In this document: one piece after another, positions 1 to 20,000 of the stretch | How the letters are laid out: every line of letters begins with the position of its first letter | How positions within the stretch are numbered: position 1 is the stretch's first letter | Origin: Seison nebaliae | Taxonomy: Eukaryota | Length of the DNA stretch: 20,000 nucleotides | Direction: 5' to 3' | Assembly (NCBI GenBank): GCA_023231475.1 | Contig: JALJEE010000958.1 | Coordinates: 48,602-68,601 of the forward strand | Made by a program: the position numbers and the translations under genes | Notes under the pieces: model-generated | What the model saw: the letters and a program-made list of their open reading frames with translations, nothing else | Told to the model about the DNA's origin: nothing | The model's database searches: none

Positions 1-2
1 AT

Positions 3-3000
3 GAGAACTTGATTGATCGGATGCATCAGATGGCTGATTTGGTCAATTTGGAGAATACTTGTTTTTGTGACACTTTCCAAGTTCATCCGACTACTGTTCA
101 TGATGAACATTTAACAGAATCATTAATCGATGGTTCAATGAAGAGACGAATGTTTTATTTCGATGACAAGAAGAAAAATGATAGAAGGAAAATGGATTAT
201 TCAAAAATTATCAATAAATATTTCTCGAAAAATAATCAATCGACAGATGAGAAGATTGAGTTGAAGATAATGGAATTGACTGAATCTGAATTGAAATATG
301 AGGAAGATGTTAGAAAAGAATTTCAATTAAATCAATGTCCAATTGTCAATTCAGAATTCCGTTCAACTTCCGCTATTTTATCAATTCCCAAGATTCATTT
401 AAATAAAAAAGATTTCGATTGGGAGAAAGGAAACTTCCAAAAATTATTAAGTGAAAGATTCGGATCATTGATCGCTGAATATGGAGCAGTGTCGTTCACT
501 TTTAATGATTATCATCCGCCTATGATGTTAAATGAGAAAGATGTGAATATTTCAGTACGTCAACAAAATCTCCCGTTGTTAGAACCGAGAAGACGATTGA
601 ATATTATTTTCATGAATGAATTGTTAATGTTTCGAAAGTTTCAAGGATTACCATTCAATATAGAAAGTTTTGAAAAGATCAATAATCATCAAGTCGATTA
701 TTATTTATTATATCGATTAGTTGGAGAAGTGTTTGAAGAAGATGAATTGAAAAGTGAATATTTTTCAGCAAGTCATCTTCATCCATTGGATGAAATGGAA
801 ATAATGAAATGGTTCCGTATTTTCCTTCTCATGCGATTGACGAATGAGCGAATGATTTTATCATTTTCAAAAGAAGAACAATTATTTGATCCACCACAAG
901 GACGGAAAAAAGTATTGTTGAGAGAACAGAAACAAGCGAAAAAGAAGTTTTATGAAAAAATGATGAAATTAACACATCAACTTCGTTACAATTATTTTTC
1001 AGTTCTTCATCCCTTTCTAATTTTCCGTCAACATTATCATATTGGTATTGGTGAATGGACGAGAGATTTGTATTTGGAGAAGATTGGTCAATTCGATTGT
1101 TTAGAAGGAGATGATGGTGAGAGTGGGGAAGCGTCTCGAATGTATAAAGAATTGAAGATGAAAAATCGGAAAATTGAAGATGAAATTAATTTATCGAAAA
1201 TTCATTTTAAAAATTTAATTGAAGAACATAATAAGATGTATGAGGAAGAGAATGATGTGAAAATGATCGAGAATTATGATGTTATTTGTGCGAAATGTAA
1301 AATGAATGATAATGAAGAGAATTTATTATTGTGTAAGAATAATGGATATCATGCATTCCATACATATTGTCTACCAGTAACTTATCGTTTTAGTAATTTA
1401 CCAGATGAATGGTTCTGTTGGGATTGTACAGCGAAACAATTATCCAATTATCTCCCACAACCATACGGATTCCATCATTTTAAAGATCAACAATCATTTC
1501 ATCAATTCTATTCAGCAGCTGTCATTTATGAGAAGAATGTGTTGGAGGAATTGAATGAGAATAAAAAGAAGAAATATGAAGACAATCCAATATCGAATAA
1601 ATTTAAACAAATTACTCCTCATGCATATTATACATGGACGAAAATGGAAACGAATGATCAATTATTTGAATTTCAAAATAAAGAAAATAATATTTATAAA
1701 GATGGAAAAGAGAAATTCGTGATCGATTGGAGAATGACTGTTAATTCTTTCCGTTCAAACAAAGACGGAAATTTACGAGCGTCCACAATTCATCAATTTC
1801 TCACAAATGAGAATGATGAGAAAATGGATTCAATCACTGAACATTCCAATTCAAATCTCGATAATTTCGTTACAGCAGATGAAATTGAAGAAGAATATTG
1901 GAGACGATTCCAATCGAATAATGTCAAATTACCAACTCAAACCACATCATATGGAGCTGATGTTAATACGTCAGATATCGGTTCAGGATTTCCATCAAAA
2001 TATCATCAAATGGAAAAAAGTGAAATTCATGAAAATAATTCAGATTATGAAAAATATTTACATAGTTCTCTCAACATCAACAATATTGCCAATAATGATC
2101 AATCGGCATTCACATTCATTAAACCGTTAATAAACGGTGTTCGACTTCCCTGGTTATATTTCGGTCAATTATTCTCAACTTTCTGTTGGCATACTGAAGA
2201 TCATTTTACTTATTCCATCAATTATCATCATTATGGCGCTCCGAAAATCTGGTATGTTATTCCCTCATTTGCTGCTGATCGTTATGATGAATTTGTGCGG
2301 AATTATGTCCCAGAATTTTTCAAAATCTTTTCTGATTTTACTCATCATTTAACATCAACAATTCATCCAAATATTTTAATTCAACATGGAATTCCAGTAT
2401 ATCGAATTAATCAAATGAATGGCGATTTCGTCATAACTGCACCAAGAAGTTATCATTCAGGATATAATCAAGGATTCAACATCGCTGAAGCTGTCAATTT
2501 TGCTTATGCTGATTGGTTCTGGTGGAGTTTGTTCTCTTCTAGATATTATATAAAAGAATGTCATTCAAATATCTTTTCAATTAATGAATATATTTTATAT
2601 GCATTATCTCAATTTCATCAATTCTCAATAAATGATCGTTTAGAGAAAGTTGAGAATTTGTTAGGAAAAGAAAAAGAAAATTTGAATTATTTTCAAAAAT
2701 TTTCTTATGCAATCATTTCATGTAGTGAACGAGCAATTTATTATGAAAAACAATCTCTCAAAAATTTCTTTTCTTTTATTCTACAACATTTCGAAGTGAT
2801 GTATGATAAGAATGATGGATTTATTGAATGGAATTTGAATTCCATTAATTTCCAATCGACCGGTAATTCGAAAGAGAATCGTTCCAAACAAATTAATTTA
2901 TCAACAAAAAAATTTGATTTCTCTAAAGAAACCAATGACGATCGACGTACATGTTTGAATTGTAATCATACATGTTATTTTAATGCTATTACTTGTTCAT

Positions 3001-6000
3001 CATTCAAATGTTCTTCATGTTCATCTGATATTGGATGTCGTTTATTCTGTTTACAATGTTACAAATATGCCATTGATCATTGTCAATATTATCAGGAGAA
3101 TACTTTCTCATCAATCGATTTAATTCTTTATCATCAATATAATCATTTGGATTTCCAAGAGATTAATACACAAATTTCACAAATTCAAAAGAAACGAGAA
3201 GAATTGAAATATATAGAAAATAATATAAATATCTGTCAATATAATCAATTGGATCTATTAGATTGGATTAAAAAATCGAGTAAAAATAATAAAGAGAATT
3301 ATGAAAAGATTGTTCATTCTGTTAATCGTTTAAGTGAAATGAGAGAATTATTCTTCAAATATCTCAATAATTCAACAACAGAAATTGTTCATAAACAATT
3401 TTATTATTATCATCCTCAACACTCCAAATTAGAGATATCGAATCAATTCAAATATTCATTACAATCAATTCTTCTTTATCGATTTAATGAAATTGAAAAT
3501 ATTTATCTCGCTTTTCGTTCATCCTCCATCGATGATGTTGGATTTTGTAAACAGGAATTATGTTTCGTTCAATTAAATGAGATGGATGAATGGAAATTGA
3601 ATGGAAATGAAATCATCATAATGAATGCATCTTATTTTAATACATCAACCACTTGGTATAGTGTTCAATTGATTATGAAGGAGTTATGGAAATTGGGAAA
3701 GAATGAATATGAAGATATTCCATATAATTCATTCGAATTATGTGACGATATCCGTCAGAAATATTTCAATGGATTCGCCGCCATCTTAATCGAACAACAA
3801 TTCCAATTAGATTTCACCGAATGGTTAAGGACGAATATTCGATATAATTTTTCTTTAGGGAAATTATTTACACAAATCATTTATCGATTAACTGAAAATC
3901 GAAATTTTGATAAAATAAACAAAGTCAATTATCTCCAACGAATTTTAGAGAAATATTTCAATGTGAAATTTGGAGTTAAAATGAATAAATTCTCTTTCCA
4001 TCTCATAAAACAACATTTTAAATGGCGAAGTAGAAAACATCGAAAAATCGTTCTGGACGATATCGAATATTATCTAAATAATGCAATGACATCATTGATG
4101 ACTAATTGTGATTTAATTCCGTTGATAACGGTAATTCATGAAATTTTGAGAGAAAAATATAAAAAAGTTGAAGAATTAAATAATCAGTTTGATGAGTCGA
4201 TTTTACCATCAAAATTGAATAAAATTGTTGATGAATCAATAAAGAAACATGAAAATGGTAAATATTTCCATCCGATTAATGTTGAAGATTTGCCTTCATT
4301 CTCTTCCAATTATTCGATGAAAGATGATGAAGAAAAAATGGAAATGAATTTTATTGGAAATCATCTACATCAATTAGAAGATATTGAAGAACAAATGATG
4401 ATTATTGAGAAGATTTTCTTTTCTAATCCTGATCAAGCATTTGAAGATGTTTCAATTATTTTCTCAGATTATCGTTCGAAATGTGAAAGGATTTTATTAA
4501 TTTATTTATATCTCACATTAATTCGAAATGTTCATGTACAATTAGATTCATTCGATCGAGAGATACATTTGAAAGAATTAGATTTTGTGAAATATTATCG
4601 AATCTATTTTGAGACGATTCAATTCTTATGTGAGAAACATGACGTGTGGAAATGTTGGAAGAATTCGACAATCTATTTCCTATTGAAAGAGAAAGAAGAA
4701 GAATTTAAGAAAGAGAATGAAGGAATTCCACATCCAAATTATCAATCATATATTCTACGTCATTATTTCGCACGATCACTCAATTTCAAATCTTATCGAT
4801 ATATGATTTATTCTCATTTGAAAGAATTGGATATCGGTCCCGCTCATGACGATATGATGGAAGGAGATCATTTACATGGTTTATGTTCTGTCCTTTATAA
4901 TTCCCATCTTTCCTGTCAAGAATATCATGATGTTCATTTGAAAAAATTTATCGCTTTATTGACCGATCCATATGAGGATTATGATAGAAATAATAATCGA
5001 TTATTATATTTAATCAATTCAATTTTTGGTGATGGAACTTCGAGTAAATTGAAGGAATTCAAAGAGAAATTCTTCGTACATAATTCAACATGTTCATCTG
5101 AAAAGAATTTGTTTACTAATTCTTATTGGTCAGTGACAACGCAAATTTTCATGTATCTCATCGCAATTTTATTACGAGAAGATAACGAAAGAATTTTAGA
5201 GAAATTATCAAGTAATGGCAATTGTGATGGATTATCATTTATTTTATATTTGAAAAAGAACGAGAAAAATGAACCATCAATTTTCTCCCAATTACCGTCA
5301 ATTGTTGAAGATTCATTTCATTTCCTTTTAGATCGTTTAACGAAATCGATGGCGTCACTTCTTTCCATTGCTCTTCATTCCTTCTCTTCTCTAACAACAA
5401 TTCAATCTTATATTTGTAAAGAATTATCAAAGACACCGATAACTATGTTGAATTTGAAAGATTTGACAGAGGATCGTGAAAAACAATGGAGAAATATTCA
5501 TACGTCAATCAGTAATATGTTGAAAGGTACTCGATCACTTTTACCCCCATGGAATGAGAATAATTCGGAGAATTTCTTATGTCATAAATTATTATATCTC
5601 CATCCAATTATCGATAGTTATTCGATGGCACAATTATCATTAAATAGATTTTATGGATGGAAATCCAGTTATTCGGTTGATTTATTTTATAAAAAAATTG
5701 AAGAAAATCCTGAAATTAAACATAAGAATGTGTCGAAGAAATCAGGGTCGACATCTAAAACGAAATTTGATGAAGGACGAGAATATTGTTTCGCTGACAA
5801 TCCAAGTAATAAACAACATGAATCATTCTTTGCTCTTCATTTCCCGGAAGAATATGATCAAATTCATCAGAAGAATATGGAGAAAGCGAAAGGCTCTTGT
5901 CCTTCTAAACGGCCACTCGCCCAATATGCATTATCAGCTACAGTATCGGAATTAGTGACTAAATGGTGCAAGAATTATATACGACAACCGTCAGAATATA

Positions 6001-6374
6001 TTACAATCGACATCGACCAAAAACCAGACACTTCATCATTCACAACAGAAATTGAGGAGTCGGAGGACAAATCGAATGAATTGGTTTGGACTCCTTCTAC
6101 AGAGATGAAACCGGACAAACCAAATTTCAGTATCATTAAATGGACATCATCATGCCCCGTCAAAGGAGAATCGGAGAATGACGAAGAGAAAAAAGAAAAG
6201 AATAATCCAAATATTATGTCCAAATGTGAGAATGGACAAAATATGTCCATCAAATTAATTGTCTTATCGGACATAGAGAAATTGGGAGATTCGAACAGAC
6301 AACAATTAGACAACGACCAACATGAGATAAAAACAGAATTTGTTACTCGATTCGTTAACTTATCTGATTTATAA
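3..6374 (+). CDS. KDM5: KDM5/JARID1-family H3K4 histone demethylase (frame open to the left edge, possibly 5'-partial; no intron needed)
   Basis: KDM5 domain order is readable in the translation: JmjN-like (IPKIHL..EYGAVSF..YHPP, ~384-520), ARID-like (~590-1015), PHD1 (CAKC..LLLC..HTYC..WFCWDC, ~1287-1427), JmjC (PWLYFGQLFSTFCWHTEDH..SINY..PKIWY; PRSYHSGYNQGFNIAEAVNF) with intact H-x-E...H iron ligands, and a C5HC2-type finger (~2952-3083). No stop lies upstream of position 9 in this frame; first in-window ATG at 21. Confidence 0.93.
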   Translation, partial: ENLIDRMHQMADLVNLENTCFCDTFQVHPTTVHDEHLTESLIDGSMKRRMFYFDDKKKNDRRKMDYSKIINKYFSKNNQSTDEKIELKIMELTESELKYEEDVRKEFQLNQCPIVNSEFRSTSAILSIPKIHLNKKDFDWEKGNFQKLLSERFGSLIAEYGAVSFTFNDYHPPMMLNEKDVNISVRQQNLPLLEPRRRLNIIFMNELLMFRKFQGLPFNIESFEKINNHQVDYYLLYRLVGEVFEEDELKSEYFSASHLHPLDEMEIMKWFRIFLLMRLTNERMILSFSKEEQLFDPPQGRKKVLLREQKQAKKKFYEKMMKLTHQLRYNYFSVLHPFLIFRQHYHIGIGEWTRDLYLEKIGQFDCLEGDDGESGEASRMYKELKMKNRKIEDEINLSKIHFKNLIEEHNKMYEEENDVKMIENYDVICAKCKMNDNEENLLLCKNNGYHAFHTYCLPVTYRFSNLPDEWFCWDCTAKQLSNYLPQPYGFHHFKDQQSFHQFYSAAVIYEKNVLEELNENKKKKYEDNPISNKFKQITPHAYYTWTKMETNDQLFEFQNKENNIYKDGKEKFVIDWRMTVNSFRSNKDGNLRASTIHQFLTNENDEKMDSITEHSNSNLDNFVTADEIEEEYWRRFQSNNVKLPTQTTSYGADVNTSDIGSGFPSKYHQMEKSEIHENNSDYEKYLHSSLNINNIANNDQSAFTFIKPLINGVRLPWLYFGQLFSTFCWHTEDHFTYSINYHHYGAPKIWYVIPSFAADRYDEFVRNYVPEFFKIFSDFTHHLTSTIHPNILIQHGIPVYRINQMNGDFVITAPRSYHSGYNQGFNIAEAVNFAYADWFWWSLFSSRYYIKECHSNIFSINEYILYALSQFHQFSINDRLEKVENLLGKEKENLNYFQKFSYAIISCSERAIYYEKQSLKNFFSFILQHFEVMYDKNDGFIEWNLNSINFQSTGNSKENRSKQINLSTKKFDFSKETNDDRRTCLNCNHTCYFNAITCSSFKCSSCSSDIGCRLFCLQCYKYAIDHCQYYQENTFSSIDLILYHQYNHLDFQEINTQISQIQKKREELKYIENNINICQYNQLDLLDWIKKSSKNNKENYEKIVHSVNRLSEMRELFFKYLNNSTTEIVHKQFYYYHPQHSKLEISNQFKYSLQSILLYRFNEIENIYLAFRSSSIDDVGFCKQELCFVQLNEMDEWKLNGNEIIIMNASYFNTSTTWYSVQLIMKELWKLGKNEYEDIPYNSFELCDDIRQKYFNGFAAILIEQQFQLDFTEWLRTNIRYNFSLGKLFTQIIYRLTENRNFDKINKVNYLQRILEKYFNVKFGVKMNKFSFHLIKQHFKWRSRKHRKIVLDDIEYYLNNAMTSLMTNCDLIPLITVIHEILREKYKKVEELNNQFDESILPSKLNKIVDESIKKHENGKYFHPINVEDLPSFSSNYSMKDDEEKMEMNFIGNHLHQLEDIEEQMMIIEKIFFSNPDQAFEDVSIIFSDYRSKCERILLIYLYLTLIRNVHVQLDSFDREIHLKELDFVKYYRIYFETIQFLCEKHDVWKCWKNSTIYFLLKEKEEEFKKENEGIPHPNYQSYILRHYFARSLNFKSYRYMIYSHLKELDIGPAHDDMMEGDHLHGLCSVLYNSHLSCQEYHDVHLKKFIALLTDPYEDYDRNNNRLLYLINSIFGDGTSSKLKEFKEKFFVHNSTCSSEKNLFTNSYWSVTTQIFMYLIAILLREDNERILEKLSSNGNCDGLSFILYLKKNEKNEPSIFSQLPSIVEDSFHFLLDRLTKSMASLLSIALHSFSSLTTIQSYICKELSKTPITMLNLKDLTEDREKQWRNIHTSISNMLKGTRSLLPPWNENNSENFLCHKLLYLHPIIDSYSMAQLSLNRFYGWKSSYSVDLFYKKIEENPEIKHKNVSKKSGSTSKTKFDEGREYCFADNPSNKQHESFFALHFPEEYDQIHQKNMEKAKGSCPSKRPLAQYALSATVSELVTKWCKNYIRQPSEYITIDIDQKPDTSSFTTEIEESEDKSNELVWTPSTEMKPDKPNFSIIKWTSSCPVKGESENDEEKKEKNNPNIMSKCENGQNMSIKLIVLSDIEKLGDSNRQQLDNDQHEIKTEFVTRFVNLSDL

Positions 6375-8527
6375 ATTAAATTTCTTTCCATTTATTTTTA
6401 ATCTTTCCATTCATTTCTTATCGTTTTTCTATAATTTTTATATTCGTCTGACTTGAAAAATTGTTTGGAAAATGGACGTCGAATTCGAATTAAATGTTTA
6501 CCATTTTCTCTCCATCACTTTTCAACTATCAATTAATTAATTGTAAAATATCTATTTTATAAGATCTGATATTTTCTATTATAAGTAAAACTAATCATTA
6601 ATCAAACAAGTCAAAAGTGGTAGAGATTTTTGCACTTTTCTTTATTTACTGAAATTCTTCTTCCAAATCCATCGTGCCACACCCACTCTCTTACTAAAAT
6701 AAATTTTACATTTACCTTAATTTCACTTACAAAACATTTACTTGTTAAACATTTATTCTTCATGAAATTTAATTAGTTTCATTATTATTACGTCTGATAG
6801 TTACAGAAGAAAAAACAAATTCATTATGAATATGGAGATGGTGCAAGAAAAACATGGAAAAACAAAATTTAGTTTTTATTAAAATGAAGAAAATGAACAT
6901 AAAATTAATATGTAAAATTTTCACAAGATACTATCATGTTTTTCAGTATTCGAACATTCGATTTTAGCACATACGAATAACGAAGCGATATCACTTACGG
7001 AAATGAAGAAAATTGAATTTTCTTATGTTTTAATTATTTATTGAAAGGAAATAAAAGTAGTTGAGAAGTAAAATTTATCGAAGAAAAACCATAAGAAAAC
7101 ACATGTAAATATTTCTTATTATTCTATTACATTTTCCCTCGAAACTTGATGTTTTTTAAAAGATTTATTATAACGATTAGAATAGAATAATGGTTATTTG
7201 TGTTATTAGTATTGTACTCTATCAGTGGTACGTCGTCATCATCATAACGTCATTATTTGAAATAATGGTGATGACAGCAGCAAATGACAATAAAAAAAAA
7301 TGAACACTTTCTGATAAGAGTTAGATAATAATAAGACACCTCTGCTTGGTGAAAGGTTATTAACGGAAATTTCTTCGTTAATTACTCTTAAATAAATAAA
7401 TAATTAATCTTACTCTTTTCCCATCATAATAATATGTGCAGGAGTGCATCATAAACGGAAGATGGAGAAGTTGTTTAAGAAATGAGAATTATGTTTTAAT
7501 AACTGCAGTTTGACCTTAATTAATTATTTGTATGTTACATATATTCATGTATACTCAAATAAATATCTTCATTCCCTTCAATATTTTTTATTGAAAATTT
7601 TTCATTGGTGATGGTGGTAAAGGTAATCGTCAATAGTTTTTCCACAAGCCAATTCGATATATCTAATGAAAGTATTTCGAGAGATAAGATCATTCAAGGT
7701 ACTTTCACTCTTCTTTGAAGAGATGACTCATAAATTATTATGTGAATAAGATTAAGAAATATCAACCACTTCCCTCTCAAGGAAAATATTGATACATTTA
7801 AAAGAAAAATGGACAATTAACTGAGAAGTTATGACGTATTCCGATTAGATCATTTGTTATGTAGTGCTAGATTTTTCTTTCTAACAATTTTCCAATGTTA
7901 ATTTGTTAATTCCCAGAATTAATAGAATTGAGAAGGAAATTGTCGTTGTGCTAGTTACAAAGAAATGGTAGAGAATTGTTTTCGAAAATATTCTCCTTAA
8001 TCGGAAAACAACAAAAATATTTTGATTTGCATTCCATCCATCGATATTCAATATGTAATGGTTCTCCTTGAACATGAACAGTATGAGAAGTGAACAATGA
8101 TTGAAGAAGAAATGAGAATTAATAAGAAAAACAAAAAGAAAAGAAGGAGGAAGAGAAGAAACGGGTTGATCTCAATAAGTTGTGAAGGAAAAGCTTAATT
8201 TCATCAGTTAGATATGAATAGAATGAAGGGAGAACATTAATCCAAAAATTATTTTTAATAAATTCCATTTTTTCTATTTGTAATTTTTTAATAATTTTCT
8301 TCCATTATACAAAGTTTTCCTATTTAATTCTTCGAAATCCATTCAAAAAATTTAGTCGAAAAATCTATTGATTATTTTTGAAATTTCCAAATTCTTTTTA
8401 AAATAAATTTTCAGAGCTGCTTCTTTTTCACATATTCAATTGGGAGGAAGTTATCCAATTAAACTTCATTCCAGAACGACGATCAATCGTCGGTAATGTA
8501 TTCTTCTGGTAATAGCGGCAAATATTC

Positions 8528-10606
8528 ATGTCTGATATTAGGCATTCAGTTCTCTCATCCATAACTGGGGACATTGGTCTATTTCCTGGAGATCATGACC
8601 ATTCAGTTTATGGAGCTGAACAAGACACAGGAACATTCTCATTTAGTCGTTTCTTCTTCCCACAATTATTACCTCGAGACAAAGCAGATGGAGAAACAAA
8701 TCGATGGAAATCTGCTCGATTACTCTATCATAATCGTCATTTTGTTGCAGGATGGTTGGGTGGCGCTGCAGGAATTTTGGTCGGTCATCCATTCGATACG
8801 ATTAAAGCGAGACAACAAACATCTCAATATAATATCAGTGTTTATCATACAGCGAAGGATTTGATCCGAAGAGAAAAGATGAGTGGTTTTTTCAAAGGAC
8901 TCTCATTTCCCATTGTTTGTTATGGAGGAATTAATTCCATATATTTCGGCGTTTATGGTTATACTCTCCAATTCATATCTAAACAACGTAATCGTTCAAC
9001 GGAAAATGAGACGGTTCAACATAAAAAAATGACATCTATTGTTTGTGCATCATTCTTATCAGGTGCCATCGCTGCCATTCCCACATGTCCAGTGGAAGTG
9101 ATAAAAATCCGTTTACAAATCGATAAAACCGCTCATCCCACTCGTTTAGCACGACTCATTTTAGATCCGTCATTAATGGTCCAATCAACAGTTCAGTCAC
9201 ATCTACATAAAACTTTCATTTCACCTGCACTACCAACACCAGATCGTATGACAAATCTATTAATTGCTCAACAACAACATGAGAAACAGATAACGGGATT
9301 GAAGAATCTTCAACGAATGGAATATGAAAGACAAAAGAAAGAATTAGTTTATCGAAAATCACTTCGATTTCATTTGTTCAATGATATAGGTCGTCATCGA
9401 AGATCATTACAATTATCACCATTCACATTATTATCTCGTCCATTCGTCCCATCAGCACATCATGCTAGACATCGTTCTCGAATTGATCGTTATAAGAAAT
9501 TGATGAATACAAATTCATTATTTCATCGATCACCATCATCGACAGTAACAGCGAGACTCTTTCCAAAATATCTAACGGTGAATGAATCGTTTTCCAATCG
9601 TCATACAATTCGTCGTCGTCATATGTTATCGTCAATAGAGAATTCGGTGAATAATAAACAACATTCCAGACGAGTGATGTCTCAAATGATGGATACGATT
9701 ACTCACATTAAACATGTAGCACCTGTTTCACATACTCACTTCTATATCACTTCAGAACAGAAGGACAACAATATTAGCAATACAAATAATTCAAAAAAAT
9801 TGGAGAACAAGTCAAACTTTGTTCTTGATCGAAAATATCATCATCGAAAAGCCAAATTACATCGTCGTGTCAAATTACAAGACATTCAATGGAAAGGTCA
9901 AAATCTTGTGGATTCAGTGAAGAAATCAGTTGCTGCATCTGCATCGAAAGAAATGAGAATTAAGAAATTCTTTGTTACTGATCATTATTTGCAAATGGCT
10001 GCCAGAGCGAGAGTCACTTTATCACGATCAGATCATTTAGCTTCCTATAATGTTATTCGACAAAACTTGTCTCCCAAAATTTATGCGGACACTTACCAAG
10101 TCAACATGCCAACTACTTCACACGCAGCCAATCTTCGACCAGTCGATACTCCTTATTCTATATTGAGACAATTAATAAGAGAACGAGGAATATTTCGTGG
10201 ACCATTTCATGGTCTCGGCACTCAATTATGTCGCGATGTTCCCGCTCTTGGATCTTATATGCTCTGTTACGAATATTTTATGAGTCGTTCTCCCGCTTTC
10301 GTCAAGAATGCGAATGGACAACATTCGACTTGGTATGTCATCATTGCTGGTGGTCTAACTGGTTGCATTAGTTGGGTAATGACAATGCCACAAGATGTGG
10401 TCAAAACGAGAATGCAAAGCGATCATTTACTTCAACCAAAATATCGAAGTATGTTCGATTGCTATTGGCGAGTGTGGAAATATGAGGGAGGAGTTCGTAC
10501 TTTCTTCCGAGGAACATTAGCTGCCACAATTCGTGCATTTCCTTGTAATGCTGTTACTTTTTTATTGTACGATCGTCTTCTAAAGTATTTGTCGAATTTT
10601 AAATGA
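8528..10606 (+). CDS. SLC25A45: Mitochondrial carrier (SLC25), SLC25A45/A48-like, 692 aa with a large internal insertion
   Basis: Three Px[DE]xxKxR signatures (PFDTIKARQQ, PVEVIKIRLQ, PQDVVKTRMQ). FVAGW..GHPFDT and GFFKGLSFPI resemble SLC25A45/48. RD in helix 4 (LCRDVP) and RAFP.NA in helix 6 are typical of the amino-acid/carnitine-type carrier group. An in-frame TAG at 8513-8515 precedes the ATG. Confidence 0.85.
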   Translation: MSDIRHSVLSSITGDIGLFPGDHDHSVYGAEQDTGTFSFSRFFFPQLLPRDKADGETNRWKSARLLYHNRHFVAGWLGGAAGILVGHPFDTIKARQQTSQYNISVYHTAKDLIRREKMSGFFKGLSFPIVCYGGINSIYFGVYGYTLQFISKQRNRSTENETVQHKKMTSIVCASFLSGAIAAIPTCPVEVIKIRLQIDKTAHPTRLARLILDPSLMVQSTVQSHLHKTFISPALPTPDRMTNLLIAQQQHEKQITGLKNLQRMEYERQKKELVYRKSLRFHLFNDIGRHRRSLQLSPFTLLSRPFVPSAHHARHRSRIDRYKKLMNTNSLFHRSPSSTVTARLFPKYLTVNESFSNRHTIRRRHMLSSIENSVNNKQHSRRVMSQMMDTITHIKHVAPVSHTHFYITSEQKDNNISNTNNSKKLENKSNFVLDRKYHHRKAKLHRRVKLQDIQWKGQNLVDSVKKSVAASASKEMRIKKFFVTDHYLQMAARARVTLSRSDHLASYNVIRQNLSPKIYADTYQVNMPTTSHAANLRPVDTPYSILRQLIRERGIFRGPFHGLGTQLCRDVPALGSYMLCYEYFMSRSPAFVKNANGQHSTWYVIIAGGLTGCISWVMTMPQDVVKTRMQSDHLLQPKYRSMFDCYWRVWKYEGGVRTFFRGTLAATIRAFPCNAVTFLLYDRLLKYLSNFK

Positions 10607-11087
10607 TTTCATTCCATTATTGTTTCATATTTTGAACAGATATTATTATCTATTCATCGATTGATCACCGTCTTTTGATAATTATCAATTATTATTCATT
10701 GATATCAACAATTATATTTCTATTATATTAGTCTAATAAACGAACAAACTACGAACATCTAATTTTTTCTCGTTATAACAAACTTATAATTTCTGCATAA
10801 TATTATTTAAATGAACAAAATAAAAATTTAAAAATTAAAGTTTTATAATAAAATTAAGAAAATCAAAAATTATTTTACTTTCACTCATCAAAAAAATATT
10901 TTGTTGTTCCACCGAAATAATTTAGAATTTACTTAATTGCTTTTTATTCAGGAAATTATTAGAAAATCATCATTTAAGAGGTTTGACTAATATAATGATC
11001 AATTTTATGAGTAATAAAAGTGTGAAAGAGTTAAAAAAAAATAGTTCAATTTACAAATAATGAAAAGAAGTTCGTGTGGAATAAATA

Positions 11088-11508
11088 TTAGTAGTGTTTA
11101 CGTTGATGATAATTTCGACGATGGCGACAACGTAATGGAGGAAGTTCTGCATCGAAAAATACAGAATCATCATCTGTCGATATGCTAACGAATTGGTTTA
11201 TGGTATCTGATTGTGAGACGAATACCTCACTAGTAGGAATAGAAAGAGTAGTGGTTGACTGGTTCTCTTTATAGATCAAAGTGATAAAATACGAAGATGT
11301 AAGGAAAGTAGAAACTTGTCTTAGGTTTCCTTGTTCTTTTCGCTCGAGGATAAGAACGTTTTTTACGTTCTTTGTTAGATGAGAGAAAGAAGACTTTCAC
11401 TAATCGAACTGCAATGACTGAGAAGAGAATAGTAAATATGAAAACGGCCAAAGAATTTTGTCGGCACCAATAGGAAATATAAATAATGAAATTGTTTGGT
11501 ATGCGCAT
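11088..11508 (-). CDS. Small single-TM protein, 123 aa, 2 exons (11508-11316, 11266-11088), with a basic post-TM stretch and an FFAT-like motif
   Basis: Two adjacent minus-strand ORFs join in frame through a 49-nt phase-1 intron, 11315-11267 (GTTTCT...TAAAG). Product has a hydrophobic segment (LAVFIFTILFSVIAVRLVKVFFL), a K/R-rich tract and STDDDSVFFDAEL. No homolog recognised, so the model rests on frame logic and intron similarity to neighbouring genes. Confidence 0.6.
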
Positions 11509-11808
11509 TTTTCATCGCAATACGAAAATGGCCGTTAAAGAAAATTTCATTTCGAAGTTTTTATAAAAGCAAATTTTATTTATTGGAAAGAAGAGGAAGA
11601 TAATTAAGAAATTAAAGAAAAAAAAAATTTTTTTTCTGATTGATTTTTTTTGAAAGAAAAAAAATTGTTAAAAAATTAATATTTTATAATTAAATAACCG
11701 AATAAATCCTTCAAATATCACTACGAGTAAAATGATCATGCAATCATTATTAAATTCATATGAATTATTTTCAGTTCCCAATTCATCAATTTCCGAAGTT
11801 GAATTAAA

Positions 11809-12315
11809 TTACTTCTTCTCAACTAACGAATCCATCTGGTTCAAATAATAACGTCCGGTGTATAAGAACAAGAAAGCGGAGCCAGTGGCGATTCCTATTT
11901 TCACTGGACATCCTCCTCCACCTTTTATTGCTCGACCGGTTACTTTGCACGTGGCACTGGTAGCAGAACGAGCGGTAGCCCATGCCAACATGGAACCAAA
12001 TGTGAACATCGTGGAAGTGAAAAGAGACATCGTTAATGTTTTCCTGTTACATCCACATTTCCCGTCATTAATCGCTTTCATGTGTGGACGTCCGGCAATA
12101 TAAGCCATCAGACCAAGATTTGAACCGAATAGAAGTACATTGGCCATTGTGCCTCCATAAGAACCGAATAGACGGTCAAAGCTTGGTGGGCAGATAACGT
12201 GAATAGACAATGGAAAATAACAAGCCACTCCAACATACGGTGCACATTTCACACACATAGAAATCACCTTGCAAATCGGTTTAGGCATTGGACATTCTTT
12301 CTTCTCTTGAGACAT
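11809..12315 (-). CDS. Uncharacterised small multi-pass membrane protein, 168 aa, Cys-rich, intronless
   Basis: Clean ATG-to-TAA ORF that is clearly more GC-rich than its flanks, with about four hydrophobic segments and 10 Cys. The segments GRPHM, FGSMLAWA and YLNQMDS are reminiscent of an uncharacterised invertebrate membrane-protein family (recollection, not verified). Confidence 0.8.
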   Translation of the reverse strand: MSQEKKECPMPKPICKVISMCVKCAPYVGVACYFPLSIHVICPPSFDRLFGSYGGTMANVLLFGSNLGLMAYIAGRPHMKAINDGKCGCNRKTLTMSLFTSTMFTFGSMLAWATARSATSATCKVTGRAIKGGGGCPVKIGIATGSAFLFLYTGRYYLNQMDSLVEKK

Positions 12316-12819
12316 TGTTGTTGATCAAATGAAAATGAAATGAGAAAAACTATTGCAATATCCGCTTCTTTCAATTAATGATATATAAGCTAACATATGA
12401 TATTTTGTATCAGAGATTAGAAATAGAAGTTATCCAAATTCATTTCAGACAATCAAAGAAATCCTTCTTCGATTTTGTTCGATTCTAAATATTTAGCTAG
12501 ATAATCTCGAATCAAATTTAACGAATTTCATTTCAGACGAAAATTAAATAATTTAATTTGTTTGAAAATCTACAAAATAATTTTAAGAGTGACTATCATA
12601 TAACAAAGAGAAGGAGAATATGAGATATATTAATTTATCATAATAATGGTTGTCATGACCACGGGAGAGCATTTAATGAAAATATCACTTGTTTTACAAC
12701 ATAATTCTTAATAGGTCAATGACATGACGAATCAATCACATGCTGCGAGTCGATTGTGAAATGCAGGTTCATATTTTCTGTTAGATAAAATTATTAGTCA
12801 ATGATTCTATTCAATCGTT

Positions 12820-15444
12820 ATGATGTCCTTAAAGAACAGCTTAATACTTCTACTTTCTCTCCAATTAATACAAAAATCTCATTTGCAAAGTTTCGTCTCT
12901 ATGAATAAAGCATTTATTGAGTTGGAACATCTGTTGACTGATCTGAACATTGGAACTATGGTGTTTCCTGACCTACAACCAAAAAATAATGTTAAAACTC
13001 AAATTGTTGAATTGTCAACACATCAATATCGATTGGGTTTAGCAAATTTGGCATCGAAACTCAACATAAAAATTAGTATACTTCCCAGTGTTACGAATTA
13101 TTTGAAACCGGTACGATTACTCCAAGGAATCTATTTCGTATTAAATACATATTATGTCAGATATCCATCACCACACATTCGACATCGACAACGTCCGATA
13201 ATTGTCGTAGTGAACTCGAAAACATTAACTGAACTAAATCATTATATTCCATGTAGTTTCTTCATTATTCCACCAATAATTTTCCTAAATTTCGATAGGA
13301 CGAAAGTTTCAACGAAAAAATTTCCATTCATCGAAATTTTAGCGAGTCCTCTGGAACAAGTCAGTTTAACTATTCAAGTTCCCGATCAGTATAAACGGAT
13401 AACTTACAAAGAAGCTCGACATGATTTGAATAATTCATTACAAGCAGTCATCGATACTTTCATTCAAGGGAAAGTACTTATGTACAAATCATTACCAGAT
13501 AAAATATATCATCAAGAGATGTATAATTTTTATCGGAAACATTTAAATTTCTATAATATTCATAAATCTGAATGTGATTGTGTATTGAGGTCCAATTCTT
13601 GGTATCAATGTGTACAAGATCAAGTGAGAAGTTATCTTCCAATTTATTCTCCCAAACACCCACCACCTGGATACAACGGAAGAAATTTCGTCCGAGTCGC
13701 TATGAAAATCAGTCCACCAAATACCATTTATTTAAATGGACAAAATTTACAACTGCATACGAACAAATCCATTCTCATTACAAAGCAATTACTAAGGAAC
13801 ATTACAGGATATTATTGTGAAATTCTTAAAATGATTCTTTATGATTATGAGTTGGAGATTTTTTAAAATTATTTTAAATTAAATTATTGTTATTTTAACA
13901 AATACCTAAACTTTAACAGTTTTGAAGTGGTCATACAAAGTGATTCAGTTCCTTTTGGTAATTTGGATAAGAAGACCGGATCATTAAACGGAATAGTTGG
14001 TTTAGTGGAGAAAGAAGTTTGTATTTGGTGTACAATTTCTTTGTAGTAAATGAGAAATATTTGAAAGGAGTTCGATATTGCCATACCAATCAGTGCGACA
14101 ATGGAACGAAGTCATCATGTAAATTTCCTCGAATATCTTTCGTTCGATCCATTGGCAATGCTCTTCGTCGATCAAGTGGAACAGAAATTTACACTTCAAT
14201 CATTATTCTCGGTGTATGAAGGATTGACGGCAAACTTATGGTTCTTGTGGTTCATCTCATTAATAATCTTCTCCTTCGTTCTTTCGAAATTGAATGAGAT
14301 TGAACAGAATTTTAATGTCTATCGATTATATATTCAAATGAGAAGTGAACAAAATTATGTAGGAGAAGTAATCTCGTTTCGGAGAGTGTGTAAATACATG
14401 AAAATATTAGATGGGAGAATCAGACCCACATTCTGCAAAGATCTAAGTATCAAATACAATGTGAAGAATATTCCAGGAAAGCGAATTCTTTACAGAATAT
14501 CTCGAATGAGTCGTCTACCAAAATTACTTTCGTTTGGGAAAATTTTTCTTTATTCTATCGCTAAATTTACTGGAGCAAGTTTAGATCTGTTTTCAATTTC
14601 GTCTTATCACTTGTTCTTATATAAATATAGATTATGGAATTGATACAAAATATTTTTTATCCCGATTCATTATGTTGCTTTGGTGGAGTTTGTGCACAGT
14701 GGTACTCATCTGTTTCACTGCCAATACTGCTGCACATGCTACTGTTAAGGATAAAACTGTCATTTTAAAATCATTCGCTGAATTAGCAGAAAGAAGTGAT
14801 TTAGTCCCAATGATGTTCAACCAAAGTAGTACTCATACAATATTTAAAGTTTATCTTCCATCTTATCTATTATATAATTTGTAAATTTCACAATCTGATA
14901 TTATGTAAAAAAAAAGTTTTCTAAAGAATATCCTTATCCAGAAGTTTTAGCAAAAGCAAAATTAATTTCAAATTATGAAGAAATGATGTATAGAGTATTT
15001 TATGAGAATGGTGTTTTCATTTCAGCAATGGATAGTATCGTCTATATCGCTAACACTTATTGCGGATTGAAACATTTATCAATCAAGAGTGGATATCTTG
15101 GTCAAGGCATGGCGATACCATTCGATTTTCTTCATTCAAATGTATTATCTGCTCGGTTTCCCTTCAATTCATTTTATTAATTAAAAATTCAAATTTTTAA
15201 AATTTAATCAAGAATATTAAAACTATCAGAAAGTGGTGTGGCATCAAGATTTCGACAACAATTTTGGCAGAAGAAATCCGCTTGTAAGAGGTTATTCCCG
15301 ACAAAAGATTACATCATCTCGAACACAGACAATTTTTTCCGGAACAATATCGGATATTTCATTTCTATTATAATCGGTCTCATCATTTGTCTCATTATTT
15401 TGGTAATAGAACTGTTTTATTTTAAATTTAAGAATAAACATTGA
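12820..15444 (+). CDS. Divergent ionotropic glutamate receptor / IR-like ligand-gated channel, ~775 aa, 6 exons (12820-13850, 13920-14016, 14068-14578, 14631-14848, 14917-15155, 15213-15444)
   Basis: The spliced product has a signal peptide, S1 (ITGYYCEIL..FG..GSLNGIVGLV..EFDIAIPISATMERSHHVNF), M1 (NLWFLWFISLIIFSFVL), M2, M3 (SRFIMLLWW..CFTANTAAHAT), S2 (SFAELAE..SSTH..GQGMAIP..ILKLSESGV..FW..C) and M4 (NIGYFISIIIGLIICLIILVIE). Five introns (13851-13919, 14017-14067, 14579-14630, 14849-14916, 15156-15212) restore a 2328-nt open frame. Confidence 0.88.
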
Positions 15445-15499
15445 ACAACGCTTTTTAAATTCGAAGTAAATAATAATCTGTAAATATAATTTTTAATCT

Positions 15500-17942
15500 T
15501 TAATTTATCATAATCTTCTCTCGTAATTTAGCACGACCGCCTTTGTGCAATTCGTAATATCGTGCTAGATCTTTCCGCGTGATAATTCCAACAACTCGAT
15601 AACTTCCATCCACAACGATTAGATGTCTGAGTCCCATTCCTCGGAATAATTGGAAGATTCGTGGTAACATTGTCCGATAACTAATTGAGAATGGTGAACG
15701 ATCAATATATGGAGTAAGATCTATTCGATCATTATTCAAATTGAGTATCTTTTCTCTAACATTCTCAATTGATGGATATCGAGGATAATAAAGGAGGAAA
15801 TCGGTTAATGTCAATGAATTCGGTTGATTCGCTAAAATGATTGCAATTAATTGATGTCTTAAAATAATCCCATAAAGTACTTTATTGTTGTTGTTATTCT
15901 TATTTTTTATATCGATCTCATGATCGTGTTTGATTCCACTGTGACTTTTATTGGAAAAGACTTTGGGATGAGAAGAAGATACGGAAACGATAGGAAATGC
16001 TGACGATGTTGTATTTAATAGAACATTGAGAATATCATGTCGATAAACAATAATATTAAACATATTGACTGGATGAGTCATGACTTCCATTGCCGATATG
16101 GTTTTGGTAGATGATAACGGTTCCCAATCAAGAAATGGTACTGAAGTCAAATCGATATGCATATCGAATATTCCTTCATTGAATATGTCACCGAAAAATT
16201 TCGCAGTTGTCAAACAAATGATTAGAGGTAAATTTAATGATATTTCACCAGTCGCTTCCATAATGATGACGGCGAGAGATAATGTCATTCGAACATTACC
16301 AGCTAATTGTGCAGCAGCACCCATTAATGCATAAACACTAATATTAGCTTGATATCCGAATATATGATATAAAGACAATCCAAATGCACGTCCCCAAGTG
16401 GCACCACAAAGAATTGACGGAATGAATAATCCACTCGGTACGTGACAACCATAAGTGGTCGTTGCTAACAAGAAATAGATGAGAGCGAAAACGATTAATG
16501 TTGTCAAATGGAATGTTTCCGATTGATCGTGTAAAATACTTTTCACACTTTCCTCCCACGTTTGCATCCAAAGTAATGCCATCGAACTCATTTCTCCATC
16601 CATGCATCGAATCTGCACAGGATGTTTAATATCATCCAAACCAAATGGACGACAATCATTCCATAGAACGGTGAGAACTAATGGAATTAATGATGAGACG
16701 ATTGCTAGAACGATACATTCGATTAATCTTGAAAATTTCTCTTTTATATATTTTTGACGGAAGATTGTCAGATGTTTATTTATCGCATTAAAAATAACAC
16801 CTTTAAATTAATCAAATTATAAATAGATTGAAATTGGAAAATTAACGAACCTAACGCTCCACCAATAATCCCGATAGCGAAAAAAGCAAATATATCAATT
16901 CCATTGTAATGTGGATCGAGAAACTTGCCAAAACTTAATAATCCTGGATTGGAAAAATCACCAAATTTACTACTCACTCCACTCAACACGAGATTGAGTG
17001 TGAAAGTGGAAAATAATGAAGAAAGAAACTTTAAAAAAAAAATAAATTTAACATAAAAATAAGAAAAATTATAATGAAACAATTTCCCAAGTTAACGATT
17101 GATTCCAAAAACTGGCACCTTCTTCTAAGCTAAACAAGACACCTCCAATTGGTGCACCGAAAGCGGCAGCTACACCAGCAGCCGCTCCAGCTGAAACGAA
17201 ATCTCTTTTATCTTTATCGTTTCTGAATGAATGGAATAGACCACAATCGAATTTAAGTGAAGAACTCATTCCTTGTGTTAGACCAGCTCCAATGACTGAA
17301 CCGGAATGTATCATCGGTCCTTCTTTTCCCACAGCTAATCCACCTGCCACACTGAAACAAACACCGAATACTTTAGCGATTAATGTACTTAATCGAACGA
17401 CTCTTGGCATTTTCACGCCATTCAGATAACATTTAATTTCCGGTATACCGGAACCTTTTGCTGCCGGTTCCCAATAAGCGACGAGAATTCCAGAAATTAA
17501 TACAAATGATACACTGATCAATACCCACATGAATGCACTATGATATGTACAAGAATGGAAGACGCAATGATTTAAACCTTTATCAAAATTACATTCATAT
17601 AAAAATATTTTATTTGAATAATAATTGAAAAACTTTTTTGTATAAACGAATATTTAATTTCCGCCAATTTATTCACCAACAAACCAATAATCACTCCGAT
17701 TAAACCGGTAAGAATTCCGATCAATAACATCAAAACCCATTTCATAAAATATTTATAACGATTATTCTTTTTGGATTAGCAATACAATTGAGATGAAATG
17801 AAAGAAGTTATGAAACTGCTAATGATTTATTTTTTATTTCTTCCACTAACTGCAATTCATTATTAACTTCAACATAATCCAGACCCTCGAATTTCGACGA
17901 GATAAGATGCGATCCATGAATATTCAACGGAACGACTTTCAT
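15500..17942 (-). CDS. CLCN7: ClC-7-like H+/Cl- exchanger with C-terminal CBS domains, ~744 aa, 5 exons (17942-17817, 17766-17634, 17577-17081, 17028-16851, 16800-15500)
   Basis: Motifs [77 protein letters not shown] and CBS2 [19 protein letters not shown]. Four introns (17816-17767, 17633-17578, 17080-17029, 16850-16801) give a 2235-nt open frame. The start at 17942 is tentative, since an upstream exon is possible. Confidence 0.92.
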
Positions 17943-18480
17943 TCTTTCATACACCACGAATCATAAACATTCAATTCATAAGATAAATAAAGGATTTGTT
18001 TATCTATTTCTCATTGTCGTGAACTAAAGGAAAATAAATCGAACTATTTGGATAGATCACTCATTAATTCAAAGTTGACTTGTCTGGCTACTCATTCAAA
18101 ATTGGCTATGTAATAAATCATAATATTGTTTCCTATTTAAATTAATTTCTTTCAAATTAATTAATGATTTTTATTCAATTTTTTCCAATAACTCAACAAA
18201 CAAATTTTCTTATTAATTTCCTGTTCATTTCTTAATTAATAACTAAAATATTACGAATAAATAATAAATAAAAAACAATCTCAACTATTATTTTCATCTT
18301 TAAAGTATTTTTTATTTATCGTAATTTTTTTTTTATGATGCACAACTATGAAGGAGAAAGTAGATGGGAAAAATTATAGAAAATGTTCGAAATAATGAAA
18401 GATAATTTGGAAAGATGTTGGACATTCATATTCATTAAGGCATTTGTATATAATTAATAAAATAAATTAAATATTTTATT

Positions 18481-19047
18481 CTAATAACATTCCGCCTCGT
18501 GAAACAATGAAGTTTTCAGTTCTTTTCCCGTCATACAATTAATTTCATAAAATTGACATTTGTCACACAATTCTTCGCAGTGTTCTTCGTAATTGTCATC
18601 AAGAATATCGAATTTTTTGAAATATTGTTTGATTGGTATCTGTGAATGGAATTTAGAATAAATATATGATGATGATGCAACTTGATCATAAGGAAAGACT
18701 GAGGTGCGGCATATTTTACATTTCTGTCCCCAATTACTCCAAGTGACGGTGGAGTTCCATCGGTGGTTGCACTTCGAACAGTTGAAGGCGCCAAATGCAC
18801 GAGATTTACCCTGATATTCCGTCAACGTGTTATTCAGATCTGTTACCATTTCTTCGTCATCTGAAATTAATTCTTCTCGTTGATATTCATTCTGAGCACC
18901 TAATTAATATAAAACTAATTTGTTCCTGAACAGTATTTATAATTTATAACCTATATATTTATAATTTGGTATTCCGAAACAATTCCATGTAGCTAATCGA
19001 CTGCTTAATGATTCAATGAATCTATGACCTATCCTTTTCGTCATCAT
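18481..19047 (-). CDS. ZCCHC24-like 3CxxC-type zinc-binding-domain protein, ~157 aa, 3 exons (19047-18951, 18899-18682, 18639-18481)
   Basis: LTEYQGKSRAFGAFNCSKCNHRWNS..W.N.GQKCKIC..VFPYDQ|IPI..EHCEELCDKC..C follows the C-terminal domain of ZCCHC24 (LTPYQG..R.FG.Y.C..C..W.S..W...Q.C..C...VYP..Q.PL...H...LC.KC). Introns 18950-18900 (GTTA..TAG, phase 1) and 18681-18640 (GTTG..CAG, phase 0, no stop). Confidence 0.8.
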
Positions 19048-19247
19048 TTAAAATTCTTGTAAATTTTCCTTCACTATATAGTCCTATATTCAATTGACTA
19101 ATTACCAAAATAAACAAAATTTTTTAAGATGTTGAATGTCGAATATTTATTTATCTAAACAGTTTATCTCTAACATTTATCTATAAGAAATAGTAATTTT
19201 GATTAAAGTGTAATATTCAAATAATATGTAATCAACTGAACATGGTA

Positions 19248-19334
19248 CTCGCGATAGCTCAGTTGGTAGAGCGGAGGACTGTAGAAATTGTATCAGAGAT
19301 CCTTAGGTCAGTGGTTCAAATCCGCTTCGCGAGA
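19248..19334 (+). tRNA. tRNA-Tyr (anticodon GTA) with a 14-nt intron (19285-19298)
   Basis: Acceptor stem CTCGCGA/TCGCGAG plus discriminator A; D arm GCTC-AGTTGGTA-GAGC; anticodon arm GAGGA-CTGTAG[intron]A-TCCTT with GTA at 19281-19283; T arm AGTGG-TTCAAAT-CCGCT. Mature length 73 nt, with the intron at the canonical 37/38 position. Confidence 0.97.
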
Positions 19335-19338
19335 TAAA

Positions 19339-19346
19339 TTTTATTT
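19339..19346 (+). terminator. Probable RNA polymerase III oligo-T terminator of the tRNA gene
   Basis: TTTTATTT starts 5 nt after the discriminator base. T-runs are common in this AT-rich DNA, so support is positional only. Confidence 0.5.
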
Positions 19347-19512
19347 ACTATAATTGTAATGTAGGTAAAGTTTATATTGGTTTTTAAGAAATTTTAGGGG
19401 AAATAACGTTTACGTGGCAACAATAGAAAGTAAATATCTATTTAATAGAATTAGCGTTAATGAAATTAATTAATCAATTAAATTTCCATTAAATGAATCT
19501 TCCAAGATGAAA

Positions 19513-19801
19513 TTAGGCCTTTCGGCATCCTTCACAGCATTCATCTTTCTTGTATTTTTTTTGTCCTGGAGGGCATTGAATTGGGGCACATTTTGGGACA
19601 CATGATATATCGTCGATTGTTTCACCACAAGTGCATTGTGAACACTTTGGAAGCATGTCAGCATATTTATCACAATTATCTGCTCGGCTATAAGCGATTG
19701 CTAATAAATCCAAATGAAACAATTATTATTAACATTAAAAAAATTTAAGAGTAACCGGTAATGAAAAGGAAAAGGAGAGTAATGAATTTAATTCCGAACA
19801 T
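19513..19801 (-). CDS. Small secreted single VWC (von Willebrand factor type C)-domain protein, 77 aa, 2 exons (19801-19756, 19700-19513)
   Basis: A 55-nt phase-1 intron, 19755-19701 (GTTACT...ATTAG), joins a signal peptide (MFGIKFITLLFLFITAIAYS) to a 10-Cys module, C-x9-C-x2-C-x-C-x8-C-x3-C-x4-C-x11-CC-x2-C, which contains the CxxCxC and CCxxC hallmarks of VWC. Confidence 0.82.
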
Positions 19802-20000
19802 TCTTTAAAAGTTTGTAGTTTGTAATAAAATTGTTTTGATTAAATGAAATCGATAAAAAGGTGAGGAATATCTTGTTTCTTTTATAAAGTTTAATATTCT
19901 CATTAACATCGAACGACTTCAATTAATTTCTAGGTAAAATCAGTTTTAATTGATAAGTATTAAGATATCAAAGTAACTGCTATGTAATTTATTCTAAATT

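Follow-up and report, generated by a model that had tools for sequence, protein, structure and literature searches.

How a 3′ splice site is chosen from a three-letter signal is a still-open question. The canonical spliceosome already reads this site via the intron's own 5′ end: in the docked step-2 state G-1 pairs with G+1, A-2 pairs with the branch adenosine and U+2 lies with U6 (10.1101/212811). In the yeast P complex the base at -3 is read as a pyrimidine by Prp8 Gln1594 (Wilkinson et al., 2017, 10.1101/212811), while +4 faces or pairs with U6 in the solved spliceosomes as they are described there and in PMC9803359. An indirect effect of donor +4 on which acceptor is chosen has also been described (Parker et al., 2022, PMC9803359).

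The window considered here, meaning the whole stretch of 20,000 nt that was analysed, carries an intron set of 13 introns in five genes. It comes from Seison nebaliae, a tiny marine animal and relative of the rotifers. All 13 coordinate pairs delimit GT..AG segments of 42-69 nt, whose first four and last three bases are those given by a first-pass annotation of the sequence, including the two exceptions to the rule that it proposed. Under that rule, donor base +4 is complementary to acceptor base -3, and this is the case in 11 of the 13 introns (5.69 expected, exact permutation p=0.00085), which reproduces the count of 11, the chance expectation of about 5.7 and the p of about 0.001 obtained earlier. 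We consider an end-matching rule probable, on the basis so far of only the 13 introns that suggested it.

Transcript evidence came from the GMAP alignments of Trinity transcripts in supplementary file 2 of Mauer et al. (2021, PMC8351084), whose rows on contig k141_475 are offset by 48601 from window coordinates. Eight of the 13 introns are transcript alignment gaps exact to the base; the predicted boundaries thus agree with published cDNA at these eight, and biased picking of boundaries is rejected for them. One lies in a small gene with no Pfam match (11267..11315, minus strand, GTTT..AAG, 49 nt, complementary), where a gap of 49 nt (D49) is accompanied by a retained isoform. Four belong to a CLC-7 gene on the minus strand, of which introns 1 (17767..17816, 50 nt, gap D50 plus a retained isoform), 2 (17578..17633, 56 nt, gap D56) and 3 (17029..17080, 52 nt, gap D52) are complementary GTTT..AAG introns, and intron 4 (16801..16850, GTTC..AAG, 50 nt, transcript gap) is an exception. 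A homology-only aligner blind to +3, +4 and -3 recovered introns 1, 3 and 4 in 12/12 runs and intron 2 in 11/12, and on this ground boundary-picking bias is rejected for CLC-7 as well. The same aligner placed a false fifth CLC-7 intron in 7 of its 12 runs, at a point where the transcript is continuous. The 3CxxC zinc-ribbon gene, also on the minus strand, has two complementary introns present in NCBI model P0121, namely intron 1 (18900..18950, GTTA..TAG, 51 nt, gap D51) and intron 2 (18640..18681, GTTG..CAG, 42 nt, gap D42), the latter being in frame and without a stop. The last of the eight (19701..19755, minus strand, GTTA..TAG, 55 nt, complementary, gap D55) interrupts a small secreted Cys-rich (VWC-like) gene as its sole intron, and the frame joined across it begins like a signal peptide and matches VWC weakly.

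The remaining five junctions lie in an ionotropic-receptor-like gene on the plus strand, for which no covering transcript was found among the 42 rows listed for k141_475, and are given only by reading frame and NCBI model P0122. Intron 1 (13851..13919, GTTG..CAG, 69 nt) introduces an in-frame stop if retained and is complementary, as are the GTTT..AAG introns 2 (14017..14067, 51 nt), 4 (14849..14916, 68 nt) and 5 (15156..15212, 57 nt), while intron 3 (14579..14630, GTTT..TAG, 52 nt) is the second exception. Intron 2 has an alternative GAG 3 nt downstream of its acceptor. A comparison of the receptor protein with metagenome contigs gave 211 pattern matches and no relatives. Model P0122 also contains a sixth, non-complementary intron (14376..14423, plus strand, GTTT..CAG, 48 nt), which we reject since it is in frame, has a GC content of 35% (10-29% in the introns) and shows coding-like differences in a diverged low-depth copy. 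This copy differs at the donor G and at base -3, and 9 of 11 differences fall at third codon positions (one contig at depth 5.4, with 40 of 727 differences listed). The segment is probably coding sequence and a prediction artefact of P0122; counting it as an intron would give 11/14 complementary (p=0.0021). No further introns were supported by six-frame reading of 6350-8540 or seen among the transcript rows listed, those at 5926-6322, 7420-7987 and 11558-12408 being ungapped. Four sequencing runs, compared over a stretch that excludes the intron at 19755-19701, yielded no splice joints, only DNA-like contigs or nothing, which is uninformative on expression, and a term search of the PMC10125929 supplements and of PMC8351084 supplementary file 1 returned no intron sequence. 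All 13 segments are real introns with real divergent splice signals.

The splice code of these introns is reduced, as is clear from comparison with 73 control introns from other eukaryotes. A T at +3 was claimed to be invariant and is so, every intron starting with GTT, whereas +4 is only mildly T-biased (T8 G2 A2 C1) and G+5 occurs in 3/13 against 51/73 controls. These donors are not of the GTRAGT type complementary to U1/U6 (purine at +3 in 0/13, A+4 in 2/13), they match the consensus at 2-6 of 9 positions, and GTTTGT occurs once. The U12-type donor consensus is RTATCCTT, from which the GTT start of all 13 sets them apart. No snRNA genes were found in the window. At the other end no fixed pyrimidine is found at -3 (A8 T3 C2), with a pyrimidine in 5/13 introns against 67/73 controls and an A in 8/13 against 6/73, and apart from GAG this position follows the background of local AG sites (A127 T71 C34 G57). 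The first-pass annotation had proposed that a fixed YAG and a pyrimidine tract are both dispensed with; this stands for the YAG and only in part for the tract, as the pyrimidine share at -15..-5 ranges from 0.27 to 0.91. A YTRAY motif is present in 9/13 introns at scattered distances, in AT-rich sequence and without a shuffle control. Neither +4 nor -3 has a consensus of its own, and their covariation in spite of this is what a constraint to pair would produce.

The complementary introns comprise seven T-A, two G-C and two A-T pairs. Among 90 donor/acceptor position pairs the next best has p=0.058, making the peak specific to +4/-3, and against a background null the match has p=0.00016. The control introns show no such link, with 16 complementary where 17.3 were expected (p=0.74), and of the nine controls starting with GTT only three match. 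Complementarity does not extend beyond +4/-3 in any of five registers across the 13 introns, and the claimed lack of covariation at +5/-4 is borne out by a single complementary case in 13. An alternative +k/-k register fits the GTTT..AAAG class and is weaker overall (+4/-4 in 9/13, p=0.073). The composition of the ten flanking bases, judged by eye, does not track pair type.

We tentatively propose, with somewhat less than even confidence, that the ends of genuine short GT-AG introns pair briefly and so help the 3′ end to be captured and checked. The spliceosome would be aided in this by U+3 pairing with A-2 and base +4 with base -3. The earlier version of this idea, a 3-bp helix of U+2.G-1, U+3-A-2 and N+4-N-3, conflicts as stated with the docked step-2 state; because +4 faces U6 and -3 contacts Prp8 Gln1594 the two cannot coexist, and any pairing must therefore be earlier or transient. 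It may occur in a protein-held state preceding final docking, either during intron definition or as 3′ sites are sampled before step 2, in a register that would put G-1 opposite U+2, one base off its final partner G+1. Two pairs and a wobble have no stability by themselves and would need proteins to keep them in place. With U1 and the U6 ACAGAGA box finding little donor sequence past +3, the bases at +3 and +4 may be free for the acceptor of an intron of about 50 nt. It can further be suggested, again at a little below an even chance, that the 5′ end of the Seison intron replaces protein and snRNA readers of the 3′ end, a variable Watson-Crick +4/-3 pair stacked on U+3-A-2 acting in every intron as a one-base donor-acceptor key. 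An altered Prp8 alpha-finger at the Gln1594 position, or altered second-step factors, would be predicted, as would a scarcity of C at +4, whose partner would be the disfavoured GAG. Any pairing would be a preference on top of first-AG scanning and not absolute, two of the 13 introns breaking it, one RNA-supported (GTTC..AAG) and one model-supported (GTTT..TAG). In all 13 introns the acceptor is whichever AG comes first beyond 38 nt from the donor, internal AGs are depleted (6 observed, 12.4 expected, p=0.014), and in the intron at 18950-18900 a complementary TAG 36 nt from the donor is skipped. The expectation that +4 chooses among competing AGs accordingly finds no case in the window, where first-AG scanning explains every acceptor.

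This success of scanning also suits a reading in which the match is a post hoc coincidence on a relaxed code, one with a GTT(T) donor preference like that of Entamoeba, lost pyrimidine selection at -3, where base composition then decides, and a 3′ site set by the first AG once a minimum intron length is reached. We hold this to be a serious possibility, though short of probable, given 13 introns in five genes, a within-gene shuffle p of 0.10 (8.6 expected, low power) and a family-wise p over the 90 pairs of only 0.017, when a great many windows were scanned. If the T-A majority class is set aside, four introns carry the case. In yeast, losing the -3 contact suffices for AAG and GAG to be allowed (Prp8 Q1594A, PMC12707134), and the GUUUGU donors of Entamoeba occur with no end-pairing rule in the accessible part of their report (10.1101/2022.06.08.495308). 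Against coincidence stand the exact permutation result, which holds in the RNA-supported subset (7/8 complementary, p=0.006), the complementary base at -3 in all four introns with G or A at +4, and a peak register that adjoins the invariant U+3/A-2.

The bases could also covary without touching, if the classes GTTT..AAG, GTTG..CAG and GTTA..TAG each relied on their own snRNA or protein variants, or if U6/+4 strength set which -3 base is accepted. This is unlikely, as it gives no reason for Watson-Crick complements in all three classes, and the +4 effect in Arabidopsis was independent of the -3 base (PMC9803359). Very unlikely, in our judgement, is a relic of transposition, in which the terminal inverted repeats of an introner or MITE left the ends complementary. 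Introns that arose from transposons and have inverted ends are known. End-pairing is moreover general in the non-canonical introns of euglenids and diplonemids (PMC12621601). In Seison, however, complementarity stops at +4/-3, whole introns fold weakly (0 to -7.6 kcal/mol, without a shuffle control) and the exon ends share no duplication. One of four CLC-7 intron positions is common to other eukaryote loci, and it is that of intron 2, a matched intron found at the same codon and phase in three of them, which therefore predates Seison.

Brief pairing of the intron ends, if true, would mean that these ends can communicate directly, with thousands of natural test cases, and would point to enabling changes in Prp8, U6 and second-step factors. 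An animal splice code would then be seen for the first time to consist in end-to-end covariation and not in one consensus for each end, and a donor-acceptor capture step absent from solved spliceosome structures would come to light. The claim is directly testable on public data, which comprise the genome, mapped transcripts and a second strain. Neither complementarity between +4 and -3 nor the splice sites of Seison were the subject of any paper found in our search of openly accessible articles, bioRxiv supplements apart, and the end-matching rule is apparently undescribed. Even without the covariation, an animal with invariant GTT, G+5 in so few introns and mostly AAG acceptors, with RNA support, was not found in the literature searched.

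Several described systems resemble these introns in part. Canonical U2 step-2 docking likewise reads the 3′ site via the 5′ end and branch A, with GT and AG invariant in both; its pairs, however, are non-Watson-Crick and join invariant bases, whereas in Seison -3 is mostly A and tracks +4 by Watson-Crick complementarity (10.1101/212811). In the U6 m6A/donor +4 control of Parker et al. (2022, PMC9803359), +4 also influences the choice of a nearby 3′ site, but does so through U6 helix strength, between proximal and distal sites, independently of -3 and without complementarity. Entamoeba shares U+3 and mostly U+4 in its GUUUGU donors, with which its U1 has co-evolved (Roy and Bowser, 10.1101/2022.06.08.495308), but these donors are near-uniform with G+5, branch points are strict and the accessible text reports no -3 link, while Seison varies at +4 and +5. 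The 5′ and 3′ ends of euglenid and diplonemid non-canonical introns can pair too; those introns lack GT-AG, have longer stems and are perhaps non-spliceosomal, in contrast to the GT-AG introns of about 50 nt described here, with at most three terminal pairs and no extended stem (PMC12621601). Lastly, Fritillaria borealis is likewise an animal with strongly diverged signals, a U2-type spliceosome and first and last intron bases constrained as a pair, but there the terminal dinucleotides themselves change, whereas Seison keeps them and its covariation is internal, at +4/-3 (PMC13326754).

The 13 introns of the window, all GTT..AG, are carried by five genes: the plus-strand ionotropic-receptor-like gene (Pfam Lig_chan, Lig_chan-Glu_bd; introns between 13851 and 15212), CLC-7 (Pfam Voltage_CLC, CBS), a 3CxxC zinc-ribbon gene, a small secreted Cys-rich gene and a small gene without a Pfam match. 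As the first-pass annotation had claimed, donor base +4 is complementary to acceptor base -3 in 11/13 introns, with 5.69 expected (exact p=0.00085), the exceptions being GTTT..TAG (14579-14630) and GTTC..AAG (16850-16801). The match holds among RNA-supported introns (7/8 vs. 3.12 expected, p=0.006), with a doubtful extra intron counted in (11/14, p=0.0021) and against a background null built from the non-coding sequence of the window (p=0.00016). When +4 to +12 was scanned by -3 to -12 (90 pairs), the sole peak was +4/-3 (runner-up p=0.058; family-wise p=0.017), and the reported lack of +5/-4 covariation was borne out, with complementarity in 1/13. The statistics behind the end-matching rule are good; the rule is specific and as yet unreplicated, and we think it rather probable that +4/-3 covariation extends genome-wide in Seison nebaliae.

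All 13 intron segments show the terminal bases claimed for them, and the introns are 42-69 nt long with 10-29% GC. Published GMAP alignments for Trinity transcripts are provided by the available part of Mauer et al., 2021 (PMC8351084). Querying this transcript table with the lengths that the window predicts for its exons and gaps led to contig k141_475 (offset 48,601, which is the length of the contig less 20,000), where the GMAP rows contain gaps equal to the intron, to the base, in 8/13 cases; for two of these eight a retained-intron isoform is also present. No receptor gene transcript was found among the 42 rows listed for k141_475. Retention of any of its five introns gives a stop or frame shift, and all five agree with NCBI model P0122. 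A protein-to-genome aligner scoring only GT/GC..AG, with 12 non-Seison CLC-7 proteins as queries, recovered three CLC-7 junctions in 12/12 runs and a fourth in 11/12, and the same alignments contained a false fifth intron in 7/12. Model P0122 (SNEBB_000495) also requires a sixth receptor intron, GTTT..CAG at 14376-14423 (+), in frame, rule-breaking and absent from the first-pass list. This candidate was rejected: it has 35% GC, and its donor G and -3 base are altered in a diverged low-depth copy. Third codon positions account for 9/11 differences from that copy (one contig; among 40 of 727 differences listed). The segment is probably coding, with 16 codons wrongly removed by the model, and gene predictors may miscall introns in Seison nebaliae. 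In sequencing runs X1 and X2, compared with window 1-19200, low-depth contigs show ~80-88% identity to coding regions, the diverged copy being another strain or paralogues.

The window is AT-rich (26-35% GC) and densely packed with genes, encoding the Seison nebaliae proteins SNEBB_000495, 000496, and 000497, which NCBI places on a 68,601-base contig, and its intron-rich genes adjoin long genes without introns. A 2,123-codon intron-free open frame at 3-6371 (+), extending past the window start, is KDM5-like with PHD and JmjC domains. The intron-free mitochondrial carrier frame at 8516-10603 (+) has 696 codons, long for its family, and a long His/Arg/Ser-rich insertion separates the carrier repeats. 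Ungapped transcripts span an intron-free 168-codon membrane-protein-like frame without a Pfam match at 11812-12315 (-) and, over 568 nt, 7420-7987, where no reading frame stands out. The 3' end of the minus-strand CLC-7 transcript overlaps the final codons of the receptor gene (15399-15441). Rfam detects a tRNA at 19248-19334 (+; 59 bits) that ARAGORN does not call; on visual inspection it looks like tRNA-Tyr containing a short intron.

Within the window, the divergence of the splice code can be taken as established. Donors are GTT in 13/13, with T8 G2 A2 C1 at +4, G+5 in 3/13 and G at exon base -1 in 4/13. A fixed YAG acceptor is indeed not kept, as proposed earlier: -3 is A8 T3 C2 (-4 is A10), a composition near that of background AG sites, GAG set aside, and selection for a pyrimidine at -3 appears lost. 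The introns behave as U2-type, keeping GT-AG and lacking the donor-consensus and YAG features. Internal AGs are scarcer than expected (6 vs. 12.4, p=0.014; 3 vs. 5.1 within the last 20 bases, p=0.22) and all end within 38 nt of the donor, so that in every intron splicing takes the first AG past that distance. Among the skipped sites, the TAG at 36 nt in intron 18950-18900 is complementary to its own donor. The suggestion that +4 selects among competing AGs found no backing, as no case in the window favors pairing over first-AG scanning.

Controls were drawn from metagenome contigs scanned by CLC-7 alignment (79 loci). The same aligner called 88 introns on which four or more of the five query proteins agreed, and removing 5 in-frame stop-free introns and 10 duplicates left 73 from 30 loci. 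In these 73, +4/-3 is complementary in 16 vs. 17.3 expected (p=0.74), and in 3/9 GTT introns; T+3 occurs in 9/73, G+5 in 51/73 and A-3 in 6/73. The match is not generic, which is all that such mixed eukaryotes with computed boundaries can show. When acceptors are shuffled only within genes, a low-power test, the expectation rises to 8.6 (p=0.10), which fairly cautions against treating thirteen introns from five genes as independent draws. Chance atop a relaxed splice code is a serious, if doubtful, contender, and indirect class effects are an unlikely source of the Seison covariation. Seison CLC-7 intron 17633-17578 is old, because its codon and phase are common to introns of three CLC-7 loci from other eukaryotes (L005, L008, and L031), and two further CLC-7 positions presumably equal human CLCN7 introns; a transposon relic is a very improbable origin for the pattern. 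At locus L005:640-1759, which of 103 queries is matched best by Brachionus CLC-7, acceptors are AAG in 2/4 introns and the ends match in 1/4. From these acceptors, the relaxed -3 may predate Seison.

Pairing of the intron ends themselves had been proposed as a three-pair helix (U+2.G-1, U+3-A-2, N+4-N-3) choosing the 3' splice site. In the yeast P complex, as far as the source describes it, G+1 partners G-1, G-1 is stacked against the U6 base A51, itself paired with U+2, the branch A pairs with A-2, and Prp8 Gln1594 reads the -3 pyrimidine (10.1101/212811); trypanosomatids are described with the same G and A pairs (PMC13601561). Removing the Gln1594 side chain reportedly relaxes -3, with more AAG and GAG use (PMC12707134). 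Donor +4 lies opposite the middle A in the ACAGA box of U6, and the strength of this contact is described as shifting acceptor use irrespective of the -3 base (PMC9803359; PMC11732430). The helix cannot be the docked state because these solved contacts occupy its bases; the earlier interpretation is partly supported, by the specific +4/-3 match and not by this helix as a docked state. We tentatively lean toward a transient pairing before docking, in which proteins would hold brief U+3/A-2 and +4/-3 pairs. The donor, which no longer has the bases to form a helix with U1 or U6 past +3, could pair with the acceptor, and end pairing would then be a preference layered over first-AG scanning.

Among the papers listed in searches of largely open-access literature, bioRxiv supplements aside, none described +4/-3 complementarity or the splice sites of Seison, and passages of PMC10245619, PMC10125929 and PMC13161344 contributed nothing on the question. 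Among described systems, as far as the available parts of each source go, Fritillaria copes with diverged intron ends through changed U2AF and snRNA methylation (PMC13326754). Euglenid and diplonemid introns also pair their ends but, unlike Seison, without GT-AG (PMC12621601). Entamoeba donors share U at both +3 and +4 with most Seison donors, but they are uniformly GUUUGU and have a matching U1 (10.1101/2022.06.08.495308).

Follow-up and report, generated by a model that had tools for sequence, protein, structure and literature searches.

Every one of the 14 short introns predicted in a 20,000-nt stretch of the genome of Seison nebaliae, a crustacean-dwelling rotifer (the window, in its entirety), begins with GTT, where animal introns typically start with GTA or GTG; the pattern likely reflects a changed reading of intron starts. 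The AU-rich introns are 42–69 nt long, lie in five genes on both strands, and all have GT...AG ends; 12 of the 14 break the frame or contain stops if retained. T occupies position +3 in 14/14 donors, which leaves no purine and no C at this position, T occupies +4 in 9/14, and +5 is C in 7/14 and G in only 3/14, while +6 is free. Five donors read GTTTC and a single one has the exact GTTTGT. The first-pass annotation had listed 13 donors, all GTT and three with G at +5; these donors were all found at the expected places in the five genes, and both counts were reproduced, but that account had overlooked the C/G pattern at +5 as well as the relaxation of the acceptor.

Results

Introns and the placement of their junctions

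The source species is identified by exact matches of the window's proteins to GenBank entries SNEBB_000493 and SNEBB_000495–SNEBB_000497. Exact spliced mapping of these four proteins yields one GT/GC-AG solution each, reproduces 12 of the 13 junctions listed earlier, and adds a further GTT intron, 14376–14423, absent from that list. Thirteen of the 14 introns are identical to the GenBank gene models, and the remaining one, 19755–19701, was called in this analysis. The GenBank support consists of protein models; the junctions are predicted here from DNA, annotation and homology.

Six introns belong to the plus-strand iGluR/IR-like gene SNEBB_000495 (12901–15444). Four of them have junctions that align without gaps to GluA1: 13851..13919 (69 nt, GTTGGA...CAG), 14579..14630 (52 nt, GTTTAG...TAG) and 15156..15212 (57 nt, GTTTCC...AAG), each with a sole feasible GT donor, and 14017..14067 (51 nt, GTTTGT...AAG), which contains in-frame stops. 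At 14849..14916 (68 nt, GTTTAT...AAG), the donor side corresponds to STKEFFR of GluA1, and the acceptor side aligns with a 6-residue gap. These five agree with GenBank. The sixth, 14376..14423 (48 nt, GTTTCG...CAG, GC 0.35), is an uncertain intron of the GenBank model.

The minus-strand ClC-7 gene SNEBB_000496 (15500–17942) contains four annotated introns, the positions of which are also supported by homology. The donor of 16801..16850 (50 nt, GTTCGT...AAG) scores 145 by homology, versus 122 for a GTG alternative; 17029..17080 (52 nt, GTTTCA...AAG) falls at profile column 271 in phase 0; 17578..17633 (56 nt, GTTTTT...AAG) likewise agrees with homology; and 17767..17816 (50 nt, GTTTCA...AAG) uses the best GT option, a GC donor 3 nt upstream being marginally higher (102.8 vs 101.1). 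The remaining introns, too, are on the minus strand. The 3CxxC zinc-finger gene SNEBB_000497 (18481–19044) has two annotated introns: 18640..18681 (42 nt, GTTGCA...CAG), which is uncertain, and 18900..18950 (51 nt, GTTATA...TAG), where both feasible donors are GTT and the upstream exon lacks homology support. In SNEBB_000493 (11088–11508, no family), the position of 11267..11315 (49 nt, GTTTCT...AAG) rests on annotation, because other frame-keeping donors exist. A small VWC-like gene (19513–19801), whose product has a hydrophobic N-terminus, carries the predicted intron 19701..19755 (55 nt, GTTACT...TAG), which has a sole feasible donor and possible alternative acceptors 18 or 21 nt further in.

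Frame or homology fixes a GTT donor independently of annotation in 11 of the 14 introns. In six of these, just one GT donor within 45 nt preserves the frame, and in a seventh every option is GTT; in four more, homology is decisive, ruling against the GTG options at 16850 and 17816 and, through GluA1, placing 14017 and 14849. The first-pass view that most boundaries are fixed by protein homology is overstated for the ZCCHC24-like junctions, whose only match is the Seison protein itself; in this gene, PF13695 scores 25.1 bits unspliced against 15.4 bits with intron 18681 spliced out. Because introns 14376 and 18681 keep the frame and contain no stops, they may be exon. Applied to the Seison ClC-7 gene, a homology-only aligner called one GC donor and one GTC donor that the annotation lacks. 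The GTC intron (15961–15899) was dropped, as it is in frame, lies where homologues have variable inserts, and is exon in the GenBank model. Six single-exon look-ups returned no match.

Statistics of the donor pattern

T follows GT at a background frequency of 0.386 when both strands are counted (1645 sites) and of 0.44 in intergenic DNA (327 sites). Against a background of 0.45, 14 GTT donors of 14 have p=1.4e-5; for the 11 annotation-free donors alone, a hand calculation gives 0.44^11, or about 1e-4. Assuming independent introns, 14/14 sets a one-sided 95% lower bound of 0.81 on the true GTT share. The excess of C at +5 (p=0.002) was noticed post hoc and is uncorrected for about 20 base-by-position choices. 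Positions +7 to +20 are enriched in T, at 0.51 compared with about 0.40 in controls, and the last exonic base is A in 8/14 introns, against an expected 0.23 (p=0.006). In coding sequence, GTA occurs at 0.68 of expectation and GTT at 0.96, so GTT is not depleted in exons. As evidence on donors, this exon-avoidance test is uninformative: CTA (0.65) and TAG (0.70) are depleted alike, which indicates general avoidance of TpA.

Comparison with bdelloid-like loci

As controls, introns in three bdelloid-like ClC-7 loci (L001–L003) were called by the homology-only aligner, which has no preference at +3; the resulting 29 introns all come from a single gene, in which they occupy no more than 16 separate positions. 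The control introns resemble those of Seison in being GT-AG introns of about 52 nt in AT-rich DNA with a minority of GTT donors, but most of their donors are GTA. T at +3 occurs in 6/29, always together with G at +5, and C at +5 in 0/29, whereas 11/14 Seison donors lack G at +5 (p=0.002). One position is shared: the intron at 17029..17080 has the same position and phase in L001 and L002, where it reads GTA...TAG. We infer that an old intron has changed its dialect here, the direction of change being itself deduced.

Acceptors and other intron signals

The pyrimidine tract is missing at Seison acceptors, with a pyrimidine fraction of 0.52 vs 0.73 and 0.72 in the pyrimidine-rich controls (p=4e-4). 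The acceptors are AAG in 8/14 introns and YAG in 6/14, against YAG in 26/29 controls, with no preference for a pyrimidine at −3. AAG was rejected as a positive motif, since 8/14 is near the 0.40–0.45 background for A before AG; position −3 therefore looks unconstrained. The branch motif YTRAY is present in 8/14 introns, versus 6.0 in shuffles (p=0.20), and neither folding, nor end pairing, nor similarity between introns gave a signal in this set of 14. U12-type donors have a GTATCC-type consensus, which the Seison introns do not fit, as A at +3 occurs in 0/14. A search with Rfam detected no snRNA in the window.

Pairing with U1

The predicted duplex energy of Seison donors with canonical U1 is −2.1 kcal/mol, compared with −1.7 kcal/mol for random GT sites (p=0.17), whereas 15 bdelloid-like donors reach −4.0 kcal/mol and pair clearly better (p=4e-4). 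At L001, unlike in Seison, canonical U1 tells donors from decoys. Of the first-pass proposal that donor recognition is rewired, what stands is that Seison donors are not read as standard animal U1 reads donors: canonical pairing is at decoy level, and five of the 14 donors are GTTTC. For human donors of the GUUUG type, introducing +5C is reported to almost abolish use unless U1 has G4 (PMC4856993). An Entamoeba-like U1 variant does not separate donors from decoys by duplex energy either (−2.7 vs −1.95, p=0.15). Scored against an Entamoeba-type template, Seison donors reach 5.54 vs 4.46 for other GTT sites (p=2e-4).

Discussion

A model of donor recognition

The explanation that we tentatively prefer, at somewhat less than an even chance, is that donors of the major spliceosome have shifted genome-wide to GTT(T)(C/G) and that their probable reader is a U1 snRNA in which A replaces the pseudouridine opposite +3. 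The sample behind it is one window with five genes, from which both the genome-wide scope and the mechanism are extrapolated. In this model, the intron length of about 50 nt would define introns, a mode of definition suggested by the finding that GTT is not avoided in exons. The A in U1 would pair with U alone, so that +3, where either A or G is usual, would become invariant. After hand-over, U at +3 could wobble with G44 of U6, and U at +4 could pair with unmethylated A43; G44 is described as facing +3, and +4U as favoured without m6A (PMC11732430). The ACAGAGA box could therefore stay as it is, and the model predicts that METTL16/SNRNP27K has been lost. More speculatively, a U1 with G opposite +5, beside the normal C of U6, might account for the C or G found there. 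Acceptors would be recognised as bare AG by a relaxed U2AF, perhaps aided by an altered Prp8 residue corresponding to yeast Q1594, where Q1594A is reported to loosen the −3 rule (bioRxiv 2025.06.16.659908).

A broader version, in which the major spliceosome is recoded at both ends, with GUUUC/GUUUG donors read by snRNAs compensating at +3 and +5 (through U1 G4 or a changed U6 ACAGAGA box) and bare-AG acceptors used via altered U2AF/Prp8, seems to us rather unlikely. The U6 ACAGAGA box is a position regarded as near-immutable.

Alternative explanations

A changed U1 has to contend with the fact that U1 is normal in most donor-shifted lineages (69/69 yeasts, Thecamonas, Micromonas and 227 Saccharomycotina U1 candidates, mostly +4 shifts), and with the exact GTTTGT being found in 1/14 Seison donors vs a reported ~88% in Entamoeba. 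The same record of normal U1 favours a real genome-wide shift with snRNAs unchanged or U1 weak or lost, in which donor choice would combine intron length, U-richness, proteins of the TIA-1/U1C/LUC7 type, pairing of U5 with A-rich ends of exons, and pairing between GUUU and the ACAGA of an unmethylated U6. We regard this as unlikely but a serious contender. It fits the T-rich +7 to +20 region, the A at −1, the better pairing of GUUUGU with normal U6 described by Roy and Bowser (bioRxiv 10.1101/2022.06.08.495308), the absence of about 35% of metazoan BUSCO genes from Seison, and the mikrocytids, for which U2, U4 and U6 are reported as the only identified snRNAs (PMC10245619). A U6-only reading, however, should favour C at +3, opposite G44, and G at +5, which are seen in 0/14 and 3/14; and myxozoans and Dicyema, with eroded signals, are reported to retain GTa without a switch (PMC13644364). 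An exaggerated rotifer-type bias, with GTT common rather than exclusive and the window a lucky or locally biased sample, is improbable in our estimate: GTT already accounts for 6/29 donors in bdelloid-like loci, one window cannot count as randomly sampled, and species-trained gene finding may reinforce bias, but the lower bound on the GTT share is high, and 11/14 Seison donors lack the G+5 that control GTT donors always have.

The other three alternatives carry little weight. That normal U1 binds in a register shifted by +1 (GTT-RAG type), with T+3 acting as the usual T+2, is very doubtful; the register is known from human genes (as cited in PMC4856993), and the frequent A at −1 suits it, but a RAG tail at +4 to +6 occurs in 0/14 donors, and the template fit is 3.82 vs 3.72 for GTT decoys (p=0.31). 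Just as doubtful is the idea that calling errors misplaced the junctions and that splicing in fact occurs at neighbouring GTA/GTG or GC donors. The junctions are predicted, a GC donor ties at 17816, and introns 11315, 14376 and 18681 have non-GTT alternatives and no deciding homology; against this stand the 11 introns placed by frame or homology. Uniform length and a common start could also suggest that a mobile introner-like element beginning with GTT has recently been copied into these sites, which we consider most improbable: pairwise similarity is at the shuffled level (means of 8.9 for introns and 8.6 for shuffles; the highest intron value, 17, compares with a 95th percentile of 18 after shuffling), there is no stable folding or consistent target duplication, and one position is common with the bdelloid-like loci.

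Relation to known systems

Our literature search found no published report of such GTT donors in an animal, and the accessible supplements of PMC8351084, PMC10125929 and PMC13161344, searched for Seison, yielded no intron sequences or splicing-factor names. Entamoeba is the published case of a fixed U at +3 that this search found, with co-evolved U1 ACAAAC (AACAAAC) and an unchanged U6 ACAGA (bioRxiv 10.1101/2022.06.08.495308). Its reported GUUUGU(U) donors share with those of Seison the fixed U at +3 and the common U at +4, in short AU-rich introns of an intron-poor, host-associated genome; unlike Seison, where +5 varies, +6 is unconstrained and no branch motif stands out, Entamoeba is described as keeping G+5 (GUUUGN 97–98%) and a near-fixed branch point.

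Among animals, the myxozoans and Dicyema japonicum are likewise reduced and host-associated, with bare-AG acceptors and little or no pyrimidine tract, but their donors are described as eroding to GTa with the purine kept, whereas Seison switches to T; myxobolid introns are 22–27 nt, vs about 50 nt in Seison (PMC13644364). The +4A to +4U switch that accompanies METTL16/SNRNP27K loss also involves few introns and recalls the T+4 of Seison, but A+3 and G+5 are reported intact and the snRNAs unchanged (PMC10581693, PMC11732430, PMC11347140). The tunicate Fritillaria borealis is another animal with re-patterned splice signals, there linked to U2AF divergence and U6 m6A loss; its terminal dinucleotides are reported changed, whereas in Seison GT-AG is retained and the altered positions are +3, +5 and −3 (bioRxiv 10.1101/2025.08.15.670264).

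Significance

Co-evolution of snRNAs with splice sites is debated, with few positive cases (Entamoeba, Mastigamoeba). The question can be addressed at once in Seison, since its genome and RNA-seq of two divergent strains are public (PMC8351084) and close relatives have ordinary donors. The donor pattern also affects gene prediction in Seison nebaliae. Animal donors are described as retaining the +3 purine even where the other signal has eroded (PMC13644364); a fixed T+3 with common C+5, if true, would be a code switch rather than decay.

Results

Exact spliced alignment of four GenBank proteins, each with a single GT/GC-AG solution, places 13 introns in the window. The protein search matched the ClC-7 exon 15503-16807 to SNEBB_000496 of Seison nebaliae (744 aa, 100%); SNEBB_000495, 000497 and 000493 are the matches of the iGluR-like, zinc-finger and unnamed genes, respectively. 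The first-pass annotation had reported GTT donors at all of its 13 introns; exact mapping reproduces 12 of these junctions and adds one more GTT intron, 14376-14423 (+), with donor GTTTCG. The remaining intron was placed, by our own call, at 19755-19701 in a small VWC-like gene.

Across these 14 introns (42-69 nt, median 51.5), donor position +3 is invariably T. Position +4 is T in nine, G in two, A in two and C in one; +5 is C in seven, G in three, A in two and T in two; no base is preferred at +6, and the last exon base is A in eight and G in four. T follows GT at a frequency of 0.39 over all sites and 0.44 over intergenic sites, and 14 of 14 GTT donors against a background of 0.45 gives p=1.4e-5. 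The local GTT donor pattern is real and statistically solid. The excess of C at +5, a post hoc observation, is also above background (p=0.002 at 0.15).

Most of the pattern is independent of gene annotation. GT-AG introns of 35-100 nt were allowed to fall anywhere within 45 nt provided that they kept the frame, other parts of the gene model being held fixed; six of the 14 introns then had a sole possible donor, and one more had two, both GTT. A homology-only spliced aligner, given 25 non-Seison ClC-7 proteins (of 120 among the matches listed) and no preference at +3, recovered three of four ClC-7 junctions exactly; at the fourth, 17767-17816 (-), it took a GC donor 3 nt upstream (102.8 versus 101.1). 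An in-frame GTC intron that it called in ClC-7 fell in a variable region and was dropped. Aligned with GluA1, the spliced iGluR-like protein is gap-free at four junctions; a fifth junction is gap-free on its donor side. Together, these three approaches establish 11 donors as GTT without reliance on annotation, the fourth ClC-7 donor being counted among GT options only. Annotation is the sole basis for the donors of 11267-11315 (-), 14376-14423 (+) and 18640-18681 (-), and two of these three introns could be exon.

Three metagenome loci matched a ClC-7 fragment of Adineta steineri, with 59-79% identity in the best segment; we label them bdelloid-like. The same aligner called 29 introns in them at 16 distinct positions, the first call in locus L002 being uncertain at a contig edge. 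A occupies +3 in 19 and T in six, C never occupies +5, and 26 acceptors are YAG. T at +3 characterizes 14 of 14 Seison introns versus 3 of 15 in locus L001 (p=1e-5). At the one ClC-7 intron position in common (column 271, phase 0), the control intron is GTA...TAG and that of Seison GTTTCA...AAG. Among the control donors, G at +5 is kept by 6/6 GTT versus 5/19 GTA (L001:727-3173, L002:40-2097).

Seison acceptors comprise eight AAG, three CAG and three TAG. Position -4 is A in 10 of 14, and the pyrimidine fraction of the Seison acceptors is 0.52, compared with approximately 0.73 in controls. Chance alone puts A before AG at a frequency of 0.40-0.45, so Seison seems to have dropped the -3 rule, not inverted it. 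The 14 introns show no conspicuous branch motif.

Seison looks intron-poor in this window: ClC-7 has four introns versus 15 called in L001, two neighbors are single-exon, and a stop-free frame of 2123 codons (>6 kb; 3-6374, +), open at the window start, encodes PHD and JmjC domains and is presumably KDM5-like. The single-exon neighbors are a 692-aa mitochondrial carrier (SLC25, PF00153; 8528-10606, +), whose uninterrupted frame equals one protein record, and a 168-aa hydrophobic, cysteine-bearing protein (11809-12315, -), which has a protein record and no Pfam match. A long His/Arg-rich insertion sits between the carrier repeats. The GenBank model of the iGluR-like gene may be truncated; upstream of its annotated start at 12901 the frame stays open (12820-12900, +), and MM at 12820 leads into a hydrophobic run resembling a signal peptide. 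The convergent iGluR-like and ClC-7 stop codons lie just 55 nt apart (15445-15499), so the 3' ends of both genes probably overlap. Rfam identifies a tRNA gene with a GTA (Tyr) anticodon and a short intron (19248-19334, +; 59 bits), which ARAGORN missed. Relative to synonymous-codon shuffles, the window coding sequences are depleted in CTA, GTA, TAG and TAA and enriched in GAA, CGA and TCG.

Discussion

As far as the literature searched shows, a GTT donor pattern of this kind seems not to have been described in any animal. Among animals compared in 2026, most have agGTaagt, with GTa in myxozoans and Dicyema, and the word Seison is absent from the text of that comparison (PMC13644364). The open-access text searched for Seison introns, splice sites or spliceosome and for rotifer GTT donors gave no description of these donors. 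In the available text of the Seison genome paper, introns and splice sites are mentioned for gene length and gene finding (PMC8351084).

Standard U1 pairing, which does single out L001 donors, ranks those of Seison no better than random GT sites. In human GUUUG donors, +5C reportedly nearly abolishes use unless U1 carries G4 (PMC4856993), and five Seison donors are GTTTC; to judge from these human data, standard pairing would not explain the Seison sites. A shifted register was rejected (RAG tail in 0/14), and an introner origin of the introns failed its test. Our preferred explanation is that U1 has changed as in Entamoeba: with an A in U1, position +3 would be held to a single base, and the published example of a fixed U at +3 that turned up in our search is Entamoeba (bioRxiv 2022.06.08.495308). 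Against such a change, most donor-shifted lineages are reported to retain a normal U1, and the duplex energy of an Entamoeba-like variant fails to separate Seison donors from decoys (p=0.15). Seison would resemble the Entamoeba donor dialect in its working but differs from it at G+5. U6 could stay unchanged with respect to +3 and +4, since G44 is described as facing +3 and unmethylated A43 as favoring U+4 (PMC11732430); C+5 is the part that neither normal U1 nor normal U6 explains. GTT is not avoided in exons of the window coding sequences, so intron length and composition would have to contribute to intron definition.

At the acceptor, the -3 pyrimidine is reported to be read by Prp8 Q1594 (bioRxiv 212811), mutation of which is reported to relax the -3 rule (bioRxiv 2025.06.16.659908); a Seison change at the equivalent residue is predicted.

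Seison, a seisonid rotifer, has a genome described as approximately 46 Mb (strain B, 32% GC) with compact genes and approximately 35% of metazoan BUSCOs absent (PMC8351084). Judging from one window and GenBank protein models, the donor shift is probably genome-wide; that it is genome-wide and also involves a change in U1 has, in our opinion, slightly less than an even chance.
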